Sequence record: OQ599310
DNA: 64,000 bases
Reading direction: 5' to 3' (one strand)
Source of the DNA: Escherichia phage 55
The notes beneath the pieces were generated by a model, which had not been told where the DNA came from, made no database searches, and saw only the letters and a list, made by a program, of their open reading frames with translations. The number at the start of each line of letters is the position of its first letter. The first letter of the stretch is position 1. The translations under genes were made by a program, and so were the position numbers. Below, piece after piece: positions 1 through 64,000 of the stretch.

Positions 1-7751: not shown

Positions 7752-10700
7752 TTATGCTAAACGAACGATATAGTTAAAAGCAACGTTTTTAACTGTGTTT
7801 TCTGTATTTCCTGTGGCATTTACAGTTATTGTATGTCCATGGGAACCAATTGCAACAGTATGAGAATGAGCACCAATACCTACCGAATGGGTATGAGCAC
7901 CAATACCTACCGTATGAGCATGGTTACCCGTAGAGCTAGTAGTTCCTGACCAACTATGGGTGTGGGCACCGTCATTTGATGTTTTACCGACCTTAGTTGC
8001 TAAAGTCGAACCAGTGATACCTGAGTTAATTTTAGCATATGAGTTTGCACCTATCGTAGTAACCCCGTCTCTAAACAAACCGTCTGCCCATGCAGCAATG
8101 ACCTGTGGACCTGAACGCGCGTGTTGGTGAGCTCCTGCGGAACTAGTATTACCACTCACTGTATGGGTATGGTTACCAGTGGTATTACTGGTCTTAGTAC
8201 CATAATCAAATCTTGAAGTCGTTTTGCTACCGTAATCAAAACTAGAAGTGGTCTTAGTACCCAAATCTGTGCTTGATGCACTTGCACTATGGCTATGTGA
8301 CTTAACACCGTCTGCTTCTGTACTTAATACAGCGCGCCCAGATGGTTTACCCTTGATAGTTTGACCACGCATATCAGGCAGAGCGCCAGAAGGATACACC
8401 GCAGCTAACTTAGGATACAAGCCAGTATCAAATGTTTGGCCTTCCATTATGGCATAACCTTCAGGAGGTGTATCAGTAGGCCAAGGAATCGGAGCACCAA
8501 TTGGATAACTTGAGACAATATCAGTTTTAAGTGATTCAATTGTACTATTTAAGTTGGCAAAATTACCAGAACCACCAGTAATGTTACCGTCTGTACCTAA
8601 ATAAACTGAACCCCCAGCAGAAATGCGCTTAGGAGATATAAAATCACCAGAACGTGTAAATTCCCAGCCTAAATCTTTTATAGTTGCGCCTGTTGAACTT
8701 CCGTCTCCACCTTCATGATAATGAACTCTGAAGTTACCGCCATTTATTAAAGTACCTAAAGAATAACAGCTATTTCCTTGAACATAACGTTGTTTTAAAA
8801 TAGGAACGTAAGTACTTGTATCTGTGCGATTAATATTCATATAGAACGGAGCACGAACGTTTTCATTATTTTGTGAAGCAAAAGACCCTGCACCAGCCGG
8901 GCGAACGGTGTCAGTACATTCAGCATCAATATAAGCTGCTTGTCCTACCTGCATACGGTAATTAGGAGAAATACGACTATGACTAGTAACAACAACAAGT
9001 TTGTTATCATTGTCCACAGTAATCATATTACCGCCAGCGCCATCATCGCCTAACGTGACAGAATGGCGCATTTGTACCATACCATTATTAAGACTAATAC
9101 TTAATGGACGGAGATTGCTTATTCCACCTGATTCTCCAGCATCTTTAGGAGTCGGGATAATATGCAATGCCGCCTCTGAACGACGGAAAATAGCACCATA
9201 TTCAGCATTCCAAATTCTTAACGCATCTGCAGTTCCGCCAAACTTAGCCTGGCCATTTACTGTCATGCCATTATTAACACTCAAAGAAGATTCAGTTGTA
9301 ATAGAACCAGAAGCAACAATACTACCTGAAGTTAATAAACCGCCATTAACTCGGAATTGAATAGGTCCGACAGTAGAACCTACACCAGGAGCAACTCGTT
9401 GAGAATAAAAATGGTAACCTTGTCCATCTGATACTTCAAAAACTGTTTCACGGGAATGATCGCCAGATGCGTTAAAGGCATTACCCCATGCTTTAACAGT
9501 TACATAACTCTTATTCTGGCCTGCTCGAGTGCCGCCTTCCCAAAGGATTTGTTTGGTGCCATCAATCGTGGTAGTTGCTGAAAAAGTCAAACCTGCTGTT
9601 GAGTTATTAGCTGCTAAATATACGCCGTTATATATTGAAAGCTGCTTAACAGATGTAATACCGCCATCAGCATAAAACCTTACATTATTAGCGCCTGTTA
9701 CTAGTTTAAGAACACCGGGGTTAATTTCCATACCTTCTTGGGTATTAATATTCATTTGGCCTTTACCGCGGAAATAGTGCGACATTTTTCCACCAGAGTT
9801 ATAGCCAATATGCGTCCGACCGTCCCCTGCGTTATTCACATCCGCTTGAGTTTGGACTGATAAAAATGCAGCATTAGTACCAGGCATAATCCATGTAGTG
9901 CCTTGGTCTTCTGAACGTCCAAATAACGCTTTACGAGTACTACGGAAACTGTCAGGAGTAATAGAAGCAACAGAATAACCACCGCCAACTAAATCATAAA
10001 CTCCTTGTTTAATATATTTCAGACCTGTTACAGTGTCACCGAGAACAAGATACTTATCGCCCATTACACCGACGTTACCATAATCGCTAGACGGGAAATC
10101 TGTAGTGAATGTACCTAATGCAAGGCTATTACGGCCAGCCATTCGACCATCATTACGAATACCATACTGTTTTGACTGTGGAGTATTACCTGTCCACCAA
10201 GACATTTCATCAGCTTGGCCTAATTGAGCAGTACAAAGCTCATGCCACATAGTGCCACCGGATTTGGCACGAACTCTACGAAGATAGTTTACACCATTCG
10301 TTTCACCGGTGCCTGGGTATACATAGTTAACTAATGAATCCGTATCATATACACCAAAGGCTTTTCCACCGTGAATAACTGTATCAACTGCAATGCGTTT
10401 AGTTACTAACGAATCTGATGCTAAAATACGGTTAGCCTGAAATTCGCCTCCATTTATAGAACGGAAATAGAATTCACTATTAGTAGTGCTTCCTGTTCCT
10501 TGTCTAACCCTAAGGCGTATTTCACCATCAGTTGTAGTTTGAGGACGAGCATATATAACGCCTCGTTCAGTGCCATCGGCATTTTCAAACCATAAATGGG
10601 CATTTGCAGTATCGTTTGTTGCTCTTGTATAAAATGAACCCTGTGTAGATCTGAAAACTTTTGCAGTTACGCCATCAGTAGAACCAATTGGTCCGTTTAC

Positions 10701-10943
10701 AGTCATTCCACCTGTTTGTACATAATCGCCATTTAATCTCAAAAGTCCGTTAATAGTAACGTTGCCGTCAACTTGCCCGCCCTTAGCAAAGCCTAGGCTA
10801 ATAATATTACCGAGGTCATCTTTAGTAAAAAGAGTTCGATCCTTTAAGTTTATCGCTAATTCGCCTTCGGCTAATTGTGCTGCAGTAGGATTAACTCCTG
10901 CCACTTTGCTTCTTTTAAATTGTATCTGTTTTAATGTAGCCAT
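7752..10943 (-). CDS. 37: gp37 long tail fibre distal subunit (receptor-binding tip)
   Basis: 1063 aa; C-terminal His-x-His repeats ([25 protein letters not shown]) as in T4 gp37; position between 36 and 38. Confidence 0.93.
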
Positions 10944-10951
10944 AAGTCCTC

Positions 10952-11617
10952 TTAATAATAGCCGAAATCTTGAACAGAATCTTTAATTACAATCTGGTCG
11001 AAACGAGGAACATGATTAGCCTCAGACGCCGGATTCTGTGAGAAAAAGTTTGGTGCTGTTAAAGTACCAGTCATGGTATCGCCTTTACGCAATACACGGG
11101 AATTTGCGTTATCCGTAACAATATTTATTCGTCCATCAACATAGTCCTTTCTAGTAAGGTCATTCGCTGCTATAGGAGCAGCTGCATCACTTCTTACTTG
11201 ACCTGCCGCAGACACAACACCTTTTGTATTAATATCACCATTACGTGCATTAATTACAACAGTTCGGGCTGCTGAACCTTGCGATGATTTAAAACCAATA
11301 CCATTCCATGAAACAATATCGATATTTGCTACAGCAAAAGTAGCATTATCACCGTTACCTGGATAAATACCGCACGGGTTTGTGTTGTTTACAGCATACG
11401 GGACTTGAACGCCGCCGTTAAATGTTACCTTTGATGCATACGTACCACCATTAGCTTTAGAAACGAAATCGTTATCAGCCGCTTGTGGTTTATTATATTC
11501 TGAATAGAGTTTAAACGTTTTATACAGGACGTCATCACCTGCTGGCATTAAAGGGAAATTACCTTGATGCCATATAACAGCACCGCCAGTTGTACTACCA
11601 GCTTTTAAATCGGCCAT
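10952..11617 (-). CDS. 36: gp36 long tail fibre hinge connector
   Basis: 221 aa, same size and position as T4 gp36. Confidence 0.88.
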
Positions 11618-11642
11618 AGTTGTCTCCTTATATGTATACCAT

Positions 11643-11650
11643 ATTTATAC
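11643..11650 (-). promoter_or_regulatory. late promoter TATAAATA for gene 36
   Basis: Reverse complement of tatttata 11643-11650, just upstream of the gene 36 start at 11617. Confidence 0.55.
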
Positions 11651-11656
11651 AAAAAT

Positions 11657-11674
11657 GGGAGACCGAAGTCTCCC
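11657..11674. terminator. hairpin GGGAGAC-cgaa-GTCTCCC after gene 35
   Basis: Perfect 7-bp stem with tetraloop; same hairpin sequence recurs at 59266-59283. Confidence 0.6.
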
Positions 11675-11679
11675 TAAAT

Positions 11680-12807
11680 TTATTCTGATGCTTCTTTAAA
11701 TTCTTGTCCAAATACCTTACCAGTATTAGTTGAAGATTGAGTAGGTAATGTCATTATGTCTGGAGCACTTAAAGATTCTGAAACATAATTTACACGAATA
11801 CCATTTATACCAAACTCAGCAGGTTTTGAAACGCTTCCATTGCATGATACTTCAGTGAATATAACGTTTCTTAATCCACCTTGCCCGACTGGAGCTGTAC
11901 GATAACAATAAATCGTGAACCCGTCAGCACCAGCAGGAATTTCTATGTAGTCTTCATATATCTTCCATTCACCTGCAGCCCCATCAAAGTTTGTATCCTT
12001 AAATGAAATAGGTGAAGTAGAAGGAGATTTAAAGAAACGAATAGAAAGTCGTGTCGTCCCTTGTGCTAACAAATCGGCATCAGCCATTAGTTGGAATTTC
12101 ATATAAAGGAAATCTCCAGGCTTCAATTTATACCCAGCGAGAGGTGTAATAACGGACGTTGTAGGCATCCTTTTAATTTCGTTATTAGTACCTCCAATGG
12201 CAGATAAAAATGTGTCTGACGATTCATATGTACGTCTAGGGAAGCCGGTCGCACCAATATCATCGATCGTGTCGTACACAACATCAAGTGGTGTACTATA
12301 GTCGGTTGAAGTTTTCTTATTACTATACTTAATATGTTCTAGCGCTATAGCATTCTTACCAGAAATATAAAATGCAGAATAAGAAATGTCCACTATATTT
12401 AAAACTTGTTGAGCTAATGGAATAGCAGAACTCCCAGCTTTAGTAAACCATGCAAGAACTTCTGGTGGAAAGTTTGTTTTAGCGTTAGTAACAAGAGCAA
12501 ATATAAAATTTGAAGCATATGTGTCCATGAAAGTAACAAATGCACTTGACGTGGCGTCGTTTTCAGTAGAGAAATTATATGACTTAGATTCAACTACTGC
12601 ACCTGTTGTAGGATTTATTACACGAACGTTTAATCCAACGGAAAAAACCTGGGACCCAAGTGGATTATCTTGGAACTTAATATAAGTAGGAGATGTTGAT
12701 AGCGGACAAGAGCCCGCTATGCTTAATTTAAATCGTACTGAATTGCTTTCCGATAAAAATGGCGTTTGGACGTATCCTTGTCCAAACTTAGCCATAAATT
12801 TTTCCAT
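11680..12807 (-). CDS. 35: gp35 long tail fibre hinge
   Basis: 375 aa; size and position as T4 gp35. Confidence 0.88.
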   Translation of the reverse strand: MEKFMAKFGQGYVQTPFLSESNSVRFKLSIAGSCPLSTSPTYIKFQDNPLGSQVFSVGLNVRVINPTTGAVVESKSYNFSTENDATSSAFVTFMDTYASNFIFALVTNAKTNFPPEVLAWFTKAGSSAIPLAQQVLNIVDISYSAFYISGKNAIALEHIKYSNKKTSTDYSTPLDVVYDTIDDIGATGFPRRTYESSDTFLSAIGGTNNEIKRMPTTSVITPLAGYKLKPGDFLYMKFQLMADADLLAQGTTRLSIRFFKSPSTSPISFKDTNFDGAAGEWKIYEDYIEIPAGADGFTIYCYRTAPVGQGGLRNVIFTEVSCNGSVSKPAEFGINGIRVNYVSESLSAPDIMTLPTQSSTNTGKVFGQEFKEASE

Positions 12808-12815
12808 AATACCTC

Positions 12816-15800
12816 TTATTCAATCCACTCAAATTTAACAGATTTATTCACAGGGTCTGGAATAATGCGGACATTACCAATCCTTAAGAAATCCCTTATT
12901 GTCAAGTTTCCGATTGTTGCATTATCAGAAGGTAAAGCACCAATATCAGAAGGTTGAGGAGGGTTTCCACCATCAAATACCTGAACAAAACTTGACCAAG
13001 AATTTTTAGTTTTCTGCCATGTACGAGTCCAACGGGTTGTACGTGCTTCCGGTGTCGTTGGATAAGTAATCCAATCTTGGTAAAGAGAATCAAGCGTATT
13101 ACCAAATTGAGTCAAAGTACCAGGAGATTTAACTTCTTCACCACGTTCTAAATATGGAAGCCCAGTCACTTCATTAGTTTTTTCAACCATTTTAAAATAA
13201 CCCGGGAACTGGTTATAAGTGGCTGAATCGTTAATATCGATTGACCAGAATCCTACATTATCAGATGTTGGCGCACGGGTATATAAATCGGATGTTTTAG
13301 TACCCTGAGAACGAATTCTCGAGTTAACAGTCAAACCGCCAGAATTTATAGTAGCACCATTGGCAATGATTAAGCCTTCACCAATTGTAATCTGACCGGA
13401 TTTGTTATTAATTGATAATGGACGTAATCCATTAAATCCACCAGTCTGATCACCAGATGCAGTAAGCATAAAATATGTGCTGCCGCCATCATTGCGAATA
13501 AAGAATCCGTAATCACCACTAATTACTCTGAAAGCATTTGCAGACTTGCTAATGAATTCACCATTGGCTGTAACTGAACGACCAAATGTTGCAACGCCAT
13601 TCGCATTTAACGTGCCTGAAGCGTTAACATTTATTGGCATCACAGTACCATTGATACTAAACGTTATATTCCCAGCTTTATTACGTTGAGAATAAAAGTG
13701 ATTAGATGTTTCATCGCCGACTTCAAATACAGTAGAACGCGTTGTATCTGAACCACCACCAAATTCATTTCCCCAAACTCTGATAGTCATCGTTTGAGCA
13801 GGATTTGTTCCAGTTTGAGGTCCTTTCTCAAAAATCAGACGAGTTGCCGTTCCAGTATTAGAAATAGTTAATGTACTATTTGCCGAAACTGAACCACCAA
13901 ACGTAGCAGTACTAGATGATACAAGAGGGGCACTCAGATTCGTTTGTTGGGTTAAGGTTAGTGAACCATTAACCGTCTGTGCAATGTCCCTACGAATGAA
14001 CTGAGATGAATCTAGACCATCTAATAAATTACTATCTACGGCTTTAGCTTTCAATGGCAAATAGTTAGCAAGTACACGGTTTAATTCATATGGAGATATA
14101 GCATAGCTATTTTTTTCATATGATTCTAAAGGTTGTGTTGAACCAACTGTATCATTACCAACGAATGTAATAGAACCAGATGAAGTTTTAACGAATCCAC
14201 GAATCGCCGTAGTAGCAGCCCATGTTGGTTCAGACTGGACAATCCATTTTAAATTCTTAGGAGATACAGCAGTATTAGCAGAAGTTCCTGTTACAGTTTC
14301 AGCCCGAGTAGCAACCTTAATTACGCCTTCAGACGTTTCAGTGGACTTAGTCCCTAAAAGCTTTTTAGGAGTAATAAGAACATCATCTAAAGTTCCTGCA
14401 TTAGATTCTGCCTGGGTCGCTACGCGAAGCGTACCACGTTGTGTTTCATTTGCTTTAGAAATATCAAGAGTATAATGGTTCCACAAGGTTCCTTCTTCAA
14501 TAAGTCCGGAATCAGAATTAACACTGGTACGGTCAGAAGAATCAAAATGAGTTTTAATTTTCAGTGGAGTTGAGATACGAGTATCGTCAGTTCCAGTATC
14601 AAATTCAACTTGCGTAGCAAGTTCGGCTATGCCGGATAATCCTTCCGTAGCTTTCCTATCATTTAATGTCTTAGGCGTTACTGCACGTGTATAATCAGTC
14701 CCAGCATTAGTTTCTGCTTGCGTAGCAATTTCAATTAAACCAATACGTCCATCAGTAGAAGTTTTCTTATGTAGTGTTTCAGGAGTTACTACAGCGTGAG
14801 AATAACCTGCTTGTGATTGACCAGCAATTACTTCACTATCAACAGCTAAAATTACTGCACCTTGTTGAGCATAAGTTGCTTTATATTGGTCAAGGGCTTT
14901 AGGAGAAATAGTTAACGTGGTTGTGTCTTTATTATAAACATTAGTGCCTGCAGCTCCACGAGTCGCGGCAGGTGTAGCAGAAGTAGTTGATACATATTTA
15001 ACTATACCAGATAGTGTTTCAGAACCCTGACGTGCCTGTAATTTCTTAGGTGTAATAATCGTTGTGTCATCAAGACCAGCATCTGTTTCAACCTGAGTAG
15101 CAATTTCAGCAAGACCGCGACGAGTTTCAGTTGCTGTACGCTCATTTAGTTTTTTAGGCGTAACAATAGTATCATCTACAAATGTTGCTGTGGAATTCTG
15201 GTTAACTTGTGCTGTTGTAGCAATTTTAGCGATACCACGTCGAGCTTCAGTTGCTGTACGATTTGCCAATGTTTCAGGAGTAATAGCCACTTCTTTAGCT
15301 GGAGTATTCTCTAAATCAACATTTGCTTGCGCTTGAGTAGCAAGAGCAATAACACCTAAACGAGCTCGTGTAGCATCAGTTCCAGCATCAACACGTTCTA
15401 CCGTAGGGACATTCTGTTGCACAACCCAATAACGTGTACCAGCAACGGTGTCTTCGATATACGCTAATTCTAATACAGGAACATATGAAGTAGTGCCATT
15501 GAATTCTAGTTCAGTAACAGAGACCCATTGAGCATCAGGTGGATATTCAGAACGTTTAGGGAACTGAAGCAATGCAACAGTGGAAGCAATTGTATCACCT
15601 TCGGCAGCTTTAATTTTTACTGTTTGGCCTTTACGCATGTAGTTCATTGAAATTTTAACAGTGTCACCACTCAAAATTCCGGTAGGCAGCGTAAGATTAA
15701 TAGTTCCGGTTGTAGCGTTATTTGTGCCAAAGATAAGAACTTCTTCATTTGGACGAATATTTGAATCCGCACGGATAATACGAAGACGCGATTTCTGGTC

Positions 15801-16691
15801 GCCTTCCCATATACGCCATAAACTATTTGCAGCATCAAAAACAAAAAACGCGTCAGAGTCATTTCTGCCTTCGGCAATATGAGTCCCGACTTCACCAATA
15901 GACGTTGTATCATCAAATGTTTTAACAATTGTATGATACAGTGGGTTTAATCTATCTAAATCGACTAGGCTGATTATATCACCATTGTTAGCATTACGTG
16001 GAAGTGTAATGTTGATTGGTGCTGCACTAGTAAAACGACGAACGATAAAATCATTTGCTTGTGCTTGATATGGTGTCGCAGGTGTAACAGTGATTGATTC
16101 TTTACCATAATCGGTAATATACATCTGCCACAAACGATTACTAAACACAAACAATAGTTGTGAACGTGGGCGCGTCATTAAAACCGTACGAACTTGTTCA
16201 CCTCTAAAGTTTAAAATACTCTGTACAGACGCGTTAATCTGTACTTTAACTGTCCCGGTTCGTCCACCAATATCAGCCAAAACAACAGTATCACCATCAA
16301 CTGGAGTATTTGGCAATGTAAAAACCATATCATTGCCGGCACCAGTGTTAACCGAAATCGATTCACCTGAAGAAAGTTGACAAGTCCCAGAAGCGACAGT
16401 TATCCATTGTGCATCAGTACGAACTGCACGCCATTGTAAAAGGTTAAATGCCCCGGAAGGAGACACGATATCATTTATTGCTTGATATAAACGGTTGTCA
16501 TAAAGAACAACAAATCCTTTGTTATATCCACGCGTAGAATCATATACTTGAACGGTGTTTTCTTGTACCAGGAAGTCAACGTTTACGCCATCAGTACCTA
16601 CTGTACGGTCGGCTAATGCTACGTTAACAATCTTGTCGCCACCGGCGTCCAGACCGTCTTCGGCTCTGAACTTACGTTTGATGTCGGCCAT
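12816..16691 (-). CDS. 34: gp34 long tail fibre proximal subunit
   Basis: 1291 aa; size and position as T4 gp34 (about 1289 aa). Confidence 0.93.
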   Translation of the reverse strand: MADIKRKFRAEDGLDAGGDKIVNVALADRTVGTDGVNVDFLVQENTVQVYDSTRGYNKGFVVLYDNRLYQAINDIVSPSGAFNLLQWRAVRTDAQWITVASGTCQLSSGESISVNTGAGNDMVFTLPNTPVDGDTVVLADIGGRTGTVKVQINASVQSILNFRGEQVRTVLMTRPRSQLLFVFSNRLWQMYITDYGKESITVTPATPYQAQANDFIVRRFTSAAPINITLPRNANNGDIISLVDLDRLNPLYHTIVKTFDDTTSIGEVGTHIAEGRNDSDAFFVFDAANSLWRIWEGDQKSRLRIIRADSNIRPNEEVLIFGTNNATTGTINLTLPTGILSGDTVKISMNYMRKGQTVKIKAAEGDTIASTVALLQFPKRSEYPPDAQWVSVTELEFNGTTSYVPVLELAYIEDTVAGTRYWVVQQNVPTVERVDAGTDATRARLGVIALATQAQANVDLENTPAKEVAITPETLANRTATEARRGIAKIATTAQVNQNSTATFVDDTIVTPKKLNERTATETRRGLAEIATQVETDAGLDDTTIITPKKLQARQGSETLSGIVKYVSTTSATPAATRGAAGTNVYNKDTTTLTISPKALDQYKATYAQQGAVILAVDSEVIAGQSQAGYSHAVVTPETLHKKTSTDGRIGLIEIATQAETNAGTDYTRAVTPKTLNDRKATEGLSGIAELATQVEFDTGTDDTRISTPLKIKTHFDSSDRTSVNSDSGLIEEGTLWNHYTLDISKANETQRGTLRVATQAESNAGTLDDVLITPKKLLGTKSTETSEGVIKVATRAETVTGTSANTAVSPKNLKWIVQSEPTWAATTAIRGFVKTSSGSITFVGNDTVGSTQPLESYEKNSYAISPYELNRVLANYLPLKAKAVDSNLLDGLDSSQFIRRDIAQTVNGSLTLTQQTNLSAPLVSSSTATFGGSVSANSTLTISNTGTATRLIFEKGPQTGTNPAQTMTIRVWGNEFGGGSDTTRSTVFEVGDETSNHFYSQRNKAGNITFSINGTVMPINVNASGTLNANGVATFGRSVTANGEFISKSANAFRVISGDYGFFIRNDGGSTYFMLTASGDQTGGFNGLRPLSINNKSGQITIGEGLIIANGATINSGGLTVNSRIRSQGTKTSDLYTRAPTSDNVGFWSIDINDSATYNQFPGYFKMVEKTNEVTGLPYLERGEEVKSPGTLTQFGNTLDSLYQDWITYPTTPEARTTRWTRTWQKTKNSWSSFVQVFDGGNPPQPSDIGALPSDNATIGNLTIRDFLRIGNVRIIPDPVNKSVKFEWIE

Positions 16692-16721
16692 TCGTTTTTC
16701 CTTTATTGTTTCAATAATACT

Positions 16722-16729
16722 TATTTATA
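16722..16729 (-). promoter_or_regulatory. late promoter TATAAATA for gene 34
   Basis: Reverse complement of tatttata 16722-16729, about 30 bp upstream of the gene 34 start. Confidence 0.55.
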
Positions 16730-16732
16730 CCA

Positions 16733-16762
16733 GTTTACGCTTTCAAATGAGTGTGTTACTAT
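16733..16762 (+). promoter_or_regulatory. T4-type early promoter for rnh (GTTTAC, 18 bp, TGTGTTACTAT)
   Basis: GTTTAC 16733-16738; TACTAT 16757-16762; divergent from the gene 34 late promoter. Confidence 0.55.
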
Positions 16763-16794
16763 AGTCAAGTTGACTAACTGAACAAGAGGTTCAT

Positions 16795-17712
16795 ATGGAT
16801 TTAGAAATGATGTTGGATGAAGATTACAAAGAAGGTATTGCACTTGCTGACTTTAGTAACATTGCATTGGCAGCCGCATTAAACAACTTTGAAGACGGCG
16901 ATAAAATTACTGTTCCAATGGTTCGACATGTAATCTTGAACTCAATTCGTAAAAACGTAGTGATGTTCCGTAAGCAAGGCTACACAAAATTTGTATTGTG
17001 TATGGATAATGCTACTTCAGGTTATTGGCGTCGTGACTTTGCTTACTATTACAAGAAAAATCGTAAAACCGATCGTGAAGCTTCAAAGTGGGATTGGGAA
17101 GGATATTTTACTGCACTCCATCAAGTTGTTGATGAGATTAAGAAATACATGCCATACGTTGTAATGGATATTGACAAGTATGAAGCGGATGACCATATTG
17201 GTGTATTAACTAAATATTTGTCATTAGCTGGTCATAAGGTATGTATTGTTGCATCAGATGGTGACTTTACACAATTACACAAATATCCTAACGTTAAACA
17301 GTGGTCGCCACCACAGAAAAAATGGGTTAAAATTAAGAACGGTTCTGCTGAAATTGATTGCATGACTAAAATTCTTAAAGGTGACCGTAAGGATGGTGTT
17401 GCATCTGTTCGAGTTCGTGGCGACTTCCGGTTTACCAGAGTTGATGGTGAACGAACTCCAAGCATGAAAACATCAATTATTGAAGCAATTGCTAATGACC
17501 GTTCTCAAGCTGAAGTATTATTAAGTGCAGAAGAATATAAACGGTATCAAGAAAATTTGGTTCTCATTGATTTTGATTATATCCCTGATAATATTGCTTC
17601 AACCATTATAGAGTATTATAACTCATATAAACAACAACCTAAAGGCAAGATTTATTCATACTTTGTAAAATCTGGTCTTTCTAAATTAACAAGTGTAATT
17701 AATGAATTCTGA
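16795..17712 (+). CDS. rnh: RNase H (5'-3' exonuclease)
   Basis: 305 aa; same size and position as T4 RNase H. Confidence 0.9.
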   Translation: MDLEMMLDEDYKEGIALADFSNIALAAALNNFEDGDKITVPMVRHVILNSIRKNVVMFRKQGYTKFVLCMDNATSGYWRRDFAYYYKKNRKTDREASKWDWEGYFTALHQVVDEIKKYMPYVVMDIDKYEADDHIGVLTKYLSLAGHKVCIVASDGDFTQLHKYPNVKQWSPPQKKWVKIKNGSAEIDCMTKILKGDRKDGVASVRVRGDFRFTRVDGERTPSMKTSIIEAIANDRSQAEVLLSAEEYKRYQENLVLIDFDYIPDNIASTIIEYYNSYKQQPKGKIYSYFVKSGLSKLTSVINEF

Positions 17713-17719
17713 GGTAAAC

Positions 17720-17989
17720 ATGGCTAAGAAAGAAGCAGTTGAATTTAATCAAGATGTGCATGGTGAAGAACTGGCTAAACTAGTCAAGGAAGCTTCCGAT
17801 AACAAACTTAAAATTTCTGGTTATAATGAACTGATTAAAGACATTCGTACTCGTGCTAAAGAAGAGCTTGGCGTCGATGGAAAAATGTTTAATCGTTTGT
17901 TAGCTCTTTATCATAAAGACGCTCGTGACCAATTTGAAGCTGAAAACGAAGAGGTAGTCGAGCTTTATGACACAGTTTTCACTAAGTGA
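17720..17989 (+). CDS. dsbA: DsbA, double-stranded DNA-binding protein
   Basis: Start moved to internal ATG 17720 (SD gaggt); MAKKEAVEFNQDVHGEELAKLVKEASDNKLKISGYNELIKDIRTRAKEELGVDGKMFNRLLALYHKD matches remembered T4 DsbA. Confidence 0.85.
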   Translation: MAKKEAVEFNQDVHGEELAKLVKEASDNKLKISGYNELIKDIRTRAKEELGVDGKMFNRLLALYHKDARDQFEAENEEVVELYDTVFTK

Positions 17990-18305
17990 TATTAAACCGG
18001 TTGATGAGGCCGGTTTATCTGAACAAGAATTAGCAGTAAAACACGATAAAGATGATATCGCTAAATTGCTTGACCGACAAGAAAACGGATTCATTATCGA
18101 ATCCATGGTTGAACAATTTGGTATGTCTTATTTAGAAGCAACAACTGCTTTCTTGGAAGAAAATTCTATTCCAGAAACACAATTTGCTAAATTTATTCCT
18201 ACAGGAATTGTTGAAAAAATTACAAGCGAAGCAATTGACGAAAACATGCTTCGCCCATCAGTTGCTCGTGGTGAAAAAACTAATACGTTAGATTTCTTAT
18301 TATGA
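17967..18305 (+). CDS. 33: gp33 late transcription co-activator
   Basis: 112 aa; size and position as T4 gp33. Confidence 0.88.
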   Translation: MTQFSLSDIKPVDEAGLSEQELAVKHDKDDIAKLLDRQENGFIIESMVEQFGMSYLEATTAFLEENSIPETQFAKFIPTGIVEKITSEAIDENMLRPSVARGEKTNTLDFLL

Positions 18306-18985
18306 AATACGTTGTGTATAAAACTACCAATAAAATAAATGGTAAAATTTATATAGGCGTACACAAAAAACATAAAGAGAAAGATTGGTATATTGGATCA
18401 GGCCGCGCTATATTAGCGGCCAAAGCTAAATATGGACTAAAAAATTTTTATACCGAAATTCTTTATGAATATGATAATGACAAGGACGCCTATAAAAAAG
18501 AAGCAGAATTGGTTAACGAAGATTTTGTTTTGCGAGATGATACTTATAACTTAGTTCCCGGTGGTAAAGGTGGTCCTGGTAAAAAACAAAGTGATGAAGC
18601 TAAAAGGTCTATTTCACTTTCTAAATTAGGTAAACCTAGATCTGAAGAGACTAAGGCTAAAGTATCTAAAACAAGACTAGAAAGAAAAATACCGTCACCT
18701 AATAAGGGTAAGAAACTATCTGAAGCTCACAAATTGGCCTTGAGTAAAGTCCGAAAAGGGCGAAAAACGAATAAGCCGATGCCTGATTCAACCAAAGAAG
18801 CTCTTAGAATAGCAAATTCAAAGCCGCATTCTAAAGAAAGAACTATTAAAAAACAAAAACCTATAATTATTGATGGTATAAAATACGCCTCGTGTAAAGA
18901 AGTTTCAAATGTTTTTAATATTTCTGCGTCTTTAGTTACATATAGACTTAAATCTTCAAAATGGTCCGGATGGAAATATGATTAA
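18302..18985 (+). CDS. GIY-YIG homing endonuclease (Seg/I-TevI-like), free-standing
   Basis: N-terminal GIY..YIG motifs (NGKIYIGVH ... WYIGSG), central Lys/Ser-rich NUMOD-like repeats, C-terminal helix-turn-helix-like segment; ATGA overlap with gene 33 stop and 8-bp overlap with gene 59 start. Confidence 0.85.
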   Translation: MKYVVYKTTNKINGKIYIGVHKKHKEKDWYIGSGRAILAAKAKYGLKNFYTEILYEYDNDKDAYKKEAELVNEDFVLRDDTYNLVPGGKGGPGKKQSDEAKRSISLSKLGKPRSEETKAKVSKTRLERKIPSPNKGKKLSEAHKLALSKVRKGRKTNKPMPDSTKEALRIANSKPHSKERTIKKQKPIIIDGIKYASCKEVSNVFNISASLVTYRLKSSKWSGWKYD

Positions 18986-19631
18986 AATACGCATGCCTCC
19001 TGATGGAGAACGTTATATTAATGGAAAATCGGTATATAAACTATACTTGATGTGCAAAAACCATTTTGGTGGTCGGTATGACGTAATCAAATATAACTGG
19101 TGCATGCGTGTTTCGGATAATGCGTATCAAAAACGCCGAGATAAATATTTCTTTGAGAAACTAGCAGAGAAATATAAGTTAAAGGAACTCACCTTGATAT
19201 TCATCAGTAACTTAGTTGCTAACCAAGATGCATGGATTGGTGAGATATCAGACGCTGATGCATTAGTTTTCTATAGGGAATATATTGGACGTCTCAAACA
19301 AGCCAAGGAGACGTTTGCCGAAGACATACGTAACATCTACTATTTCAGTAAGAAAGTGGAAGTTAGTGCGCTTCAAGAGATATTTGATTATAATAATAAA
19401 GTTCAGTCGAGCTACATATTTAAATTGCTACAAAGCAATATAATTTCATTTGAAACCTTCTTGTTGTTGGATTCATTCTTGAATATTATAGATAAGCATG
19501 ACGAACTTACTGACAATTTAGTCTGGCAAAATTATTCTACCAAATTAAAGGCATATCGAAAAATACTTCAAATCGATGGAAATGCTGCTAAGAAATTGTT
19601 CATAGAAACAATCAAATCATGTAAGTATTAA
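18978..19631 (+). CDS. 59: gp59 helicase loader
   Basis: 217 aa; near-identical to remembered T4 gp59 (DVIKYNWCMRVSD..AYQKRRDKYFF...SNLVANQDAWIG). Confidence 0.93.
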   Translation: MIKIRMPPDGERYINGKSVYKLYLMCKNHFGGRYDVIKYNWCMRVSDNAYQKRRDKYFFEKLAEKYKLKELTLIFISNLVANQDAWIGEISDADALVFYREYIGRLKQAKETFAEDIRNIYYFSKKVEVSALQEIFDYNNKVQSSYIFKLLQSNIISFETFLLLDSFLNIIDKHDELTDNLVWQNYSTKLKAYRKILQIDGNAAKKLFIETIKSCKY

Positions 19632-19660
19632 GCTTTATTTCTTGTGTGTTAAAATTACTT

Positions 19661-19668
19661 TATAAATA
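19661..19668 (+). promoter_or_regulatory. late promoter TATAAATA upstream of gene 32
   Basis: Exact TATAAATA at 19661-19668. Confidence 0.5.
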
Positions 19669-19678
19669 AATCATACCA

Positions 19679-19747
19679 GCTACGAGGTATAAGTGTCGTA
19701 GCAACCAACTGTAAATAAATTAAATAATCTAAATAAAGGTAAATATA
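19679..19747 (+). promoter_or_regulatory. gene 32 5' leader: hairpin (GCTACGA/TCGTAGC) plus A/U-rich repeats (UAAAUAAAUUAAAUAA), candidate translational operator
   Basis: Stem 19679-19685/19696-19702 followed by an unstructured A/U tract ending at the ATG; resembles the T4 gene 32 autoregulatory operator. Confidence 0.5.
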
Positions 19748-20695
19748 ATGTTTAAACGTAAATCTACTGCTGACCTCGCTGCTCAAATGGCTAAACTGAA
19801 CGGTAACAAAGGTTTCTCTTCAGAAGATAAAGGCGAATGGAAGCTGAAGCTAGATGCATCCGGTAATGGTCAAGCGGTAATTCGTTTCTTGCCAGCAAAA
19901 ACTGATGATGCACTACCATTTGCAATTCTTGTTAACCATGGTTTCAAGAAAAATGGTAAATGGTATATTGAAAATTGCTCTTCTACACATGGTGATTATG
20001 ACTCTTGTCCTGTATGTCAGTACATTATTAAAAATGACCTGTACAATACCAACAAAACTGAATATTCTCAACTGAAACGTAAAACTTCTTATTGGGCTAA
20101 TATTCTGGTTGTTAAAGACCCTCAAGCTCCAGATAATGAAGGTAAAGTATTTAAATATCGTTTCGGTAAAAAGATTTGGGACAAAATCAATGCAATGATT
20201 GCAGTTGATACCGAAATGGGTGAAACTCCAGTTGATGTTACTTGTCCGTTTGAAGGTGCTAACTTCGTTCTGAAAGCTAAGCAGGTTTCTGGTTTTAGCA
20301 ACTATGACGAATCTAAATTCTTGGGTCAATCTGAAATTCCTCGTATTAATGACGAAGCATTCCAGAAAGAACTATATGACCAGATGGTAGACCTTACTAC
20401 TTTGACGGCTAAAGACCAGTTCAAATCCTTTGAAAAATTAAATGAATCTTTCGCTAAGGTTCTTGGTACTGCCGCTCTTGGTGGTGCAGCAGCTGCAGCA
20501 GCTTCTGTTGCAGCAGCTGCAGCAGCTTCTGTTGCAGCTGCTGCAGCTTCTGTTGCAGATAAAGTTGCTTCTGACCTTGACGATTTTGATAAAGACATGG
20601 AAGCCTTTAGTTCTGCAAAAACTGAAGACGACTTCATGAGCTCTACCTCATCTTCTGATGACGGCGACCTCGATGACCTGTTAGCTGGTCTATAA
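19748..20695 (+). CDS. 32: gp32 single-stranded DNA-binding protein
   Basis: 315 aa; near-identical to remembered T4 gp32 with an expanded Ala-rich linker; acidic C-terminus ([12 protein letters not shown]). Confidence 0.95.
20486..20554 (+). repeat. in-frame tandem repeat, about 2.9 copies of a 24-bp unit (GCAGCAGCTGCAGCAGCTTCTGTT) encoding AAAAASVA
   Basis: Copies at 20486-20509, 20510-20533 and a 21-bp third copy 20534-20554, inside gene 32. Confidence 0.85.
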
Positions 20696-20701
20696 TAAAT
20701 T

Positions 20702-20719
20702 GGGAGACTTCGGTCTCCC
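20702..20719 (+). terminator. hairpin GGGAGAC-UUCG-GUCUCCC followed by TTTT, after gene 32
   Basis: Perfect 7-bp stem, UUCG loop, T-run. Confidence 0.7.
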
Positions 20720-20751
20720 TTTTGAGTATCTGTAAATTGCCGAAAAAAGTT

Positions 20752-20780
20752 GTTTACTTCTTTCCTAGATGTGTTACTAT
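20752..20780 (+). promoter_or_regulatory. T4-type early promoter (GTTTAC, 17 bp, TGTGTTACTAT)
   Basis: GTTTAC 20752-20757; TACTAT 20775-20780. Confidence 0.55.
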
Positions 20781-20810
20781 AGACCTATCAAAACAAATGA
20801 GGAAATCATA

Positions 20811-21173
20811 ATGGAAACCGGAAAAACGTACATCATCAACCCTGCATTTAAAGCTACCTTCGCTAACGAATGCCCACAAAATGCTGAAATGCTGTCTTTG
20901 ATTGAGCTTCATGGCCCTAGTTTTGTTGTAAAAGACATGAACACAGAGTACGACGATGATAAATGTGTAACACGTGTAACTATGCGAGACGGCACTGAAT
21001 TGGGTTTTGACGGTAAGCCGGGTTCATATTTTGAGCTTTATGACGATGAGTTCAAATACTTCATCGAGGTATCCCCAGAGTCTATTTCTAAACAGTCACT
21101 CATCTTTGAAGTTACTGAAGATAACGCCCGTGATGTGATTGCAGAAATTAAAGAAATTTTTGGAATAAAATAA
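20811..21173 (+). CDS. hypothetical early protein, paralogue A (120 aa)
   Basis: Start moved to ATG 20811 (SD gaggaaatcataATG); shares LIELHGPSFVV and FKYFIE motifs with the next gene. Confidence 0.55.
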   Translation: METGKTYIINPAFKATFANECPQNAEMLSLIELHGPSFVVKDMNTEYDDDKCVTRVTMRDGTELGFDGKPGSYFELYDDEFKYFIEVSPESISKQSLIFEVTEDNARDVIAEIKEIFGIK

Positions 21174-21198
21174 GTACAGCACAAATGAGGAAATCAAA

Positions 21199-21603
21199 AT
21201 GGAAATCGGAAAATCTTATATCATTAGCCCTTTATTTAAAGACGACTTTGTTCAAGAAGCACCACATAATAACGCTAAGATGTTAAAACTGATTGAACTC
21301 CATGGGCCTAGTTTTGTTGTAAACGGAATGGAACCTGATTATGATAGCGATACGTCAAACGTAGTAAGTGTAACTATGGAAGATGGTACTGTATGTTCTG
21401 CCGGTGGTGGAATTGAAACTTATTTTGAGATTTATCCTGACGAGTTTAAATACTTTATTGAGTACTTTACTGAGGTAGATTTAGTAAAGCCTCAACCTAC
21501 TAACGAAGGTATAACTTTAGGTGTAACAAAAATCCATTGTATCGTAGATGAAACCAACGTCGACGAAATCATCAAACTTTTGCAAAAAACTTTTAAAAAG
21601 TAG
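21199..21603 (+). CDS. hypothetical early protein, paralogue B (134 aa)
   Basis: Same RBS context (aaatgaggaaatcaaaATG) and shared motifs with 20811-21173; tandem duplicate. Confidence 0.55.
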   Translation: MEIGKSYIISPLFKDDFVQEAPHNNAKMLKLIELHGPSFVVNGMEPDYDSDTSNVVSVTMEDGTVCSAGGGIETYFEIYPDEFKYFIEYFTEVDLVKPQPTNEGITLGVTKIHCIVDETNVDEIIKLLQKTFKK

Positions 21604-21640
21604 TGTACAATCAGATAGGGCTATGTTATAGTAGCCCTAT
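21604..21640 (+). promoter_or_regulatory. promoter cassette with palindrome (TGTACA ... ATAGGGCTA-tgttatag-TAGCCCTAT)
   Basis: 9-bp inverted repeat 21615-21623/21632-21640 around an A/T-rich core; same family as 266-302. Confidence 0.5.
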
Positions 21641-21665
21641 CAAATCAAAAGTGAAGGAGAATAAA

Positions 21666-21914
21666 ATGAGATTGCAACGACAGAGCATCAAAGATTCTGA
21701 AGTTAGAGGTAAATGGTACTTCAACGTCATTGGTAAAGATGCTGAACTCCTTGAACAAGCTGAAGAAGCTTTACGTGAAATGGGATGGAATGAAGAATGT
21801 GATGGATGTCCGCTCTACGAAGATGGTGAAAGCGCAGGATTCTGGATTCACCATTCTGATGTTGAATCGTTTAAAGCCGATTGGAAAGTTGTTAAGAAAA
21901 ATCTGAGGAAATAA
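21666..21914 (+). CDS. hypothetical early protein (82 aa)
   Basis: Start moved to ATG 21666 (SD aaggagaataaaATG). Confidence 0.45.
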   Translation: MRLQRQSIKDSEVRGKWYFNVIGKDAELLEQAEEALREMGWNEECDGCPLYEDGESAGFWIHHSDVESFKADWKVVKKNLRK

Positions 21915-21916
21915 TT

Positions 21917-22109
21917 ATGATTAACTGTCTATTTTTCCGTTATCTTAGAACTTTGCTTTCAGAAATAGAAAAGAAACAATATCATGAACTTGCGTTTGGA
22001 TGTTCAGCTGTACGATTAAATGAATGCCCAAGAAAACAAATTTTTGTTATTGATTCAAGAATGTTTGAATTCCAATACTATATGATCAAAAAATATCTGA
22101 GGAAACAAT

Positions 22110-22126
<17 letters not shown>
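21917..22126 (+). CDS. hypothetical protein (69 aa)
   Basis: ORF track; SD gaggaaataattATG. Confidence 0.35.
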
Positions 22127-23792
<1,666 letters not shown>

Positions 23793-23793
23793 A

Positions 23794-24048
23794 ATGATTT
23801 TACGTTTTATTAATTCATATGGCACCACAATTTTTGAAATGAAAAATCCAAGTGAACTGGATATCCCTTCACCGAATAGTGAAATCACAGTTAAAGGTGA
23901 ACGATTCATTTGCCATTCACATGAACGAATTTATGAATATCGTGAATTCTGTGGTGGATTCGGTATGGAAAAAGAGCCTCTGGTTTATTTCGATATTACA
24001 GTCTTGACTCCTAAAGAATATGAAGAAATTATTGCTGAGGATAATTAA
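23794..24048 (+). CDS. hypothetical protein (84 aa), nrdA.x-position
   Basis: Start moved to internal ATG 23794 immediately after the td stop. Confidence 0.4.
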   Translation: MILRFINSYGTTIFEMKNPSELDIPSPNSEITVKGERFICHSHERIYEYREFCGGFGMEKEPLVYFDITVLTPKEYEEIIAEDN

Positions 24049-24135
24049 CGCTTCAGTTTAAAAGTGTATAATAAATTAACGGGATAAATACTATCCCGTT
24101 TGGAGTAATGTCTATCAACCTATACTGAGGAATAT

Positions 24136-26391
24136 ATGCAAGTAACTAAGAGCAGTGGTGTATCCCAAAATTTTGATGCACAGAAAATTATTCAAGTCTT
24201 AACTTGGCAATGTGAAGGAACACAAATTGACCCATATGAATTGTACGAAGAAATTAAGACCCATCTTGTCGACGGGATGAGCACCAAAGATATCCAGAAG
24301 ATTTGTATTAAAGTTGCAGCTAACTTGATTTCTGTCGAAGAACCTGACTATCAATATGTTGCCGCTAAAGGATTAATGTTTGCACTTCGTAAAGATGTGT
24401 ATGGGCAGTTTGAACCGCCTGCTTTTATCGACCATATTTCTTATTGTGTTAATGAAGGCAAATACGACCCTGAGCTGTTGTCTCAATATTCAGCAGAAGA
24501 AATCATTTATCTCGATTCACAGATTAAACATGAACGAGACTTTGACCTGACTTATGCTGGTGCTATGCAGCTTAAAGAAAAATATCTAGTTAAAGATAAA
24601 ACAACTGGGAAGATTTATGAAACTCCACAGTTTGCTATCATGGCTATTGGCATGGCCTTACATCAAGACGAAACTCATGACCGTTTGAAACATATTATTC
24701 GTTTTTATGATGCCGTTTCTACTCATCAAGTTTCATTGCCAACCCCAATTATGGCAGGTGCTCGTACTCCAACTCGCCAGTTCTCTAGTTGTGTAGTTAT
24801 TGAAGCCGGTGATTCGTTAAAATCTATTAACAAAACTTCAGCATCAATTATTGAATATATTTCTAAACGAGCTGGTATTGGTATCAACGTTGGTATGCTT
24901 CGTGCAGAAGGTTCTAAGATTGGTATGGGTGAAGTTCGACATACAGGTGTTATTCCATTCTGGAAACATTTCCAAACTGCAGTAAAATCTTGTTCTCAAG
25001 GTGGTATTCGTGGTGGTGCTGCTACAGCATATTATCCGATGTGGCACTTAGAAGTAGAGAACCTATTAGTTCTGAAAAATAACAAAGGTGTGGATGAAAA
25101 CCGTATTCGACATATGGACTACGGAATTCAGATTAATGACCTTATGATGGAACGCCTTGGTAAAAATGATTATATTACTTTATTTAGCCCTCACGAAATG
25201 TCAGGCGAACTATACTACTCGTTCTTTGAAGATCAAGATAAATTCCGTGAGCTTTATGAGAAAGCTGAAAAAGACCCAACAATCAGAAAGAAAAGAATCA
25301 AAGCACTAGAACTCTTTGAATTGTTCATGACTGAACGCTCTGGTACTGCTCGAATTTATCCACAATTCGTTGATAACACGAACAACTACACTCCATTTAT
25401 TCGTGAAAAAGCTCCAATTCGACAGAGTAACTTATGTTGTGAAATCGCTATTCCAACTAATGATGTGAATGGTCCTGATGCTGAAATTGGTTTATGCACA
25501 TTATCTGCATTCGTGTTAGATAAATTTGATTGGCAAGACCAAGATAAAATTAATGAACTTGCTGAAGTACAAGTACGTGCACTTGATAACCTGTTAGACT
25601 ATCAAGACTATCCGGTTCCAGAAGCTTTAAAAGCTAAAAAGCGTCGTAATCTTGGTATTGGTGTTACGAACTATGCTGCATGGTTAGCTTCTAACTTTGC
25701 TTCATATGAAGACGCTAACGATTTGACTCATGAATTGTTTGAGAGATTGCAATATGGCCTTATCAAAGCATCAATCAAACTCGCCAAAGAAAAAGGACGT
25801 TGCGAGTATTATTCAGACACTAAATGGTCTAGAGGCGAATTACCTATCGACTGGTACAATAAAAAGATTGACCAAATCGCAGCCCCAAACTATGTCTGTG
25901 ACTGGGAAGAACTTCGAGCTGAACTCAAAGAACATGGAATTCGTAACTCAACGTTATCTGCACTCATGCCTTGTGAGTCAAGCAGTCAAGTATCAAACTC
26001 TACAAACGGGATTGAACCGCCGCGTGGTCCAGTAAGTATTAAAGAATCTAAAGAAGGCAACTTCCGACAAGTAGTTCCTAATATTGAACACAACATGGGT
26101 CTTTATGACTATGCGTGGAAACTCGCTAAGAAAGGTAATAAGCCTTATCTGACACAAGTTGTTATCATGTTAAAATGGGTGTGCCAATCTGCTTCTGCTA
26201 ATACATACTACGACCCTTCAGTCTTTGAGAAAGGCAAAGTGCCAATGTCTGTAATGCTTGATGACTTGCTTTACTTCTGGTACTTTGGTGGTAAGAACCT
26301 TTACTATCATAACACTCGAGATGGTTCTGGTACAGATGACTATGAGTTAGAAACGCCTAAAGCTGAAGATTGCTCCGCTTGTAAGCTTTAA
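24136..26391 (+). CDS. nrdA: ribonucleotide reductase large subunit
   Basis: 751 aa; class Ia NrdA features (N-terminal ATP cone, active-site Cys/Glu/Cys region NLCCEI, C-terminal Cys pair). Confidence 0.95.
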   Translation: MQVTKSSGVSQNFDAQKIIQVLTWQCEGTQIDPYELYEEIKTHLVDGMSTKDIQKICIKVAANLISVEEPDYQYVAAKGLMFALRKDVYGQFEPPAFIDHISYCVNEGKYDPELLSQYSAEEIIYLDSQIKHERDFDLTYAGAMQLKEKYLVKDKTTGKIYETPQFAIMAIGMALHQDETHDRLKHIIRFYDAVSTHQVSLPTPIMAGARTPTRQFSSCVVIEAGDSLKSINKTSASIIEYISKRAGIGINVGMLRAEGSKIGMGEVRHTGVIPFWKHFQTAVKSCSQGGIRGGAATAYYPMWHLEVENLLVLKNNKGVDENRIRHMDYGIQINDLMMERLGKNDYITLFSPHEMSGELYYSFFEDQDKFRELYEKAEKDPTIRKKRIKALELFELFMTERSGTARIYPQFVDNTNNYTPFIREKAPIRQSNLCCEIAIPTNDVNGPDAEIGLCTLSAFVLDKFDWQDQDKINELAEVQVRALDNLLDYQDYPVPEALKAKKRRNLGIGVTNYAAWLASNFASYEDANDLTHELFERLQYGLIKASIKLAKEKGRCEYYSDTKWSRGELPIDWYNKKIDQIAAPNYVCDWEELRAELKEHGIRNSTLSALMPCESSSQVSNSTNGIEPPRGPVSIKESKEGNFRQVVPNIEHNMGLYDYAWKLAKKGNKPYLTQVVIMLKWVCQSASANTYYDPSVFEKGKVPMSVMLDDLLYFWYFGGKNLYYHNTRDGSGTDDYELETPKAEDCSACKL

Positions 26392-26441
26392 GAATTTTGT
26401 TTATAATTGACTCATGGATGAGTCACTATTGAGAGAATATA

Positions 26442-27620
26442 ATGAGTACAGTTTTTAATACCCAAAAAGTTGATGTTTTGAATGAACCAATGTTCTTTGG
26501 TTCCGGTCTTGGCCTTGCGCGTTACGATATTCAACGCCATAAAGTTTTTGAAGAGCTTATTGAAAAGCAATTGTCGTTTTTTTGGCGCCCTGAAGAGGTA
26601 AACTTGATGTTGGACTCTGCGCAGTTCAATAAGCTTCCACAGTTCCAACAGAACATCTTTACGAACAACCTTAAGTATCAATCATTATTGGATTCTATCC
26701 AAGGCAGGGCACCATCTGCGGTACTTATGGCATTGCTTTCCGACCCTTCATTAGATACATGGGTTGCTACATGGACATTCAGTGAAACCATTCACTCTCG
26801 TTCATATACTCATATCATGCGAAATCTTTATACTGATCCATCGAAGGTATTTGATGAGATTGTATTAGATGAAGCAATTATGAAACGTGCGGAATCAATC
26901 GGCAAATATTATGATGATGTTCTAGTTAAAACACGTGAATGGGAAAATGCTAAAGAAATTTTTAAATGTTTTTCCGAAAATGAATATGATTTGGATGCAT
27001 ATTCAAATAGTCTTATGCATGTGGAAGAATGTAAACGTGCATTAATGAAGTCTCTTTATCTCTGCTTACACGTTATTAACGCCTTAGAAGCTATTCGTTT
27101 TTACGTATCATTTGCATGTACTTTCAACTTCCATAAGAACATGGAAATCATGGAAGGTAATGCAAAGATTATGAAGTTTATCGCTCGTGACGAACAACTC
27201 CACCTTAAAGGCACTCAGTACATTATTCGACAGCTCCAACTTGGTGTTGATGGGGATGAATGGGTTCAAATTGCTAAAGAGTGTGAGCAAGAAGCAGTAG
27301 ATATCTTTATGGAAGTAAATAGTCAAGAGAAGGAATGGGCTGCACACCTCTTTAAAGACGGTACATGTCCAGGTATCAATACGCAGAGTATGTGTGCTTT
27401 TGTTGATTACTTGACTGTGTCTCGTATGAAACAGTGCGGTTTGCCATGCCCAATCACTGATGCTCCGACCAAGCATCCGTATCCTTGGATTCGTGAATAT
27501 CTGAACTCTGATTTAGTTCAAGCAGCTCCTCAGGAAGTTGAAATCAGTTCTTATCTTGTCGCACAAATTGATAATGATGTAGACCAAAATGTAATCAATT
27601 CATACAAAAAATATTTCTAA
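26442..27620 (+). CDS. nrdB: ribonucleotide reductase small subunit, uninterrupted (no intron)
   Basis: 392 aa continuous ORF; di-iron/tyrosyl-radical NrdB family. Confidence 0.95.
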   Translation: MSTVFNTQKVDVLNEPMFFGSGLGLARYDIQRHKVFEELIEKQLSFFWRPEEVNLMLDSAQFNKLPQFQQNIFTNNLKYQSLLDSIQGRAPSAVLMALLSDPSLDTWVATWTFSETIHSRSYTHIMRNLYTDPSKVFDEIVLDEAIMKRAESIGKYYDDVLVKTREWENAKEIFKCFSENEYDLDAYSNSLMHVEECKRALMKSLYLCLHVINALEAIRFYVSFACTFNFHKNMEIMEGNAKIMKFIARDEQLHLKGTQYIIRQLQLGVDGDEWVQIAKECEQEAVDIFMEVNSQEKEWAAHLFKDGTCPGINTQSMCAFVDYLTVSRMKQCGLPCPITDAPTKHPYPWIREYLNSDLVQAAPQEVEISSYLVAQIDNDVDQNVINSYKKYF

Positions 27621-27624
27621 GGAC

Positions 27625-27638
27625 GGGACTTCGGTCCC
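27625..27638 (+). terminator. hairpin GGGAC-UUCG-GUCCC after nrdB
   Basis: 5-bp stem, UUCG loop; T-rich tract downstream. Confidence 0.5.
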
Positions 27639-27646
27639 ACTTTATT

Positions 27647-28057
27647 ATGAAAGATATTGCCGCCGAATATTCCTTTATTAAATATACAGAATTGGAGCTA
27701 TTAGAAGATGCAACAATTAAAACAGTTGATGTCCCTAATAAGAAAAATGTCATATATGCTATTGCTATAGACGATGAACTTGTGTATATTGGTAAAACCA
27801 AGAATTTAAAGAAACGCATTAACTATTATCGAACAGCCATAAATCGAAAAGACCAGACTTCAGATTCAAGAAAATCACTTATGATTTTGGATGCCTTAAT
27901 GCAAGGCAAAAAGGTTGAATTCTGGGCCCGCCAATGTTTTGACCTTTCAGTCACCAACGAACTTGGTTCAATGACCATCGCAACAATGGACCTTGAAGAA
28001 CCGCTTTTTATCAAAAAGTTCAACCCGCCTTGGAATATCCAACATAAGAAAAAGTAG
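27647..28057 (+). CDS. denA: endonuclease II (DenA)
   Basis: 136 aa, same length and position as T4 DenA; GIY-YIG-like core (VYIGKTKNLKKR). Confidence 0.8.
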   Translation: MKDIAAEYSFIKYTELELLEDATIKTVDVPNKKNVIYAIAIDDELVYIGKTKNLKKRINYYRTAINRKDQTSDSRKSLMILDALMQGKKVEFWARQCFDLSVTNELGSMTIATMDLEEPLFIKKFNPPWNIQHKKK

Positions 28058-28086
28058 TTTACACACCACAAGGATTGTGGTACAAT
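28057..28086 (+). promoter_or_regulatory. T4-type early promoter (GTTTAC, 18 bp, TACAAT) with CCACA/TGTGG mini-palindrome
   Basis: GTTTAC 28057-28062; TACAAT 28081-28086. Confidence 0.5.
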
Positions 28087-28102
28087 TTAAAAAACTAACT
28101 GA

Positions 28103-29236
<1,134 letters not shown>

Positions 29237-29238
29237 TG

Positions 29239-29268
29239 GTTTACAAACACCAAGGAAGGTGTTACTAT
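29239..29268 (+). promoter_or_regulatory. T4-type early promoter (GTTTAC, 18 bp, TACTAT)
   Basis: GTTTAC 29239-29244; TACTAT 29263-29268. Confidence 0.5.
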
Positions 29269-29298
29269 GGCTTTTATCAATAACACGAGGAGAAAATT

Positions 29299-29799
29299 AT
29301 GAATATGCAATTGATTACTAACGATATGGTCGTAACCGCTTTTGGAGACACAACTGACGGAATCCGGGTCTTTAAGAAAGGACGTCCAGTTGGTTATCTT
29401 ACTGACCTACGTGTTACACTGGCCAAAAATCTTAAAAAGAAAGTAAAACAAAAAGAGTATTCCACCCGATACGTTGAAGAGAAACGTGAAGCAATGCCGG
29501 AAGCAGTTAATGCTATGGTAGAATTTCTTCAAAACAATTTGACTAAATATGACGCTAATGTGTTCATTAATATTAGTCAACCAAACGTACATATCGCAGG
29601 TATAAAATTCTACATTATTTGCGACCCTCTTACTGACAAATTTAATCGTCTTGGAATCTCAAGTCCATATCATACAGCAGAAGAGTTGTGTGTATTGTTT
29701 GAATCATACAAAATCCAGTGTGATGGGCCTAAAACGGTTCTTATCAATGGATTATCCCGAGACGAAATCATTGAGATTATTCAAACATGCTTAAAGTAA
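29299..29799 (+). CDS. alc: Alc-like protein (host transcription shut-off), by size and position
   Basis: 166 aa (T4 Alc about 167 aa) between rnlA and the spanin pair; no motif verified. Confidence 0.45.
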   Translation: MNMQLITNDMVVTAFGDTTDGIRVFKKGRPVGYLTDLRVTLAKNLKKKVKQKEYSTRYVEEKREAMPEAVNAMVEFLQNNLTKYDANVFINISQPNVHIAGIKFYIICDPLTDKFNRLGISSPYHTAEELCVLFESYKIQCDGPKTVLINGLSRDEIIEIIQTCLK

Positions 29800-30143
29800 A
29801 TGCATCATATATTGTAGTGGCAGCTTTTGCGGTTGTTGCTACTGTAACAATAGCATTTCTGAACCATAAAGTCGATTCGCTGAATACCGAATTGGCTACA
29901 GTAAAAGAGACTGCTAATAACAACGCTAAAGCGTTAGATGACTTCAAAGCTCAATATCAGTCAATCGAAGAAATGACTTATAAGAATCGTGTTTTAGTTG
30001 ACCAACTTAAGGCTGAAAATGAAAAGCTCCGTAAGGATTCGAAGAAGAAGAACGTGGTGGCAAGTAAACCAGGATTGGTCGAAAAACAAATCAACAAGTC
30101 CTTCGATTCCTTTGCAGAAGACCTCAGGAAGCTCTCAGAATGA
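29787..30143 (+). CDS. pseT.3: i-spanin (inner-membrane spanin subunit)
   Basis: 118 aa; N-terminal TM helix (IVVAAFAVVATVTIAFL) then coiled-coil; overlaps the o-spanin gene. Confidence 0.7.
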   Translation: MLKVNASYIVVAAFAVVATVTIAFLNHKVDSLNTELATVKETANNNAKALDDFKAQYQSIEEMTYKNRVLVDQLKAENEKLRKDSKKKNVVASKPGLVEKQINKSFDSFAEDLRKLSE

Positions 30144-30430
30144 TTAAATTAACCGCAGTTGTATTATCTATTGGTATTTTGGCTGGATGTGCCCAGGCTG
30201 TGCCCTTAAGCCCTAAAGAAACTTTACATCCGCCATGGCCTGAATCTATTGTTGAATATAACCAGAAATGGCAAGTAAAGGTTATTGATGGTAATCCATG
30301 GGTTGGAATGCCATTTGAAGACTCTCAAGAATTTCGTATCTGGTTAAACGACGTAAAAAGATATGTACATGACCAGAAGACTATGTTATGTTATTATCGT
30401 AGTGGTTTAAAAGAGGAAAAATGCCAATGA
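30140..30430 (+). CDS. pseT.2: o-spanin (outer-membrane lipoprotein spanin subunit)
   Basis: 96 aa; signal peptide with lipobox (ILAGC); Pro-rich periplasmic part. Confidence 0.72.
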   Translation: MIKLTAVVLSIGILAGCAQAVPLSPKETLHPPWPESIVEYNQKWQVKVIDGNPWVGMPFEDSQEFRIWLNDVKRYVHDQKTMLCYYRSGLKEEKCQ

Positions 30431-30645
30431 CTAAAGAACAGCATGAATACATTAAAGGGCTTATCTATGAATCTGAAATGGCGGCTATGATTTATGGGCG
30501 CCAGATTCAACGATTAGAATCTTTGCCTCCGACTAATGACCGATTGTTAGTTCAGTCTCGTGCTAATCTGAAAAATGAATATCAGAATAAGTGGGCAGTA
30601 GCGACTAAAGCTCTTCACGAGTATATTGAATCTTTAGTAAAATAG
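30421..30645 (+). CDS. hypothetical protein (74 aa), pseT.1-position
   Basis: ORF track; overlaps the o-spanin stop. Confidence 0.45.
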   Translation: MPMTKEQHEYIKGLIYESEMAAMIYGRQIQRLESLPPTNDRLLVQSRANLKNEYQNKWAVATKALHEYIESLVK

Positions 30646-30680
30646 TTTACAAACTCTCAGGAGCAGAGTATAATGCTCCT
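30645..30680 (+). promoter_or_regulatory. promoter cassette with palindrome (GTTTAC ... AGGAGC-agagTATAATgc-GCTCCT)
   Basis: GTTTAC 30645-30650; TATAAT 30669-30674 in the loop of inverted repeat 30659-30664/30675-30680; homologous to 1039-1074. Confidence 0.55.
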
Positions 30681-30702
30681 ATGGATAATTGAGGAAATCT
30701 AA

Positions 30703-31001
30703 ATGAAAACATTACTAGAGAATTACATCAAACGGTCTGATGAGTATATTGTTATCTGTCGTGGAATGTCACTTGGCAATTATGACAAAGATGCAGCAAA
30801 GGCACTAGATGAAGCAGGTAAAGCTCTTCGTAAAGCTGCTAAAGAAAAAGGGTTGGATTTGCAACAACTCAAAAGTCATATGATTAAATTTATTTCTTCA
30901 AACGTTAGAAGTACGTCAATTAATAAAAACGTTGCTGAAATTAATAAAGACCGGCGCGAGCATAACATTCGTATTCTTGAAATTTTCTTAGGAATAAAAT
31001 A

Positions 31002-31002
<1 letters not shown>
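30703..31002 (+). CDS. hypothetical early protein (99 aa)
   Basis: ORF track; SD gaggaaatctaaATG. Confidence 0.45.
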
Positions 31003-32088
<1,086 letters not shown>

Positions 32089-32089
<1 letters not shown>

Positions 32090-32280
32090 TGAAACGATTA
32101 TATGAAGTGATTGAGGACATCGAACAGCATAAAGAATATTTGTTTGTAGCCTGGCCTTTAGTAAATGGACAGTTCGGTATTGATGTGCTGGACTATGAGC
32201 ATGAAGAACGTTTGGACGGTGGTATATTTGATAACGTCGACCAGGCAATTGAATGGTTAAATGAAAACTATGTACGATAA
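32089..32280 (+). CDS. hypothetical protein (63 aa)
   Basis: ORF track. Confidence 0.4.
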
Positions 32281-32485
32281 ACATCATGAAATCGAAGATG
32301 AAGCATACAAAATGCTTCGTAAACTAGTGGGACTTAATATGAGTCCTACATTAATCAACAAACTCGCAGGAATTCGTAATGATCTGAATACTCGTTACAA
32401 AGGCGAATATCATGTAGAGTTTGTTCCTGTAGGTGAACCGACCGAGCGATTTGTTGTTCGAGTTAAAGTAAATACTGTACACTGA
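32261..32485 (+). CDS. hypothetical protein (74 aa)
   Basis: ORF track. Confidence 0.4.
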   Translation: MKTMYDKHHEIEDEAYKMLRKLVGLNMSPTLINKLAGIRNDLNTRYKGEYHVEFVPVGEPTERFVVRVKVNTVH

Positions 32486-32492
32486 GGTAATT

Positions 32493-32768
32493 ATGTTCCC
32501 AACTTATTCTGAAATTGTAAAGGTAGTCTTCAGTCAGATTATTGCTAATAATATGTTTGAAGTGCTTGATAATGCAGCCGAACTCAGAGTTCATGCTCAA
32601 CTAACTCATGTACTCAATGCTTTGCTCCCAGACCAAGTAGATTCTATTGCTATTACTCTTCTCCCTGGGTCTGCACACGTCATAGTGGTATTTGATCTTG
32701 ACGGCGATTTAGTTATCCAATGTGATATCAATTTCGGTACACAAAAAATTGAATGCAAAGCAATTTAA
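32493..32768 (+). CDS. hypothetical protein (91 aa)
   Basis: ORF track. Confidence 0.4.
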   Translation: MFPTYSEIVKVVFSQIIANNMFEVLDNAAELRVHAQLTHVLNALLPDQVDSIAITLLPGSAHVIVVFDLDGDLVIQCDINFGTQKIECKAI

Positions 32769-32770
32769 TG

Positions 32771-32800
32771 GTTTACAACATGGTGGAGTTGTGATACTAT
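32771..32800 (+). promoter_or_regulatory. T4-type early promoter (GTTTAC, 18 bp, TGTGATACTAT)
   Basis: GTTTAC 32771-32776; TACTAT 32795-32800. Confidence 0.55.
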
Positions 32801-32828
32801 AACTCTACCAACAAATGAGGAAATAGAA

Positions 32829-33065
32829 ATGCTAAGTGAAAACCCAATCACAGTACACGAATTTCAGATTAAAGTAAAAGAATTTGCTCAAGCACTCATC
32901 AATAAAGTGTCTGAACGTTTCCAAGATGCAACATTACGAGTTATTCAAGAATCTCCACGTTCTTTTCTCATAATCGTTAATCCTAAAGATGGTGACCAAA
33001 TTACTAATCTTAAATTAGGCAGTGACGGTCTTGTTGAAGCAACTCGAGTATATGGAACACTATAA
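32829..33065 (+). CDS. hypothetical protein (78 aa)
   Basis: ORF track; SD gaggaaatagaaATG. Confidence 0.45.
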   Translation: MLSENPITVHEFQIKVKEFAQALINKVSERFQDATLRVIQESPRSFLIIVNPKDGDQITNLKLGSDGLVEATRVYGTL

Positions 33066-33185
33066 TGAGAGCTATCTCATTACTATCGAGAATGGTCATA
33101 AATCTGAGCACTACCAACTTAGCCTGTCTAATCCGGTTAAAGGTATTGTTGAATCAGAATCTGTTTATATCTCCTAAGGATTGTT

Positions 33186-34178
33186 ATGTTACCTGTCGTC
33201 GGAAAACTTATTTCTCCAAAAGAACTGGCTGAGATTATTCCTTTGTCGGAAGCTTACGCATCACAAGTGGCTTCTCATCGCGAACAAGTTAATTCGATTA
33301 TGAACGGTGAAGACCCACGCAAACTTATTGTTGTAGGTCCTTGTTCAATTCATGACCCTATTGCTGCTGTTGAATACGGCAAACGTCTGGCTGAACTTCA
33401 AACTCGTCTTCCTAATGTTCTGTTAGTGATGCGCGTTTATTTTGAAAAGCCTCGAACTACCGTAGGTTGGAAAGGTCTTGTAAATGATCCATATCTTGAC
33501 GGAAGTTTTGATATGAACCACGGTCTTATAGTTGCACGAACATTGTGTCGTAAACTTCTACGTATGGGACTTCCATTAGCAACTGAAGTATTAGACCCAT
33601 TCACGATTAAGTATCTTTCTGGTATTTTCTCATGGGTTGCTATTGGCGCACGTACGACTGAAAGTCAGACACATCGTGAAATTGCTTCAGGTCTACCGAT
33701 GTGCGTAGGCTTCAAGAACGCAACCAATGGTTCTATTAAAGTAGCTACAGACGCGATGTATAGTGCCGCCTGGCCTCATCGGTATATGGGTATGGACGTC
33801 GATGGTACTGTAGGCATTGTTGAAGCTGAAGGTAATCAGAATACGCATATCGTATTGCGTGGCGGGACCAACGGCCCGAACTATCATTCTTCTGATATTC
33901 AAGAAGCTTCTAACAAAGCAAGGGCAGTAGGTCTGAATCATTATGTAATGGTTGACTGTAGCCATGCAAACGCTGATGGGCATTATATCAATCAAATTGG
34001 TATTGGTAAAAATTTAGCAGCTAATGATTTGGTCAAAGGAATTATGATAGAATCGTTCCTACATGAAGGAAATCAAAAAATTTCTGATAATATGTCCTAT
34101 GGCGTTTCCGTTACCGATGCGTGCATCAGTTGGGAACAAACTAAAGAGCTGTTAACTTATATTAATAAGGTTCAATAA
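33186..34178 (+). CDS. 3-deoxy-D-arabino-heptulosonate 7-phosphate (DAHP) synthase, class I (AroG/AroF/AroH-like)
   Basis: 330 aa; alignable along full length to E. coli AroG from memory: LIVVGPCSIHD, LLVMRVYFEKPRTTVGWKGL, AIGARTTESQTHRE, GFKNATNGSIKVA, HIVLRGG, ESFLHEGNQ, VTDACISW; metal-ligand Cys/His/Glu/Asp present. Confidence 0.85.
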   Translation: MLPVVGKLISPKELAEIIPLSEAYASQVASHREQVNSIMNGEDPRKLIVVGPCSIHDPIAAVEYGKRLAELQTRLPNVLLVMRVYFEKPRTTVGWKGLVNDPYLDGSFDMNHGLIVARTLCRKLLRMGLPLATEVLDPFTIKYLSGIFSWVAIGARTTESQTHREIASGLPMCVGFKNATNGSIKVATDAMYSAAWPHRYMGMDVDGTVGIVEAEGNQNTHIVLRGGTNGPNYHSSDIQEASNKARAVGLNHYVMVDCSHANADGHYINQIGIGKNLAANDLVKGIMIESFLHEGNQKISDNMSYGVSVTDACISWEQTKELLTYINKVQ

Positions 34179-34759
34179 TGAAAGCTAGCACATACCTTCA
34201 GATTGCATATCTGATTTCTCAAGAATCAAAATGTTGTTCATGGAAAGTTGGTGCCGTCATTGAAAAAGATGGACGCATTATTTCTACAGGTTATAATGGC
34301 TCTCCTTCAGGTGGTGTTAACTGTTGTGAACATGCATCCGAAAACGGTTGGTTGAAGAATAAACCAAGCCCGGTCATCGTTGCTGGGCATAAAGAAGGCA
34401 CTACAGCATTTGGACGGGTGGATAATTTTGTTTTGGCTAAAGAACATCGGGCTGCTCATAGTGCATGGTCCGCTAATAACGAAATCCATGCGGAACTGAA
34501 TGCAATTTTGTTTGCAGCTCGTAAAGGTAATTCTATTGAAGGTGCTACGTTATATACTACGCTTTCTCCGTGTCCTGATTGCACTAAAGCTATTACACAG
34601 TCAGGTATTAAAAAGGTTGTATATGCAGAATTATATGACCGATCTCCTGAAAATTGGGCAGACATTCTTAAACAAGCCGGTATTGAAGTAATTCAGTACT
34701 CTCGTAATAATCTTCGTTCTCTGAATTGGGAACAAATCCGAAACTTTTGTGGTGAATAA
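34178..34759 (+). CDS. cd: dCMP deaminase
   Basis: 193 aa; zinc-binding cytidine/dCMP deaminase motifs (HAELNAI, SPCPDC); same length as T4 Cd. Confidence 0.92.
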   Translation: MKASTYLQIAYLISQESKCCSWKVGAVIEKDGRIISTGYNGSPSGGVNCCEHASENGWLKNKPSPVIVAGHKEGTTAFGRVDNFVLAKEHRAAHSAWSANNEIHAELNAILFAARKGNSIEGATLYTTLSPCPDCTKAITQSGIKKVVYAELYDRSPENWADILKQAGIEVIQYSRNNLRSLNWEQIRNFCGE

Positions 34760-34760
34760 T

Positions 34761-35057
34761 ATGATTTTAACTGAACAAGAAACTATGGTTCTTCGTGAAC
34801 GTATTAAAACTATTCTGTCTGTAGGCGTTCATTGTGTTGTATTTGAAAAGGCTAACGGTGATGTTCGTACGATGTTTGCCTCCCGTGATGAACTTGAAGT
34901 CAAATACGAAAATAACAATCCGGCAACAGAAGTTCGTTATGAACCTCGTGAATCAGTTCGAGCATTCGATACCAAGTTAGGCCAGTGGCGTTCTTTCCGC
35001 CTTGATAAAGTAATTTCGGTTGATGGTACTCCGGTAGAACGTTTGCTTCTTATGTAA
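34761..35057 (+). CDS. hypothetical protein (98 aa), 31.x-position
   Basis: Start moved to ATG 34761; track start at 34749 is a GTG overlapping cd. Confidence 0.4.
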   Translation: MILTEQETMVLRERIKTILSVGVHCVVFEKANGDVRTMFASRDELEVKYENNNPATEVRYEPRESVRAFDTKLGQWRSFRLDKVISVDGTPVERLLLM

Positions 35058-35114
35058 TATGCTTTATGAATAGTATGGTATTATTAATCTATCGTCAAAC
35101 AACAAGGAAATAAG

Positions 35115-35447
35115 ATGTCTGAAGTACAACTCCCAATTCGTGCTGTTGGTGAATATGTCATTCTGGTTTCTGAACCCGCTCAAGCAGGTGATGAAGAAGT
35201 TACCGAATCAGGACTTGTGATTGGTAAACGTGTTCAAGGTGAAGTTCCTGATCTATGCGTAGTTCATTCTGTAGGCCCTGATGTTCCTGAAGGTTTTGTT
35301 GAAGTCGGTGATTTGACTCCACTACCAGTTGGACAAATTCGAAATGTTCCACATCCATTTGTGGCTTTGGGACTTAAACAACCTAAAGAAATTAAACAGA
35401 AATTCGTAACATGCCACTATAAAGCTATTCCGTGTCTTTATAAGTGA
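35115..35447 (+). CDS. 31: gp31 co-chaperonin (GroES-like)
   Basis: 110 aa; size and position as T4 gp31. Confidence 0.88.
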
Positions 35448-35455
35448 TATAAATA
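35448..35455 (+). promoter_or_regulatory. late promoter TATAAATA upstream of rIII
   Basis: Exact TATAAATA at 35448-35455 immediately after the gene 31 stop. Confidence 0.45.
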
Positions 35456-35571
35456 ACTATATGAAGAGAACACTCTTCTAAGCGGTAGCCTACAACTGAG
35501 AGACTTGTCGAAAGAAGGTGAAATTCAGACGAACGTGGCTACTAAATATTATCTCGAATTGAGAATTTAAA

Positions 35572-35820
35572 ATGATTAAACAATTACAACACGCTCTTGA
35601 ACTGCAACGCAACGCATGGAATAACGGTCACGAAAACTACGGCGCGTCAATTGATGTTGAAGCCGAAGCACTGGAAATCCTGCGTTATTTCAAACACCTG
35701 AATCCTGCTCAGGCTACTCTGGCTTCTGAACTGGAAGCTAAAGATGAATTGAAATATGCTAAGCCTCTGGCTTCTGCAGCACGCAAAGCAGTTCGTCATT
35801 TTGTTATTACTTTGAAATAA
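35572..35820 (+). CDS. rIII: RIII lysis-inhibition accessory protein
   Basis: 82 aa, same length and position as T4 RIII. Confidence 0.8.
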   Translation: MIKQLQHALELQRNAWNNGHENYGASIDVEAEALEILRYFKHLNPAQATLASELEAKDELKYAKPLASAARKAVRHFVITLK

Positions 35821-35983
35821 TTGCTATCATGCGTCAGCAAAAGGTTAGCTGTGTAAGTCATGGTAGGTATGATGACGGGTTTATGGTTATCCTGTCGTTA
35901 AATACCCAAAACCTATGTTCCCCTTGAGGGCTTGCGCAGGCAATGTCAATAAGTCCTGCATTTTCATTTAAAGAGAATTTATA

Positions 35984-36163
35984 ATGGCAAAACAAGCTAA
36001 AGCAAAGAAAGCAGTTGAAAAGAAAGTTGATGGTACCTCTAAACGCGCTGGATACAAGCGTGGGTCGAACTCTCGTATTAATCAAACAGTTGAGAAGATC
36101 ATGCGCAGAGCACGTGCAGTTCTTCGAGATGATGCTTCTCGTTTTGGAAAGGTTGTTGCATAA
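35984..36163 (+). CDS. small basic protein (59 aa; MAKQAKAKKAVEKKVDGTSKRAGYKRGSNSR...), 30.9-position
   Basis: Not in ORF track; SD-like aagagaatttataATG; highly basic, likely nucleic-acid binding; followed by a terminator. Confidence 0.35.
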   Translation: MAKQAKAKKAVEKKVDGTSKRAGYKRGSNSRINQTVEKIMRRARAVLRDDASRFGKVVA

Positions 36164-36168
36164 TTTTA

Positions 36169-36186
36169 GGGAGACTTCGGTCTCCC
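36169..36186 (+). terminator. hairpin GGGAGAC-UUCG-GUCUCCC followed by TTTT
   Basis: Identical hairpin to 20702-20719. Confidence 0.7.
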
Positions 36187-36223
36187 TTTTGTGCGTTTAG
36201 GGCAGAAAAAGTTTAAAAAAGAT

Positions 36224-36252
36224 GTTTACTCTCCTGTAGGATGTGTTACTAT
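36224..36252 (+). promoter_or_regulatory. T4-type early promoter (GTTTAC, 17 bp, TGTGTTACTAT)
   Basis: GTTTAC 36224-36229; TACTAT 36247-36252. Confidence 0.55.
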
Positions 36253-36293
36253 AGACTTGTACCACCTAATCAATAAAACAACCGGAGAATAAA

Positions 36294-36665
36294 ATGAACA
36301 CTATCAATTTAAATGCTACAATTAAATGCCGTGACCATGACGGATATAAATCTCAAGTTGTTAATGAGTTACAGTGGATGGTTCGTTCAGTTCAAGGTGA
36401 TGTGGTTTATTGTACAACTCCTGATGGCCCTTCAGATGATTTTTGTTATCATATCGAAATCGAAAACTTTTTCACTGGTGAAATTTACCGTCTGAATTCT
36501 ACAGTTTATGGCTGTATTCGTTCTAAAACTTATGAAGATGAAGAAACTGGTTACTCTGAAGATGTTGTATGGTACGAAAATGCCAGAAATCGCGCAGAGT
36601 CATTAATCGAGAAGATTAAAGCAAAAGGTGTTATTGATTCAGCTAAGTGGACAAAAATCAAATAA
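36294..36665 (+). CDS. hypothetical protein (123 aa), 30.x-position
   Basis: ORF track; SD ggagaataaaATG. Confidence 0.5.
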   Translation: MNTINLNATIKCRDHDGYKSQVVNELQWMVRSVQGDVVYCTTPDGPSDDFCYHIEIENFFTGEIYRLNSTVYGCIRSKTYEDEETGYSEDVVWYENARNRAESLIEKIKAKGVIDSAKWTKIK

Positions 36666-36669
36666 AAAT

Positions 36670-36709
36670 GTTTACTTTGGTACAGGATGTGTTATTATAT
36701 ACCTGTACC
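36670..36709 (+). promoter_or_regulatory. early-promoter cassette with palindrome (GTTTAC ... GGTACAGG-atgtgtTATTATata-CCTGTACC)
   Basis: GTTTAC 36670-36675; 8-bp inverted repeat 36679-36686/36702-36709 flanking -10 TATTAT 36693-36698. Confidence 0.55.
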
Positions 36710-36739
36710 AACAAACAACTTAAACATCTGGAGAATAAA

Positions 36740-37105
36740 ATGAACTACACCAACTTCGAACGCAAATATGTTTCTAACGGTATCCCAGGTTCTATCGATA
36801 TGGTTTGTTTGTGGAAGCATAAAAATGGTGCAGTTTGTGAAATCGAACAGTGCATGACTCCTAATTACGTTTATATGCGATTTGAAAATGGCATCACGGT
36901 TTCAATCACGATGGAAGGTTCCAACTTCAAAATTGCATTAGATGACGATTTCCGTCAGCGTGATTTAGGTACTCATCCTTGCTGGAATGGTGATAATCGT
37001 AAACTTCTGGTTAAAACTTGGATTCGTCATATCCTGAGTAACCGAGCTAAACCTGAACATCTCGAAGCAATCTTTGATGTAGTTCTTAATGAATTCGATA
37101 TCTAA
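36740..37105 (+). CDS. hypothetical protein (121 aa), 30.x-position
   Basis: Start moved to ATG 36740 (SD ggagaataaaATG) downstream of the promoter cassette. Confidence 0.5.
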   Translation: MNYTNFERKYVSNGIPGSIDMVCLWKHKNGAVCEIEQCMTPNYVYMRFENGITVSITMEGSNFKIALDDDFRQRDLGTHPCWNGDNRKLLVKTWIRHILSNRAKPEHLEAIFDVVLNEFDI

Positions 37106-37112
37106 TTTAACT

Positions 37113-37128
37113 GGGAGCTTCGGCTCCC
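37113..37128 (+). terminator. hairpin GGGAGC-UUCG-GCUCCC
   Basis: Perfect 6-bp stem with UUCG loop after the stop at 37105. Confidence 0.6.
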
Positions 37129-37141
37129 TATTGAGGAAATT

Positions 37142-37756
37142 ATGTTTAAAGTTAATACTTTTTATAAAATGAATTTTAAAAATGGGGATATTACTCCACG
37201 CCTTAAAAACATGTTCTCATATGACCTTATCGAGCCTTTTGAAGTTTTAGAAGTTACTGATGCCGGCTCGGTTTGTGAAATTAGAACTTCTGAAGGTAAA
37301 ATTTATCAGGCAGGTGTTGGTAAATTTAGTAATTGTTTTTCTTTAATATTCTCGACCGATTTAGATGAGCATTTTATTGAATGTCCTAACCCTAAGGTCC
37401 ACGAAGTTCCGCATCAAGAAACTAAGAAAAATGGCCCGCATGAATATACGAAGGTTGAAACTCCTCACGGCGTTATGTGGCGACATAACTCTCCTTTCGG
37501 AAGTAAAGGAACATTTGCTCAACTGCCTAAACCTTATGACGATGAAAAATACATCGTCGCCTTTTTATCTGAACAGGGTACTCAAGACCGTGGATGTCAA
37601 CGAAGTGGTTTACTAAGTGAACTTGAAGCTCATAACCAAGCACGTGAATTCGTTGAGAAAAATCCTGGTTCTGAAGCTCTAGTCATGAAAGCAATTACTC
37701 AATATATCACTGCTCAACCTGTTGTTCATCCGGTAGAAATTAATTTCATTAAGTAG
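37142..37756 (+). CDS. hypothetical protein (204 aa), 30.x-position
   Basis: ORF track; SD gaggaaattATG. Confidence 0.5.
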   Translation: MFKVNTFYKMNFKNGDITPRLKNMFSYDLIEPFEVLEVTDAGSVCEIRTSEGKIYQAGVGKFSNCFSLIFSTDLDEHFIECPNPKVHEVPHQETKKNGPHEYTKVETPHGVMWRHNSPFGSKGTFAQLPKPYDDEKYIVAFLSEQGTQDRGCQRSGLLSELEAHNQAREFVEKNPGSEALVMKAITQYITAQPVVHPVEINFIK

Positions 37757-37786
37757 TTTACATCCAAGGACGGATTAGAGTATAAT
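37756..37786 (+). promoter_or_regulatory. early promoter (GTTTAC, 19 bp, TATAAT)
   Basis: GTTTAC 37756-37761; TATAAT 37781-37786. Confidence 0.45.
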
Positions 37787-37810
37787 GATTTCTTTAGTAA
37801 GTGGAAAAAT

Positions 37811-38008
37811 ATGAAATTTTTAATAGCACAAACAGTCCAATTAAAAGGTGTTGGAATTCCTGGGGTGATTTTTAAAGTTCTCCCTGAATTTAAAACCGGC
37901 GCTGGAATTATCAATGAAGCGTATGCTGTTCAATGGGTTGATTGGACTTCTGACATACGTATGGGTAAAGAGTTATCTCCTATTAAAGGGTTGAAACATG
38001 TTGAATAA
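37811..38008 (+). CDS. hypothetical protein (65 aa)
   Basis: ORF track. Confidence 0.4.
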   Translation: MKFLIAQTVQLKGVGIPGVIFKVLPEFKTGAGIINEAYAVQWVDWTSDIRMGKELSPIKGLKHVE

Positions 38009-38210
38009 ATTAATCCAGAAATTGTTAGGTACAGAAATGGTTGAAGTTACGTATCGTGTGACTGATGTAAGCCCATGGACCCGAAAAGTTGAACCATATA
38101 CTAAAACAATTAAAATGCTGAAATATGACGGTGGATTATCTATCAAAGACCGTCTACCGGCTTATGGTCATTGGGCTGATGTTGAAATTATAAGTGTTAA
38201 AGATGTCTGA
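37998..38210 (+). CDS. hypothetical protein (70 aa)
   Basis: ORF track. Confidence 0.4.
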   Translation: MLNKLIQKLLGTEMVEVTYRVTDVSPWTRKVEPYTKTIKMLKYDGGLSIKDRLPAYGHWADVEIISVKDV

Positions 38211-38661
38211 GTTAGAGATTAGAAGCAATTTCAAATGGCCGTCATGTGCATTAAGTAATTTCGCCCAATGGCCTTTTGTTATGGATGGTATTCAATTCGG
38301 AGGTCTTGAAGGATTTCTCCAAGGATGTAAGGTGAAAAATGTTGAACAACAAAGACGTATATTTGGGCTGTCAGGACTGGCCGCACAGCAAGCTGGAAGG
38401 TCTTATGCAAGAGCTCAGGACCATGGGACTCTCTTCTGGTTAGGAGTTCCATTTTCAAGATACTCTGAAGCATGGAAAGAATTATATACAAATGCATATT
38501 TTGAAGCAGCGATCCAAAACAAGGGGTTTCGCGATGCCTTACAAGCCTCTAAAGGAAAAATTTTGAAGCACAGCATGGCCAGCCACCTAACAAAAGATGA
38601 TACAATATTAACTGAAGCTGAATTTATTGATGTGTTAAACCTATTAAGAGACTCTTTATGA
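38194..38661 (+). CDS. NADAR / YbiA-like (DUF1768) domain protein
   Basis: 155 aa; LSNFAQWPF followed by an acidic/aromatic and Lys segment (GGLEGFLQGCKVK) resembles the E. coli YbiA FSNFAAWP...EHYFQAQKF core, recalled from memory. Confidence 0.55.
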   Translation: MLKMSELEIRSNFKWPSCALSNFAQWPFVMDGIQFGGLEGFLQGCKVKNVEQQRRIFGLSGLAAQQAGRSYARAQDHGTLFWLGVPFSRYSEAWKELYTNAYFEAAIQNKGFRDALQASKGKILKHSMASHLTKDDTILTEAEFIDVLNLLRDSL

Positions 38662-39482
38662 AGCCTACTATTTTGACTGATATTGATGGTGTATGTTTAA
38701 GCTGGCAATCTGGACTTCCTTATTTTGCCCAAAAATATAATCTTCCATTAGAACATATTTTAAAAATGATTCAGGACGAAAAATTTATTTCTCCTGGTAA
38801 ACTGTTCAATACCGACGATAACCTTGGTAAACAATTAATAGAAAAATATAATCGCTCTGATTTTATTCGTTACTTAGCGCCTTATTCGGATGCTCTTCGA
38901 GTTATCAATAAACTAAAAGAAGACTATAATTTTGTAGCCGTGACGGCGCTAGGTGATTCAATTGATGCTCGATTGAATAGACAATTTAATTTGAATGCTT
39001 TGTTCCCAGGCGCTTTCTCTGAAGTAATGATGTGTGGTCATGATTCTTCAAAGGAACAATTATTCGAACTAGCTAAAACAAAATATAACGTGATTTGTTA
39101 CGTTGACGATTTAGCTCATCATTGTGACCATGCGGCAGAAATTCTTAATGTACCGATTTATTGGTTGGCTCGTGGTGAACGTGATGATATTCCTCGCACT
39201 GCACAACGTGTACACACGTGGGATGATATTGAATCTCGTTTGGTTCTGCCTAAGAATAATTCAGATTCAGATCGTGAAGACCTTTTAAAACGATTGGCGG
39301 ATTTGCTTAAAGAATCTGGTGCAACAAGTCCAGGTGCATGGCCTAATCAAATTGGTGGCCCCTCGACAACACGTACTCCATATACCTGGCGAACCCCAGG
39401 ACCAACTGATATGCAGCCGTGGTGGACGATTCAAAACTTTCCTTTAGATTCGTCTAAATGGACTTGGTCTATAAATTGTTAA
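38658..39482 (+). CDS. HAD-superfamily hydrolase-like protein with Trp/Pro-rich C-terminal tail
   Basis: 274 aa; N-terminal DxDGV motif (ILTDIDGVCLSW) and later VDD motif; last about 50 aa low-complexity (PGAWPNQIGGPSTTRTPYTWRTPGPTDMQPWWTIQNF). Confidence 0.5.
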   Translation: MKPTILTDIDGVCLSWQSGLPYFAQKYNLPLEHILKMIQDEKFISPGKLFNTDDNLGKQLIEKYNRSDFIRYLAPYSDALRVINKLKEDYNFVAVTALGDSIDARLNRQFNLNALFPGAFSEVMMCGHDSSKEQLFELAKTKYNVICYVDDLAHHCDHAAEILNVPIYWLARGERDDIPRTAQRVHTWDDIESRLVLPKNNSDSDREDLLKRLADLLKESGATSPGAWPNQIGGPSTTRTPYTWRTPGPTDMQPWWTIQNFPLDSSKWTWSINC

Positions 39483-39491
39483 GGGTTAATT

Positions 39492-39761
39492 ATGTTTGTA
39501 GTTCATGATATTACAGATGGCAAAAACACCACACGTGACTACGGTCATGTTAACATGTTCTTTCGAGACTGGCCGGTGTTTCGTTCAGTAAAAGACGCAG
39601 AAATATTTAAAGAGTGTGTTGAACAAGGGTTCATCTACATTTCAGAATATTATGTTGAAGGACTCGGTAAATGGATTACCACTTATCAGAAAACGCTGAA
39701 ATCGCTTCTAGATGAAGTGGCTTATAATAGAACCGTAACCAAAATCGAGGACATCAAATGA
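39492..39761 (+). CDS. hypothetical protein (89 aa), 30.1-position
   Basis: ORF track; overlaps the ligase start (ATGA). Confidence 0.45.
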   Translation: MFVVHDITDGKNTTRDYGHVNMFFRDWPVFRSVKDAEIFKECVEQGFIYISEYYVEGLGKWITTYQKTLKSLLDEVAYNRTVTKIEDIK

Positions 39762-41251
39762 TTTTAGATATTTTAAACCAAATAGCTGCGATCGGTTCTA
39801 CTAAAACAAAACAGGAAATCCTTAAGAAAAATAAGGACAACAAATTACTTGAACGTGTGTATCGTTTAACATATGCACGTGGTATTCAGTATTATATTAA
39901 GAAATGGCCGGGACCAGGTGAAAGGTCCCAAGCATATGGTCTTCTTGAATTAGATGACATGTTGGATTTTATTGAGTTCACATTAGCCACTCGTAAACTC
40001 ACTGGTAATGCTGCAATTAAAGAGCTCATGGGTTATATCGCTGACGGTAAACCTGATGATGTAGAAGTCCTTCGTCGTGTAATGATGCGAGACCTTGAAG
40101 TAGGTGCTTCAGTGTCTATCGCGAATAAGGTGTGGCCTGGACTTATTCAATTGCAGCCACAGATGTTAGCATCTGCATATGATGAGAAATTGATTACTAA
40201 AAATATTAAATGGCCTGCATTTGCCCAATTAAAGGCAGATGGTGCTCGTTGTTTCGCTGAAGTTCGCGATGATGGCGTTCAATTCTTTTCTCGTGCCGGT
40301 AACGAATACCATGGTCTTACTCTATTAGCAGATGAACTAATGGAAATGACTAAAGAAGCTCGTGAAAGACACCCTAATGGGGTTTTAATCGACGGTGAAT
40401 TAGTTTATCATTCATTTGATATTAAAAAGGCTGTGAGCTCAGGAAATGACCTGTCGTTCTTATTTGGCGATAATGAAGAATCCGAAGAAGTACAAGTTGC
40501 AGACCGTAGCACTTCAAATGGTTTAGCAAATAAATCTCTTCAAGGGACTATTTCTCCTAAAGAAGCGGAAGGTATGGTTCTTCAAGCCTGGGACTATGTT
40601 CCTTTAGATGAAGTCTACTCTGATGGCAAAATTAAAGGTCAGAAATACGATGTTCGTTTTGCTGCTCTTGAAAATATGGCTGAAGGCTTTAAGCGAATTG
40701 AGCCAATTGAAAATCAGTTAGTTCGTAATCTTGACGAAGCTAAAGTGGTTTATAAAAAATATGTTGACCAAGGTCTTGAAGGTATTATCCTTAAAAACCG
40801 TGATTCATACTGGGAAAACAAACGCTCTAAGAACCTAATTAAATTTAAAGAAGTTATTGATATCGCTTTAGAAGTTGTAGGATACTATGAACACTCTAAA
40901 GACCCTAACAAATTAGGTGGTGTCGAACTCGTATCACGTTGTCGTCGTATTACAACCGATTGTGGTTCAGGGTTTAAAGATACAACTCATAAAACAGTTG
41001 ATGGTGTAAAGGTTCTTATTCCTTTAGATGAGCGTCATGATTTGGACCGTGAACGATTAATGACCGAAGCTCGTGAAGGTAAATTGATTGGACGTATTGC
41101 CGATTGTGAATGCAATGGTTGGGTTCATTCTAAAGGACGTGAAGGCACTGTAGGTATTTTCCTTCCAATTATTAAAGGGTTCCGTTTTGATAAAACAGAA
41201 GCGGATTCATTTGAAGACGTATTTGGACCGTGGTCCCAGACAGGTTTATAA
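39758..41251 (+). CDS. 30: ATP-dependent DNA ligase (gp30)
   Basis: 497 aa; adenylation motif KADGAR; size as T4 ligase (487 aa). Confidence 0.93.
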   Translation: MILDILNQIAAIGSTKTKQEILKKNKDNKLLERVYRLTYARGIQYYIKKWPGPGERSQAYGLLELDDMLDFIEFTLATRKLTGNAAIKELMGYIADGKPDDVEVLRRVMMRDLEVGASVSIANKVWPGLIQLQPQMLASAYDEKLITKNIKWPAFAQLKADGARCFAEVRDDGVQFFSRAGNEYHGLTLLADELMEMTKEARERHPNGVLIDGELVYHSFDIKKAVSSGNDLSFLFGDNEESEEVQVADRSTSNGLANKSLQGTISPKEAEGMVLQAWDYVPLDEVYSDGKIKGQKYDVRFAALENMAEGFKRIEPIENQLVRNLDEAKVVYKKYVDQGLEGIILKNRDSYWENKRSKNLIKFKEVIDIALEVVGYYEHSKDPNKLGGVELVSRCRRITTDCGSGFKDTTHKTVDGVKVLIPLDERHDLDRERLMTEAREGKLIGRIADCECNGWVHSKGREGTVGIFLPIIKGFRFDKTEADSFEDVFGPWSQTGL

Positions 41252-41439
41252 TGAAAGCTTATTTAGAAACAGTTATTGTAGCTAAGAAGGATGGTGGAGA
41301 TGTTTCCACCTCTTGCTCTCAGATTATATTAGATTTTCCTAATGAAAATTCGTATCGGGTTTTCGTAGATAACGTTAATGGGTACGAAAAAGGCCCTAAT
41401 TTTGAAGTTTATCGTACTTTGCTCCCGATTGTGGATTAA
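41251..41439 (+). CDS. hypothetical protein (62 aa), alt.-1-position
   Basis: Start moved to ATG 41251 (TAATG overlap with the ligase stop). Confidence 0.4.
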   Translation: MKAYLETVIVAKKDGGDVSTSCSQIILDFPNENSYRVFVDNVNGYEKGPNFEVYRTLLPIVD

Positions 41440-41454
41440 GAGCCTTCGGGCTCT
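41439..41454 (+). terminator. hairpin AGAGCC-UUCG-GGCUCU followed by TTTTT
   Basis: 6-bp stem, UUCG loop, T-run. Confidence 0.6.
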
Positions 41455-41494
41455 TTTTGGCATAAATATAAATTATTACTAAAAGGAAAACACT

Positions 41495-43582
41495 ATGTCT
41501 GAACAATTAAATGAAGTGTTTGAATCTGAAGGCAGTCTTCCTGTCGTCAATTTGAACCCTAAAGCTAAAGTTCCACAAGTCTGGAAAATTGGTGATATCG
41601 ATACAAACATCGTAGTTCGTTTATTCTCTTACCTTTCCGAAGGCGACGCTGTAAAACAAGTTAAACTTGGCGACAAATACGCTCATGTTGTTATTATGAG
41701 TCTGTCTGAAAAGGGTAATCTCGCTGAATTGAAAAATGGCCTTGGTCCTGCTCCTATTGATGCAATCAACACTATTTTCAATACAGTATATGAACAGGTT
41801 AAAGCTCTTCGTATGGATGCAGTTCTGTTCCGGTTCCCTACCAAGAAATTGAAAGGACGTGGACAACAGCTTCAAACTCTTCTTGCTCGTTTAGTTTCTT
41901 CTAAAACCGGTGGTCGTTTTAAAGTATTGTCGGCAATGTATCAATTCACAGGTAAACACACCTATGTGATGATGGTTCGTAAAAATGCCAACATTGAAGA
42001 TATTAAAGGCATCCCTAACATTAACACAGAGTTGTACACGAAAGTAGATTCTGATGTTGGCGAAGTTTATGTGAGTAAAAAGACTGGTGAAAAGGTCACC
42101 AAAGAAACGGCTATCGCTGGTTCTATTGCTGCTGTAGAAGAAAAACGTAAAGATAAGCCTGTTATTGCTCGTACTAAAATTTCTCGTCGTGCTATTGCAG
42201 CAAGTCAATCTTTAGAAGCTGACCGACAAGAAGGTGAGTTATTCCAGAAATACGAAAATTCTGCTAAAGAAGTTAGTGGCCCAGCTACAGCCGAATTACT
42301 TCCTGAAGCATATGAAATTGTACTAGCCCAAGCATCGTCCACAGCAAAAGGCACTTTAGTTGCTGATATCGAAAATAAGATTTATAATCGTATTGATGAA
42401 TCCTTTAAATTTGCCGATGAAGTTTCTTATGGTAGTGTTATTAAGCCGACTTTAGAAAAGTTTGCTAAGAAAATTAAAACTGAAAAAACAACATCTGTTA
42501 AAGCATTAGCTGCTTTTGTTGAAGCTGCAAATGAAATTGCAGACTCTATTAAAGACGAATGGTTTGAAGATTTTAGACGTGATAATTTCCAACTGCCTGA
42601 CGACGTTTTAGCTGAAGTATCTGAAAGAACTTGGAAACAACGTAAATCAGCGTTCTTGTCTAATGTGATGTATACTTATGCCCGAGAATCGGCTAGAGGC
42701 ACCTTTAATATAACAATGAATCGGGACCCTAAACAATACTCTGTTGCTGAAAAACGAGCTATTCGTGAATATGCCTCTTCTGCATATACAGATATCAATA
42801 ATATGTTGTTAGGTCGTTATAAACCAGATTTTTACGATGTTGCGGATGAAGATGAAGTTAAACGCGCTATTGATGGTCTTGATTCGGCGTTTTTAAATGG
42901 AGACCGTTTACCTGAAGGACTAACGTTATATAGAGCTCAGTCTATCAGAATGCCTATTTACGAAGCAATGGTTAAAAATAAGGTATTCTACTTCAGAAAC
43001 TATGTTTCCACTTCACTAGCTCCTATTATTTTCGGTGGGTTTAAAGAGAACGTTGCCCTTGGACTTGCTCCTGAAGAAGTTCGCAAAGAGCTTAACATTG
43101 ACAATAATGACGAAGGTGTTACTATTTCTCCTAGTCAAGTAAGAACAGCTATGCATGCACCAGAACAAATCCGTGTTAACGTTGGATGGGCTATCGATGA
43201 CGCCCATAAAGTTAACGTGATTTATCCAGGACAGTTGAGTAATCACCCTAATGAGCAAGAAATTATTTTGCCTAGAGGCATTCTCTTGCAGATAAATAAA
43301 ATTACAGATGCGTCATCTGACACCGGTGCAGGTTTAGAATCCAACCTTAAATTTATTCAAGCTGAAGTCATGTCCTCAGACCAGTTGGATGAAGCCGTCA
43401 TTTATGATGGTGATGTTCTCATGGAAACAGGCGAGGTGGTTGCTATGACGGGTGAAATCGAATCGGATGAGCCGGTATCGTTCTCCTCATTTGTAGAAAA
43501 AACTAGTGCACCTAAAGGTTTGAAATTGTTAGCATCTTTAATGGATTTAGAATCAGTTCCGTTTAAATTTGTCCAAGGATAG
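41495..43582 (+). CDS. alt: Alt-like ADP-ribosyltransferase (head-packaged)
   Basis: 695 aa; size and position as T4 Alt (682 aa) between gene 30 and gene 54; catalytic motifs not verified. Confidence 0.75.
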   Translation: MSEQLNEVFESEGSLPVVNLNPKAKVPQVWKIGDIDTNIVVRLFSYLSEGDAVKQVKLGDKYAHVVIMSLSEKGNLAELKNGLGPAPIDAINTIFNTVYEQVKALRMDAVLFRFPTKKLKGRGQQLQTLLARLVSSKTGGRFKVLSAMYQFTGKHTYVMMVRKNANIEDIKGIPNINTELYTKVDSDVGEVYVSKKTGEKVTKETAIAGSIAAVEEKRKDKPVIARTKISRRAIAASQSLEADRQEGELFQKYENSAKEVSGPATAELLPEAYEIVLAQASSTAKGTLVADIENKIYNRIDESFKFADEVSYGSVIKPTLEKFAKKIKTEKTTSVKALAAFVEAANEIADSIKDEWFEDFRRDNFQLPDDVLAEVSERTWKQRKSAFLSNVMYTYARESARGTFNITMNRDPKQYSVAEKRAIREYASSAYTDINNMLLGRYKPDFYDVADEDEVKRAIDGLDSAFLNGDRLPEGLTLYRAQSIRMPIYEAMVKNKVFYFRNYVSTSLAPIIFGGFKENVALGLAPEEVRKELNIDNNDEGVTISPSQVRTAMHAPEQIRVNVGWAIDDAHKVNVIYPGQLSNHPNEQEIILPRGILLQINKITDASSDTGAGLESNLKFIQAEVMSSDQLDEAVIYDGDVLMETGEVVAMTGEIESDEPVSFSSFVEKTSAPKGLKLLASLMDLESVPFKFVQG

Positions 43583-43611
43583 TTTACAAACACATGGATG
43601 TGTGATACTAT
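43582..43611 (+). promoter_or_regulatory. T4-type early promoter (GTTTAC, 18 bp, TGTGATACTAT) with GGATG/CATCC palindrome
   Basis: GTTTAC 43582-43587; TACTAT 43606-43611. Confidence 0.55.
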
Positions 43612-43640
43612 CATCCCATCAACAACATGAGGAAAACGTT

Positions 43641-43934
43641 ATGAAATCTATGCTTCGCTTTAATGGTCAAGAACTAGTAGTTGAAGATGTTATCCCGGCA
43701 GATGATGTTTTTAACGAAGCTGTGATTGACGAATTGAATCGAGTATTCCCAGGTGCATTCCATATTGCTATGGAACCTCTTAAAAACTTTCGTGACCCTG
43801 AACACACTGATCAAATTTTTATCGGTGTACTGACAGGTCATTTAGAAACAGAGGTACCAATGGTCGTATTAGTTAAATACTCTAAAGATGATACTCCATT
43901 CCGAGCACCAGCATTCCTTTCATTCCGTAAATAA
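43641..43934 (+). CDS. hypothetical protein (97 aa), alt.1-position
   Basis: Start moved to ATG 43641 (SD gaggaaaacgttATG). Confidence 0.45.
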   Translation: MKSMLRFNGQELVVEDVIPADDVFNEAVIDELNRVFPGAFHIAMEPLKNFRDPEHTDQIFIGVLTGHLETEVPMVVLVKYSKDDTPFRAPAFLSFRK

Positions 43935-43943
43935 ACCCCTAAA

Positions 43944-43960
43944 GGGAGACGTTGTCTCCC
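43944..43960. terminator. hairpin GGGAGAC-guu-GUCUCCC flanked by A-run and T-run, likely bidirectional
   Basis: Sits between convergent genes (plus-strand gene ending 43934, gene 54 ending 43967). Confidence 0.65.
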
Positions 43961-43966
43961 TTTTTC

Positions 43967-44929
43967 TTATAGTCCTAAAACTCTTGACGCAGAATTCACC
44001 ACACCTGTCAATGTGTTTATATTAGACACACCTCCAGCAGTCCCACCTAATCTAGAAAGTCTTGATACTGCACTTCCTAGACCAGAATCATTCTGATTAT
44101 TTCCAAACATTCCTGAAACACTACTAATAAGTCCTGATTCTAACCATTCTAAAGCAGCCTGTCTATTTACAGCACCTGATTGCATAACGCGATAAGCAAA
44201 TGTTACGTCAAAAACTGTTATCTGATTATCACCATCATATGTTAACTCAGGAGAAGAGACACTAACAGGAATACATCCAGTGAACATGACAGCGGTATGT
44301 GGTAAACCATTTCGTGCATGTAAATTAACCTGAATATCCGCTTCGACGTCTTGTGGTAAAGCGCGAAGACCTGTTACAGGGTCTTGGACCGAGTTTACCC
44401 AGTCTTGCATTGCTCTAAAGTTAGATGCTTCAGAATCCATTCTAAAGCTTATTACTAACGGGTCCATTTCTCGGCCGGTAATTCGGATGTTCGGTGAGTT
44501 ATAGTTGAAATCCGTTTCATAAGATAATCGGTTCTCAGGCATTTTTACAGAATAAATCATTAAACCTGTATTATTATATGCCATATTGAAGAAGTCTATC
44601 AGATAAGCTCCTACTGTGAACTCACCTAACAAGCTTTGTACCGTACGTTGGCTCATTGCTCCAATCAGATATTTACTTATACCTGATTTTCGAATTAATT
44701 TCTGTGTTCCTGCTGTAATCAGGGTTGTTACGCCCTGATTGATATCACCTTGAGTTAATCCTAACCAATCAGAATCCAACCCTAAGTTATTATAAGCAAA
44801 ACTACCAATTGACGAAATTAGTGAAGATGATTTAGTCGATGGTGTAGTAGCAAATACACAACTAAACATATTGTTTCGTTGGAAATCTGCATTTATAGCT
44901 TGGTTATTAAATTCTTCTAAAGAGTACAT
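43967..44929 (-). CDS. 54: gp54 baseplate tail-tube initiator
   Basis: 320 aa, same size and position as T4 gp54. Confidence 0.88.
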   Translation of the reverse strand: MYSLEEFNNQAINADFQRNNMFSCVFATTPSTKSSSLISSIGSFAYNNLGLDSDWLGLTQGDINQGVTTLITAGTQKLIRKSGISKYLIGAMSQRTVQSLLGEFTVGAYLIDFFNMAYNNTGLMIYSVKMPENRLSYETDFNYNSPNIRITGREMDPLVISFRMDSEASNFRAMQDWVNSVQDPVTGLRALPQDVEADIQVNLHARNGLPHTAVMFTGCIPVSVSSPELTYDGDNQITVFDVTFAYRVMQSGAVNRQAALEWLESGLISSVSGMFGNNQNDSGLGSAVSRLSRLGGTAGGVSNINTLTGVVNSASRVLGL

Positions 44930-46038
44930 TAGAAAGTCCCCGCATAAAGTGAAGAACGGTTTAATGTAATAATTTCTCGCATTGTTATCTCTAACGTAAA
45001 TGTTGACGGTAAGTTAGGAGCAACAGCAAGACCATTAAATTGTCCATTTGGAGTTTTATCAAAACGTACGCTTTGAATTTGACATGGGCCAAATACATCA
45101 GTTAACCCGTCAAATTTAGATGTATAACCAAAGTTTTTAACCATCCAAATTGTAGGGTTACTTACAACTAATACATTTGTTAATGACGCAGTAATCTTTT
45201 CAAACAATGTCTTATTTTTTACTGCATCGTCTGGCGTCATAGGCTCAATAAACGTTGAACGGTACCATTCGTCTAAATAACTTTTAATCTCTTGGGCGTA
45301 CTGTGATTTACCGGTCTCACCATATGAGAAATAGTTAAAATACTGGTAAATGTTTATAATAGCCATAAGGTCTTCAGTTGAACGCGGAGTTAAATCCCAT
45401 GTAAAGACTTTAGTACGGTTCTCGGCACCACCATACATACTACGAGAAGTCGTATAAATCTGCTCGTTATTATCAGCCATAAGCCCTTGAGTAATAGAAT
45501 CTAATGCACCAAAAACTGCAGTAGAAGCAATGTTACTTAAAACACCTGTAGCAGTACCTCCACCTTTAGTAATAAGGCTATCACCGATATCATTAAAACG
45601 ATGTGAAGTTGTATCAACGTCAGATTTGGAACGTGGCAAAAGTATATTAGCAACAGGAGTTTTATTTATAGTAGATTTATTAGCTCCGGCAGGAAGCAAC
45701 CCATTAGAGAATTTAGTCACTGCATCTTTCACGTTATCAGTTAAATCTGATATGATACCATTAGATGAAGTTCCGGCGTATGCCGGACGTAAATTCCTGA
45801 GGGATCCTGAATCGCGTGCAGACATATTGTACGCGGTAAATAATAATCCATTCTTATAAAGGTCTGTTACCTGGAAGTCTCCTGTGGAGTCATTTCCGGC
45901 TGCTCTTCCTGTAGGAAATTGAGCAACATAAGTTTTAGTAGTTGTTTCGGTTTTAGTGCTTTGCCCAGCACTTTCTGAGACTGGGATTGCTTTATTTAAA
46001 TCCTTTGCATCTACTACTATTTCTTTTACACTAATCAT
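44929..46038 (-). CDS. 48: gp48 baseplate tail-tube junction protein
   Basis: 369 aa; size and position as T4 gp48. Confidence 0.88.
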   Translation of the reverse strand: MISVKEIVVDAKDLNKAIPVSESAGQSTKTETTTKTYVAQFPTGRAAGNDSTGDFQVTDLYKNGLLFTAYNMSARDSGSLRNLRPAYAGTSSNGIISDLTDNVKDAVTKFSNGLLPAGANKSTINKTPVANILLPRSKSDVDTTSHRFNDIGDSLITKGGGTATGVLSNIASTAVFGALDSITQGLMADNNEQIYTTSRSMYGGAENRTKVFTWDLTPRSTEDLMAIINIYQYFNYFSYGETGKSQYAQEIKSYLDEWYRSTFIEPMTPDDAVKNKTLFEKITASLTNVLVVSNPTIWMVKNFGYTSKFDGLTDVFGPCQIQSVRFDKTPNGQFNGLAVAPNLPSTFTLEITMREIITLNRSSLYAGTF

Positions 46039-46046
46039 AATAATCC

Positions 46047-47819
46047 TTAATTAACACCGGTGGCATGGAAAATTCCAGGAGCCGTTGTACTTGTTACAGG
46101 GGTCATATTCTGGACTACGGTATTCTTTTTGACGACGTTATTTGTGTTACTAATCGCCGCTACCGGTTGCTGTTGTTTAGATTCAGAAGCACGTCCTTTC
46201 TCTATTGACTGAACTTGTTTTGCTTCCGGAGATTTAGTCGAAGATTCAGGCTTAACTGTTGTCTGAGCCTTTTTGGCTTCAGCCATTTTATTATTTAGCT
46301 TTTCAAATCTAGCGTCTATTTCCTTTTTAACAACAGGAGTTTTATTAAGTTCAGGGTCTTTAATAAGTTTACTTAAATCAGCATAAGACTTCTCGACGTT
46401 TTTAGCATTTTCCGGATTAGTCATATCGATTTTATCGATATAATCCTCAAATCTAACCAGTGCCGCACGAGTTTCATTAGCTTTTATATACGCCTCTTTA
46501 CGCTCCTCTTCAGGTAACTCTTTTAATTTTGCTGATTCCGCAGCACGCTCATCGCTTGTACTAAACTCTTCTTTATTGTCATTACCACGAACCCAGTTAG
46601 TAACGAATGTTTTGCCGCGTTGTAACATATCAAGACCTTTAGAAACGGTTCCTAATTCCCCATCGTCACGCTTCATTTGATATTTAGCGACTTTCTCTTG
46701 GTCTTCTTTCTTTAATTTGTTCCCAGTAGTTTCTTGGAATCCTTCCAAAGCACGTCCTTCTATTTCGTCCGCGGTATCACCAAAACCTATAGCACGCAAT
46801 ATAGATGCGGAGAGTTTAGCCATTCCTAATTGAATTAGTTCACCTAAGTTCATTAATGCTGTTCCTACACCTTTGACAATAGCAACGGTTAAACCACCCC
46901 AGTCTCCAGCTTCCCACAATTGTTTTATCGAGTCAATAGAAGTGAATATATCACTTAAGAATTTACCCCACTCTTGAGCTTCATCGGAGAATTTAGTAAA
47001 GTTTTCATCAAATAAATCCCAGGCAGAAGTGAATTTGTCTGTCCAATATTTGAAATGGACTATCAATAAATCAATACCGATAACAATACCAAGAATAAGC
47101 GCGGCCATTTTTGCTGCTTCAATAGCGGCCGTTATAGTGTATTTGAAAAGCATTCCAGCAATTCTGTCTGAAATTGATATTGATTTATTAAACCCGGTTT
47201 GAACTGTTTTGGTGAGCATTGCGATTTTATCGCTCAATTTAAAGCTAATTCCGCCTTTAGAATCGGAAGTAGAATTAGCACTTTCTTGAACCGGGGCTGG
47301 GAAGAAATCTTCGTCTGGCTTATTATCAATCTTTTCAGGTGTAGGTAATGCTTTAAACAACTCATCAGAAGTTTCATTCTCAACCACTTTAACAGGTATT
47401 GCGTTCTCAATTACTTCAAGAGAGGTGCCTCCTGTATTTTGAATAGCGGTAGATGTTTGTAATTTTTGCTCTAACAATGTAGCTAATCGGTCTAACTTAG
47501 AGCTTATTGCACTAGAAACTTCGTTTATACTTTTAGTGACTTCAGTTTGTTTTTCAATAACTTCTGCGATAAGCTCTGTGCCTTCAGCAGTATTATCTGT
47601 CGAATTCTTTAAGTCTCCAATTGATTCAATAATTCCATTGCCTTTATCTTCTACACTTTGCGATGTGAGTTCAGACGCGGCTTGGACATCGTCTAGTTTT
47701 GATGAAATATCATTCAATGCTTCTAATGAATCGGTAGCTGCTGTTGCAGCTACTTTTTGTGGTTTATTATCGGCAATGACCTTATTTCTACGCATGGATT
47801 TCATTTCTTCAGGTTTCAT
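46047..47819 (-). CDS. 29: gp29 tail tape-measure / baseplate hub protein
   Basis: 590 aa, same size as T4 gp29. Confidence 0.88.
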   Translation of the reverse strand: MKPEEMKSMRRNKVIADNKPQKVAATAATDSLEALNDISSKLDDVQAASELTSQSVEDKGNGIIESIGDLKNSTDNTAEGTELIAEVIEKQTEVTKSINEVSSAISSKLDRLATLLEQKLQTSTAIQNTGGTSLEVIENAIPVKVVENETSDELFKALPTPEKIDNKPDEDFFPAPVQESANSTSDSKGGISFKLSDKIAMLTKTVQTGFNKSISISDRIAGMLFKYTITAAIEAAKMAALILGIVIGIDLLIVHFKYWTDKFTSAWDLFDENFTKFSDEAQEWGKFLSDIFTSIDSIKQLWEAGDWGGLTVAIVKGVGTALMNLGELIQLGMAKLSASILRAIGFGDTADEIEGRALEGFQETTGNKLKKEDQEKVAKYQMKRDDGELGTVSKGLDMLQRGKTFVTNWVRGNDNKEEFSTSDERAAESAKLKELPEEERKEAYIKANETRAALVRFEDYIDKIDMTNPENAKNVEKSYADLSKLIKDPELNKTPVVKKEIDARFEKLNNKMAEAKKAQTTVKPESSTKSPEAKQVQSIEKGRASESKQQQPVAAISNTNNVVKKNTVVQNMTPVTSTTAPGIFHATGVN

Positions 47820-48349
47820 TCAAGCAATCCAATAATTTCTGCTATACCCTTAATAGGGCCATTAGGGCCTGGAATAGCAATGGTTGTCGAAAGGTCTTCT
47901 GCCCATTTGATTACAAAAGCAGGCATCTCAAGGAAAGAAATTTCTTTCTCTTCGTCATTAACTTTTATTAAGCAATTTGATAGCATTTCACTGATTGTAG
48001 CGAATTGTTCAAATTTGCCTGGGGGTCTAAAATAAAAAGTATTACCTTGAAATTGGAATTCTGTTCGTTGGCATACATAGACGTCATCTAGTTTATAAGT
48101 GAATCCATCTTTTTCAACTTCAGACTTAAGTTTGTTATTAAATTCCAATATGTGTAGACATGCAAAATCAAAATCTGCCGGACTCATATTTTTACAAATA
48201 GAATCAGCTAAGATTTTCATGTTTTCGTCAGGACCTTTAACGTCCTTTAAAAGATTATAATGTTTGAGCCCCAATTTGGGAATCATTACCTTTTTATTAG
48301 ACTGTGGTAGAATTATTTTCTTTAGAGGTAGAATCAGATTTAAGTTCAT
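47816..48349 (-). CDS. 28: gp28 baseplate hub distal subunit
   Basis: 177 aa as in T4. Confidence 0.85.
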
Positions 48350-49469
48350 TTTTAACCTTAACTGGGTTAACAGGTTCTAACACCATTGAGTTGGTAAACA
48401 TGTACAGATGAGTTTGTGAGTTGTTATTTGATAACTCATGAATAACTTCATCTACGTAAAATTCGGATTTGAATTGGTTCTTTTGGTCGACAAATATAAT
48501 TTTAGTAGCAGGCGTTATGTTAAAATTACCTGTAGTAGTGCATTTAGCATATCCGTCATATTGAGCCATTGTCTGAAGACGACTTGCTTCTTCAAATCCA
48601 TTACGATAGGTCATTTCGGAATATCCACCAGATCTTGACACAACAATAGCATTATCACCATCGCCTGTAACAATAACCGGAATAGATGTATCTAAAAATG
48701 AATGGGCGAATATCGTGGCGTTTTTAATAGGGTCTCTTGTAAATTGGTTAGCTTTAGTCATCCAGGTGAAATCCCATACTAATGGATACTCAAGCTCTTG
48801 AATATACTGGCCTACGGTATTTGGCTCGCCTACAATCATCTTAATGCCTTCCTGGCCAATAAGAGTATCGTAGTCAATCATGTTTACGCCTAAAATATCT
48901 TGCCATACGAATACGAACTTATCACTCGCTGTAGCAAGTCCTAATTCTCTGACATATGCCAAATAATCATCAAATGTGCTTGTCCAAGGAATATCAGGAA
49001 CATAAGCATTAATAGTGTTTATTGGCGGAGTAATTAATGTACGGTCTTTATATATGACACCTAACATTTCACGTATAGATTCTCCTGCGTCTGGGAAGAA
49101 TGGTCGCCCAAATTTAAGGTTCTCTATAGAATGTATTGTTCCAAGCTCAATTGCAATAATATTGTCACCTTTTGAGTCCACAGACACAGAATAATGTCTA
49201 CATCCGTAAATTCGAGTTCTAACTTGGAGAGGTGTGTTTGAATTTGAAACAGAGATTTGGACTATCTGTCTACCATCCATTTTAGTGTGGATGTTTTTAG
49301 TGTCATAAAATTGAAGAATCCCTTCATTTCTTCCATATAGCGAATCTCGCATGGTTAAAGTTGTTATTGTTGCTGCGAGTTCAACGTATCTATTTTCTTG
49401 CCAAGCCGAATAATCTTGGTATAATTTAACGCTTAAGTTAGGATATCCTGGACGTTGGAATACTGTCAT
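48297..49469 (-). CDS. 27: gp27 baseplate hub subunit
   Basis: 390 aa; size and position as T4 gp27. Confidence 0.88.
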
Positions 49470-50218
49470 TTTTTATGGTCCTTTTCTACTAATGTTAAAG
49501 CAATACCACGTTCAACAGGAATCATTTGCATAATAGAATCCAATGTGTATTGACTCTTTACTAGTGAATGGTTTATCTGATAGAATGTAAAAATCTCATC
49601 AGGGTTAACTAACAATTTAAAAACCTCTAAGATATCAGTATATGTTTTAACATGACGTTCACAACAACCTAATCTAAGGGTCAAATTAATAGGGTTCATA
49701 GAAGCAATAACCTTCTCGAGCGAGTCAATGTCTATTGCTTCTATTACTTGGATTTGGTTCTCTTCAGTCAAATCATTCCATGGGTACCATTCATCATTAT
49801 AATATATTTCTTTTATGTTTTCACTTATCATTAATGCTTTATTGTCATAAAACTTTTCAGGGAAAGAAAAACGTATTTTTATACCAGCAACATCAAGTTC
49901 AGGTTCGACTAGTTCTTTTTGATATATCTCAAATGGTGCAGTTTTTTCTTTAGAGCATTTAGGGCAAGTGAAAATAACGGGAACTTTTGTTTTGCCTATA
50001 GAGCCTGCAAAAACTTGCAGGAATATAAATGGTTGCCATGTTTTAGGGTACTCGCCAAAATAATCATCAATCAGATCGGCAATTATTTCTTTTTGTTCTT
50101 GCGGCGAACGATGTTCGATATCATTTCTAACTAGTAAAAAGTCTCTATAATCCGCCACAGTGAACGGCTTAAAACGATGAACACCATCCGGTAATTTACA
50201 ACGAATTATATTAGCCAT
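49466..50218 (-). CDS. 51: gp51 baseplate hub assembly catalyst
   Basis: 250 aa; size and position as T4 gp51. Confidence 0.85.
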
Positions 50219-50235
50219 AATTACTCCTTTTCTAT

Positions 50236-50247
50236 TATTTATAAATA
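50236..50247. promoter_or_regulatory. overlapping divergent late promoters (TATTTATAAATA) for genes 51 and 26
   Basis: TATAAATA 50240-50247 on plus (gene 26 ATG 50266); reverse complement of 50236-50243 is TATAAATA for gene 51 (start 50218). Confidence 0.6.
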
Positions 50248-50265
50248 CACAATAAAGGAGTTAAC

Positions 50266-50892
50266 ATGTACAAATATACGTTTACCGTACGTTTAGGCGA
50301 TAAAGAAGTGAATTGTAGAGCCTTTACTTTAAAAGAATATTTAGGACTCATAGGTGCGCGGGCTACCGGTACTATTGAATCAGCAGTGAACAATATTATC
50401 ACTAATTGCTCTAATGCTAAAAACTTGACTAAACAAGAAGCCGAGTTATTGTTGGTAAATCTGTGGGCACATTCGTTAGGTGAAGTGAATCAAGAACACA
50501 CCTGGAATTGTTCCTGTGGGCATTCATTTCAAGTCTATATGAATTTATTGCACACTCAATTGGATGAACAGGCCGACCCCTGGTATTCGTTTAGTGGTAT
50601 TAAAATTAAGTTCCGACAACCTAAATTATTTGATGATAAAAATATCGCATTAATGATTGCTTCATGTATTGAGGCCGTTTTTGTCAATGGAGAGTCCATC
50701 CCTGTTGAAGATTTAACTGAAGCAGAAATAAACGACCTTTACGGCCTTATAACAGAAGATGACATGATCAATATTAAAAATCTTTTGGTATCGCCGTCAA
50801 TTTATCTGGCAACCCCTATTAAATGTCCCAAATGTGGGGCGTCACACGTTCACACAATACGAGGCCTCAAAGAATTCTTTGAGTTATTATAA
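50266..50892 (+). CDS. 26: gp26 baseplate hub subunit
   Basis: 208 aa as in T4. Confidence 0.85.
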   Translation: MYKYTFTVRLGDKEVNCRAFTLKEYLGLIGARATGTIESAVNNIITNCSNAKNLTKQEAELLLVNLWAHSLGEVNQEHTWNCSCGHSFQVYMNLLHTQLDEQADPWYSFSGIKIKFRQPKLFDDKNIALMIASCIEAVFVNGESIPVEDLTEAEINDLYGLITEDDMINIKNLLVSPSIYLATPIKCPKCGASHVHTIRGLKEFFELL

Positions 50893-51290
50893 TGTCTAAT
50901 ATCAATAAACTTTATTCAGATATCGACCCAGAAATGCGTATGGATTGGAACAAGGACGTTGCTCGTTCTGTAGGACTTCGTTCTATTAAAAATAGTCTTC
51001 TTGGCATAGTGACAACTAGAAAAGGCTCACGCCCCTTCGACCCTGAATTTGGATGCGATTTGGTTGATGAACTTTTCGAGAACATGACACCGCTTACAGC
51101 TGATACGATTGAGCGTAATATCCAGGCAGCCGTCCGTAACTATGAGCCACGCATCGACAAACTTTCTGTAAGTGTAACGCCAGTATATGATGACTATACG
51201 GTTATAGTAGAGATTAGATTTTCGGTCGTAGATAACCCTGATGATATCGAACAAATCAAACTTCAGTTAGCATCAAGCAATAGAGTGTAA
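50892..51290 (+). CDS. 25: gp25 baseplate wedge subunit
   Basis: 132 aa as in T4 gp25. Confidence 0.88.
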   Translation: MSNINKLYSDIDPEMRMDWNKDVARSVGLRSIKNSLLGIVTTRKGSRPFDPEFGCDLVDELFENMTPLTADTIERNIQAAVRNYEPRIDKLSVSVTPVYDDYTVIVEIRFSVVDNPDDIEQIKLQLASSNRV

Positions 51291-51315
51291 TGCTTCAAGG
51301 CAACCTATGTATAAT
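51289..51315 (+). promoter_or_regulatory. MotA-dependent middle promoter upstream of uvsY (MotA box aaTGCTTCA, 12 bp, TATAAT)
   Basis: TGCTTCA 51291-51297; TATAAT 51310-51315. Confidence 0.55.
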
Positions 51316-51370
51316 GGTTTTAGGTCCTTCCGATACAGCCGGGAGATTATTAGTTAAAAGAGAGAATATT

Positions 51371-51784
51371 ATGAAGCTGGAAGATTTACAGGAAGAGTTA
51401 GACGCAGACTTAGCTATTGATACGACAAAGTTGCAATATGAGACGGCGAATAATGTTAAGTTATACAGCAAATGGCTACGTAAGCACTCATTTATTCGTA
51501 AAGAAATGTTGCGTATAGAGACTCAGAAGAAAACTGCTCTAAAAGCAAGATTAGACTACTACTCGGGACGAGGTGATGGTGATGAATTCAGTATGGACCG
51601 ATACGAAAAATCTGAAATGAAAACTGTCCTGGCCGCAGATAAAGATGTGCTTAAAATAGAGACTACTTTACAATACTGGGGAATTTTACTTGAGTTCTGT
51701 AGTGGTGCACTTGATGCAGTTAAGTCTCGTAGTTTTGCACTTAAACATATCCAGGATATGCGAGAATTTGAAGCGGGGCAATAA
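51371..51784 (+). CDS. uvsY: UvsY recombination mediator
   Basis: Start moved to internal ATG 51371, giving 137 aa, the length of T4 UvsY. Confidence 0.85.
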   Translation: MKLEDLQEELDADLAIDTTKLQYETANNVKLYSKWLRKHSFIRKEMLRIETQKKTALKARLDYYSGRGDGDEFSMDRYEKSEMKTVLAADKDVLKIETTLQYWGILLEFCSGALDAVKSRSFALKHIQDMREFEAGQ

Positions 51785-52008
51785 TGCGTTATTCAATTGA
51801 AGATGCCTTTAATAATGATGAAGAATTTGAAACTGAAATTAAATTCTTAATGGAAAAGTATCGTCTACGACGTCAGGATATTCGTATTCTGGCCGACCAT
51901 CCTTGTGGCGAAGACGTCCTTTATATTAAAGGGAAGTTTGCTGGGTACATCGACGAGTATTTTTATACAAAAGATATGGGTATCGATATGTGCATGCGAA
52001 TGGTATAA
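51784..52008 (+). CDS. hypothetical protein (74 aa), uvsY.-1-position
   Basis: ORF track; start overlaps the uvsY stop. Confidence 0.45.
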   Translation: MRYSIEDAFNNDEEFETEIKFLMEKYRLRRQDIRILADHPCGEDVLYIKGKFAGYIDEYFYTKDMGIDMCMRMV

Positions 52009-52040
52009 ATAGATATGTAATTTCAACTTAGGAGGCAATC

Positions 52041-52208
52041 ATGTCAGATAAGATTTGTGTTGTCTGTAAAACTCCAATCGATTCTGCATTGGTTGTTGAA
52101 ACAGACAAAGGTCCAGCACATCCTGGTCCTTGTTATAATTATGTCCAACAATTGCCGGTTTCAGAAAGTTCAGAAGAGCAATTGAACGAAACCCAACTTT
52201 TACTATAG
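52041..52208 (+). CDS. small Cys-containing protein (55 aa), uvsY.-2-position
   Basis: Not in ORF track; strong SD ggaggcaatcATG; CVVC motif. Confidence 0.4.
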   Translation: MSDKICVVCKTPIDSALVVETDKGPAHPGPCYNYVQQLPVSESSEEQLNETQLLL

Positions 52209-52235
52209 TGTTACCTTTTTTTGCCTATGGTTTTT

Positions 52236-52257
52236 GGCCCTTCCAAAAGGTCGGGCC
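52236..52257. terminator. hairpin GGCCC...GGGCC flanked by T-runs, between convergent genes
   Basis: Stem 52236-52240/52253-52257 with flanking TTTTT and TTTTTT. Confidence 0.55.
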
Positions 52258-52265
52258 TTTTTTAA

Positions 52266-52499
52266 TTAGAAGTCTTCTTCCTCATCCTCATCATCGTCGC
52301 CTTCAAGTTCGGCACGCTTACCTGCTAAGGCATCCCTGACAGAAATATCGTCTGTATCTTTTAATTCCGTTTCTTTTATACGTTTCTTATAATAAGCTTC
52401 CAATTCTTCAAGCCCTTCTAAGGTATGACAACTAGCAATTTTACCCATGAATTCGTCAATAGATGCTTCGTATAAAAATTGTTTAAATTCAAGTACCAT
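52266..52499 (-). CDS. uvsW.1: UvsW.1 (separate small acidic protein)
   Basis: 77 aa ORF directly downstream of uvsW; acidic C-terminus. Confidence 0.75.
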   Translation of the reverse strand: MVLEFKQFLYEASIDEFMGKIASCHTLEGLEELEAYYKKRIKETELKDTDDISVRDALAGKRAELEGDDDEDEEEDF

Positions 52500-52510
52500 T
52501 TTTATCTCCT

Positions 52511-52526
52511 AAGGGCCGAAGCCCTT
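52511..52526 (-). promoter_or_regulatory. hairpin AAGGGC-cgaa-GCCCTT at the uvsW/uvsW.1 junction
   Basis: Perfect stem overlapping the uvsW stop; precedes the uvsW.1 SD. Confidence 0.4.
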
Positions 52527-54039
52527 ATAAATTAATTGTTTTCATTACATAGTTAAATTTCTCATCAGCGTAACGTTGGATACGATCAATACCGTGTTTT
52601 AACAAGTAATTAAGATGAGTATACTTCTTTTTAGTATTTAATGATTTAGGTTTTACACCTGCGTCATCGATGAGATCCCAAACTGTAGCAACAGCTTTAG
52701 AACCATGCTTACGAAGCACACGACCTACTGTTTGAAGTACGATAATTTTTGATTTAACACCATGGGCAAAAATAACATGATGAAGATTCTTGACTGAAAT
52801 ACCAGTAGAGAATACTCCATATGATGCGACAATAATAATGCCTTTACCATTTTCTGCCATGACTTTAAGCGCGTTACGTGTTTCAGTATCAACTTCACCT
52901 GATACGTAATAAACTTTTTCGTATCCAAGCTCTTTAATAGCTTCAAATATTTCTTTACCGTGTGTAACGTGTTTAAACATTACAAAGGCGTTCTCGTCTT
53001 TCTTGGCCAATTTGACTGAAAGTTGGGCAATCCACTTTGTACGTCGTTTTAGTCCGGTAATAATTTTAACTTCTTCTTGGTATGTTTTACCTTTTAATTT
53101 AGTGGCGAATTCGTCCGGATAACGAAGGAAAATACTATTAATCTTAAGCTCAGTTACCTGTCCGTCTTCCATTAATTTAGACGTGCTAACAGGACGGAAG
53201 ATTTCGCCGAACATACCTACGTACTGCATTACATTGGCTTTTCCGTCTCTTAATGAGCCGGATAAACCGAATTTAAACATACAATTATTTAATCCTGAGA
53301 TGATTGAAGAAATACTTTTGCCTGTTGCTAAGTGGCATTCATCGTTCATCATCATACCGAACTGAGAGAACCATTCTTTAGGCTGCTTAACTACCGTTTG
53401 CCATGTGCCAACAATAATTGGAGCGTCGTTTTTAGATTTGTCCGCTTTATCGGCACCACCGCCAATTTTCTTAATCATCGAATGACTAAACAAGCGATAA
53501 TCAACAAAATCATTAGCCATCTGGGTTGTCAATGCTGTTGTAGGGACGATAATGAGAATTTTACCTTCATAGTTCTCTAGATAATATCGAGCTAAAAGTG
53601 CTTGGATTAGTGATTTACCTGCTGATGTCGGAAGGTTTAAAATTCGACGACGATTAACTAGTCCTTCATATACTGCATCTTTTTGATACCAATGTGGTTC
53701 GATTTTGGTGTTGCCCGAATAAATTTCTTGTTTAGAAAGCCATGCGTCAAAATCTTCCCTAGTAAGGTCTTCAGTCTCAAAGATTTTAGGGTCAATCCAT
53801 ACAGAATAACTCATATTGTTACAGAACTTTTTTATTTGTCCTACAAGTCCATATGGTAACAAACGATTGTAATCTAAAAGTCGAATTCTACCATCCCATT
53901 GCCCATAGCGATATTTTGGGTTAAATTTATACCCGTCAGCTTCAAAGCTAAAAAAGTCACGAAGTTCGTAAAACGTACTTTCGTCGCATTCAATGCGAAC
54001 GTGACTAAAATCATAAAAATGTACTTTAATGTCAGTCAT
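52525..54039 (-). CDS. uvsW: UvsW DNA/RNA helicase (SF2)
   Basis: 504 aa; Walker A (PTSAGKS) and DExH-like (MNDECH) motifs. Confidence 0.92.
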   Translation of the reverse strand: MTDIKVHFYDFSHVRIECDESTFYELRDFFSFEADGYKFNPKYRYGQWDGRIRLLDYNRLLPYGLVGQIKKFCNNMSYSVWIDPKIFETEDLTREDFDAWLSKQEIYSGNTKIEPHWYQKDAVYEGLVNRRRILNLPTSAGKSLIQALLARYYLENYEGKILIIVPTTALTTQMANDFVDYRLFSHSMIKKIGGGADKADKSKNDAPIIVGTWQTVVKQPKEWFSQFGMMMNDECHLATGKSISSIISGLNNCMFKFGLSGSLRDGKANVMQYVGMFGEIFRPVSTSKLMEDGQVTELKINSIFLRYPDEFATKLKGKTYQEEVKIITGLKRRTKWIAQLSVKLAKKDENAFVMFKHVTHGKEIFEAIKELGYEKVYYVSGEVDTETRNALKVMAENGKGIIIVASYGVFSTGISVKNLHHVIFAHGVKSKIIVLQTVGRVLRKHGSKAVATVWDLIDDAGVKPKSLNTKKKYTHLNYLLKHGIDRIQRYADEKFNYVMKTINL

Positions 54040-54068
54040 GTCAAATTACCATGTAATAAATATAGTTA

Positions 54069-54076
54069 TATTTATA
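54069..54076 (-). promoter_or_regulatory. late promoter TATAAATA for uvsW
   Basis: Reverse complement of tatttata 54069-54076. Confidence 0.45.
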
Positions 54077-54089
54077 ATGAGGAAATACC

Positions 54090-54758
54090 ATGATCGATAA
54101 AGACTATATTGAAGAGTTACGTGCTCTTTCTGATAAAAAGGAAGCCAAAGCTAAACTGTTTGAATATGCGGAACAATTTGGCATTAGTGTTAAGAAAACA
54201 AAATCATTCGATAATATTGTTATTGATATCGAAGAAGCTCTTAACGCACTGGCTGATGAACCATTACCTGAAACTGATGGATTATCTATCACCGATTTAA
54301 TTACTGCCGCAGATGATGTGGACGGTGTTAATTTCACCAACGAAGAAGTTAAAGAAGAAGCTATTCTGTTGTTTGATTCTCCAACAGAACAAGTTGAAGT
54401 ATTAGAAGTTGTCGAACAAGAAAAAGAATTCGACCATGATAAATTCGAAGAAGCAATTACTCAGGTTGTTGAATCTGAAAAAGAGCCTGAGTCAGAGGTA
54501 AATAAAGAAGTAAATTTTGTTCTGCCTGAAAATTTTAGTCCTACACTTATTAAATTAGGCAAAGGCCCAGGGTATGTTACTGTTCCTTGGTGGATTTATC
54601 AATGGATAGCCGAAACACCTGATTGGAAATCTCGCCCAACTAGTTTTGTGCATGCTTCTGCTCACCAAACATTATTTAGCTTAATTTATTATATTAATCG
54701 CGATGGATCAGTTCTAATTCGTGAAACTCGTAATTCTTCTTTCGTAACATTAAAATAA
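54090..54758 (+). CDS. inh: Inh-like protein (inhibitor of prohead protease), by position
   Basis: 222 aa acidic protein between uvsW and hoc, as T4 Inh. Confidence 0.6.
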   Translation: MIDKDYIEELRALSDKKEAKAKLFEYAEQFGISVKKTKSFDNIVIDIEEALNALADEPLPETDGLSITDLITAADDVDGVNFTNEEVKEEAILLFDSPTEQVEVLEVVEQEKEFDHDKFEEAITQVVESEKEPESEVNKEVNFVLPENFSPTLIKLGKGPGYVTVPWWIYQWIAETPDWKSRPTSFVHASAHQTLFSLIYYINRDGSVLIRETRNSSFVTLK

Positions 54759-54767
54759 GGATAACTT

Positions 54768-55898
54768 ATGGCTTTTACAGTTGATATAACTCCTAAAACA
54801 CCTAGTGGAGTTATAGATGAGACTAAGCAGTTTACTGCTACTCCCAGTGGTGAAACTGGAGGCGGAACTATTACATATGCTTGGACTGTAGATGATGTTC
54901 CACAAGATGGAGCTGAAGCAACTTTTAGTTATATACTAAAGGGACCTGCCGGTCAAAAGACTATTAAAGTAGTTGCAACAAATACAGTTCCAGAAGCTGA
55001 AGCTGAAACAGCAGAAGCTTCTGGAACTATCACAGTTCAAAACAAGACACAAACGACTACCTTAGCCGTAACTCCTGCTAGTCCTTCAGCTGGAGTAATT
55101 GGAACCCCAGTTCAATTTACTGCTGCCTTAGCTTCTCAACCAGCTGGAGCGTCTGCTACGTATCAGTGGTATGTAGATGATTCACAGGTTGGTGGAGAAA
55201 CTAACTCTACATTTAGCTATACTCCAACTACAAGTGGAGTAAAAAGAATTAAATGTGTAGCCCAAGTAACTGCGACAGATTATGATGCAAAGGAAGTTAC
55301 TTCGAATGAAGTATCATTAACGGTTAATAAGAAGACAATGAATCCACAGGTTACATTGACTCCTCCTTCTATTAACGTTCAGCAAGATGCTTCGGCTACA
55401 TTTACGGCTAATGTTACGGATGCTCCAGAAGAAGCGCAAATTGCGTATTCATGGAAGAAAGATTCTTCTCCTGTAGAAGGGTCAACTAATGTATATACCG
55501 TTGATACCTCGTCTATTGGAAGTCAAACTATTGAAGTTACTGCAACTATTACTGCAACTGATTACGATAGCAAAACTATTACAGCAGAAGGTCAAGTTCA
55601 GGTAACTGATAAAGTTGCTCCGGAACCAGAAGGTGAATTACCTTATGTTCATCCTCTTCCACATCGTACTTCAGCTTACATCTGGTGCGGTTGGTGGGTT
55701 ATGGATGAAATACAAAAAATGACTGAAGAAGGTAAAGATTGGAAAACTGACGATCCAGATAGTAAGTACTACTTGCATCGTTACACTCTCCAGAAGATGA
55801 TGAAAGATTATCCAGAAGTTGATGTTCAAGAATCGCGTAATGGATACATCATTCATAAAACTGCTTTAGAAACTGGTATCATCTATACCTATCCATAA
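54768..55898 (+). CDS. hoc: Hoc, highly immunogenic outer capsid protein
   Basis: 376 aa; near-identical to remembered T4 Hoc (MAFTVDITPKTP.GVIDETKQFTATPSG ... ELPYVHPLPHR). Confidence 0.93.
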   Translation: MAFTVDITPKTPSGVIDETKQFTATPSGETGGGTITYAWTVDDVPQDGAEATFSYILKGPAGQKTIKVVATNTVPEAEAETAEASGTITVQNKTQTTTLAVTPASPSAGVIGTPVQFTAALASQPAGASATYQWYVDDSQVGGETNSTFSYTPTTSGVKRIKCVAQVTATDYDAKEVTSNEVSLTVNKKTMNPQVTLTPPSINVQQDASATFTANVTDAPEEAQIAYSWKKDSSPVEGSTNVYTVDTSSIGSQTIEVTATITATDYDSKTITAEGQVQVTDKVAPEPEGELPYVHPLPHRTSAYIWCGWWVMDEIQKMTEEGKDWKTDDPDSKYYLHRYTLQKMMKDYPEVDVQESRNGYIIHKTALETGIIYTYP

Positions 55899-55903
55899 TC
55901 GTA

Positions 55904-55917
55904 GGGGCTTCGGCCCC
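55904..55917 (+). terminator. hairpin GGGGC-UUCG-GCCCC followed by TTT
   Basis: 5-bp stem with UUCG loop after hoc. Confidence 0.6.
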
Positions 55918-55991
55918 TTTCTTCGTTTTAAAGCATATAAAACACAACTTGAGATTGATGTATATAATGGCACAAACCAAATAATACGGGA

Positions 55992-56192
55992 TTGATTATG
56001 AGAGCTGAAGTTGAAGTTTATACATTACATGAGGCGGGATTTTCATTCGTAGAAATTGCTCAAAAAATTGGTTTACAACCTAAAGAAGTTGGATTACTAT
56101 GGACTAAAGCCGAGACAGCTCGGTCAAAGTTTAAAGCAAAAGAAAAAGTTGTATACCGTAAACGTTTGATTAACAAAAAGGTGAAGAAATGA
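55992..56192 (+). CDS. hypothetical protein (66 aa), 24.3-position
   Basis: ORF track. Confidence 0.4.
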   Translation: MIMRAEVEVYTLHEAGFSFVEIAQKIGLQPKEVGLLWTKAETARSKFKAKEKVVYRKRLINKKVKK

Positions 56193-56440
56193 GTTTTGCA
56201 CAGGAATTAAGAGAAAGGGCACTGGCCACTAAAGCTAATTTGTTGAGTGATTTTATTACTAACTTCTCTGTGATGGCAGAGAAAGCCGCTGATAAAGGCC
56301 AGACACAATTCACGTACTACCCGTCAAAGAACGATTTAACTATAACTGAACAAGTCGGTCAATGGCTTCGTGATAACGGCTTTCAGTATAAAATTAATCA
56401 CGACCAACGTGATGGGCACTGGATAGAAATCAAGTTCTAA
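56189..56440 (+). CDS. hypothetical protein (83 aa), 24.2-position
   Basis: ORF track. Confidence 0.45.
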   Translation: MSFAQELRERALATKANLLSDFITNFSVMAEKAADKGQTQFTYYPSKNDLTITEQVGQWLRDNGFQYKINHDQRDGHWIEIKF

Positions 56441-56441
56441 T

Positions 56442-56468
56442 ATGCTTTACAATTTTTGATGGTATAAT
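56442..56468 (+). promoter_or_regulatory. MotA-box middle promoter upstream of rnlB (aTGCTTTA, 13 bp, TATAAT)
   Basis: TGCTTTA 56443-56449; TATAAT 56463-56468. Confidence 0.5.
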
Positions 56469-56505
56469 GAATCTAGGTTCTATCCATTCAAATTAAACAT
56501 CTGGT

Positions 56506-56522
56506 CAGAGACAGAGTCTCTG
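56506..56522 (+). promoter_or_regulatory. perfect 7-bp hairpin CAGAGAC-aga-GTCTCTG in the rnlB 5' leader
   Basis: Inverted repeat seen directly; function unknown. Confidence 0.4.
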
Positions 56523-56559
56523 CTAATTATTTTGATATTATTATTTATAATGGTGATTT

Positions 56560-57567
56560 ATGTTTAAGAAATACAGCAGTCTTGAAAACCACTACAACTC
56601 TAAGTTTATTGAAAAACTCTACACTAATGGTTTGACTACTGGTGTTTGGGTAGCACGTGAGAAAATCCATGGGACCAACTTCTCGTTAATAATTGAACGT
56701 GACAACGTCACATGCGCCAAGCGCACAGGCCCTATTCTTCCAGCAGAAGATTTTTATGGTTATGAAATCGTACTCAAGAAGTATGATAAAGCTATTAAAG
56801 GCGTTCAAGAAGTCATGGGCAGCATTTCAACTTCAGTGTCGGTGTCATATCAAATCTTTGGTGAATTCGCTGGTGGTGGAATCCAGAAAGGTGTTGACTA
56901 CGGTGAAAAAGATTTTTATGTGTTCGATATCCTTATCAATACAGAAAGTGGTGATAATACGTATTTGACCGATTACGAAATGCAAGATTTCTGTAATGAA
57001 TTCGGTTTTAAAATGGCACCAATGCTTGGCCGTGGAACATTTGATTCTCTTATCATGATTCCAAATGACCTTGATTCCGTCTTAGCCGCTTATAATGCTA
57101 CTGCGTCAGAAGACCTTGTCGAAGCAAATAATTGCGTATTTGATGCTAATGTTATTGGCGATAATACTGCGGAAGGTTATGTTCTGAAACCTTGTTTCCC
57201 TAAATGGCTGCCAAACGGTACTCGTGTAGCTATTAAGTGCAAGAACTCTAAATTCAGTGAAAAGAAAAAGTCTGATAAGCCTATTAAAACTCAGGTTCCA
57301 TTAACCGAAACTGACAAAAACTTGCTTGATGTTCTAGCTTGTTATGTTACATTAAATCGTGTTAATAATGTTATTTCTAAGATTGGGACTGTAACGCCGA
57401 AAGATTTTGGCAAAGTGATGGGATTGACTGTTCAAGATATTCTGGAAGAAACTTCTCGTGAAGGTATTGTATTAACATCATCTGATAATCCTAATCTTGT
57501 TAAGAAAGAATTAGTCCGAATGGTGCAAGATGTTCTGCGTCCTGCATGGATTGAATTAGTATCATAA
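56560..57567 (+). CDS. rnlB: RNA ligase 2
   Basis: 335 aa; nucleotidyltransferase motif I KIHGTN; size as T4 Rnl2 (334 aa). Confidence 0.92.
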
Positions 57568-57575
57568 CGAAAAAA

Positions 57576-57591
57576 GGGACCGTAAGGTCCC
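57576..57591. terminator. bidirectional hairpin GGGACC-guaa-GGUCCC flanked by A5 and T6
   Basis: Between convergent rnlB (+) and gene 24 (-). Confidence 0.7.
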
Positions 57592-57600
57592 TTTTTTCGT

Positions 57601-58884
57601 TTATTCATCTATAATAATTTTAGGCAATTTAACACCTAGTAAAACAGACAAGTCTGAACGTCCTGCCATTTTATCCATGTCCCCGCCATCAATTATTCTC
57701 GCTTCTTTTTCGTCTTTTGCTACTGTGTAAGGATTTGCTGATAAAGCATATCTAACCAATAATCCGATAGACGGTTGCAAGCTTTCTGGATCAACTACAA
57801 CTTTAAATGCACCAACATGTTCCGGGTCATCTAAATCCACTCCTTCGGTGTATGGAGCATAAAAGATGGACCCTACAATTTCTTTTTCGCCGAGATTTTC
57901 TACAACACCCACAATAACATAATCTAACGGGCTGTTGGTATCGCAGTAAAGAGGTAATCCATTTGCCAAGAATCCATAAGCATTTTGTGAAAGATACTTG
58001 TCATCTTCTGGCTTATGTTTTAACCAACCGGAAGCAGCAAGAATAGCAGCTGCACGAGCTGAGGCTACACAAAACGTTGCAGTATAAGTTGTCTCTTTTT
58101 GAATGTGCGATACCATTTCACACACCATTCGATATAATGAACGACCTGCTTCTGGAGCGGATGCATAGCTCAAGTCAATAAATCCAGTGTCAGTAATTCC
58201 AGTAACTTTATAACGTTTCGATACAGTAATTAAAGACTGAAGAATATCTTTATTAATTTCATCAGCCATTTCAGTAGCAAGCAAATCTTCTAAGAAGTTA
58301 GGGGCATCAAATCCATTCGCTTCCAAATCTTGCGCTAATTCAACCGTGAGACCAGTTTTAAGTTTACGAGATTTGACTGAAGTTTGCCATTTATTAATCT
58401 GGAATCTTGCATCAGAAATTTCGCTACCAGAGCTTTCAAATTTGCTTGTTACCGCTGCATCTGAAAATAACCGTACCTTTAAATGAACGACTGCAATCTG
58501 AAGAGCTAATTCTAGATCACTTTCTTGAATATCTGCAAATGGTGTATCTTCTAACACCTTATAGACGATATTATTATATTTGAAAAAATCACCTTTATTT
58601 AGTGTGGCTTTTGATTCTTCTGTGAGCTCAGTAATTTTTTCTCGGTCTACATATCCAGCTTCGCCTGCATAAGTAGCACCAGTTTTAAATGTGAATTCGT
58701 TATCTGGGTTAAGATATTTGATACCATAAAAAGCAGCAACAGGTTGATTAGTTCTTTGTGTTGCTACAATGTCAGAATATATTAATTTAGTCGTAGCGCG
58801 AGTCAAAGCAACGAGATTTGGGCGACCGATTGAGTTGCTAGTAGACGTTGTAGATTCACGCAATAATTTTTGGATTTTACTCAT
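57601..58884 (-). CDS. 24: gp24 head vertex protein
   Basis: 427 aa as in T4 gp24. Confidence 0.92.
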   Translation of the reverse strand: MSKIQKLLRESTTSTSNSIGRPNLVALTRATTKLIYSDIVATQRTNQPVAAFYGIKYLNPDNEFTFKTGATYAGEAGYVDREKITELTEESKATLNKGDFFKYNNIVYKVLEDTPFADIQESDLELALQIAVVHLKVRLFSDAAVTSKFESSGSEISDARFQINKWQTSVKSRKLKTGLTVELAQDLEANGFDAPNFLEDLLATEMADEINKDILQSLITVSKRYKVTGITDTGFIDLSYASAPEAGRSLYRMVCEMVSHIQKETTYTATFCVASARAAAILAASGWLKHKPEDDKYLSQNAYGFLANGLPLYCDTNSPLDYVIVGVVENLGEKEIVGSIFYAPYTEGVDLDDPEHVGAFKVVVDPESLQPSIGLLVRYALSANPYTVAKDEKEARIIDGGDMDKMAGRSDLSVLLGVKLPKIIIDE

Positions 58885-58911
58885 TGCATTTTTTCCTTAT
58901 GTGATATAGAT

Positions 58912-58919
58912 TATTTATA
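58912..58919 (-). promoter_or_regulatory. late promoter TATAAATA for gene 24
   Basis: Reverse complement of tatttata 58912-58919, about 30 bp upstream of the gene 24 start. Confidence 0.55.
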
Positions 58920-58925
58920 AAGATT

Positions 58926-58955
58926 GTTTACAACGTATTTGGTATGTGATACTAT
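58926..58955 (+). promoter_or_regulatory. T4-type early promoter (GTTTAC, 18 bp, TGTGATACTAT) driving the orphan gene between 24 and 23
   Basis: GTTTAC 58926-58931; TACTAT 58950-58955. Confidence 0.55.
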
Positions 58956-58985
58956 AGACTTATCAACTACAGAGGAGTAAACAAA

Positions 58986-59255
58986 ATGACTAAAGCACGT
59001 TTCTTACGAGATACTTTAAAAGTTCTAGAAGCTGAAGCAGTTAAGTTAGTAGAAAAATATGGTGCAAAAGTTAATGGTAATGCCTTCAACAAAGTATGGA
59101 TGAAAGTTGATTCTGAAGCTCGAGCTAAAGGTTATTGGGCCACTGATAAACTTGCATCATTCAAAAACAAAGACGGTTCTCCGGCATATGTCCAAGAAGG
59201 TATGCCTAATTGGCAAAATATTTTGAAAACTTACATCGAAATTGCACAGAAATAA
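58986..59255 (+). CDS. orphan hypothetical protein (89 aa) inserted between head genes 24 and 23, opposite strand
   Basis: ORF track; own early-type promoter and SD (gaggagtaaacaaaATG); followed by a terminator hairpin. Confidence 0.55.
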   Translation: MTKARFLRDTLKVLEAEAVKLVEKYGAKVNGNAFNKVWMKVDSEARAKGYWATDKLASFKNKDGSPAYVQEGMPNWQNILKTYIEIAQK

Positions 59256-59265
59256 AACCAAAAAT

Positions 59266-59283
59266 GGGAGACCGAAGTCTCCC
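59266..59283. terminator. hairpin GGGAGAC-cgaa-GUCUCCC
   Basis: Identical to 11657-11674; between convergent orphan gene (+) and gene 23 (-). Confidence 0.65.
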
Positions 59284-59312
59284 ATAAGGTTATGTATTTT
59301 AACGTTAAAGCA

Positions 59313-60881
59313 TTAAATTCCTTTAACGTAGACGCGTCTAAAGTAAGCGTTCTTACCAAGGCTGTTCAGGATAGACGGCATACCGGACTGGATGCGAGCA
59401 CCTGGAGCCTGCAGGGAACTTTCAGCAAACGGGTTAACACCGATACCGTAACGAGTTTTAAAGCCCATTACCGGCTGGAAGTTCTTAGGATCGGAACCAC
59501 GCAGTGGGGTAAGTGCAACGTAAGGAGCATAGTAAATACCTGCATCCATTTCGTTAGCGCCTTTGTAACCAACGGTGAAGTAATCCTGTTTAGCATACTG
59601 GTCGATGTATACGCGGTATTTACCACCAAGTACACCGGCAAATACAGACTTAGTAGTGTCGGTATTAAACCCAGAAGCCAGACCCTGTGCAGCGTAAGAA
59701 ATACCAGTATCAACTGAAGCCAGTACGTTAACTACGTTACGGGAAGCGATAATGAAGTTACCTTCACCACGACCGGTTTGACGAGCAATTTCAACTGCTT
59801 CTTTATCAATCTGGAACAACAGAGATTTAAAGCTTTCACCGGCCCAACGAGCACCACGGATATCAATCGGGTCCTGGAAGTCAAATACACCGGCTTTAGA
59901 ACCCGGAGTCAGGGTCATACCAGATTTACCAACCTGTGCAGAGTAGTTAATCCAATCAACAACTTCACGGTTGATTTCTAGCATAATTTCCGTAGCCAGA
60001 ATACCGCTCAGTTCAGCATCAGCATCCATACCGTGTACTGCACGGAGGTCTTGTGCTAATTCGATAGAGTAAGCAGCTTTCAGCTGGCGAGATTTAGCTT
60101 CGATAACTTGTTTATCGATACGGAAGCCCATTTCATTCCATGGGTTATCGGTAGAACCGTTGAAACCTTCCTGGAGTTCAGCGATAGAAGTAGCCATACC
60201 TTCAGCGATTTCTACCAGTGCACCAGCTTCCATTTGTTTCTTAACTTCTGCATCTAATTTAGCTGCATCAGTTGCACCAGAATCAAGTGTTACGACAGCA
60301 GAAGCTTGCAGATATACAGTACCAGTTTCTTGGAAGAAGTGAGTATAGATATCACCTACAACAGTAGTAGTGTCAGCAGCCAGAGCTGGGAATTTCTTAG
60401 CAGCACCCTGACCAGAGAACATCGCGTCTGGGGCATACATCGGATGGAAAGCTTCTTTAGCGCCAGCAGCGATAGGGTCTTTACCATATACTGCACGGAG
60501 AGCAAATACCTGACCGGTCGGGCTGTTCATAGGCTGAACACCACAAATATCAAAAGCGATCAGATTAGGAATAGCACGACGAACCATACCCATAACTGCC
60601 GGCCCAATTTGGGTTACTGCGCCAGAGGTTTGACCTGCTGCGATGTTCTGAGCATTATAACCATGGTCACCACCAATTTCAGCTTCGGTCAAGAAAGAAC
60701 CAAATGCCTGAGCGATTTTCTCGTCTTTATATTCAGGGGATACTTCGAAATCTTTTTCCTGGTTTTCGAAGATTTTAGCGATAATAGCCTGCTTGCTATT
60801 AGCGATTTCCGGCAGGCCTTCACCTTCCAGCAGTTCTTTCCATTTGTCTACGAGCTGAGCTTTAGTTTTGATAGTAGTCAT
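59313..60881 (-). CDS. 23: gp23 major capsid protein
   Basis: 522 aa; near-identical to remembered T4 gp23 (MTTIKTKAQLVDKWKELLEGEGLPEIANSKQAIIAKIFENQEKDF...). Confidence 0.96.
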   Translation of the reverse strand: MTTIKTKAQLVDKWKELLEGEGLPEIANSKQAIIAKIFENQEKDFEVSPEYKDEKIAQAFGSFLTEAEIGGDHGYNAQNIAAGQTSGAVTQIGPAVMGMVRRAIPNLIAFDICGVQPMNSPTGQVFALRAVYGKDPIAAGAKEAFHPMYAPDAMFSGQGAAKKFPALAADTTTVVGDIYTHFFQETGTVYLQASAVVTLDSGATDAAKLDAEVKKQMEAGALVEIAEGMATSIAELQEGFNGSTDNPWNEMGFRIDKQVIEAKSRQLKAAYSIELAQDLRAVHGMDADAELSGILATEIMLEINREVVDWINYSAQVGKSGMTLTPGSKAGVFDFQDPIDIRGARWAGESFKSLLFQIDKEAVEIARQTGRGEGNFIIASRNVVNVLASVDTGISYAAQGLASGFNTDTTKSVFAGVLGGKYRVYIDQYAKQDYFTVGYKGANEMDAGIYYAPYVALTPLRGSDPKNFQPVMGFKTRYGIGVNPFAESSLQAPGARIQSGMPSILNSLGKNAYFRRVYVKGI

Positions 60882-60898
60882 TTGTGTTAACCTTTAAA

Positions 60899-61711
60899 TT
60901 AGAAACGAGATGCGACTTTCGCATATAAACTTACATTAGAATTCTGTTCTACCTGAGTTGTGGTAGTGTCAACTGCTTCGGCAACAAAATTAAGACCGGC
61001 AGCGTCATTGTCAACTGTATTTATACTTTCGGTAATAGCGGCTTCTTCTTTAGTAGAACCTTTAACCATTTCTACAATAGCAGTTAACTTAGTACCAAAT
61101 GCGTCAGAATAATCCATACCTTCAACCAGGCCAATAACTTTTTCTTTCTGAGATTCAGTCAGGTCTTTTACGCTTTCATTAATAGCGGTTTCACGCTGAA
61201 CGTAATTGATATATGCATCACGTTTGGTAACTTCTTCGAACAAACGAGCGGTTTCTTCTTTATGTTCGGCCAGCTCTTCTTCCATTTCTGCTACAACATC
61301 TACAGATTCTTCTGGAACAACAACGTTATGTTCAACAAACAGTTCTTTCAGACCACCAAGCATGGATTCGAACAAATCAGCTTTAATGCCTTTATCAACT
61401 GCGATTTGGTTTTCTGCGAGCCATTCTTTTGCAAGATGGTCTAGGAATTTAGAAGCTTGTTCAGCCAATTTTTTATCAGCTTTCTCTTCAGCATCTTCTT
61501 TGGCCTTTTCAACTTCTTCTTCAGCCTTTTCGGCGATGGCTTTGATATGAGATTCAGCCAGTTTGACTGCTTCCTGCTTAACGGTGGCTTCGAATACAGT
61601 GCTGAAATTAGCTTTAACGTCCGGAGACAGTTCTACTGATTCGAAAACACTATTAAGAGCAACTGAAGTCTCGATGTTCTGAGCTTCTTTCAAAAGTTGT
61701 TCTTTGATCAT
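60899..61711 (-). CDS. 22: gp22 prohead core scaffold protein
   Basis: 270 aa; Glu/Lys/Ala-rich helical protein; size and position as T4 gp22. Confidence 0.9.
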   Translation of the reverse strand: MIKEQLLKEAQNIETSVALNSVFESVELSPDVKANFSTVFEATVKQEAVKLAESHIKAIAEKAEEEVEKAKEDAEEKADKKLAEQASKFLDHLAKEWLAENQIAVDKGIKADLFESMLGGLKELFVEHNVVVPEESVDVVAEMEEELAEHKEETARLFEEVTKRDAYINYVQRETAINESVKDLTESQKEKVIGLVEGMDYSDAFGTKLTAIVEMVKGSTKEEAAITESINTVDNDAAGLNFVAEAVDTTTTQVEQNSNVSLYAKVASRF

Positions 61712-61744
61712 TTTAGTGTCCTGTGGTTTAGATTACATTATTAT

Positions 61745-62386
61745 TTATAATGCTTTTAAACTCTCTGCGAGAGCTTTAAATGCTTCGTCAGCACTGTTTT
61801 TGGTGATTTCCACCGAATTTTCTGATTCTGATATTTGTTTAGGAGTAACCCAAGCATCTGGAGCAGAAGGTCCCCATACGGCATCTACACCGACGGTTAA
61901 TTTAAATCCTTCGTTCACGATACGGTACCCTTTATTGGTGTCGGTTAAAGAACCAAGACCACGAGAGGAAACACCTGGAATCCAACCAGCTCGTATATTA
62001 GCAGCTAATTTATCGCCGGGACCATGGTCGCCTTCAATAATTCTAGCACGTCCATATACATCGTTTCCTTTCCACCACATATCTTCAATAATGATAGCGG
62101 CTTGCATAGGGTCAACATTTGCACGAGGTGGATGGTTTAATTCTCCAAGGGCTTGTTTGGTTGCGACTTGTTCTTTAATATAGTCACTTACTGCTTTTTC
62201 CAAAACGCGTTTAGGATATAAACGTTTATTTCGGTTAACAACCTCTGCCTGAAGAAAAATACCTTCTATATAAAGCCCTGGTTTTAAGCCAGAATCTTTT
62301 CCATCATGAGATTCCAACATTGGAACGCCATCAATAATCTCACCGGGTTGACCCCAAGTTTCAATAAGTAACTCGGGTTTATTCAT
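61745..62386 (-). CDS. 21: gp21 prohead core protease
   Basis: 213 aa; size and position as T4 gp21. Confidence 0.9.
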   Translation of the reverse strand: MNKPELLIETWGQPGEIIDGVPMLESHDGKDSGLKPGLYIEGIFLQAEVVNRNKRLYPKRVLEKAVSDYIKEQVATKQALGELNHPPRANVDPMQAAIIIEDMWWKGNDVYGRARIIEGDHGPGDKLAANIRAGWIPGVSSRGLGSLTDTNKGYRIVNEGFKLTVGVDAVWGPSAPDAWVTPKQISESENSVEITKNSADEAFKALAESLKAL

Positions 62387-62811
62387 TAGCTTAATCCTAA
62401 TGCTTTACGACGTTTAAGAGCCTTTTTACGCTTACGCAGGCCTTTAACTTGGCCTGAAGGGTTAGCTTTTTTAGCTTTAACGACCTTACGAGCGATTTGT
62501 CTACGTTTTGCTTTAGAAAGACCAGTGGTTTGGAACGCGTTACGTTCACGAGTTTTACGGTCTTTAGTGCGGGTGACTTCACCACGAGAAGAAACATGTT
62601 TAACGATAAACTCATTTAACTGTTCTTCATTAATAATGGAAGCCATTGCAACAGCTAAATCCGTTTCAGTTTCAAGCATGTTCTCGATAATAGTATTTAT
62701 ATCGTCAATATCGAGAGCAGAAGACAATGCATCGATTCGGCCCTGTGCTTCAGGAATAAGTGCTTCGACATTTTCGAGTACCAATTCATAAGATTCAGGG
62801 ATAAGATACAT
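62386..62811 (-). CDS. 68: gp68 prohead core protein
   Basis: 141 aa, as T4 gp68. Confidence 0.85.
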
Positions 62812-63046
62812 TATTCATCGTCCTCATCATCTTCGTCTTCGTCGTCATCGCCTTCATCAGCGTCGTCTTCCGAAGCTTTAGCTTTCTTTTCTTCTTCAGG
62901 TTCTTCGCCTTCAATCAAAAATTGAGAAGCGATTTCTGCTTTGCGTGCTTCAATCAAACGAACCGTTTTTTCTGCCATTGCACTTTCAAAAAACTTTCGA
63001 GTAGCAACGAGGTCGTTTGATTTAATAGCTTGAATTAAATCGTCCA

Positions 63047-63047
<1 letters not shown>
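62811..63047 (-). CDS. 67: gp67 prohead core protein
   Basis: 78 aa with poly-acidic C-terminus ([15 protein letters not shown]); size and position as T4 gp67. Confidence 0.85.

Positions 63048-64000
<953 letters not shown>

What the first reader, a model, noticed from the sequence alone, without database searches (positions are those of the whole stretch)
7752..8100. gp37 C-terminal His-x-His repeat tip paired with a T4-type gp38
The receptor-binding tip of gp37 (minus strand, low coordinates) has repeated HxH motifs ([34 protein letters not shown]) like the iron-coordinating needle of T4 gp37, but the protein is about 37 residues longer than T4's, with a divergent distal region. Since gp38 is the short T4-type assembly protein rather than a T2-type adhesin, host range is predicted to be set by this gp37 tip.
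Basis: partly seen in the sequence, partly recalled or inferred. Interest (0 to 1): 0.4.

Follow-up and report, generated by a model that had tools for sequence, protein, structure and literature searches.

The report
T4-type tail-fibre tip, longer needle
This is the ordinary receptor-binding end of a T4-like phage's long tail fibre together with its folding chaperone, a known variant with one extra metal-binding rung and a swapped-in head that is already present in about a dozen sequenced coliphages.

Summary
Window 7752-10943 (-) encodes a 1063-aa gp37, and 7170-7721 (-) encodes a 183-aa gp38 that is 66% identical to the T4 chaperone. The quoted His-x-His string is residues 1006-1039.

All 37 extra residues relative to T4 lie in the tip:
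- +10: an extra [10 protein letters not shown] unit on the ascending limb of the needle.
- +18: a larger, unrelated head.
- +9: an extra GIGAHTHSV His box on the descending limb.

This gives 8 HxH motifs against 7 in T4. The interpretation, that the gp37 head and not gp38 sets host range, is supported by homology and by the literature.

The feature is not new. The window is from a Mosigvirus. Its gp37 is 99% identical to that of phage vB_EcoM_SA79RD. The same head allele is in 17 phage records, and the same 8-HxH needle is in AV117 and AV118, both shown experimentally to use OmpC.

Two things were added here. The head is a cassette bounded by His boxes and exchanged between phages. Across 244 homologues, needle length varies by matched rungs on both limbs.

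Most likely receptor: OmpC, possibly with LPS. This is inferred, not tested. Interest is low.

The parts
7752..10943 (-). gene 37, distal long-tail-fibre subunit, 1063 aa
   Evidence: ORF. 71% identical to T4 gp37. 99% identical to SA79RD gp37. phrog_1699 E = 8.6e-282.
7755..8588 (-). Receptor-binding tip module, residues 786-1063 (collar, needle, head)
   Evidence: Matches PDB 2XGF end to end, E = 3.9e-90.
8355..8498 (-). Collar domain, residues 816-863
   Evidence: Pfam PF07484 Collar, E = 4.6e-11, 42.9 bits against a cut-off of 24.
8121..8354 (-). Ascending limb of the needle, residues 864-941, with HxH 1-3 (H883/885, H925/927, H939/941)
   Evidence: HxH positions. Aligned with T4 H883, H915 and H929.
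8202..8231 (-). Extra 10-aa ascending unit [10 protein letters not shown] (residues 905-914), absent from T4
   Evidence: 10-residue gap in T4 in the BLASTP, HMMER and MAFFT alignments. 23 of 30 nt identical to the neighbouring unit.
7965..8120 (-). Head domain and exchangeable cassette, residues 942-993 (T4 equivalent 932-965, 18 aa shorter). Putative receptor-contact surface.
   Evidence: Residues 951-1000 are 18% identical to T4. Against phiEC1 and JS09 there are 9-19 mismatches per 30 nt in the blocks covering residues 945-994, and mostly 0-3 in the blocks on either side. Allele shared at 90% or more with 17 phage records; the next best is below 58%.
7755..7964 (-). Descending limb of the needle and C-terminus, residues 994-1063, with HxH 4-8
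   Evidence: The last 28 residues after the final HxH are conserved with T4.
7881..7907 (-). Extra 9-aa His box GIGAHTHSV (residues 1013-1021), absent from T4
   Evidence: 9-residue gap in T4. 27-nt tandem repeat, 2.4 copies, at 7858-7922. 22 of 27 nt identical to the next unit.
7170..7721 (-). gene 38, T4-type tail-fibre assembly chaperone, 183 aa
   Evidence: 66% identical to T4 gp38 and the same length. Pfam Caudo_TAP 22.2 bits against a cut-off of 22.1. phrog_105 E = 5.2e-49. 97-100% identical in Aplg8, LH01, SA79RD and JS09.
7727..7750 (-). UUCG-loop hairpin in the g37-g38 spacer, between an AAGGAG motif and the g38 AUG
   Evidence: RNA fold of 7715-7765 (-): -15.1 kcal/mol, z = -2.86. 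T4 has the equivalent GGGGC-UUCG-GCCC at the same place.
6501..7160 (-). gene t, holin (context: downstream neighbour, as in T4)
   Evidence: Pfam Phage_holin_T, E = 1.1e-90. T4 gene order 34-35-36-37-38-t.
10952..11617 (-). gene 36, distal hinge connector (context: upstream neighbour)
   Evidence: Pfam Phage_T4_gp36, E = 2.7e-41.

Best explanation
This is the receptor-binding tip of a T4-type long tail fibre, with its dedicated folding chaperone gp38 encoded just downstream.

By homology with the solved T4 tip, three gp37 chains run from a collar up a thin six-stranded beta needle. They intertwine into a small head that touches the host receptor, then run back down the needle. Each HxH motif from the three chains would form one octahedral metal (iron) site on the needle axis, so this fibre is predicted to hold 8 sites against 7 in T4.

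The needle is one rung longer than in T4, because a 10-aa unit was added on the way up and a 9-aa His box on the way down. The head is 18 aa larger and unrelated in sequence to T4's. It is a cassette bounded by His boxes that phages exchange by recombination.

gp38 helps trimerise and fold the tip and is not part of the virion, so host range is set by the gp37 head. The most likely primary receptor is OmpC, possibly with an LPS contribution.

Shown here: homology, motif architecture, cassette boundaries, chaperone type.
Inferred: metal occupancy, trimer geometry, chaperone behaviour, receptor identity.
For: - The tip matches PDB 2XGF at E = 3.9e-90 over its whole length.
- The collar is a Pfam Collar domain.
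- There are 8 HxH motifs using all 16 tip histidines; none of 100,000 shuffles reaches 8.
- The +10, +18 and +9 insertions account exactly for the 37 extra residues, because residue 786 is aligned in both proteins.
- In 241 of 244 homologous fibre C-termini, the first HxH spacing is 12+10n, within one residue, where n is the number of terminal 9-residue spacings (n = 1-6). The number of 14-residue spacings is the same before and after the head. This is as expected if both limbs of one needle must stay in register.
- phiEC1 gp37 is 90-100% identical in every 50-residue block outside residues 951-1000, where it falls to 44%. Its nucleotide mismatches rise to 9-19 per 30 nt in the blocks covering residues 945-994, against 0-3 in the blocks immediately flanking them, and the divergent stretch ends at HxH3 and HxH4.
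- gp38 is 66% identical to T4 gp38, matches phrog_105 'tail fiber assembly', and does not vary with head allele.
- Literature: seven iron sites in the T4 needle, and head residues essential for plating (PMC6957217). Mosigvirus phages with T4-like gp37 and gp38 differ mainly in the head, and AV117 and AV118 need OmpC (PMC10844046). These two have the same 8-HxH needle as the window. [quoted passage not shown] Seventeen OmpC-specific Straboviridae show extensive allelic variation in the tip (preprint 10.64898/2026.04.02.716166).
Against: - No structure could be obtained. The AlphaFold2 monomer model is unreliable outside the collar (mean pLDDT 52.9, needle and head below 50), so the 8-site needle and the head fold are inferred from sequence only.
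- No phage carrying this head allele has a published receptor that I could find.
- The phages with proven OmpC use carry other head alleles. The window's head differs completely from those of AV117 and AV118, and phages with the JS09-type head allele are 53-58% identical to the window's over the 64-aa cassette query.
- PMC10844046 suggests at least one Mosigvirus with T4-like gp37 (AV116) may depend on LPS instead.
- The Pfam hit for gp38 only just reaches the cut-off (22.2 against 22.1 bits).
Confidence: 0.9

Rival explanations
1. The architecture is the same (T4-type tip plus chaperone), but this head allele recognises something other than OmpC: the LPS core alone, or another outer-membrane protein.
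For: The head cassette is unrelated in sequence to those of phages proven to use OmpC. AV116, a Mosigvirus with T4-like gp37, was proposed to depend on LPS (PMC10844046). T4 itself can use either OmpC or LPS (PMC6957217). Hosts of phages carrying this allele are varied: O157:H7, O26:H11, O121:H19, O140:H21, K-12, Shigella sonnei.
Against: Every T4-type gp37 tip with an outer-membrane protein receptor assigned in the papers read here targets OmpC, despite very different head sequences. LH01, which carries this allele, was isolated on K-12, which has OmpC and a rough LPS.
Confidence: 0.35
2. gp38 is a virion-borne adhesin, as in T2, T6 or S16, and it determines host range rather than gp37.
For: The gene sits where adhesin-type gp38 genes sit in T2-like phages.
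Against: It is 183 aa and 66% identical to the T4 chaperone. The only family hits are tail-fibre assembly families. There is no Pfam GP38 adhesin hit and no match to a solved gp38 adhesin. The sequence is the same in phages with different head alleles. gp37 carries its own complete head domain.
Confidence: 0.02
3. The HxH repeats are only conserved DNA or protein motifs that serve as recombination sites ('His boxes'), with no metal-binding structural role in this protein.
For: The cassette boundaries coincide with HxH3 and HxH4. The His-box region is a 27-nt tandem repeat.
Against: The homologous motifs in T4 coordinate iron in the crystal structure, and alanine substitution of H929 or H931 abolishes plaque formation (PMC6957217). 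In the 44-sequence alignment six of the eight HxH pairs are invariant, one is at least 90% conserved, and the motif at H939/941 is not among the conserved columns. The ascending and descending spacing rule argues for a structural constraint. The two roles are not exclusive.
Confidence: 0.03

Closest known systems
Bacteriophage T4 gp37 receptor-binding tip (PDB 2XGF) with T4 gp38 chaperone
   Same: Collar-needle-head order. HxH motifs at homologous positions. The last 28 residues after the final HxH are almost identical. Gene order 36-37-38-t. gp38 is the same length and 66% identical. A UUCG hairpin lies in the g37-g38 spacer.
   Different: 8 HxH motifs instead of 7. One extra matched rung (+10 aa ascending, +9 aa descending). 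The head is 18 aa longer and unrelated in sequence (18% identity over residues 951-1000). The genome background is Mosigvirus, not Tequatrovirus.
gp37 of Escherichia phages vB_EcoM_SA79RD and SA35RD (Mosigvirus, South African cattle, non-O157 STEC hosts)
   Same: 1063 aa, 99% identical, with the same needle and head allele. gp38 is 99% identical.
   Different: 12 substitutions in all. In the tip, the window has I949 where they have T, G955 where they have D, R911 where they have S, and HTH at 925-927 where they have HNH.
Mosigvirus phages AV117 and AV118 (OmpC shown experimentally; PMC10844046)
   Same: T4-type gp37 plus chaperone gp38. Identical needle plan, with HxH spacings 42, 14, head, 14, 9, 9, 9.
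   Different: Their heads are unrelated in sequence and shorter (HxH3 to HxH4 spacing of 37 and 35 residues, against 55 here).
T2/T6/S16-type gp38 adhesin system
   Same: Same locus, and the same overall task of placing a receptor-binding surface at the end of the long tail fibre.
   Different: In that system a roughly 260-aa gp38 with glycine-rich motifs caps gp37 and binds the receptor. Here gp38 is the 183-aa assembly protein and gp37 carries the head itself.
Side and tail fibre C-termini of lambdoid, Mu/P2-like and Felixounavirus phages (for example Bas63 LTF and STF) with Tfa chaperones
   Same: The same collar-needle-head module with HxH motifs recurs in hundreds of E. coli prophage fibre proteins. 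The number of HxH motifs scales with needle length (PMC12609058).
   Different: The N-terminal shafts and the virion attachment differ, as does the number of rungs (n = 1-6).

Membership tests
T4-type gp37 receptor-binding tip (2XGF fold) | End-to-end sequence homology with the solved tip | tested here: met
   phmmer E = 3.9e-90; query 786-1063 against chain 2-242.
T4-type gp37 receptor-binding tip (2XGF fold) | Phage tail collar domain preceding the needle | tested here: met
   PF07484, 42.9 bits against a cut-off of 24, residues 816-863.
T4-type gp37 receptor-binding tip (2XGF fold) | Paired histidines (HxH) on both limbs of the needle | tested here: met
   8 motifs, 3 before and 5 after the head. 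All 16 tip histidines are used. None of 100,000 shuffles reaches 8.
T4-type gp37 receptor-binding tip (2XGF fold) | Trimeric six-stranded needle with one metal ion per HxH triplet | not testable with these tools
   Only monomer prediction is available, and it failed for the needle and head (pLDDT below 50).
T4-type gp37 receptor-binding tip (2XGF fold) | The head domain binds the host receptor | not testable with these tools
   Needs adsorption or plating assays. Literature support comes only from T4, AV117 and AV118.
T4-type gp38 (tail-fibre assembly chaperone, Caudo_TAP / Tfa) | Sequence similarity to T4 gp38 and to assembly-protein families | tested here: met
   66% identity, 183 aa in both. 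Caudo_TAP 22.2 bits against a cut-off of 22.1. phrog_105 E = 5.2e-49.
T4-type gp38 (tail-fibre assembly chaperone, Caudo_TAP / Tfa) | Encoded immediately downstream of gene 37 and upstream of t | tested here: met
T4-type gp38 (tail-fibre assembly chaperone, Caudo_TAP / Tfa) | Absent from the mature virion; needed for gp37 trimerisation | not testable with these tools
   Requires virion proteomics or co-expression experiments.
T2/T6/S16-type gp38 adhesin | Protein of about 260 aa with glycine-rich motifs and hypervariable segments, matching adhesin families or structures | tested here: not met
   183 aa. Caudo_TAP is the only Pfam family at E <= 0.001. No PDB match other than weak glutathione-transferase hits.
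OmpC-specific T4-type tips | Dependence of infection on OmpC | not testable with these tools
   Inferred from AV117, AV118, T4 and Bas40, all of which carry other head alleles.

The most novel reading that the evidence does not exclude
The needle of these fibres could be an evolvable spacer. It is built from matched rungs (10 aa going up, 9 aa with an HxH coming down) whose number (1-6 in nature; 3 here, 2 in T4) would set how far the head projects. The window's extra rung, together with its two private head substitutions (T949I, which restores the isoleucine that is essential in T4 at I933, and D/N955G), could give a host range different from that of its 99%-identical relatives, for example better access to OmpC through the O-antigen layer of STEC strains.
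Probability: 0.12. Interest if true: 0.4.

Novelty: already known. Interest (0 to 1): 0.15.

Why it matters
Its practical value is modest. It says which roughly 50-residue cassette (residues about 942-993) to look at or swap when predicting or engineering the host range of this phage. It also says that gp38 can be left alone.

The rung-coupling rule is a useful design constraint for fibre engineering: insertions or deletions in the needle must be made on both limbs together. It also gives a simple sequence read-out of needle length and predicted metal content for hundreds of phage and prophage fibres.

None of this changes current understanding of T-even adsorption.

Tried and rejected
- AlphaFold2 on the 278-aa tip with a 44-sequence alignment gave mean pLDDT 52.9, with only the collar confident. 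The fold is an intertwined trimer and the tool predicts monomers, so no fold search was run on the model.
- NCBIfam gave no hit for gp37 or gp38.
- The PDB search with gp38 gave only weak glutathione-transferase matches (best E = 3e-4). I treat these as chance.
- The original structure paper (Bartual et al. 2010, PMC2996694) and Chen et al. 2017 (PMC5691408) are not held. Statements about the T4 structure therefore rest on PMC6957217, PMC12609058 and my own knowledge.
- Text searches for 'His box' and 'GXHXH' with gp37 found nothing. The His-box recombination model (Tetart, Krisch and colleagues, J Mol Biol 1996 and 1998) is cited from memory only.
- No paper was found giving a receptor for any phage with this head allele.
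- I considered that the window might be T4 or a Tequatrovirus. Rejected: the nearest genomes are Mosigvirus.
- I considered that the +37 aa might be spread along the shaft. Rejected: the shaft indels cancel, and residue 786 aligns with T4 residue 786.

Full report
**1. What is in the sequence**

The minus strand of window 6501-16691 carries the T-even long-tail-fibre block in the T4 order: gene 34 (12816-16691), 35 (11680-12807), 36 (10952-11617), 37 (7752-10943), 38 (7170-7721) and t (6501-7160).

- Gene 37 encodes 1063 aa. It is 71% identical to T4 gp37, which is 1026 aa.
- The whole C-terminal 278 residues match the crystal-structure sequence of the T4 receptor-binding tip (2XGF) at E = 3.9e-90. 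They begin with a Pfam Collar domain.
- All 16 histidines of this module are in eight HxH motifs. None of 100,000 shuffles gave eight; the mean was 0.86.

**2. Where the 37 extra residues are**

Indels in the shaft cancel: residue 786 aligns with T4 residue 786. The whole difference therefore sits in the tip.

| Change | Location | Sequence or spacing |
|---|---|---|
| +10 | between HxH1 and HxH2, ascending limb | extra unit [10 protein letters not shown], residues 905-914 |
| +18 | between HxH3 and HxH4, head | spacing 55 against 37 in T4 |
| +9 | descending limb | extra His box GIGAHTHSV, residues 1013-1021 |

At the DNA level the His boxes form a 27-nt tandem array. The duplicated units are 22/27 and 23/30 nt identical to their neighbours, so the duplications are old rather than recent.

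**3. Structural reading**

In T4 the chain goes up the needle, forms the head and comes back, giving a six-stranded needle with seven iron sites formed by HxH motifs (PMC6957217; PMC12609058). An insertion on one limb should then require a matching one on the other.

I tested this on homologous fibre C-termini, using 120 proteins and 150 representatives. Of these, 244 have a complete C-terminus.
- In 241 of the 244, the spacing from the first HxH to the next ascending HxH is 12+10n residues, within one residue, where n is the number of terminal 9-residue HxH spacings.
- The classes seen are n = 1 to 6: 22/1, 32/2 (T4), 42/3 (this window), 52/4, 62/5 and 73/6.
- The number of 14-residue spacings before the head equals the number after it (0/0, 1/1 or 2/2).
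- The three exceptions look like artefacts of my motif parsing: their parsed spacings (402, 0 and 84) are implausible, though I did not inspect the sequences.
- The head spacing varies independently, mostly between 33 and 70 residues.

The sequences are related, so this is not a formal probability. However, eleven distinct combinations all obey the rule.

The window's gp37 is therefore a three-rung needle, predicted to hold eight metal sites and to be about one rung longer than T4's. This is inference. The monomer AlphaFold2 model was unusable for the needle and head.

**4. The head is an exchangeable cassette**

- Against phiEC1, gp37 is 90-100% identical in every 50-residue block outside residues 951-1000, where it falls to 44%.
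- In nucleotides there are 9-19 mismatches per 30 nt in the blocks covering residues 945-994. The blocks immediately flanking them have 0-3.
- The boundaries fall at HxH3 (939-941) and HxH4 (994-996).
- Conversely, Aplg8 (a Tequatrovirus) and LH01 share the window's head (98%) but have very different shafts, 14-50% identical over residues 51-300.
- A tblastn search with the cassette gives a bimodal result: 17 phage records at 90-97% identity and 100 records below 58%. The 17 are FP43, LH01, SA79RD, SA35RD, ATK47, ATK48, Mizar, Aplg8, G53, KAW3E185, SHSML-52-1, PNJ-6 and ST0, some of them deposited twice.
- No record is identical. The window has private substitutions T949I and D/N955G.
- In the BLASTP alignment, I949 lines up with T4 I933, a residue whose alanine substitution abolishes plaque formation.

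This pattern fits the classical His-box recombination model for T-even adhesins. I cite that model from memory, because I could not retrieve the papers.

**5. gp38**

- It is 183 aa and 66% identical to T4 gp38 over 179 aligned residues.
- It matches Pfam Caudo_TAP just at the threshold and phrog_105 'tail fiber assembly' at E = 5.2e-49.
- It matches no adhesin family or structure.
- It is 100% identical in Aplg8 and LH01, 99% in SA79RD, and 97% in JS09, which carries the other head allele.

A protein that does not vary with the receptor-binding surface is behaving as a chaperone for the conserved parts of the tip, not as a specificity determinant.

**6. Genome background and prior knowledge**

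- The nearest records for the 37-38 region are vB_EcoM_SA79RD and SA35RD, at 98.9% nt and 99% aa for gp37. Both are Mosigvirus from South African cattle with STEC hosts.
- A 24-kb stretch elsewhere in the window is about 96% identical to Mosigvirus LH01 and to the LF82 phages.
- Vitt et al. (PMC10844046) describe exactly this arrangement in Mosigvirus AV110, 112, 113, 116, 117 and 118: T4-like gp37, a gp38 chaperone, and the main differences in the head domain. They show OmpC dependence for AV117 and AV118.
- I confirmed that AV117 and AV118 have the same 42-14-head-14-9-9-9 needle as the window, with different and shorter heads.
- The BASEL paper states that T4 and the other OmpC-targeting T-even phages carry the RBP at the C-terminal end of the distal half fibre (PMC8594841).
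[quoted passage not shown] **7. Mechanism and confidence**

Best explanation (0.9): a T4-type tip with an eight-site metal-stapled needle and a cassette head that binds the receptor. It is folded with the help of a non-structural gp38.

Receptor: OmpC is the best guess, at roughly 0.55-0.65, because every T4-type tip with an assigned protein receptor in the papers read uses it. No phage with this head allele has been tested, and LPS-only dependence has been proposed for AV116.

Rivals: a different receptor (0.35, nested within the main explanation); gp38 as adhesin (0.02); HxH motifs as recombination motifs only (0.03).

**8. Verdict**

The feature is a known arrangement in a phage 99% identical, at this gene, to annotated GenBank genomes.

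The only additions are descriptive: the exact partition of the 37 residues, the His-box-bounded head cassette, and the matched-rung rule for needle length.

Novelty: already known. Interest: 0.15.

Noticed in passing
window 7755-8354 (-), and proteins P0001-P0267: Needle-length rule across 244 homologous fibre C-termini. The first HxH spacing is 12+10n residues, where n (1-6) is the number of terminal 9-residue HxH spacings. The 14-residue spacings are equal in number before and after the head. It holds in 241 of 244. I did not find it stated in the papers read; PMC12609058 only remarks that HxH number may scale with needle length.
   Followed up: yes
window 7965-8120 (-), against L003 (phiEC1) and L005 (JS09): The head domain is a discrete recombination cassette bounded by HxH3 and HxH4. 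There are 9-19 mismatches per 30 nt inside it and 0-3 in the blocks immediately flanking it. There are two same-length alleles in Mosigvirus: the window type in 17 records and the JS09/phiEC1 type in many more.
   Followed up: yes
window 10344-10793 (-), gp37 residues 51-200: The N-terminal shaft of gp37 is 92-96% identical to T4, yet only 14-40% identical to other Mosigvirus or related phages (JS09, LH01, Aplg8). SA79RD and phiEC1 share the T4-like version. This suggests an intergeneric exchange of the proximal part of gene 37.
   Followed up: partly
window 7727-7750 (-): A UUCG-tetraloop hairpin (GAGAAGGGGC-UUCG-GUCCCUUUUU; -15.1 kcal/mol for the 51-nt stretch folded, z = -2.86) lies between an AAGGAG motif that overlaps the g37 stop codon and the g38 AUG, about 25 nt downstream. 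T4 has the equivalent hairpin at the same place. From memory, T4 gene 38 is a textbook case of a hairpin bringing a distant Shine-Dalgarno close to the start codon. Not tested here.
   Followed up: partly
window 11657-11674 (-): A second UUCG-loop hairpin (GGGAGAC-UUCG-GUCUCCC followed by a T-run) lies between genes 35 and 36 and looks like a terminator. A TATAAATA late-promoter motif sits at 11642-11649 just downstream. The SA79RD record annotates a terminator and a late promoter at the same place.
   Followed up: no
whole window: The T4 late-promoter motif TATAAATA occurs 15 times, against 7.2 expected; none of 100 shuffles reaches 15. Occurrences include 7181-7188 (-), inside the 3' end of g38 and upstream of t, and 16722-16729 (-), upstream of gene 34.
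   Followed up: no
whole window: No tRNA genes and no Rfam family above the gathering score anywhere in the 64 kb.
   Followed up: no
window 8163-8171 and 8211-8213 (-): There are private substitutions in the needle relative to the six relatives compared. HxH2 is HTH here but HNH in SA79RD, Aplg8, JS09, LH01 and phiEC1. Residue 911 is R here and S in all of them.
   Followed up: no
window 7170-7721 (-): gp38 residues 72-170 give a weak phmmer match to glutathione transferases (best E = 3e-4, 24 bits). This is probably chance or compositional.
   Followed up: no

Follow-up and report, generated by a model that had tools for sequence, protein, structure and literature searches.

Why does an RB69-like phage carry a putative homing endonuclease gene (HEG) in the midst of its replication genes, is this gene still mobile, and which sequence would it attack in phages that lack it? 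Free-standing HEGs shape allele survival in co-infection, with consequences for mosaicism and for how phage cocktails behave; the HEG lineage considered here is lodged in the operon for core replication and late transcription. The window (the whole 64-kb stretch of DNA analysed here) belongs to an RB69-like Mosigvirus and is 96–99% identical to many Mosigvirus isolates over the 2.3 kb around the HEG. The gene is already labelled 'homing endonuclease' in many GenBank records and automated pipelines.

Results

A free-standing gene that overlaps both of its neighbours

An earlier note on this DNA had described an open reading frame (ORF) lodged between genes 33 and 59, overlapping both and embedded in the rnh-dsbA-33-59-32 operon, and our analysis agrees on each of these points. 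The HEG occupies positions 18302–18985 of the plus strand, with an ATG start and 227 codons followed by a stop. On the same strand, it is preceded by gene 33, coding for the late-transcription coactivator (17967–18305; PF16805, 3.5e-26), and followed by gene 59, coding for the helicase loader (18978–19631; PF08993, 1.9e-49, and PF08994, 1.1e-44, for the N and C domains of gp59), which is the putative target gene; both neighbours are essential. Pfam matches to T4 RNase H, DsbA, gp33, gp59 and gp32 establish the gene order rnh-dsbA-33-HEG-59-32. At the upstream junction (...TTCTTATT-ATGA-AATAC...), the ATG of the HEG shares bases with the TGA of gene 33 in an ATGA overlap (18302–18305, plus strand). 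The downstream junction (...GGAAAT-ATGATTAA-AATACGC) contains an 8 nt overlap, ATGATTAA (18978–18985, plus strand), an arrangement that is conserved across the clade described below. The ATG of gene 59 lies at 18978 and the HEG stop codon at 18983–18985, the gene 59 start being located inside the HEG end ...AAA TAT GAT TAA.

The HEG is an ORF of its own between phage genes, and is neither intron- nor intein-borne; Rfam detected no group I intron, nor any other RNA family, in the whole 64-kb window. The td (22932–23792), nrdA (24136–26391) and nrdB (26442–27620) genes are uninterrupted, with full-length Pfam matches, as the earlier note had stated for td and nrdB. No further HEG was found among ten other mid-sized ORFs screened in the window. 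Downstream of gene 32, two adjacent ORFs of 134 aa (20769–21173 and 21199–21603) are clear paralogues and represent a tandem duplication.

The HEG protein is predicted to share the modular plan of I-TevI

The N-terminal GIY-YIG catalytic domain corresponds to residues 1–92 (18302–18577, plus strand). The GIY and YIG motifs are found at the N-terminus as V-V-Y6 and Y17-I-G19, with a spacing of about 10–11 residues. Across 39 aligned homologous sequences, the residues Y6, Y17, G19, E67 and N83 do not vary. In a profile alignment with the catalytic domain of I-TevI (1mk0/1ln0), Y6, Y17, G19 and N83 correspond to Y6, Y17, G19 and N90, respectively, and E67 falls one residue off E75. The region of I-TevI Arg27, the conserved Arg that follows the YIG strand, aligns with a gap, and no equivalent residue emerged from the sequence comparison; R35 of the HEG protein is not conserved in the clade, whereas H21, Y30 and K43 are. 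At the N-terminus, the SegE_GIY-YIG family (PF19835) scored 1.5e-4 and 22.4 bits, under its 25-bit cut-off, and no match to GIY-YIG (PF01541) was reported for the HEG protein in the Pfam search; matches to PF01541 and PF19835 do occur in close homologues. The protein matches PHROG_314 ('homing endonuclease') at 1.2e-55 and has 627 homologues at E ≤ 1e-5.

The catalytic domain is followed by a Lys/Ser-rich helical linker with three to four NUMOD3-like repeats (residues ~95–175; 18584–18826, plus strand). NUMOD3 (PF07460) was matched below cut-off in the HEG protein (E = 0.0028) and is found in many homologues. The linker lacks a zinc finger: C198 is the only Cys of the sequence, which therefore has no Cys4 cluster. 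The C-terminal domain (residues 183–227; 18848–18982, plus strand) is a helix-turn-helix DNA-binding domain of the I-TevI type, matching PF20987 (I-TevI_DNA-bd) over residues 183–226 (5.8e-12, 45.7 bits against a 27-bit cut-off). The HEG C-terminus also matches PDB entry 1i3j, both by phmmer (4.4e-4) and as the top Foldseek match.

The AlphaFold2 model has a mean pLDDT of 86, with values of 87–96 for residues 1–90. It consists of a beta-rich N-domain, four linker helices (98–108, 115–128, 141–155 and 162–173) and a C-terminal helix-turn-helix. A Foldseek comparison with 1mk0/1ln0 gave a probability of 1.00 and a target-normalised TM score of 0.64, corresponding to the GIY-YIG alpha/beta fold, and the best PDB matches of the model are the two I-TevI domains. 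Sequence profiles and the structural model thus show a predicted bipartite protein of the I-TevI kind, with a nuclease at the N-terminus and a helix-turn-helix at the C-terminus. The three elements that had been read from the letters in the earlier note (GIY-YIG motifs, NUMOD-like Lys/Ser repeats and a DNA-binding-like C-terminal segment) are all recovered, and the catalytic residues, whose loss on alignment it had regarded as a sign of a degenerate gene, are retained.

The HEG appears to be expressed with its neighbours

No T4 late TATAAATA box was found upstream of the HEG. The only MotA-box-like site, at 18064, has no convincing -10 element. Sigma-70-like sites were weak partial matches to the consensus (23 found against 14.8 ± 3.5 expected), none of which could be singled out as a HEG promoter. 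A dedicated promoter was therefore rejected. No Shine-Dalgarno sequence precedes the HEG ATG. A Shine-Dalgarno-like motif, GGATGG, is present inside the HEG, 6–11 nt upstream of the gene 59 start. In the same scan, an Ala/Ser-rich repeat encoded in the 3′ part of gene 32 (~20479–20600), which belongs to the C-terminal region of gp32 and contains an indel relative to phage ATK47, yielded spurious terminator-like hairpins.

Promoter-less cassettes are established for T4 segC, segF and segG (Edgell 2010, PMC2988022), and the lack of both promoter and Shine-Dalgarno sequence fits the HEG into this type. It would be transcribed together with genes 33 and 59. Ribosomes that terminate at the gene 33 stop (AUGA), where no ribosome-binding site is present, would reinitiate on the HEG and yield little protein; the ribosome-binding site and start codon of gene 59 are presumably supplied by the 3′ end of the HEG.

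A precise presence/absence polymorphism among closely related phages

The HEG is present in 28 of ~153 Mosigvirus GenBank records and missing from ~125 (about 82%). RB69, listed as devoid of HEGs by Petrov et al. 2010 (PMC2993671), and ATK47 both lack it, and the HEG-less records match the region in two pieces that skip the ORF. The indel is exactly 676 bp long, with identical boundaries, between phages whose flanks are 97–99% identical; the 28 HEG-bearing records match the full region at 96–99% identity. The junction alignment with ATK47 places the missing segment at 18306–18981 (plus strand), with duplicated ATGA flanks. HEG-less phages read ...TTCTTATTATGATTAAAATACGC... at the junction, where the gene 33 stop overlaps the gene 59 start as ATGA, and T4 joins genes 33 and 59 by the same ATGA. 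An identical gap was observed in the 14 HEG-less phages of our panel alignment (see below). A single ICTV species, Mosigvirus mar005p1, holds both states: JK42 and WFbE185 carry the HEG, MM02, moskry and mar005P1 do not. Beyond GenBank, a gp59 scan of IMG/VR returned only one Mosigvirus contig, and a metagenome scan gave only five contigs, each of these five being HEG-less. We also noticed that gene 59 is annotated from an internal ATG in RB69 (AY303349.1; our locus L040, 1126–1653) and in phage SF (L044, 1016–1654), both of which retain the conserved gene 59 start overlapping the gene 33 stop (ATGA).

All 13 HEG copies that were extracted contain an intact ORF of 227 codons. They form 12 haplotypes and differ from the window copy at no more than 39 of 684 nt. 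The pN/pS ratio of these copies is 0.12, so that, judged by its substitution pattern, the HEG is under purifying selection. Its synonymous diversity (0.098) falls within the range of the neighbouring genes (0.05–0.135) and its GC content matches that of the flanks. These data indicate a maintained gene that has resided for a long time in this gene pool, and the HEG is intact and probably still active. The Pfam GIY-YIG scores, being under the gathering cut-offs, could have suggested a decaying pseudogene or a chance ORF. This possibility, to which we assign practically no weight, is refuted by the PHROG match, by the number of homologues, by the intactness and purifying selection of every copy examined, and by a confidently predicted structure whose two domains correspond to those of I-TevI.

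The same slot is occupied by related HEGs in other lineages

Homologues of the HEG with 47–57% identity were found in the 33/59 slot in all seven other lineages whose genomic context was read. The Dhakavirus phages IME540 (QJA42504.1) and AnYang harbour a 57%-identical homologue at this position, with both overlaps as in the window, and an IMG/VR genome (L013) a 52%-identical one. In five further loci (P0004, P0006, P0008, P0010, which is Serratia phage LC53, and P0012), homologues with 47–56% identity are located between the Trans_coact (gp33) and gp59 genes, overlapping gene 33 by 4 nt and gene 59 by 8 or 26 nt. Members of this clade (IME540, AnYang, Serratia phage LC53 and the metagenomic P0002–P0015) have 46–57% identity over their full length to the Mosigvirus HEG and share their domain order and ATGA overlap with it; the Mosigvirus HEG differs from them by the loss of codon 2 (MK- instead of MIK-) and of one C-terminal codon (KYD instead of KYHD); some members have ~30 fewer linker residues. 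Between genera, the divergence of the HEG is about equal to that of gp33 and gp32. The existence of an old clade dedicated to the 33/59 slot in several T-even genera indicates that the HEG is not a recent arrival.

In most lineages, the first three HEG codons are identical to the first three gene 59 codons of the same genome (ATGATTAAR; loci L025 and L052–L056), and in one of them (L056) ATGATTCGT is found at both the HEG start and the gene 59 start. In the window copy (18302–18310 compared with 18978–18986), HEG codon 2 is missing from this shared repeat. The repeat suggests that the insert is bounded by a direct repeat of ~9 nt and that the HEG captured the gene 59 start region. We infer that the HEG took over the translational coupling of gene 59 to gene 33, its last codons carrying a replacement gene 59 start.

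This arrangement bears on the alternative that the protein no longer homes, and that the gene is kept for the embedded gene 59 start region or has been co-opted, for example as an anti-competitor weapon or a regulator. The ribosome-binding site and ATG of gene 59 do lie within the last HEG codons, and the clade has stayed in its slot while diverging about like gp33 and gp32. Furthermore, embedded expression signals that favour HEG retention have been described for T4 (PMC2988022), and a side effect that benefits the host has been reported for the Seg enzyme SegB (PMC13096335). However, coupling alone would not hold pN/pS at 0.12 with all nuclease motif residues invariant. HEG-less phages use the same ATGA coupling to gene 33 for the expression of gene 59, so that a clean loss of the HEG is viable and common (about 82% of the records are without it), and the patchy distribution within the species Mosigvirus mar005p1 fits gain and loss. 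We therefore consider retention without homing to be improbable.

A short patch in gene 59 is tied to the HEG

We aligned 13 HEG-bearing and 14 HEG-less Mosigvirus loci over window positions 17320–19960. Among ~200 variable sites in the flanks, only 19037, 19059, 19061 and 19068–69 track the HEG. These sites define a patch at 19037–19069 (plus strand), corresponding to nt 60–92 of gene 59, with the alleles T, A, C and GG in HEG-bearing phages against C, C, A and AA in HEG-less ones. The patch alleles were found in 13 of 13 HEG-bearing and 0–1 of 14 HEG-less loci. Three additional alleles (19025T, 19031A and 19064C) were found only in some HEG-bearing phages of the panel. All sites to the left, and sites from 19157 rightward (~90 bp beyond the patch), are shuffled relative to the HEG. 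The patch changes the gp59 protein by Q28N and N31G; T4 and the HEG-less Mosigvirus phages have Q28 and N31.

The sample was extended by a 60-nt BLAST search with 19033–19092, matches of at least 95% identity being scored as patch-type and those of 90–95% as common-type. This gave 58 patch-type and 95 common-type records. The patch was present in 28 of 28 HEG-bearing records and in ~30 of ~125 HEG-less ones (about 24%; Fisher p = 8e-15), about three quarters of the HEG-less genomes having the common allele. The near-perfect two-way association of the first panel was consequently dropped: the patch is not private to HEG-bearing phages, as ~30 HEG-less records also carry it. The association is one-way, in that the HEG never occurs with the common allele, as expected if the enzyme cuts this allele. 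The HEG-less patch carriers include AV111, G2285, F2, PNJ-9, sutha, JQD51 and the LF82 series, and a patch-like allele was found in one of the five metagenomic HEG-less contigs (L059, NFYZ01006445.1). Such carriers could have arisen by HEG loss or by partial co-conversion, or could represent an old haplotype. LF82-1 (L037) is a partial recombinant, with C at 19037 and the HEG-type alleles at 19059–19069.

A comparable pattern was observed in Dhakavirus. Two HEG-bearing and two HEG-less phages show 11 fixed differences, all located in nt 15–78 of gene 59. The remainder of the 1.2 kb compared, which includes 600 bp to the left and the other parts of gene 59, has no such difference. This represents 11 changes in 64 bp against a background of 1–3%. 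The dense part (nt 57–78) overlaps the Mosigvirus patch (nt 60–92) only partly. Close relatives were used for this test, the comparison of IME540 with distant HEG-less loci being uninformative at only 70% identity.

From these patterns, the patch would either determine immunity or make up the stretch from the cut site to the HEG that is necessarily co-converted; in either case, the 5′ end of gene 59 is indicated. The 33/59 junction had previously been proposed as the place to define the target site by comparison with HEG-less relatives. That comparison did give exact insertion boundaries, but the likely target is not simply the junction and would rather lie within the first ~95 nt of gene 59.

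The patch is nevertheless only 56–91 bp from the HEG, and the same association could result from linkage alone, to the haplotype that originally received the HEG. An active enzyme might accordingly recognise the uninterrupted 33/59 junction (...TTCTTATTATGATTAAAATACGC...), which the insertion splits, the patch being hitch-hiking donor DNA or an ancestral haplotype with no role in immunity. Enzymes of the I-TevI type bind at the insertion site, and here the exact insertion parts the two halves of the junction. At a distance of no more than 91 bp tight linkage is expected, and ~30 HEG-less carriers are what an old haplotype should leave. Against a junction target, the HEGs of Dhakavirus, which form a second lineage, likewise occur with a dense patch of substitutions in this stretch of gene 59, and none of 28 HEG-bearing records has the common allele despite recombination that shuffles sites ~90 bp further on. 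In addition, the usual cut site of those Seg enzymes that have been characterised lies within the adjacent gene and not at the insertion point (PMC2988022). Recognition of the junction thus appears unlikely, although it is the more serious of the competing explanations.

Discussion

We propose that the gene is a functional, free-standing GIY-YIG HEG of the Seg-like type, carried as a promoter-less cassette. Its product would cut HEG-less genomes at the 5′ end of gene 59, and the patch would protect the carrier genome from it. On the comparative evidence, we estimate the probability of this reading at roughly 0.7. The C-terminal helix-turn-helix would anchor the protein on DNA, and the N-terminal nuclease, held on its NUMOD3 linker, would cut nearby. 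During mixed infection, the enzyme would cleave gene 59 of the HEG-less genome within or close to its first ~95 nt, and recombinational repair of the T4 type would then copy the HEG and adjacent markers from the HEG-bearing genome. The latter should be protected by the five substitutions at nt 60–92 of gene 59. For T4 SegC, SegF and SegG, cutting away from the insertion site is established (Edgell 2010, PMC2988022). Ongoing homing is supported indirectly by the precise polymorphism among phages with more than 96% identity, by the signs of purifying selection and by the linkage to the gene 59 patch.

A more tentative extension, which we regard as possible but doubtful, is that the HEG and its target have been caught in mid-cycle, with ~18% of the records HEG-bearing, ~20% HEG-less and putatively resistant, and ~60% HEG-less and putatively sensitive. 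Two related HEG lineages would then repeatedly force amino-acid changes in the N-terminal domain of the essential helicase loader gp59 (Q28N and N31G in Mosigvirus, M25Q in Dhakavirus), and the HEG-less patch carriers would have arisen by escape or by partial co-conversion, as opposed to representing an old neutral haplotype. If true, a selfish nuclease would directly drive the evolution of a core replisome protein.

Independently of this extension, the locus offers a natural system, other than T4 x T2 crosses, in which homing, the length of co-conversion tracts and target immunity could be measured, and could show whether HEG pressure drives amino-acid change in gp59. HEG-bearing phages, HEG-less phages with the common allele and HEG-less phages with the patch are all available. 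The polymorphism extends to culture-collection phages: in the BASEL collection, Bas45 carries the HEG, and Bas46 is HEG-less with a putatively sensitive allele. Beyond its use as a natural test system, the HEG adds no new principle and is a conventional, Seg-like member of a familiar class. The literature searched contained neither a description of a HEG at the 33/59 junction nor an experimental study of this lineage, of its insertion site or of the 33/59 clade.

Comparison with known homing endonucleases

T4 segG is located between genes 59 and 32, and SegG cuts gene 32 (Liu et al. 2003; Edgell 2010, PMC2988022). The earlier note was thus correct in placing a T4 seg gene at the neighbouring 32/59 junction, a site other than the present one. 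Both genes are promoter-less, free-standing HEGs that occupy neighbouring slots of the same operon beside an essential replication gene, but segG lies on the other side of gene 59. The HEG protein shows no BLASTP similarity to T4 SegG at E < 1e-3, and with its different position this rules out a SegG orthologue. Dhakavirus IME540 (L025) carries both the 33/59 HEG (2498–3184) and a SegG homologue (3845–4462; 58% identity to T4 SegG), indicating that the two are independent elements. Gene 59 is bracketed in this way by two unrelated GIY-YIG HEGs in some Dhakavirus-like phages (L025; L055, 3846–4511; L049, 1549 onward).

The closest named relatives are SegH (RB3/U5/PP01-type) and T4 SegC. In tblastn searches, PP01 segH showed ~35% identity over 98% of the query and T4 segC ~33% over 96%, and the annotators of phage Shf125875 called the gene 'SegH-like'. 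Both have other genomic sites and target genes other than the one proposed here, and ~35% identity does not indicate orthology. The segH gene replaces mobC. The segC gene is located at 5.1/5.3 (PMC2988022).

With I-TevI, encoded in the T4 td intron (PDB 1mk0/1ln0 and 1i3j), the HEG protein shares the modular plan of an N-terminal GIY-YIG nuclease, a long linker and a C-terminal helix-turn-helix. The catalytic domains have only 23–24% identity, and the linker of I-TevI contains a zinc finger where that of the HEG protein has NUMOD3-like helices. Finally, I-TevI is intron-encoded, whereas the HEG described here is free-standing and would have a different target gene.

Follow-up and report, generated by a model that had tools for sequence, protein, structure and literature searches.

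Gene 32 of Escherichia phage 55 encodes gp32, a protein that binds single-stranded DNA and in which the alanine-rich hinge leading from the ssDNA-binding core to the acidic C-terminal domain is built from three tandem copies of a short unit. Only two states of this segment were encountered: each of the relatives examined has a single unit, and phage 55 alone has three. Compared to every one of these relatives, the array is a 45-bp insertion that adds 15 residues to gp32. It most likely represents a recent, lineage-specific duplication, by slippage or unequal recombination, that followed the loss of a synonymous codon interruption and that is tolerated as nothing other than the lengthening of a flexible tether.

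The array occupies positions 20486-20554 of the window, by which we mean the whole stretch of 64,000 nucleotides that was analyzed, and all three copies are in frame 0 of the gene 32 open reading frame (ORF). Copy 1 (20486-20509, + strand; GCAGCAGCTGCAGCAGCTTCTGTT) is a 24-bp unit encoding AAAAAASV at residues 247-254, which correspond to residues 247-254 of T4 gp32. Copy 2 (20510-20533, + strand; GCAGCAGCTGCAGCAGCTTCTGTT) is likewise 24 bp long, is 100% identical to copy 1, and encodes residues 255-262. Copy 3 (20534-20554, + strand; GCAGCTGCTGCAGCTTCTGTT) comprises 21 bp and encodes AAAAASV at residues 263-269. It differs from the unit by one synonymous A-to-T substitution at 20539 and by the deletion of one GCA codon (codon 4 or 5), and introducing this substitution and this codon deletion into the unit reproduces copy 3 exactly, which confirms its derivation. 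The 24-mer itself is composed of a perfect (GCAGCAGCT)x2 tract followed by TCTGTT.

Tandem Repeats Finder (TRF) assigns the array a period of 24, 2.8 copies, 95% matches and a score of 111, which is the top score within the 64-kb window. When as many as three mismatches are permitted, the 24-mer occurs three times, each time in the array, against 0.00 occurrences expected from 100 dinucleotide-preserving shuffles. With two exact 24-mers and one 21-mer arranged head to tail, the segment is a tandem repeat in the usual sense of at least two such copies. An earlier sequence-only reading had described an in-frame 24-bp repeat of nearly three copies at precisely these coordinates, and the AAAAASVA unit that it named is a cyclic rotation of AAAAAASV.

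Other repeats are present in the window. The second-best tandem repeat, at 7858-7922 (27 bp, 2.4 copies, score 102), is located inside a 1063-aa ORF (7752..10943, - strand) and encodes repeated His-x-His boxes near the C-terminus of a product that we take to resemble the long-tail-fibre distal subunit gp37. At 62815-62870, coded on the - strand, there is an Asp/Glu-rich repeat of the triplet type (beginning TCATCGTCG, with periods of 9, 15 and 21) that resides directly upstream of a 141-aa ORF (62386-62811) in the prohead-core gene cluster, and that probably encodes the acidic tail of a core protein resembling gp67.

The 315-aa product of gene 32 (19748..20695, + strand) matches Pfam family PF08804 with an E-value of 2.5e-60 and 204.5 bits (cutoff 26.8), a match that extends over residues 39-238 of the protein and over positions 1-207 of the 208 in the profile. 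It aligns with full-length T4 gp32 (8GME) at E=4.9e-149 and with the RB69 gp32 core (2A1K) at E=1.7e-144. T4 gp32 (8GME, with Dda; 1GPC, core), RB69 gp32 (2A1K/2ATQ, core) and phage 55 gp32 belong to the same family and exhibit the same architecture, which includes a LAST motif, a Zn-binding OB-fold core, an Ala-rich hinge, an ADKVxxDLDxF helix and an acidic tail. In phage 55, the N-terminal LAST motif KRKST is present and, like the Zn ligands H64, C77, C87 and C90, falls in invariant columns of the 62-sequence family alignment, and the acidic C-terminal domain carries the partner-binding helix with V273, L277 and F280 together with a DLDDLL-type tail. Given its ~80% identity to T4 gp32, the protein would be expected to bind ssDNA cooperatively and with kinetics gated by the C-domain. 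The sequence is identical to WEW54176.1, which is annotated as ‘putative single-stranded DNA binding protein [Escherichia phage 55]’.

Phage 55 is a Mosigvirus (an RB69-like T-even phage) with a GC content of 37.9% and with ~96% identity over 22 kb to phiEC1 and SA79RD. The ‘Phage 55’ described in PMC7494930 is a different phage, a Tequatrovirus of 35.6% GC that is closest to T4. Two additional stop-free ORFs overlap the repeat, one antisense (20326-20637, - strand, 103 aa) and the other in the +2 frame (20442-20639, + strand, 65 aa, Q/L-rich), and we treated both as unsupported by-products of GCN/CTG composition rather than as genes. Among the database entries assigned to gp32, three are over-long. 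The first of these, P0038 (phiC600P9, 392 aa), carries both PF08804 and PF05798 and looks like a fusion, by read-through, to the Frd-region gene that lies downstream, and the two metaclust entries P0016 and P0055 (528 and 440 aa) list many unrelated Pfam families and appear to be chimeric.

The genomic setting is also T-even-like, with gene 59 upstream, a pseudoknot in the leader and a terminator downstream. An ORF of 217 aa at 18978-19631 is the counterpart of what is annotated as gp59 in relatives. Upstream of gene 32, the autoregulatory leader can form an H-type pseudoknot (19673-19702) in which ATACC (19673-19677) pairs with GGTAT (19686-19690) and GCTACGA (19679-19685) pairs with TCGTAGC (19696-19702), followed by an AU-rich tract of UAAA-type repeats (19712-19737; TRF period 9, 2.9 copies). 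On visual inspection, compensatory changes are seen in the two stems when T-even loci are compared, the paired segments being TGACC/GGTCA and GCTATGA/TCATAGC in locus L009, ATGCC/GGCAT and GATGTGA/TCACATC in L019, TACC/GGTA and GATGCAA/TTGCATC in L022, and, for one stem, GTCC/GGAC in L015. We take this pseudoknot to be the counterpart of the known translational operator of T4 gene 32. No Rfam family matched the leader when positions 19400-20900 were searched with a permissive E-value.

Gene 32 ends in a double stop, TAATAA, directly followed by an intrinsic terminator (20702-20723) composed of a 7-bp stem (GGGAGAC/GTCTCCC), a TTCG tetraloop and a TTTT run, and another hairpin (GGGGACC/GGTCCCC) occupies this site in the T4-like locus L006. 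Farther downstream lies a Frd.2-like pair of genes, as in relatives. These two ORFs (20812-21173 and 21199-21603, + strand) are adjacent paralogues of about 120-134 aa that have in common the motifs ‘GK(T/S)YII(N/S)P.FK’, ‘LIELHGPSFVV’ and ‘DEFKYFIE’, and the pair looks like a tandem gene duplication. The annotation of phage JS09 describes the counterpart of the first ORF as Frd.2-like.

Alignment with T4 gp32 (8GME) confirms the original proposal that the repeat separates the ssDNA-binding core from the acidic C-terminal tail. The T4 hinge reads GG-AAATAAKK-ADKV, and the repeat unit corresponds to T4 residues 247-254. As the sequence-only reading stated, T4 has a single shorter Ala-rich stretch: it is GGAAATAAKKAD, with the length of the single-unit Mosigvirus form, whose hinge is exactly as long as T4 GGAAATAAKKADKV. 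The further claim that the Ala-rich linker is expanded in phage 55 also holds, given that three units stand where T4 has one and that the protein measures 315 aa compared to 299-301 aa.

The boundary between the core and the C-domain of T4 gp32 has been placed at 253/254 (PMC5892887; PMC12893549), and a T4 gp32 peptide comprising residues 248-270 binds the helicase Dda (He et al. 2024; PMC11551737). Residues 250-264 of T4 gp32 form an alpha-helix, the key contacts with Dda are made by V258, L262 and F265, and peptides 240-253 and 240-255 exhibit no Dda binding (PMC11551737). In phage 55, the alignment to 8GME places the corresponding conserved amphipathic helix motif at 20555..20587 (+ strand, residues 270-280), where V273, L277 and F280 are the equivalents of T4 V258, L262 and F265. 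Thus, the Dda-contact residues are unchanged and are merely shifted by +15. In the family alignment, conservation reaches 90% or more at four positions of this motif (A270, D271, L277 and F280).

The array sits immediately N-terminal to this Dda-binding helix. Because a tandem duplication regenerates both of its junctions, the residues that precede the helix are still AAAAASV, and the protein junctions on the core side and on the C-domain side are both preserved despite the array. The 15 extra residues would span ~22 Å if helical and up to ~54 Å if extended. AlphaFold2, when supplied with the 62-sequence alignment, predicts the core with confidence, renders residues 241-261 (which take in copies 1 and 2) as coil with pLDDT values below 50, and predicts a helix at 262-289 that takes in copy 3 and the downstream conserved segment. 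The low-confidence coil is consistent with a flexible tether, albeit weakly so, since the alignment offers no homologues for the inserted positions.

Comparison with the single-copy alleles suggests how the array may have originated. A GCC interruption is present among the six Ala codons in all eight single-copy alleles that were read at the DNA level, and it is located at codon 3 in L001, phiEC1, PECP20, JS09, RB69 and SF, and at codon 4 in PhAPEC2 and ESCO47. Compared at window position 20497, two types of single-copy Ala6 allele therefore coexist in Mosigvirus, and the type with GCC at codon 3 is the majority. The 24-mers of phage 55 are without GCC and carry GCT and GCA at codons 3 and 4. 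PhAPEC2 is the best match to the phage 55 allele when the array is collapsed to one unit, with one mismatch that falls at the GCC codon. Furthermore, a microhomology of 5 nt, TGCAG, brackets the ancestral single unit. Its left member is at 20485..20489 (+ strand) and its right member is T20554 plus GCAG 20555-20558 (+ strand); four of the five nucleotides, GCAG, are common to the unit start and the right flank, and one, T, is common to the unit end and the left flank.

We propose that, at the core/C-domain hinge, the ancestral gene 32 had just one copy of the 24-bp unit for AAAAAASV, and that the synonymous GCC interruption was then lost in the phage 55 lineage to yield the perfect (GCAGCAGCT)x2 tract. 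Either a point mutation or a recombination event involving the two Mosigvirus allele types could have created this uninterrupted tract. The 24-bp unit would next have been duplicated, most likely by replication slippage or by illegitimate recombination between the flanking TGCAG sequences, and once two perfect 24-mers were present a third copy would have been gained more easily. Copy 3 would have undergone its synonymous substitution and its 3-bp contraction afterwards. No record matched at 100% a single-unit precursor that lacks the interruption (GGTGGT followed by GCAGCAGCTGCAGCAGCTTCTGTTGCAGAT), and a two-copy intermediate was not found in any collection searched, and for this reason we can only infer the order of these events. 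The identity of copies 1 and 2 indicates that the expansion is recent, and the changes that copy 3 has undergone, a substitution and the loss of a codon, indicate that the array has nevertheless persisted for some time.

This proposed history has parallels elsewhere. Eukaryotic polyalanine (GCN) tracts undergo expansion, and repeats can become unstable through the loss of an interruption. The phage 55 array is similar in that it is an in-frame expansion of an imperfect GCN Ala tract after loss of a synonymous GCC, but its unit is a 24-bp Ala6-Ser-Val block in a phage replicon, and neither pathology nor aggregation is implied. Duplications by slippage or microhomology, along with mutations templated by quasi-palindromes, were reportedly described for T4 rII by Streisinger and by Ripley and co-workers. 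The tandem duplication in phage 55 is likewise bounded by a short direct repeat, TGCAG, although here the mechanism is deduced from sequence only.

The +15 allele must be functional, because phage 55 is represented by a complete genome record of 170,393 bp and because gene 32 is essential in T4. On our reading, the allele is tolerated and is probably neutral or mildly deleterious. However, the strict length conservation among relatives suggests that a constraint has been broken by the +15 allele, which may come with a cost or with a compensating benefit. Such a benefit is the basis of the strongest alternative, wherein the longer hinge was itself selected, perhaps due to altered occlusion of the cleft by the C-domain, altered reach toward partners (Dda, gp59 or polymerase) or altered sensing by host defences. 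E. coli SSB, which carries a disordered low-complexity tether between its OB-fold ssDNA-binding core and its acidic partner-binding tip, is alike in that autoinhibition and the reach toward partners could be tuned by the length of the tether. SSB differs, however, in belonging to an unrelated family with another fold arrangement and in being a homotetramer, whereas gp32 is a cooperative monomer.

Several observations are in agreement with selection for a longer hinge. The segment is strongly length-conserved elsewhere, which makes a viable outlier noteworthy, and the two further mutations in copy 3 mean that the array has outlasted a single event. Moreover, the C-domain is known to regulate ssDNA binding by an intramolecular closed/open transition (PMC5892887; PMC12424635), and the region 227-253 has been implicated in cooperativity (PMC12893549). 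On the other hand, the expansion has occurred once, with no parallel expansions found in the other lineages examined, the identical 24-bp units indicate a recent event, and the added residues are predicted by AlphaFold2 to be coil of low confidence. We consider it quite unlikely that the longer hinge was selected, and a shade less likely again that an adaptive tether-length mutant (acting through C-domain gating, replisome reach or escape from host defence) is combined with an array that serves as a nascent contingency locus. Tolerance of a recent duplication continues to be the reading that we prefer.

The sequence-only reading had also anticipated that the array is a likely polymorphic site, and this expectation was not borne out by the relatives. 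When 106 bp spanning the array were used as the query, matches were obtained in 152 Mosigvirus records, which were ranked by coverage x identity such that a multi-copy record would rank first, and the best 40 of the 152 all align over 61 bp of the query. One unit can thus be assigned to all 152 ranked records, in part by this ranking logic rather than by inspection of each one. A spread sample of Mosigvirus records again revealed the 45-bp deficit across the array. When the array was collapsed to one unit in silico, the alignment to the records listed became ungapped (176/176 bp), and 149 of the 151 records matched by the collapsed query were covered at 80% or more. The whole of gene 32 measures 903 or 900 bp in the best 60 relatives versus 948 bp in phage 55, and the 90% protein cluster contains members of 299-302 aa together with one protein of 315 aa (40 of 59 members read).

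More distant relatives yielded the same picture. In the T4 group, 59 of 59 full-length records, evenly sampled from 498, align without gaps (181/181 bp) across the segment. The spacing between the GG and A-D anchors is identical in 123 of 127 gp32 proteins, down to ~54% identity, and the other four deviate by 2-3 residues; an insertion at T4 247-254 was seen in no gp32 examined other than that of phage 55, where it amounts to 15 residues. Length variation in the C-terminal third instead falls downstream of the DxFDxDM motif, away from the hinge. By these alignments, the hinge segment appears to be among the most length-conserved parts of the C-terminal third, with phage 55 as the lone outlier, which is the opposite of what is expected for a freely slipping linker. 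Bacterial SSB linkers, in contrast to this nearly length-invariant hinge, vary widely in length between species.

Searches of IMG/VR and metagenome contigs did not uncover a gp32 allele with two or more units. A strict junction pattern gave 0 matches in these collections, and a degenerate junction pattern matched at 12 places, none of them gp32. These 12 matches are unrelated Ala/Ser/Val low-complexity tracts in which tblastn revealed no homology to gp32. The only near-identical IMG/VR contig (L001) carries one unit. In addition, our search of the literature found no gene 32 tandem duplications in T4-like phages.

These data bear on the possibility that the gp32 linker behaves as a variable-number tandem repeat, whose copy number would generally vary among isolates via frequent slippage. 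Phage 55 does have two units more than its relatives, and its 48-bp perfect direct repeat should slip more than the ancestral single unit, such that the three-copy array itself is plausibly slippage-prone. Several copy-number alleles among related isolates, as expected of such a locus, were not found. The idea that identical repeat number throughout would argue against polymorphism can be answered in two parts: the number is identical among the relatives examined, and only phage 55 itself departs from it. Given that the listed Mosigvirus records carry one unit under a ranking that favours multi-copy records, that the T4-group segments are ungapped, and that no spacing other than that of phage 55 deviates by more than 3 residues, a generally variable linker is highly improbable, and this reading is largely refuted at the level of the population.

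Similarly improbable, to about the same degree, is that the real phage has one unit and that the 45-bp insertion was created in silico by a sequencing or assembly error. The allele is known from one contig and one source, and the WEW54176.1 protein was found in NCBI only, being absent from Logan and from SRA-derived assemblies. However, the 69-bp array is shorter than an ordinary read, so there is no ambiguity of collapse or expansion, and the insertion is exactly in frame. Copy 3 is diverged by a substitution and a 3-bp deletion, and hence the insertion is not a clean duplication of k-mer length. Furthermore, the array is missing the GCC codon, unlike all database alleles, and an assembly error would not produce this difference.

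Finally, we examined the array as a nucleic acid. The unit is rich in overlapping palindromes (GCAGCTGC and GCTGCAGC), and copies 2 and 3 are predicted to pair with each other in an imperfect hairpin of 19 base pairs (20507..20547, + strand). As RNA, positions 20471-20575 fold with a predicted energy of -61.9 kcal/mol (z=-4.39; a stability reached by 0 of 200 shuffles), and 54% of the ensemble is accounted for by the minimum-energy structure. The corresponding z values are -0.03 for the common single-copy allele and -1.5 for the collapsed, uninterrupted allele. However, an array of three exact units folds equally well (-62.3 versus -61.9 kcal/mol), which indicates that the hairpin is a generic by-product of the repeating unit. 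The fold computed with DNA parameters (-29.4 kcal/mol) is not significant relative to dinucleotide shuffles (z=-1.34), and on this ground we rejected a DNA hairpin as the driver of slippage. Rfam returned 28 matches for 19400-20900, nearly all of them on the repeat, with scores of 16-31 bits compared to gathering scores of 40-112, and we regard those to miRNA, sRNA and snoRNA families as noise from low complexity or palindromes.

The substitution in copy 3 has a feature that simple slippage leaves unexplained. The T at 20539 turns an A.A mismatch in the hairpin between copies 2 and 3 into a base pair, as is predicted for a templated correction of the kind attributed to T4 rII. It is tied for first among the 72 possible substitutions in its stabilization of the RNA, is first of 63 on the background that carries the deletion, and comes first or second among the synonymous changes, whichever parameter set is used. 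These results are suggestive of a quasi-palindrome-templated mutation, with the proviso that the ranking is post hoc and concerns a single event, and they hint at a role for nucleic-acid structure, for example in templating mutation. The substitution stabilizes the hairpin by 5.1 kcal/mol and the copy-3 deletion costs +5.5 kcal/mol, so templating can explain at most one of the two changes. We likewise rejected the notion that both changes optimize the hairpin, because the deletion cancels the gain and the net effect relative to three exact units is nil. Least probable of all the alternatives, and only barely worth entertaining, is that the array acts as a structure in its own right (an mRNA hairpin that influences how gene 32 is translated or how stable its transcript is, or a quasi-palindrome in the DNA) rather than through the protein, given that the low z value and the high-ranking substitution in its favour are offset by the equal folding of exact units, the insignificant DNA fold, the absence from all relatives of any such structure that could be conserved, and the Rfam scores far below gathering thresholds.

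Gp32 is the textbook single-stranded DNA-binding protein. We describe here no new system and no hypervariable locus, but rather a new allele of a very well-known protein, whose value is correspondingly modest. Current work on gp32 focuses on the disordered C-domain, on its gating of DNA binding and on the recruitment of partners (PMC5892887, PMC12424635, PMC11551737, PMC12893549). The length of the hinge at T4 residues 247-254 is nearly fixed in hundreds of T-even genomes, and phage 55 is one viable natural exception, by 15 residues, in which the Dda-binding helix is intact. The gene thereby offers a small, clean example, from a phage, of a tract that most likely expanded in tandem after a codon interruption had been lost, and its product is a ready-made natural tether-length variant for the closed/open model of the gp32 C-domain.

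Follow-up and report, generated by a model that had tools for sequence, protein, structure and literature searches.

Two anciently diverged Frd.2 paralogues between gene 32 and frd of an RB69-like phage, one of them a candidate swappable cassette

How do two related small genes come to lie side by side in the early region of a T4-like phage, and what might their products do? Escherichia phage 55 (sequence record OQ599310) raises this question in a stretch of 64,000 nucleotides that was analysed as a whole (the window). The initial annotation reported two adjacent ORFs with an almost identical ribosome-binding context, a conserved core and diverged ends, interpreted them as tandem duplicated early genes, and suspected host-interaction or anti-defence factors. 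Both ORFs, here ORF A and ORF B, are present at the coordinates reported, and the following features describe them and their downstream neighbour.

20811..21173, + strand: ORF A, 120 aa, pI 4.4, apparently accessory Frd.2 paralogue with the short-linker C-terminal subtype
20811..21074, + strand: ORF A barrel (aa 1-88), followed by the linker
21096..21170, + strand: ORF A strand-helix C-terminal domain (aa 96-120)
21199..21603, + strand: ORF B, 134 aa, pI 4.5, standard Mosigvirus frd.2 orthologue
21199..21462, + strand: ORF B barrel (aa 1-88)
ORF B linker: low-confidence, with pLDDT below 50 at aa 98-109 (AF2)
21520..21600, + strand: ORF B canonical C-terminal domain (aa 108-134), GVTKIHCIVDETNVDEIIKLLQKTFKK
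21451..21474, + strand: 12-nt tandem duplication in ORF B, TACTTTAYTGAG twice, encoding YFIE-YFTE at the barrel/linker border
21666..21914, + strand: frd.1 homologue (DUF5417; Pfam PF17438, 9.2e-35), downstream neighbour of ORF B

The gene order in this RB69-like Mosigvirus is 59, 32, ORF A, ORF B, frd.1 (DUF5417), frd (22348-22935) and td (22932-23792); in T4T it is 32, frd.3, frd.2, frd.1, frd and td. Since the frd.1 homologue lies beside ORF B, the locus corresponds to the T4 32 - frd.2 - frd.1 - frd - td interval, and both ORFs occupy the location of Frd.2, between gene 32 and frd.1/frd on the same strand of a T4-like genome. ORF A starts at the ATG at 20811, 8 nt downstream of the GAGG at 20799, and ORF B at the ATG at 21199, downstream of the GAGG at 21187. 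An alternative ORF A start, the ATG at 20769, was rejected, as it falls in the promoter -10 region, lacks a Shine-Dalgarno sequence and is used by no orthologue.

ORF A and ORF B are full-length members of the Frd.2 family (Pfam PF03197, FRD2; phrog_622). Against a gathering cut-off of 29 bits, the Pfam FRD2 model scores 78.5 bits for ORF A (model positions 1-95 of 96) and 115 bits for ORF B (1-96 of 96) and reaches within two residues of the C-terminus in both; the phrog_622 E-values are 1.6e-25 and 6.2e-37, respectively. The family is thus already known and the two proteins are further members of it. The initial annotation rightly gave their function as unknown and overlooked the existing name (Pfam FRD2, T4 frd.2) and a structural paper from 2025. 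Whole-family and barrel HMMs detected no further paralogues in the 64-kb window (next best E 0.14).

The paralogy is significant at the protein level (BLASTP E=5e-32, 52 of 88 positions identical). Rather than being confined to the ribosome-binding site and the first residues, the 59% identity spans aa 1-88, and the blocks YIIxP, LIELHGPSFVV and DEFKYFIE are found in both proteins as described. BLASTP gave no significant alignment of the C-terminal parts. The conserved core is therefore real, but the C-termini are homologous too: family alignments of 17-50 sequences bring them together as one strand-helix element, in which V101, N105, I110 and F117 (ORF A numbering) are invariant. The diverged ends correspond to a domain boundary in a two-domain protein.

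Each protein has three parts, namely an N-terminal barrel (aa 1-88), a variable linker and a strand-helix C-terminal domain of ~25 residues. Structure prediction, suggested by the initial annotation, gave AF2 models with matching secondary structure, in which the barrel is five-stranded and FeoA/SH3-like ('LSm-like'), with antiparallel strands and a two-helix insert after strand 1. The barrels of both models are confident and the ORF B linker is not. Kim et al. 2025 (PMC12152347) described the same organisation for T4 Frd.2: the N-terminal domain covers aa 1-88, the linkers are flexible and the C-terminal domains vary. A Foldseek search of BFVD, made with the ORF A model only, returned 58 viral matches at E<=1e-3, including GoF of phage VR7 (E 1.1e-4) and T4 MotB.1 (P39415; E 5.5e-4). 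The barrels of ORF A and ORF B are closely related, but the C-terminal domains belong to two old subtypes: that of ORF A, SLIFEVTEDNARDVIAEIKEIFGIK, is divergent, follows a short linker and is also found in W70_89, S16 gp159.1 and the first CLB_P2 copy, and that of ORF B is the canonical T4 type.

T4 Frd.2 (UniProt 'Uncharacterized 14.7 kDa protein in frd-Gp32 intergenic region') belongs to the same family by curated HMM (PF03197; phrog_622) and shares with the window proteins the gene 32 - frd.1/frd locus, the length class and the arrangement of barrel, linker and C-terminal domain; with ORF B it also shares the near-identical C-terminal motif GVTKIHCIVDExNVDEIIxLLxKTFKK. T4 differs in having one frd.2 copy with an unrelated frd.3 upstream, where the window has two copies, and the window barrels are of an 'HGPSFVV' type only ~35-40% identical to the T4 'NGGWFEV' type. 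T4 Frd.3 was considered as the remnant of a second Frd.2 copy on account of a VDxxxIEEII string and was rejected (hhalign probability 0.3%, E 0.21). At the level of the GoF/MotB.1/Frd.2 superfamily, whose genes are early and non-essential in the laboratory, a predicted five-stranded N-terminal barrel, flexible linker and variable C-terminal domain are again found, and among solved structures FeoA-type SH3-like domains come nearest. FeoA, the DtxR-IdeR C-terminal SH3-like domains and the Tudor-like RNA-polymerase-interacting domains (UvrD/PcrA C-terminal domain, CarD) are 9-15% identical to the window proteins and have no motifs or metal ligands in common with them, a resemblance of fold class only. 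The 2025 study treated single T4 genes; tandem Frd.2 paralogues, the two C-terminal subtypes and domain mosaicism are not described there.

Adjacent Frd.2 pairs occur at the same locus in Salmonella phage S16 (gp159.1/gp159) and Dhakavirus CLB_P2, with the short-linker subtype first and the canonical one second, as in the window. W70 (Vequintavirinae) carries adjacent Frd.2-like genes near its DNA polymerase gene, with at least two copies and three tblastn places. Within the S16, CLB_P2 and W70 pairs the barrels differ far more than those of ORF A and ORF B do, and the Mosigvirus pair is polymorphic, being present or absent and in either order.

The regulatory elements around the two genes are as follows.

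20702..20727, + strand: gene 32 intrinsic terminator, a hairpin at 20702-20719 followed by a T run
20742..20780, + strand: probable T4-type early promoter of ORF A and ORF B, from reading the sequence (A-tract 20742-20749; -35 GTTTAC 20752-20757; 17-nt spacer; TGn-extended -10 TACTAT 20775-20780)
20784..20810, + strand: shared 5'-UTR/RBS module of ORF A, CCTATCAAAACAAATGAGGAAATCA, with the Shine-Dalgarno GAGG at 20799
21174..21198, + strand: A-B junction, 25 nt, holding the ORF B RBS (GAGG at 21187)
21604..21650, + strand: PeSL-like composite, 3' of ORF B and 5' of frd.1 (-35-like TGTACA 21604-21609; 11-bp hairpin 21614-21641; TG-extended -10 TATAGT 21627-21632 within the hairpin; then CCCTATCAAA)

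The frd.2 transcription unit is bounded upstream by the gene 32 terminator. The terminator scan found a 7-bp stem with 5 GC pairs followed by TTTTGAGTAT (fold energy -13.4 kcal/mol, z -3.45), and the element is annotated as a terminator also in SA79RD and ATK47. An early-type promoter, without a hairpin, follows it, in agreement with the early-region location given initially. This promoter matches the consensus TTTACW-N17-TAYWAT of T4-type PeSL (promoter-early stem-loop) promoters (PMC4122927), and the region is conserved in seven Mosigvirus loci with GTTTAC invariant. It scores 8/12, under the threshold of the generic sigma-70 scan, so early expression from 20752-20780 is something that we infer from its elements.

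Fold energy (-0.3 kcal/mol, z +0.9) and the promoter/terminator scan revealed no hairpin, promoter or terminator in the 25-nt A-B junction. As the junction also holds the ORF B RBS, ORF A and ORF B are likely co-transcribed as one bicistronic unit. The same junction was found elsewhere only in ATK47 and ATK48; the short junction of ESh15 differs, and phages with the order B-A have a full promoter/stem-loop module between the two genes.

The near-identical RBS context was correctly noted, since CAAATGAGGAAATCA[T/A]AATG is identical 5' of both genes (0.03 chance matches expected at <=3 mismatches), but as a mark of duplication it fails, for it belongs to a dispersed regulatory module. Two looser copies precede other genes of the window, at 30686 and 32812. 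The longer string CCTATCAAAACAAATGAGGAAATCA is also found 5' of ORF B, of the A-type genes in LF82-16, FP43 and Mizar, and of a small hydrophobic ORF in ESh15, and a shorter, looser version, CCCTATCAAAAC, stands 5' of the equivalent small ORF in T4 and L015. Gene conversion was considered for the identical contexts and is unneeded, because the CCTATCAAAACAAATGAGGAAATCA string also precedes unrelated genes.

The composite downstream of ORF B scores 9/12 with TG in the promoter scan, and its hairpin (-18.7 kcal/mol, z -5.6) carries a terminator annotation in the SA79RD record. Homologous modules border the A and B cassettes in LF82-16, FP43, Mizar, ESh15, T4 and L015 as repeated TAG-TGTACA/TATACA...hairpin...CCTATCAAAACAAATGAGGAAATCAAAATG units with strong hairpins (z -4.1 to -5.6), and a query with the composite matches 5-7 places per related genome. 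The composite promoter and stem-loop stand 3' of ORF B in the window and flank both genes in B-A phages; they are absent from the window A-B junction.

ORF B is the standard frd.2 of Mosigvirus. ORF A was identified in ~20 of 861 frd.2-bearing phage records, which represent only ~5 independent lineages (12 are near-identical LF82 isolates); the order is A-B in 4 records and B-A in 16. Window ~20790-21180 is missing from SA79RD and most other Mosigvirus, and relative to SA79RD it is an insert bordered by the repeated CAAATGAGGAAATCA. In L015, a metagenomic T-even contig, an A-like gene is the sole frd.2 copy. ORF A thus varies in presence and position among close relatives, with breakpoints in the module, as PeSL cassettes do. 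In these, a composite early promoter and stem-loop is repeated between small non-essential genes of a hyperplastic region, and the genes are gained, lost and reordered at breakpoints that fall within the -10-to-ATG stretch (PMC2839356, PMC4122927). Experiments with RB49 and phi1 demonstrated such shuffling and placed the crossovers between the -10 element and the ATG (Arbiol et al. 2010, PMC2839356); for the T4/PST group it was described by Comeau et al. 2014 (PMC4122927). Unlike in PeSLs, the stem-loop of the window locus coincides in part with the -10 element and is not followed by a T run, and the A-B junction has lost the module; we call the locus PeSL-like. The promoter/stem-loop/5'-UTR module is probably a recombination site, and ORF A appears to be a swappable accessory cassette present in few related phages. 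ORF A would move by homologous recombination within these modules, which would bound the genes of the hyperplastic region, with ORF B as the resident copy. Such mobility would account for the absence of ORF A from most relatives and for both gene orders.

Could frd.2 instead have been duplicated locally and recently in this phage lineage, the tandem copies then diverging fast (neofunctionalisation), essentially as the initial annotation pictured it? The two genes are on the same strand, 25 nt apart, with identical RBS contexts and 59% of the first 88 residues matching, and in the barrel tree both fall in a broad 'HGPSFVV' clade with W70_89 and P0048 (64% bootstrap), apart from the T4-type barrel. 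However, dS between ORF A and ORF B is 1.41-1.52 (dN/dS 0.22-0.25), which is saturated and equals the divergence between ORF B and T4 Frd.2 (1.58), so there was no recent in-place duplication. The ORF A barrel is closer to Frd.2 of T4_ev151 (Tequatrovirus; 63% identity) than to ORF B and groups with it (bootstrap 90%), although the T4_ev151 C-terminal domain is canonical, whereas the ORF A C-terminal domain groups with those found in other genera and in a Vequintavirinae phage (W70_89, S16 gp159.1 and CLB_P2 copy 1; 74% including W70_88 and 33% without it). The barrel and C-terminal trees (neighbour-joining, vectorised NJ bootstrap, 104 and 25 columns, bootstrap support moderate) therefore disagree. 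ORF A is moreover missing from most Mosigvirus, lies 5' or 3' of ORF B depending on the phage, stands alone in L015, and shares its RBS context with unrelated neighbouring genes. These observations largely refute local duplication, which we consider very improbable; ORF A and ORF B are anciently diverged. That one of them is a decaying, non-functional remnant, passively carried, is hardly credible: ORF A is unannotated in the ATK47 and ATK48 records and most relatives lack it, but both ORFs are intact and preceded by a good Shine-Dalgarno sequence, ORF A orthologues have a dN of only 0.04-0.06 at a dS of 0.31-0.47 (dN/dS 0.10-0.13), and the ORF A model is more confident than that of ORF B (pLDDT 88.6). 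With a dN/dS of 0.07-0.29 among ORF B orthologues, both copies are under purifying selection. The dN/dS comparison suggested by the initial annotation thus gave no overall diversifying signal; variability is concentrated in two barrel loops (aa 45-51 and 63-72) and the linker.

What the proteins might do is a more tentative matter. Our preferred reading, held with low confidence, is that these small acidic proteins are expressed early and would serve as adaptors or inhibitors, with a barrel that would bind a host or phage macromolecule of gene expression. Their pI of 4.4-4.5, net charge of ~ -12 and variability in two barrel loops and the linker would make a protein partner more likely than naked RNA. 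The variable loops and the C-terminal domain would determine specificity, and two diverged copies would broaden the targets or host variants covered. Against a role of this kind, a T4 frd.2 amber mutant plates normally (PMC12152347), and in a T4 CRISPRi-ART screen, where frd.2 was the only gene of unknown function called 'Fit', the call is marginal (log2FC 0.83, p 0.027, 4 guides). The account as a whole, ancient Frd.2 paralogues with an ORF A shuffled through PeSL-like modules and acidic early binding proteins as products, seems to us probable. An arms-race role of the pair, in anti-defence or host range, with ORF A countering a variant defence or target outside the reach of ORF B, would fit the early-promoter position, the small acidic products, the patchy and reshuffled ORF A, the variability focused on two surface loops and linker, and the repeated multiplication of the family (S16 and CLB_P2 have tandem pairs, W70 has at least two adjacent copies, and some relatives are double-barrel fusions). 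T4 frd.2 is also dispensable on laboratory strains (PMC12152347), as is usual for accessory counter-defence genes. Against this, PADLOC (defence models only) gave no match and NCBIfam only a chance-level one (ORF B, E 0.011, 15.2 bits vs a 225-bit cut-off), no link between Frd.2 and defence was found in the literature searched, pairwise dN/dS of 0.07-0.29 is far under 1, and B-type frd.2 is near-universal in T-even phages (861 records), which fits a housekeeping-like takeover role better than narrow counter-defence. We regard this explanation as unlikely. The published hypothesis for the GoF/MotB.1/Frd.2 superfamily is RNA-related (PMC12152347), and LSm-like RNA chaperones or RNA-stability factors that directly bind phage or host mRNAs would be consistent with a barrel of five antiparallel strands, with the structural resemblance of the ORF A model to GoF and MotB.1, and with the post-transcriptional stabilisation of a gene 41 leader reporter RNA by GoF(D25Y) (PMC12152347). 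The functional data of that paper concern the GoF gain-of-function mutant only, and the combination of Sm/Hfq-likeness and RNA binding was not found for ORF A and ORF B; direct RNA binding appears quite unlikely. A bolder idea, which we also doubt, is that the two barrels form a working hetero-pair or serve as parallel decoys, their acidic hypervariable loops binding variable host targets, and that the family consists of diversifying, PeSL-shuffled host-takeover or counter-defence adaptors. The fused relatives P0099, P0101 and P0105 (225-254 aa) contain two Frd.2-like barrels and one C-terminal domain, and would be the 'Rosetta stone' of pairing if that idea were true.

Frd.2 is among the most conserved T-even early genes without an assigned function, and a literature search for Frd2, or for MotB.1/GoF after 2022, gave nothing beyond PMC12152347, PMC2839356 and PMC4122927. 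Phages with a single Frd.2 type, or with both types as A-B or B-A (window/ATK47, LF82/FP43, SA79RD and L015 types), form a natural comparison panel, on which the separate contributions of barrel and C-terminal domain and any redundancy of the copies could be studied. For RB69-like phages, the locus further provides a compact natural case of cassette shuffling at promoter/stem-loop repeats. An accessory copy shuffled among few relatives amounts to ordinary, if neat, phage gene shuffling, and the findings on the pair will not surprise a T4 specialist.

Closer inspection of the coding sequences showed small changes in both genes. The N-terminus of ORF A is METGKT in the window and MEIGKS, as in ORF B, in ATK47, which makes small exchanges at the 5' end probable. 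The 12-nt repeat of ORF B (TRF period 12, 2 copies) is found in the 134-aa versions of the protein and is missing from the 130-aa versions (ATK47 and ESCO47).

The window belongs to a T-even phage from Mosigvirus, a genus of RB69-like phages whose genomes share 92-95% nucleotide identity with the 3.3 kb around two adjacent genes, ORF A (120 aa) and ORF B (134 aa). The genes on the plus strand run 59, 32, ORF A, ORF B, frd.1/DUF5417, two small ORFs, frd and td, and the locus is the T4 32-frd interval.

Genes of the 32-td region in the window
19748-20695, + strand, gene 32
20811-21173, + strand, ORF A (ATG at 20811, GAGG at 20799)
21199-21603, + strand, ORF B (ATG at 21199, GAGG at 21187)
21666-21914, + strand, frd.1/DUF5417
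22348-22935, + strand, frd
22932-23792, + strand, td

Both ORFs of the pair proposed in the initial annotation were found, each with GAGG and ATG, and the common ribosome-binding context was borne out by a 20-nt string, CAAATGAGGAAATCA[T/A]AATG, identical upstream of each. The proteins are also related, with BLASTP aligning residues 1-88 at 59% identity (E=5e-32), and the observation of paired related ORFs is correct and statistically solid. Both are clear members of the already-named Frd.2 family, matching phrog_622 and covering nearly end to end the PF03197 model (Bacteriophage FRD2 protein; cut-off 29 bits) with 78.5 bits for ORF A and 115 bits for ORF B. The identity of ORF B is 98.5% with the lone frd.2 of phage SA79RD and, across its entire length, 39.7% with T4 Frd.2.

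The C-termini, proposed to be diverged, looked unrelated only in pairwise comparison. BLASTP gave no significant alignment of ORF A with ORF B beyond residues 1-88, but when 17 and 50 family members were aligned, the C-terminal ~25 residues of ORF A (SLIFEVTEDNARDVIAEIKEIFGIK) and ORF B (TKIHCIVDETNVDEIIKLLQKTFKK) proved homologous and formed one aligned strand-helix element. Invariant positions in it are V101, N105, I110 and F117 (ORF A numbering), and the linker is longer in ORF B. The AF2 models, of which that of ORF A is confident (mean pLDDT 88.6) and that of ORF B reasonable (80.1), both consist of strand 1, a two-helix insert, four strands, a linker and a C-terminal helix; in ORF B, linker residues 98-109 have pLDDT below 50. 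Searching predicted viral structures with the ORF A model, Foldseek returned 58 matches at E<=1e-3, including a GoF protein (1.1e-4) and T4 MotB.1 (5.5e-4). The models agree with the description of T4 Frd.2 by Kim et al. 2025, in which flexible linkers connect an N-terminal domain (residues 1-88) to variable C-terminal domains, the former containing an 'LSm-like'/SH3-like barrel that is related to GoF and MotB.1 and has FeoA-type domains as its nearest match (PMC12152347). Given this two-domain build of all three proteins, the conserved core and diverged ends correspond to a domain boundary. At the barrel/linker border of ORF B lies a 12-nt tandem duplication (21451-21474, TACTTTAYTGAG twice, encoding YFIE-YFTE) that the 134-aa versions of Mosigvirus Frd.2 share and the 130-aa ones of ATK47 and ESCO47 lack.

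The description as a tandem duplication fails if a recent event is meant, because dS between ORF A and ORF B (Nei-Gojobori) is saturated, at 1.41 in the barrel and 1.52 over the whole protein, and about equals that between ORF B and T4 Frd.2 (1.58). A fresh duplication was rejected on these grounds. The dN/dS of the pair is 0.22-0.25; among orthologues it is 0.10-0.13 for ORF A (dS 0.31-0.47) and 0.07-0.29 for ORF B, and purifying selection maintains both copies. On the sequence evidence, ORF A and ORF B are most probably old paralogous cassettes joined through modular shuffling.

The general copy is ORF B only. Homologues of ORF B were found in 861 phage records, 21 of which have an ORF A-type gene (at least 80% identity). 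The contiguous A-B junction is present in four records (ATK47 twice, ATK48 and ESh15) and the B-A order in 16 (LH01, twelve LF82 isolates, phiEC1, Mizar and FP43). Compared with SA79RD and most other Mosigvirus, the window has an extra ~390 bp (about 20790-21180) with the repeated ribosome-binding string at both borders. An A-like gene, 69% identical and with a short C-terminal domain, is the sole frd.2 from 32 to frd.1 in a metagenomic T-even contig (L015). The ORF A orthologue in ATK47 (98% identical, L004 1621-1983; likewise in ATK48) is unannotated in GenBank/RefSeq and starts with MEIGKS, as ORF B does, whereas ORF A of the window starts with METGKT, which suggests a small 5'-end exchange between copies.

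In a conserved, repeated intergenic module, a stop codon is followed by TGTACA, TATACA or GTTTAC as the -35-like element, by a strong hairpin that overlaps the -10 element (TATAGT or TACTAT), and by CCTATCAAAACAAATGAG(A)GGAAATCAAAATG. The module recurs between small early genes of Mosigvirus, T4 and the unclassified T-even contig, lies on either side of the A-type gene in B-A phages, and precedes a small hydrophobic ORF in ESh15, T4 and L015.

PeSL-like (promoter-early stem-loop) modules and the hydrophobic mini-ORF
Window 21604-21650, module between ORF B and frd.1 (hairpin -18.7 kcal/mol, z -5.6)
L001 1934-2000 and 2358-2428, modules
L003 (T4 locus) 2885-2950, module
L015 2674-2740, module
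L005 (ESh15 locus) 2464-2531, L003 2947-3014 and L015 2736-2803, 22-codon hydrophobic mini-ORF, M(L/F)APYIMAAVMLVCLYLLIKAC

The mini-ORF, located between frd.2 and frd.1, is unannotated in these three and absent from the window; its ribosome-binding module is the same version in ESh15 and a shorter one in T4 and L015. Queries with the module matched 5-7 places in each related genome. Partial copies of the -10/CCTATCAAA and of CAAATGAGGAAATCA also occur elsewhere in the window (290-307, 3370-3387, 3691-3708, 30686-30705 and 32812-32831), which suggests further cassette borders of the same kind.

The module in this region resembles published PeSL cassettes. In RB49 and phi1, PeSLs were shown to cause small genes to be gained, lost and excised as circles, and the crossovers fell between the -10 element and the ATG (PMC2839356); they are also known from the T4/PST group, with the consensus TTTACW-N17-TAYWAT (PMC4122927). 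From this likeness and the repeats at its borders we infer that ORF A is a cassette, which would have moved by homologous recombination inside PeSL-like modules. The ribosome-binding contexts of the two ORFs are identical because intergenic sequences in this region consist of copies of one repeated module. As the -10 element is inside the hairpin, folding of the hairpin and initiation of transcription may exclude each other. A hairpin-less form downstream of the gene 32 terminator is the putative ORF A promoter; the 25-nt A-B junction of the window contains neither hairpin nor promoter, so ORF A and ORF B should here be one bicistronic early unit.

Within ORF A, the barrel (residues 1-88) and the C-terminal domain seem to have separate histories. 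In neighbor-joining trees the barrel clusters with Frd.2 of Tequatrovirus T4_ev151 and relatives (bootstrap 90%), which have a canonical C-terminal domain. The C-terminal domain of ORF A clusters with W70_89 (76%); the wider group that adds W70_88, S16 gp159.1 and the first copy of CLB_P2 has 74% support, or 33% without W70_88. The RB51 Frd.2 barrel is nearly identical to that of the LF82-16/Mizar B-type gene. Independent tandem pairs exist in Gelderlandvirus S16 (annotated gp159.1/gp159) and Dhakavirus CLB_P2, and in Vequintavirinae W70 at least two copies are adjacent (three tblastn places). Among 1.84 billion representative proteins, just 52 Frd.2-like clusters were detected at E<=1e-3, three of which (P0099, P0101 and P0105; 225-254 aa) carry two consecutive barrels, then an acidic linker and a single strand-helix C-terminal domain, which may indicate that two barrels can act together. 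BFVD contains 225-aa structural matches from Cronobacter phage Pet-CM3-4 and Pectobacterium phage PM2.

T4 with an amber mutation in frd.2 plates normally (PMC12152347), and the 'Fit' call that the gene received in CRISPRi-ART is marginal (log2FC 0.83 versus 3.29 for gene 32; p 0.027, 4 guides). The published proposal of an RNA-related role for the superfamily is based on a GoF gain-of-function mutant, in an assay where neither wild-type GoF nor MotB.1 was active (PMC12152347). Both proteins are strongly acidic (pI 4.4 for ORF A and 4.5 for ORF B; barrels with 16-17 acidic versus 5-8 basic residues) and their closest folds are SH3/Tudor-type interaction domains, not Sm proteins; for these two reasons we judge that their partner is more probably a protein than naked RNA. 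Sequence variability clusters in the linker and in two loops of the barrel (aa 45-51 and 63-72), and the core strands and YFE/EFKYF motifs are conserved, as would be expected if the loops set target specificity. With low confidence, we propose that both are small proteins, made early, which target the gene-expression machinery as adaptors or inhibitors, and that having two diverged copies would broaden target coverage. The anti-defence role raised in the initial annotation is a low-probability alternative, and scans against NCBIfam and the defence models of PADLOC gave it no direct support. The pair is useful rather than surprising: the polymorphic paralogues form a naturally occurring panel for comparative work on a conserved gene whose function is unknown.

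Two overlapping small ORFs (21917-22126 and 22110-22355) separate frd.1 from frd, a slot whose small-ORF content varies among relatives; the 69-aa product has no match in Pfam or PHROG and the 81-aa product matches phrog_3183 (unknown function). Within gene 32, at 20482-20558, an alanine-rich unit is expanded in frame by 45 nt (15 aa; TRF periods 21 and 24; alignment), and this repeat separates the ssDNA-binding core from the acidic C-terminal tail. AAAAA(A)SV occurs three times in gp32 of the window versus once in SA79RD, LF82-16, ATK47 and T4, giving a protein of 315 aa instead of about 300.

Follow-up and report, generated by a model that had tools for sequence, protein, structure and literature searches.

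The locus analyzed here raises the question of what a lytic phage gains from its own copy of the enzyme for the first committed step of the shikimate pathway, and whether such an enzyme would still respond to the aromatic amino acids that inhibit its cellular relatives. The gene lies in a 64,000-nucleotide stretch of Escherichia phage 55 (sequence record OQ599310; the window), a T4-like (Mosigvirus) coliphage, and forms an intact open reading frame of 330 amino acids with an ATG start (33186..34178, + strand). A Shine-Dalgarno sequence, AAGGA, can be read off the sequence at 33176-33180 (+ strand), 5 nt 5' of the ATG. As a sequence feature the gene is ordinary: many T4-like phages of enterobacteria carry it, and it has been catalogued as an auxiliary metabolic gene (AMG). 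It is annotated in over 200 phage genomes and is listed as PHROG 5045 (phrog_5045, "AMG"); it is called an AMG in PMC11845039 and is noted in PMC8022965. A preliminary description of the locus had made its novelty conditional on orthologues not being common in T4 relatives. They are common (212 phage records from at least five genera) and already annotated, and the claim of novelty was given up. Our literature search on phage DAHP synthases returned only mentions in genome papers and no work on function, be it enzyme assays, data on expression or a knockout phenotype; PMC11938785 was discarded because its topic is sedoheptulose. The gene represents an unexplored instance of a lytic phage controlling entry into aromatic and chorismate metabolism at its committed step. 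What the present analysis adds to this known gene is its rebuilt effector site. With moderate confidence, we view the product as a type Iα DAHP synthase of T4-like phages that is catalytically competent, probably expressed early, coupled to cd and most likely not shut off by Phe, Tyr or Trp.

Family, fold and catalytic residues

The open reading frame encodes a type Iα DAHP synthase. Profile, sequence and fold comparisons all agree with the full-length AroG/AroF/AroH-type assignment made in the preliminary description, and the catalytic residues align. The protein matched Pfam DAHP_synth_1 (PF00793) over residues 36-323 (6.3e-75, 252 bits, cutoff 25.5), NCBIfam TIGR00034 aroFGH (428 bits, cutoff 173, 1.7e-128) and NF009395 (454 bits, cutoff 343). 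Residues 5-327 could be aligned to E. coli AroF, AroG and AroH and to N. meningitidis DAH7PS with E-values of 9e-105 to 1e-80, the best one being obtained for AroF structure 6AGM. KDO8P synthase and other PF00793 members were ruled out by the aroFGH equivalog score together with the PDB matches. An AF2 model of the phage protein (pLDDT 92.3, pTM 0.92) gave Foldseek TM scores of 0.96 to 8E0U, 1KFL and 4HSO and an rmsd of 1.4 Å to AroG and NmeDAH7PS. The modeled (β/α)8 barrel carries the N-terminal helical extension as well as the β6a/β6b regulatory hairpin, which is kept at residues 198-214 with strands at 198-203 and 209-214.

The metal ligands are C53, H260, E289 and D311, equivalent to C61, H268, E302 and D326 of AroG, and this Cys-His-Glu-Asp tetrad is invariant in 127 of 127 aligned sequences. 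The Cys, Glu and Asp had been assigned correctly in the preliminary description whereas the His had been sought in the wrong motif: the metal-binding residue is H260 in DCSHANA, and HIVLRGG instead carries the PEP-binding arginine R225 (AroG R234). Using the PEP/E4P-binding positions of AroG as reference (R92, the K97-P-R99-T motif, R165, K186 and R234), all substrate-binding residues were found to be present as R83, K88-P-R90-T, R156, K177 and R225. Each of the 10 catalytic positions checked (C61, R92, K97, R99, R165, K186, R234, H268, E302 and D326 in AroG numbering) is kept in 29 of 29 phage-clade proteins. Further, the alignment of 98 bacterial homologues contains 112 columns with a conservation of 93% or more, and the phage clade retains 104 of them. 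Based on these residues, the phage enzyme is predicted to be catalytically competent and would convert PEP and erythrose-4-phosphate to DAHP and Pi in a metal-dependent manner. Family, fold, metal ligands, PEP/E4P residues and hairpin are common to the phage protein and to E. coli AroF (6AGM/6AGL), AroG (1KFL, 1QR7) and AroH. In contrast to these three enzymes, the phage protein has two internal deletions, a shorter N- and C-terminus and a changed effector pocket, and its gene shows the AT-rich codon composition of a phage.

Distribution and history of the cassette

The window gene is 99.8% identical at the DNA level to annotated Mosigvirus genes (139 records). Orthologues sharing 59-77% protein identity with it occupy the same pseT-cd interval in Kanagawa-, Marfa-, Winkler- and Bragavirus, and the same slot is filled in two metagenomic T4-like contigs. 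The phage proteins group into a single clade (NJ bootstrap 100/100) whose closest bacterial enzyme shows at most 53% identity, and the window protein is 51% identical to AroF, 47% to AroG and 43-44% to AroH. The phage-like, A/T-rich codon usage described earlier was borne out, with a GC3 of 29.6% that falls within the 17-35% of neighboring phage genes and below the 50-57% of E. coli aroF/G/H. Recent capture from a host is ruled out by the 51% identity to AroF, the low best bacterial identity and this difference in GC3. The lineage is confined to T4-like phages and has evidently resided there for a long time. The NJ sister P0105 was rejected as a donor, as it is an unremarkable bacterial chromosomal gene, its effector site is divergent and its position is probably due to long-branch attraction. 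Matches labeled "Acinetobacter phage MD-2021a" share their contigs with cobS and phosphatase genes and were hence treated as mislabeled bacterial DNA.

The gene is absent from RB69, T4, mar005P1, JK42, JK36 and moha, and is dispensable because RB69, T4 and several Mosigviruses do without it. Such non-essentiality would suit a passenger that does little or nothing for the phage, a remnant in decay, or an artefact of host DNA or assembly. Within Mosigvirus, only 4-10 substitutions with a dN/dS of 0.1-0.7 are seen, differences too few to gauge selection. Nevertheless, we consider this explanation hardly credible, given that the frame and all catalytic residues are intact down to 56% identity in at least five genera, that the 139 phage records carrying the gene are independent, and that both GC3 and best bacterial identity set the gene apart from host DNA. 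The call as an AMG stands: a cellular-type enzyme is encoded in a genuine phage genome, has phage-like composition, is conserved in relatives and sits where T4 and RB69 carry only small cd.x open reading frames.

The gene is flanked by homologues of pseT, cd.2, cd and gene 31. In T4, pseT, cd.5, cd.4, cd.3, cd.1 and cd are annotated and no DAHP synthase is found, in agreement with the preliminary description; an unannotated gap lies at the expected place of cd.2, and in RB69 cd.2 directly adjoins cd. The resident gene to the left of the insertion in the window is a cd.2 homologue of 78 amino acids (DUF7320 / phrog_1504; 32829..33065, + strand), which matched Pfam PF24005 with 1.5e-35 and phrog_1504 with 1e-37 and is 96% identical to RB69 Cd.2. 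The 120-bp spacer that follows contains a 41-residue open reading frame (33052..33177, + strand), annotated as a CDS in PECP20 and PNJ-6, whose residues 6-40 correspond to a diverged C-terminal half of cd.2 (phrog_1504 positions 44-76, 1.8e-05). By manual count on the alignment, it agrees with Kanagawavirus cd.2 at ca. 20 of 35 positions and with the window's own cd.2 at ca. 10 of 35. An imperfect direct repeat of 16 bp has its left copy, ATGAGAGCTATCTCAT (33065..33080, + strand), at the left insertion junction, which it marks; this copy agrees at 13 of 16 positions with the start of cd, ATGAAAGCTAGCACAT. The site is empty in RB69 and mar005P1, where the stop of cd.2 passes directly into this cd start, and BLAST matches of the empty-site junction reach 15-16 bp beyond the junction in filled genomes. 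The 41-residue frame is best read as a foreign cd.2 fragment, i.e. a recombination scar, which indicates that Mosigvirus acquired the DAHP synthase cassette from another T4-like phage. As such, the junction would represent a clean case of phage-to-phage transfer of a metabolic cassette in the plastic pseT-cd region.

In Mosigvirus the cassette abuts cd and has the cd.2-fragment scar at its left, and in Marfa-, Winkler- and Bragavirus one or two extra open reading frames lie between the DAHP synthase gene and cd. These small frames, one of which has 189 residues and thus roughly the size of a shikimate kinase, were considered as shikimate enzymes and rejected: they comprise an HNH/NUMOD3 homing endonuclease and frames without a Pfam match. 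In the window, cd (193 amino acids; 34178..34759, + strand) was confirmed as the dCMP deaminase gene named in the preliminary description by PF00383 (3.5e-26) and by synteny with RB69 and T4 cd. The DAHP synthase stop codon and the cd ATG overlap by one base (TAATG), an arrangement by which the two genes are evidently translationally coupled.

A T4-type early promoter-like site is located between cd.3 and cd.2 (32771..32800, + strand), 390 bp 5' of the DAHP synthase gene. It consists of GTTTACA, a 17-nt spacer and TG-n-TACTAT, thereby matching the scanned consensus TTTACA/17/TACTAT with extended TG. The site is near-identical to the T4 stretch GGTTTAC...TGATATTAT, at the position of an early promoter that the T4 record places between cd.2 and cd.3. 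Overall, the scan returned 15 promoter-like sites compared with 14.4 expected by chance, and terminators below expectation; of the promoter matches, we retained only the one with a T4 homologue. A MotA-box search yielded no middle promoter immediately 5' of the DAHP synthase gene, and a literature search for Mosigvirus transcriptomes gave nothing usable. The retained site, a conserved putative promoter, is likely the start of a cd.2-DAHP synthase-cd transcript, and the enzyme is probably expressed early.

The remodeled inhibitor site

The preliminary description had supposed that the phage enzyme lacks about 20 N-terminal residues relative to AroG and may be insensitive to feedback. The first part needed correction: the N-terminal deficit is 8 residues compared with AroG or 9 compared with AroF, and the remainder of the 20-26-residue length difference is accounted for by internal gaps, one around residue 277 and one around residue 298, plus a shortened C-terminal end. 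The segment before the conserved Pro comprises 8-12 residues in phage proteins versus 16-53 in bacterial ones. In the AroG structure 1KFL, the first N-terminal residues from the adjacent subunit presumably shut the inhibitor pocket.

More extensive changes are found in the pocket itself. The effector-site loop LDPFTIKYL (residues 136-144; 33591..33617, + strand) corresponds to the D146-Y152 region of AroG, with I141 in place of P150 and K142 in place of Q151. Of the 29 phage-clade proteins, 27 contain this motif, which the window protein has in common with the DAHP synthases of other T4-like phages; at the positions of P150 and Q151, bacterial homologues carry Pro (90 of 98) and Gln (97 of 98). 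In the GLP motif (residues 169-171; 33690..33698, + strand), Pro171 takes the place of AroG S180. This proline is found throughout the phage clade (29 of 29 proteins); of the 98 bacterial homologues, 96 have Ser there. Altogether, the effector-site changes fixed in the phage clade are P150I, Q151K, D155G, S180P, F209Y and T223A in AroG numbering. All of these except P150I, which is fixed too, are among the eight deviating conserved columns and make up five of them. K142, G146, P171, Y200 and A214 as well as the truncated N-terminus are fixed across phage proteins down to 56% identity. The canonical inhibitor pocket, defined by Q151, S180, P150, F209 and the N-terminus of the partner subunit, is not retained in the phage clade, and the phage enzyme scores below the NCBIfam equivalog cutoffs for both AroG (362 vs 568) and AroH (385 vs 463).

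In AroG, the P150L, S180F and F209A/S variants are feedback-resistant, Q151 is implicated in inhibition by Phe, the side chains of Q151 and S180 touch the inhibitor main chain and a salt bridge of D155 stabilizes the inhibitor site (PMC9529685). The phage enzyme is likely deregulated, i.e. insensitive to aromatic amino acids, because the clade-fixed changes sit where single mutations confer feedback resistance. The earlier guess of feedback insensitivity is therefore better supported than before, through the pocket substitutions in combination with the 8-9-residue truncation. Resistant AroG and AroF variants (P150L, S180F, F209A/S, D146N, Q151 variants and N-terminal-domain variants) were engineered or selected whereas the phage clade is naturally substituted at four of these positions (150, 151, 180 and 209) and truncated at the N-terminus. 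The phage residues (I, K, P and Y) differ from those of the resistant variants, occur several at a time and are strictly conserved; P150I, S180P and Q151K differ from the mutations tried experimentally. Metabolic engineers reach feedback resistance through mutations at those same positions. The phage protein may be a natural, long-evolved deregulated DAHP synthase, and the clade could supply ready-made feedback-resistant catalysts.

The pocket appears to be remodeled rather than decayed, so the site may have kept an affinity for an aromatic amino acid, held in a different manner, or may accept another ligand. The protein might then be an ordinary regulated extra isozyme that provides more enzyme after host shut-off and is still inhibited by an aromatic amino acid or another pocket ligand. 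Of 16 effector-site columns, 11 do not vary among the phage-clade proteins, compared with 34% of columns overall, which suggests that the pocket is still under selection; the hairpin and the N-terminal helices are kept in the model, and the lysine at the Q151 position (Lys142) could still pair with a ligand carboxylate. However, both side chains reported to hold the inhibitor main chain, Q151 and S180, are replaced, the equivalents of AroG residues 1-8 are missing and P150 has given way to a bulky aliphatic side chain, comparable to the leucine of the resistant P150L mutant. We regard continued regulation as a real but minor possibility.

Possible roles during infection

Relative to cellular enzymes, the phage lineage has shed the first 8-9 N-terminal residues and swapped the residues gripping the amino-acid moiety of the inhibitor (Q151K, S180P) along with pocket-lining ones (P150I, D155G, F209Y, T223A). 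As the most likely result, Phe, Tyr and Trp would be unable to switch the phage enzyme off and, with the host aro genes silenced, entry into the shikimate pathway would stay open irrespective of aromatic amino-acid pools. What the phage would presumably gain is either aromatic amino acids with which to build virion protein or pABA/folate made from chorismate, which would feed the synthesis of dTMP and hm-dCMP.

A simple rationale of more aromatic amino acids is weakened because feedback insensitivity would matter only when these are plentiful, i.e. when they are not limiting. The selected benefit might instead be chorismate-derived cofactors, especially pABA/folate, a proposal compatible with deregulation: a deregulated DAHP synthase would secure folate under conditions in which aromatic amino acids keep the host isozymes repressed and inhibited. 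T-even phages require folate for thymidylate and hydroxymethyl-dCMP synthesis. The gene lies within a nucleotide-precursor cluster, coupled to the dCMP deaminase gene, and in a metagenomic relative (L016) the same block contains frd (DHFR) and td, located a few kb upstream. On the other hand, seven inspected loci are without any other folate or chorismate-branch gene beside the DAHP synthase gene, the small frames preceding cd in other genera offer only a homing endonuclease and proteins without a Pfam match, and placement between pseT and cd may merely reflect a permissive insertion hotspot. We put forward the cofactor proposal as a tentative and rather improbable one. A related idea, which we consider unlikely, is that the allosteric pocket has been re-purposed and either locks the active state or senses a phage-relevant ligand, with chorismate being driven to folate/pABA for hm-dCMP and dTMP and not to aromatic amino acids.

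Only the first enzyme of the pathway is carried by the phage, with no downstream aro genes at the inspected loci, and a deregulated enzyme would presumably use up PEP and erythrose-4-phosphate unchecked. Both points would fit a sink for one or both substrates that rewires central metabolism (e.g. PTS activity or pentose-phosphate flux) and does not serve the supply of shikimate products. Pre-existing downstream enzymes of the host would, however, process the DAHP, and nothing in the strictly kept type Iα architecture points to a changed chemistry; we consider a sink very unlikely. The question of benefit is directly testable using natural phage pairs without the gene (moha, JK42, RB69) and with it (most other Mosigviruses).

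A DAHP synthase-like open reading frame of 387 amino acids in the 79-kb Aeromonas phage HJ05 offers a last comparison. It is likewise of type I with all catalytic residues and deviates at the same effector positions (S180P, Q151H and P150A), but it differs from the window protein in its low identity (38%), long N-terminus and unrelated genome context, and looks like an independent acquisition.

Identity and fold of the phage DAHP synthase

The open reading frame at 33186..34178 (+ strand) encodes a 330-residue DAHP synthase (DAHPS) and starts at an ATG that an AAGGA ribosome-binding site precedes by 5 nt. Its product matched Pfam DAHP_synth_1 (6.3e-75) and the NCBIfam aroFGH equivalog TIGR00034 (1.7e-128, 428 bits against a cutoff of 173), and scored under the cutoffs of the AroG-specific and AroH-specific NCBIfam models. 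The closest solved structures were E. coli AroF (6AGM, 9e-105), N. meningitidis DAH7PS (NmeDAH7PS) and E. coli AroG. An AlphaFold2 model based on a 70-sequence alignment (pLDDT 92.3, pTM 0.92) could be superposed on AroG and NmeDAH7PS with a TM score of 0.96 and an rmsd of 1.4 Å. Both the exact reading frame and the AroG/AroF/AroH family assignment proposed in the preliminary description were thus confirmed.

Using AroG numbering from the K-12 gene, metal ligands C61, H268, E302 and D326 align with C53, H260, E289 and D311 of the phage protein. All ten catalytic positions checked are kept in every one of the 29 phage DAHPS proteins, and of the 112 columns in which 98 bacterial homologues show at least 93% conservation, the phage enzymes retain 104. 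The Cys, His, Glu and Asp ligands are intact as had been described, with the correction that the His ligand lies in DCSHANA and not in HIVLRGG, which supplies the PEP-binding arginine R225. The N-terminus, put at about 20 residues short, is in the alignment shorter by 8 residues than AroG and by 9 than AroF, the rest of the length difference being accounted for by gaps at two internal sites and by a C-terminal shortening. This truncation is real since the sequence holds no in-frame start upstream of the ATG; the start position is also aligned identically across all phage orthologues.

Remodelling of the effector site

Eight conserved columns deviate in the phage enzymes: L16 (conservative), Q151K, D155G, S180P, F209Y, T223A, K273G and Q288x (AroG residue first). 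Of these, five belong either to the regulatory hairpin or to the site that binds the inhibitor. The substitution P150I, found in 28 of 29 phage proteins, is likewise fixed, and the resulting motifs are LDPFTIKYL and GLP. The deleted N-terminal stretch includes residues equivalent to AroG D6, D7 and I10 of the partner subunit, which we take to close the inhibitor pocket (1KFL structure). Among AroG variants, P150L, S180F and F209A/S are feedback resistant, and Q151 takes part in inhibition by Phe (PMC9529685). In the AroG-Phe and AroF-Tyr structures the side chains of Q151 and S180 contact the inhibitor main chain, and D155 forms a stabilising salt bridge (PMC9529685). That resistance can be engineered through the N-terminus is supported by the title of a cited work.

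A parallel is provided by the unrelated Aeromonas phage HJ05 (79 kb), whose DAHPS is 38% identical to that of the window and also carries S180P, together with Q151H and P150A. The HJ05 gene (comparison locus L017, 2899-4062) is a 387-aa DAHPS-like ORF annotated as 'hypothetical protein' in which all catalytic residues are present, possibly an independent acquisition that converged on deregulation. Based on the substitutions at known resistance or contact positions, the lost N-terminal residues and the HJ05 parallel, we consider that, on balance, Phe, Tyr and Trp most likely do not inhibit the phage enzyme. A caveat is that the pocket, once remodelled, has been strongly conserved: within the phage clade, 11 of 16 effector-site columns are invariant, compared with 34% of all columns. 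The remodelled pocket may still be functional, by holding the enzyme in its active state or by accommodating a ligand.

Origin, distribution and transfer

In a neighbor-joining tree of 127 aligned sequences, the 29 phage proteins (319-343 aa, 56-100% identical to the window protein) formed one clade with a bootstrap of 100/100. The best bacterial relatives reached only about 50-53% identity and span several phyla, namely Planctomycetota, the Kiritimatiellota-like Pontiella and Gammaproteobacteria including enterobacterial AroF. Across genera, identities of DAHPS (77, 67, 67 and 59%), cd, the dCMP deaminase gene (83, 78, 72 and 68%), and gp31 (85, 68, 67 and 48%) follow the same rank order. Given the phage monophyly, the distant bacterial relatives and the tracking with cd and gp31, the enzyme represents a long-established phage lineage and not a recent capture from a host. 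Codon usage is A/T-rich and phage-like as first noted: GC3 is 29.6%, which lies within the 17-35% range of the flanking phage genes and below the 50-57% of E. coli aroF/G/H. The metagenomic protein P0105 (JGI, L010 6001-7083) adjoins the phage clade and is a bacterial chromosomal DAHPS, with uvrC and a pgsA-like gene (CDP-alcohol phosphatidyltransferase) upstream and ABC-transporter genes downstream. Its effector site is non-canonical (QPMAAGY, GLP); its placement may reflect long-branch attraction or a naturally deregulated bacterial type.

The window region belongs to a Mosigvirus (RB69-like T-even phage). Its 4.26-kb stretch from pseT to gene 31 is 99.4% identical to Escherichia phage TH12, and the DAHPS gene shares 99.8% identity with those of CAU_ECP01, Shf125875, ATK47, phiC120 and others. 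Megablast matched 145 records (139 covering at least 80% of the gene) and tblastn 212 phage records. Orthologues occur in Kanagawavirus Entb_45 (77% amino acid identity), Marfavirus P545 (67%), Winklervirus X20 (67%) and Bragavirus phiP4-3 (59-60%), in each of these single representatives within the pseT-cd interval, and two basal metagenomic members sit in T4-like contexts. Counts of phage DAHPS are inflated by the matching records of 'Acinetobacter phage MD-2021a' (CAKLQH020000056.1, L018), which look like bacterial contigs filed under a phage name, as they encode cobS together with a histidine phosphatase and an alpha-ribazole phosphatase; we did not accept them as phage genes.

The family is catalogued as phrog_5045 ('moron, auxiliary metabolic gene and host takeover'), the phiC120 genome paper refers to DAHPS (PMC8022965), and a Klebsiella phage study labels it an auxiliary metabolic gene (PMC11845039). 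The proposed auxiliary metabolic gene call therefore holds while its novelty drops, as the preliminary description had allowed should orthologues prove common in T4 relatives. The interpretation is supported, for a feature that existing annotations already record. Literature searches aimed at the topic found no biochemical or genetic study of a phage DAHPS. The present analysis adds that the effector site is remodelled throughout the clade and that the phage enzymes are monophyletic to the exclusion of bacterial ones; it also adds the transfer scar described below and corrects the details on the N-terminus and the His ligand.

The T4 record, in line with the preliminary description, has only cd.x ORFs in the interval (pseT, cd.5, cd.4, cd.3, cd.1 and cd annotated, the gap at the place of cd.2 unannotated) and lacks DAHPS. 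The stop codon of cd.2 and the start codon of cd overlap in RB69 and mar005P1. Searching with this empty-site junction (at least 94% identity, junction uninterrupted) returned 11 records, including RB69, mar005P1, JK42, JK36, moha and ECO111 5-P, compared with about 139 Mosigvirus records with the insertion; DAHPS is dispensable in nature.

Gene comparisons indicate that Mosigvirus obtained the cassette secondarily, from a different T4-like phage. A 120-bp spacer between cd.2 and DAHPS holds a 41-aa ORF (33052..33177, + strand), a diverged duplicate of the C-terminal half of cd.2. Several genomes list this ORF as a hypothetical CDS, and it has its own PHROG (15876). Its residues 6-40 match positions 44-76, the C-terminal half, of phrog_1504 (cd.2 family), and by manual count of the alignment about 20 of 35 positions match Kanagawa- and Marfavirus cd.2 versus about 10 of 35 for the resident Mosigvirus cd.2. 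In Kanagawa- and Marfavirus, cd.2 directly precedes DAHPS. The 41-aa ORF is probably a recombination scar. The junction carries an imperfect repeat of the cd start (13/16; ATGAGAGCTATCTCAT at 33065, ATGAAAGCTAGCACAT at 34178). Precise secondary deletion between the two copies could also have generated empty sites, so that any single lineage may have either gained or lost the cassette.

When the window is compared with PECP20, synonymous divergence amounts to 0.01-0.04 for cd.2, the 41-aa ORF and DAHPS, against 0.17 for pseT and 0.30 for cd. In DNA, cd.2, the 41-aa ORF, DAHPS and gp31 of these two Mosigviruses are 99-100% identical, pseT 95.8%, cd 94.2% and cd.3 68.5% (32493-32768 vs L012 1404-1679), a strong mosaicism across a few kb. 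The low divergence of the cassette relative to pseT, cd and cd.3 shows that it moved or swept recently among Mosigviruses. Marfavirus P545 carries an HNH/NUMOD3 homing-endonuclease-like ORF between DAHPS and cd (L004 3480-4049), and in Mosigvirus WFbE185 the stretch from pseT to gene 31 is interrupted by a ~760-bp 'intron endonuclease'. Neighbouring cassettes such as DAHPS could be spread with the help of homing endonucleases in this region.

Expression context and possible role

The DAHPS stop and the ATG of cd (34178..34759, + strand) overlap by one base (TAATG). An early-promoter-like site (GTTTACA, 17 nt, TG-n-TACTAT) lies upstream at 32771-32800 (+ strand) and is near-identical to T4 sequence between cd.3 and cd.2, the position given for an early promoter in the T4 record; the site is conserved between Tequatrovirus and this Mosigvirus. 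Since no further promoter or terminator was seen in the sequence between this site and DAHPS/cd, early co-expression of the two genes is predicted.

After host shut-off, host DAHPS isozymes would not be replaced, and a deregulated phage enzyme would maintain carbon entry into the shikimate pathway. Insensitivity would matter only with abundant aromatic amino acids, and an attractive alternative is therefore that DAHPS serves other chorismate products, namely pABA/folate for dTMP and hm-dCMP synthesis; the sole observation pointing to this purpose is the location of the gene within a nucleotide-precursor cluster.

Downstream of cd, a gp31.1/31.2-like WYL_2 (Sm-like SH3) ORF (34749-35057) matches phrog_10657, labelled tail fiber, and several GenBank records name it 'tail fiber(s) protein', apparently a mis-annotation that has spread from record to record. 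The gene 31 homologue is closely preceded by a MotA-box middle-promoter-like site (TATGCTTTA ... TATTAT, 35058-35084) and immediately followed by a late-promoter motif (TATAAATA, 35448-35455).

Follow-up and report, generated by a model that had tools for sequence, protein, structure and literature searches.

Introduction

The window analysed here is a 64,000-nucleotide stretch of DNA from Escherichia phage 55 (OQ599310), and a small gene in its 30.x string raises the question of which ADP-ribose adduct the encoded protein would remove, and for what purpose. The preliminary description had recognised an SNFAQWP motif and, from it, a NADAR/YbiA-like (DUF1768) protein, for which it proposed either a counter-defence role against DarTG-like systems or the management of the phage's own Alt-type ADP-ribosylation.

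Results

Extent of the adfN coding sequence

The + frame ORF at 38194..38661 encodes 155 aa if counted from its GTG codon and contains SNFAQWP (residues 18-24 in the numbering from the ATG), followed by LEGFLQGCK. The ORF call and the match to PF08010 confirm the reading frame and motif described previously, with the start shifted downstream (Table 1). The PF08010 score, the number of phage records with a homolog, and the preponderance of third-position differences from T4 (see below) put the ORF well outside what chance would produce. The ATG at 38203, which yields 152 aa, is more likely to be the adfN start than the GTG at 38194, because it agrees with the T4 annotation of 30.3 (128307..128765, 459 nt, 152 aa), with the gap-free alignment to the T4 protein, and with the published residue numbers E36 and K43, which land on Glu and Lys with the ATG numbering only (PMC11257639). 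The GTG start was rejected on the same annotation and numbering.

Adjacent genes overlap on both sides of adfN: its ATG with the stop codon of 30.4, upstream (ATGTCTGA), and its stop codon with the start codon of 30.2 (ATGA). T4 early gene strings are typically tightly packed, as in these 30.4/30.3/30.2 overlaps. The sigma-70-like match at 37757-37786 is, by its agreement with the consensus, a candidate early promoter of the 30.5-30.4-30.3-30.2 string.

Table 1. Features of the adfN locus, in window coordinates
Feature	Position	Strand	Basis and remarks
Sigma-70-like promoter match, TTTACA-18-TATAAT, 11/12	37757..37786	+	Consensus scan only; best upstream match, ahead of 30.5-30.4-30.3-30.2
Gene 30.4 homolog, 70 aa	37998..38210	+	ORF; phrog_2042; stop overlaps adfN start
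GTG-TTA-AAG, three extra codons of the preliminary description	38194..38202	+	Inside the 3' end of 30.4; translation as part of adfN improbable
adfN / gene 30.3 CDS, phage-type NADAR ADP-ribosylglycohydrolase	38203..38661	+	ORF, PF08010, T4 gp30.3 alignment; 152 aa plus TGA stop
SNFAQWP motif, S18-P24	38254..38274	+	L17-S18-N19-F20 invariant; aligns with FSNFAAWP of E. coli YbiA
Glu36 codon GAA, catalytic Glu	38308..38310	+	Invariant; equivalent to PnNADAR E43, E. coli C7 NADAR E88, YbiA E48
Lys43 codon AAG, phosphate/adenine-binding Lys	38329..38331	+	Invariant; equivalent to PnNADAR K50, C7 K95, YbiA K55
His123 codon CAC, phage-NADAR signature, last strand	38569..38571	+	Invariant in 47-48 sequences; Glu in YbiA family, Asp in DarG1
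C-terminal alpha-helix, residues 138-151	38614..38655	+	Helix of predicted model, pLDDT 91-98; intact
Gene 30.2 homolog, 274 aa, HAD-like with DIDGV motif	38658..39482	+	phrog_420, E = 1e-78; HAD_2, E = 0.02 (weak); 70% identity to T4 gp30.2

Family membership and spread among phages

The gp30.3 homolog of the window matches PF08010 (Phage_30_3) along profile positions 1-138 of 138 (E = 4e-69; 231.2 bits, against a gathering cut-off of 36 bits), and also matches phrog_652, which is labelled "unknown function." Homologs are present in 1510 phage records, ranging from Escherichia to Aeromonas, Vibrio, Acinetobacter, and Ralstonia phages, and nearly all of those sampled carry the label "hypothetical protein." When searched against 1.84 billion cluster representatives, the family profile retrieves 1657 proteins at E <= 0.001 and 462 at E <= 1e-30. 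Some database homologs are named "YbiA (DUF1768 family)" by JGI, and one of these carries both PF08010 and PF08719. By all the sequence and structure criteria tested, the window protein falls within the phage NADAR/gp30.3/AdfN family, and it belongs to the NADAR superfamily (PF08719, DUF1768, COG3236).

Among the database entries, several are shortened to fragments of 83-126 aa. In Escherichia phage CAU_ECP01, the annotated start lies at an internal codon at 4281 (126 aa), within a 152-codon frame that is open from 4203 (4203-4661), and other 126-aa entries may stem from similar start-site miscalls. Among metagenomic proteins, PF08010-type NADAR domains are joined, in putative fusions (P0154, P0162, P0192, P0210, and P0236), to GDSL lipase/acylhydrolase, LGT (prolipoprotein diacylglyceryl transferase), BspA-type leucine-rich repeats, and an FtsW/RodA-like membrane domain. 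A further metagenomic protein of 480 aa (P0107) has three matched stretches, suggesting tandem NADAR domains.

The NADAR fold

Searched as a single sequence, the gp30.3 homolog has no match to PF08719 (NADAR/DUF1768) at E <= 1 in Pfam, to PDB sequences at E <= 10 with phmmer, to NCBIfam, or to the PADLOC defence-system models, DarG included. The family does reach NADAR: 19 of its 48 aligned members match PF08719 (best E = 1.5e-7), the family profile retrieves E. coli YbiA (2b3w) from the PDB at E = 0.001, and hhalign pairs the family with YbiA over residues 16-122 at 93.9% probability (E = 1.6e-7). The direct profile match to DUF1768, whose absence the preliminary description had named as a refutation of its assignment, is thus lacking for the single sequence, and the link to PF08719 and YbiA comes through the family profile, relatives of the protein, and the structure.

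An AlphaFold2 model of the adfN product, built on a 47-sequence alignment from which the T4 row was left out, has a pLDDT of 93.9 and a pTM of 0.89, and it displays the alpha-helical core flanked by small sheets that characterises NADAR. In structural alignments, identity to YbiA (2b3w) and to the Phytophthora nicotianae NADAR (PnNADAR; 8bau) is 19-21%. The NADAR link of gp30.3 is drawn from family profiles and this predicted structure, and on these we consider the relationship solid; profile comparison and model bear out the NADAR/YbiA-like fold claimed earlier.

Active-site residues and the C-terminal helix

The Glu and Lys of the NADAR active site, whose absence would have spoken against the earlier assignment, are both present and invariant in the family alignment. 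Indeed, E36, K43, and H123 are among 23 invariant columns, all of which are kept in the window allele. The spacing of E36 and K43 is seven residues, the same as that of E43 and K50 in PnNADAR, where these residues bind the distal ribose and the diphosphate/adenine, respectively (PMC11543638), and the pair is aligned with E48 and K55 of YbiA. In T4, E36A and K43A each abolish AdfN function (PMC11257639).

NADAR families differ in the last-strand residue at the third catalytic position: the YbiA family has Glu there, DarG1 NADARs have Asp, and phage NADARs have His (PMC11125620, PMC11543638, PMC12945103). The hhalign match ends at K122, paired with YbiA V124, and the next column pairs H123 with YbiA E125. 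From this one-column extension of the alignment, together with the literature, we infer that H123 is the counterpart of YbiA E125. In RB69, AdfN is inactivated by a frameshift that removes its last 15 residues and with them the terminal helix, which leaves that phage sensitive to DarTG1 (PMC11257639). Most of the helix at 138-151 in the window protein falls within the 15 residues that the RB69 frameshift deletes.

Divergence from T4 gp30.3 and selection

Aligned without gaps over 152/152 residues, the window protein and T4 gp30.3 are 96% identical. The genes are 90.2% identical in DNA, with 33 of the 45 nucleotide differences at third codon positions, and the codon changes comprise 31 synonymous and 6 non-synonymous ones. 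The six substitutions (T4 to window: R11K, R74H, P89E, V120I, I125M, and G128H) all lie outside the invariant columns. Because third-position differences and synonymous changes dominate to this extent, the comparison indicates purifying selection on a working adfN protein. Recent recombination or transfer was rejected as the source of the high similarity to T4, since DNA identity is only 90% and the differences are mostly at third positions.

The T4 annotation includes an internal, out-of-frame ORF of 75 aa, 30.3', which is broken by a stop codon in the window phage: the corresponding frame inside adfN (38339-38566, +) stops after 34 codons (MLNN...LSSG*). With this in-frame stop, 30.3' was rejected as part of the feature, and its non-conservation in so close a relative argues against a real 30.3' gene.

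The 30.x string and the neighbourhoods of homologs

Around adfN, the gene order is rIII, 30.9 ... 30.5, 30.4, 30.3, 30.2, 30.1, DNA ligase, alt.1, and alt. The region matches 742 T4-like records, with 96.6-98.4% DNA identity to the best of them. By tblastn, identity to T4 is 64% for DNA ligase, 58% for gp30.1, 70% for gp30.2, 46% for gp30.4, 64% for gp30.5, and 39% for the gp30.8-like protein, and AdfN, at 96%, is an island of conservation among far more diverged neighbours (window 36000-41500). That the T4-type ligase is only 64% identical in an otherwise closely related Tequatrovirus suggests mosaic replacement of the 30.x block.

A 204-aa ORF (37142-37756, +) occupies the place of T4 gene 30.6 (95 aa), finds no counterpart in the T4 30.x region by tblastn, and has no Pfam family; it looks like a variable cargo slot of the 30.x string. 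A terminator-like hairpin lies inside it at 37537-37559.

In Aeromonas, Vibrio, and Ralstonia phages, the homologs are found in a tRNA cluster, beside SbcCD-like genes, or among hypothetical genes. In Aeromonas phage 44RR2.8t.2, the AdfN homolog (3001-3450 of the analysed locus) lies between tRNA-Met and tRNA-Arg in a cluster of tRNA genes, a context unlike the 30.x string, and adfN therefore moves as a single unit.

Gene 30.2, directly downstream, encodes a protein with a HAD-type motif I (DIDGV) at residues 8-12 and a later VDD, a weak Pfam HAD_2 match (E = 0.02), and a homolog labelled 5' nucleotidase in one phage record. It is probably an active HAD phosphatase, translationally coupled to adfN. 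Homologs of gp30.2 are present in 1438 phage records and are spread over the genera much as those of AdfN are (1510 records; compared as totals). This similarity may come from the common descent of T4-like phages, and we draw no functional link from it. The adjacency of 30.2 and 30.3 is retained in an Acinetobacter phage and absent in the Aeromonas, Vibrio, and Ralstonia phages. That gp30.2 is the phage cofactor of AdfN, the two forming a module that removes and then disposes of ADP-ribose, is an improbable idea.

Discussion

A probable glycohydrolase acting against DarTG1

Phage crosses mapped resistance to DarTG1 to gene 30.3, which was renamed adfN (Johannesman, Carlson, LeRoux, bioRxiv 2024, PMC11257639; PMC12945103 cites it in its published form, Nat Commun 2025;16:1598). 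Deletion of adfN sensitises T4 and T2 to DarTG1 by about four logs, RB69 is rescued by ectopic AdfN, and purified T4 AdfN strips ADP-ribose from DarT1-modified DNA, while AdfN neither binds DarT1 nor counters DarTG2 (PMC11257639). In vitro, the phage enzyme hydrolyses guanine-ADPr and not thymidine-ADPr (PMC11125620), and removal of cytidine-ADPr is listed for the NADAR and YbiA families only, not for phage NADAR (summary table, PMC12945103). Furthermore, transposon sequencing found 30.3/adfN dispensable on K-12 and essential on DarTG1 hosts (HIDEN-SEQ preprint).

Together, these data make it very probable that the window gene encodes a functional AdfN, a minimal, core-only guanine-ADP-ribose DNA glycohydrolase of the NADAR fold that would repair the damage DarT1 inflicts on phage DNA. 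The present analysis shows the orthology to T4 AdfN, the fold, the conservation of the active-site residues, the intact length, and the purifying selection, and activity, specificity, and phenotype are taken from the T4 experiments; we infer that the 96%-identical window allele would behave as T4 AdfN does. The proposed counter-defence against DarT is thus supported by experiments on the T4 protein (PMC11257639, PMC11125620, HIDEN-SEQ preprint), and its target narrows from DarTG-like systems in general to DarTG1, with guanine-ADPr as the lesion, to the exclusion of DarTG2, which makes thymidine-ADPr.

In the mechanism that we propose, a DarTG1 host would release DarT1 upon infection, and ADP-ribosylation of guanine (at N2) in the phage DNA would block replication. 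AdfN made from the 30.x string would then cleave the N-glycosidic bond between guanine and ADP-ribose, restoring the DNA and allowing the phage to replicate. In the active site, the distal ribose would lie between Glu36 and His123, with Lys43 holding the diphosphate and adenine. AdfN would act catalytically on the DNA lesion and not through toxin binding. T4 AdfN fails to protect uninfected E. coli against DarT1 and gives T5 and Bas25 hardly any help (PMC11257639, PMC11125620); its activity in vivo is limited to T-even infection, for which the published candidate explanations are that it prefers hydroxymethyl-C DNA or that it needs a phage cofactor.

It is very unlikely that the enzyme instead manages ADP-ribosylation by the phage's own Alt, ModA, and ModB, acting on Arg-modified host proteins (RNA polymerase alpha) or on RNAylated proteins. 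The proximity of alt, about 2.6 kb downstream of adfN and in the same orientation, and the position of the homolog of Acinetobacter phage LemonAid, also near alt, would fit such a role, but the homologs of Aeromonas, Vibrio, and Ralstonia phages sit in unrelated neighbourhoods, and in T4 the effect of deletion is confined to DarTG1 hosts, the gene being dispensable on K-12. Moreover, the NADAR activities described in PMC11125620, PMC11543638, and PMC12945103, that of the T4 enzyme included, are all on base-linked ADP-ribose: every family acts on guanine in DNA and RNA, and some families outside the phages act on cytidine as well. The suggestion in the preliminary description of a manager of Alt-type modification is left without support.

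We give still less credence to a YbiA-like metabolite N-glycosidase, which during infection would cleave reactive intermediates of the riboflavin pathway or some other small molecule bearing ribose, given that the YbiA family is defined by its last-strand Glu, where the gp30.3 family has the invariant His of the phage signature, and that in T4 the enzyme works on ADP-ribosylated DNA and its phenotype is specific to DarTG1. A comparably minute chance attaches to the window allele being inactive or decaying, as in RB69, with the phage relying on other anti-DarT factors. The RB69 frameshift demonstrates that inactive alleles exist, short homologs of 83-126 aa are found in databases, and phages may do without the AdfN family on many hosts; the window protein, however, is full length and gap-free against T4, retains every one of the 23 invariant columns, has its C-terminal helix present and confidently modelled, and differs from T4 by 31 synonymous versus 6 non-synonymous changes.

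The role of adfN is already published knowledge, and the window gene adds no new biology to it. Its value lies in annotation, as nearly all sampled homologs are labelled "hypothetical protein" and single-sequence NADAR, NCBIfam, and PADLOC searches miss adfN; the recognition of NADAR from a short motif in the preliminary description was sound. The adfN label predicts that the window phage resists DarTG1-carrying hosts, which bears on predicting the host range of therapeutic T4-like phages.

Comparison with known systems

The window protein is no DarG1 antitoxin; its action would resemble that of DarG1, but it is an orphan enzyme of a lytic phage. DarG1 (the BC4488 family, including the Geobacter lovleyi NADAR, 8bat, and the E. 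coli C7 NADAR) is linked to DarT1, whereas the ORFs flanking adfN include no DarT gene, its neighbours being 30.4 (no Pfam family) and the HAD-like 30.2. In contrast to DarG1, the window protein lacks an N-terminal extension, its domain starting at residue ~3 of 152, carries His123 where DarG1 has Asp, and has no PADLOC match. T4 AdfN cannot substitute for DarG1 in uninfected cells (PMC11257639, PMC11125620). Nor, judged from the alignment, is the window protein a member of the YbiA family, as all aligned family members have His at the E125 column; YbiA (2b3w) has a housekeeping role in riboflavin metabolism (PMC11543638), and the Glu that defines its family is replaced by this His in the gp30.3 family.

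Other phage anti-DarT factors take part in the same arms race as AdfN and differ from it in mechanism, fold, or clade. AdfA (gp61.2) has no recognisable enzymatic domain and is a presumed toxin binder, the evolved RB69 AdfA variant R164H associating with DarT1 in a two-hybrid assay (PMC11257639). AdfM, the Tk.4 macrodomain directed against DarTG2, is the macrodomain counterpart for thymidine-ADPr (HIDEN-SEQ preprint) and differs from AdfN in fold and base specificity. NADAR-Bas32 and NADAR-Bas60 share the chemistry of AdfN, but belong to other NADAR clades and are not limited to T-even infection (PMC11257639). The closest counterpart is T4 AdfN itself (gp30.3, PF08010), which has the same length and genomic position as the window protein and shares with it E36, K43, H123, and the C-terminal helix.
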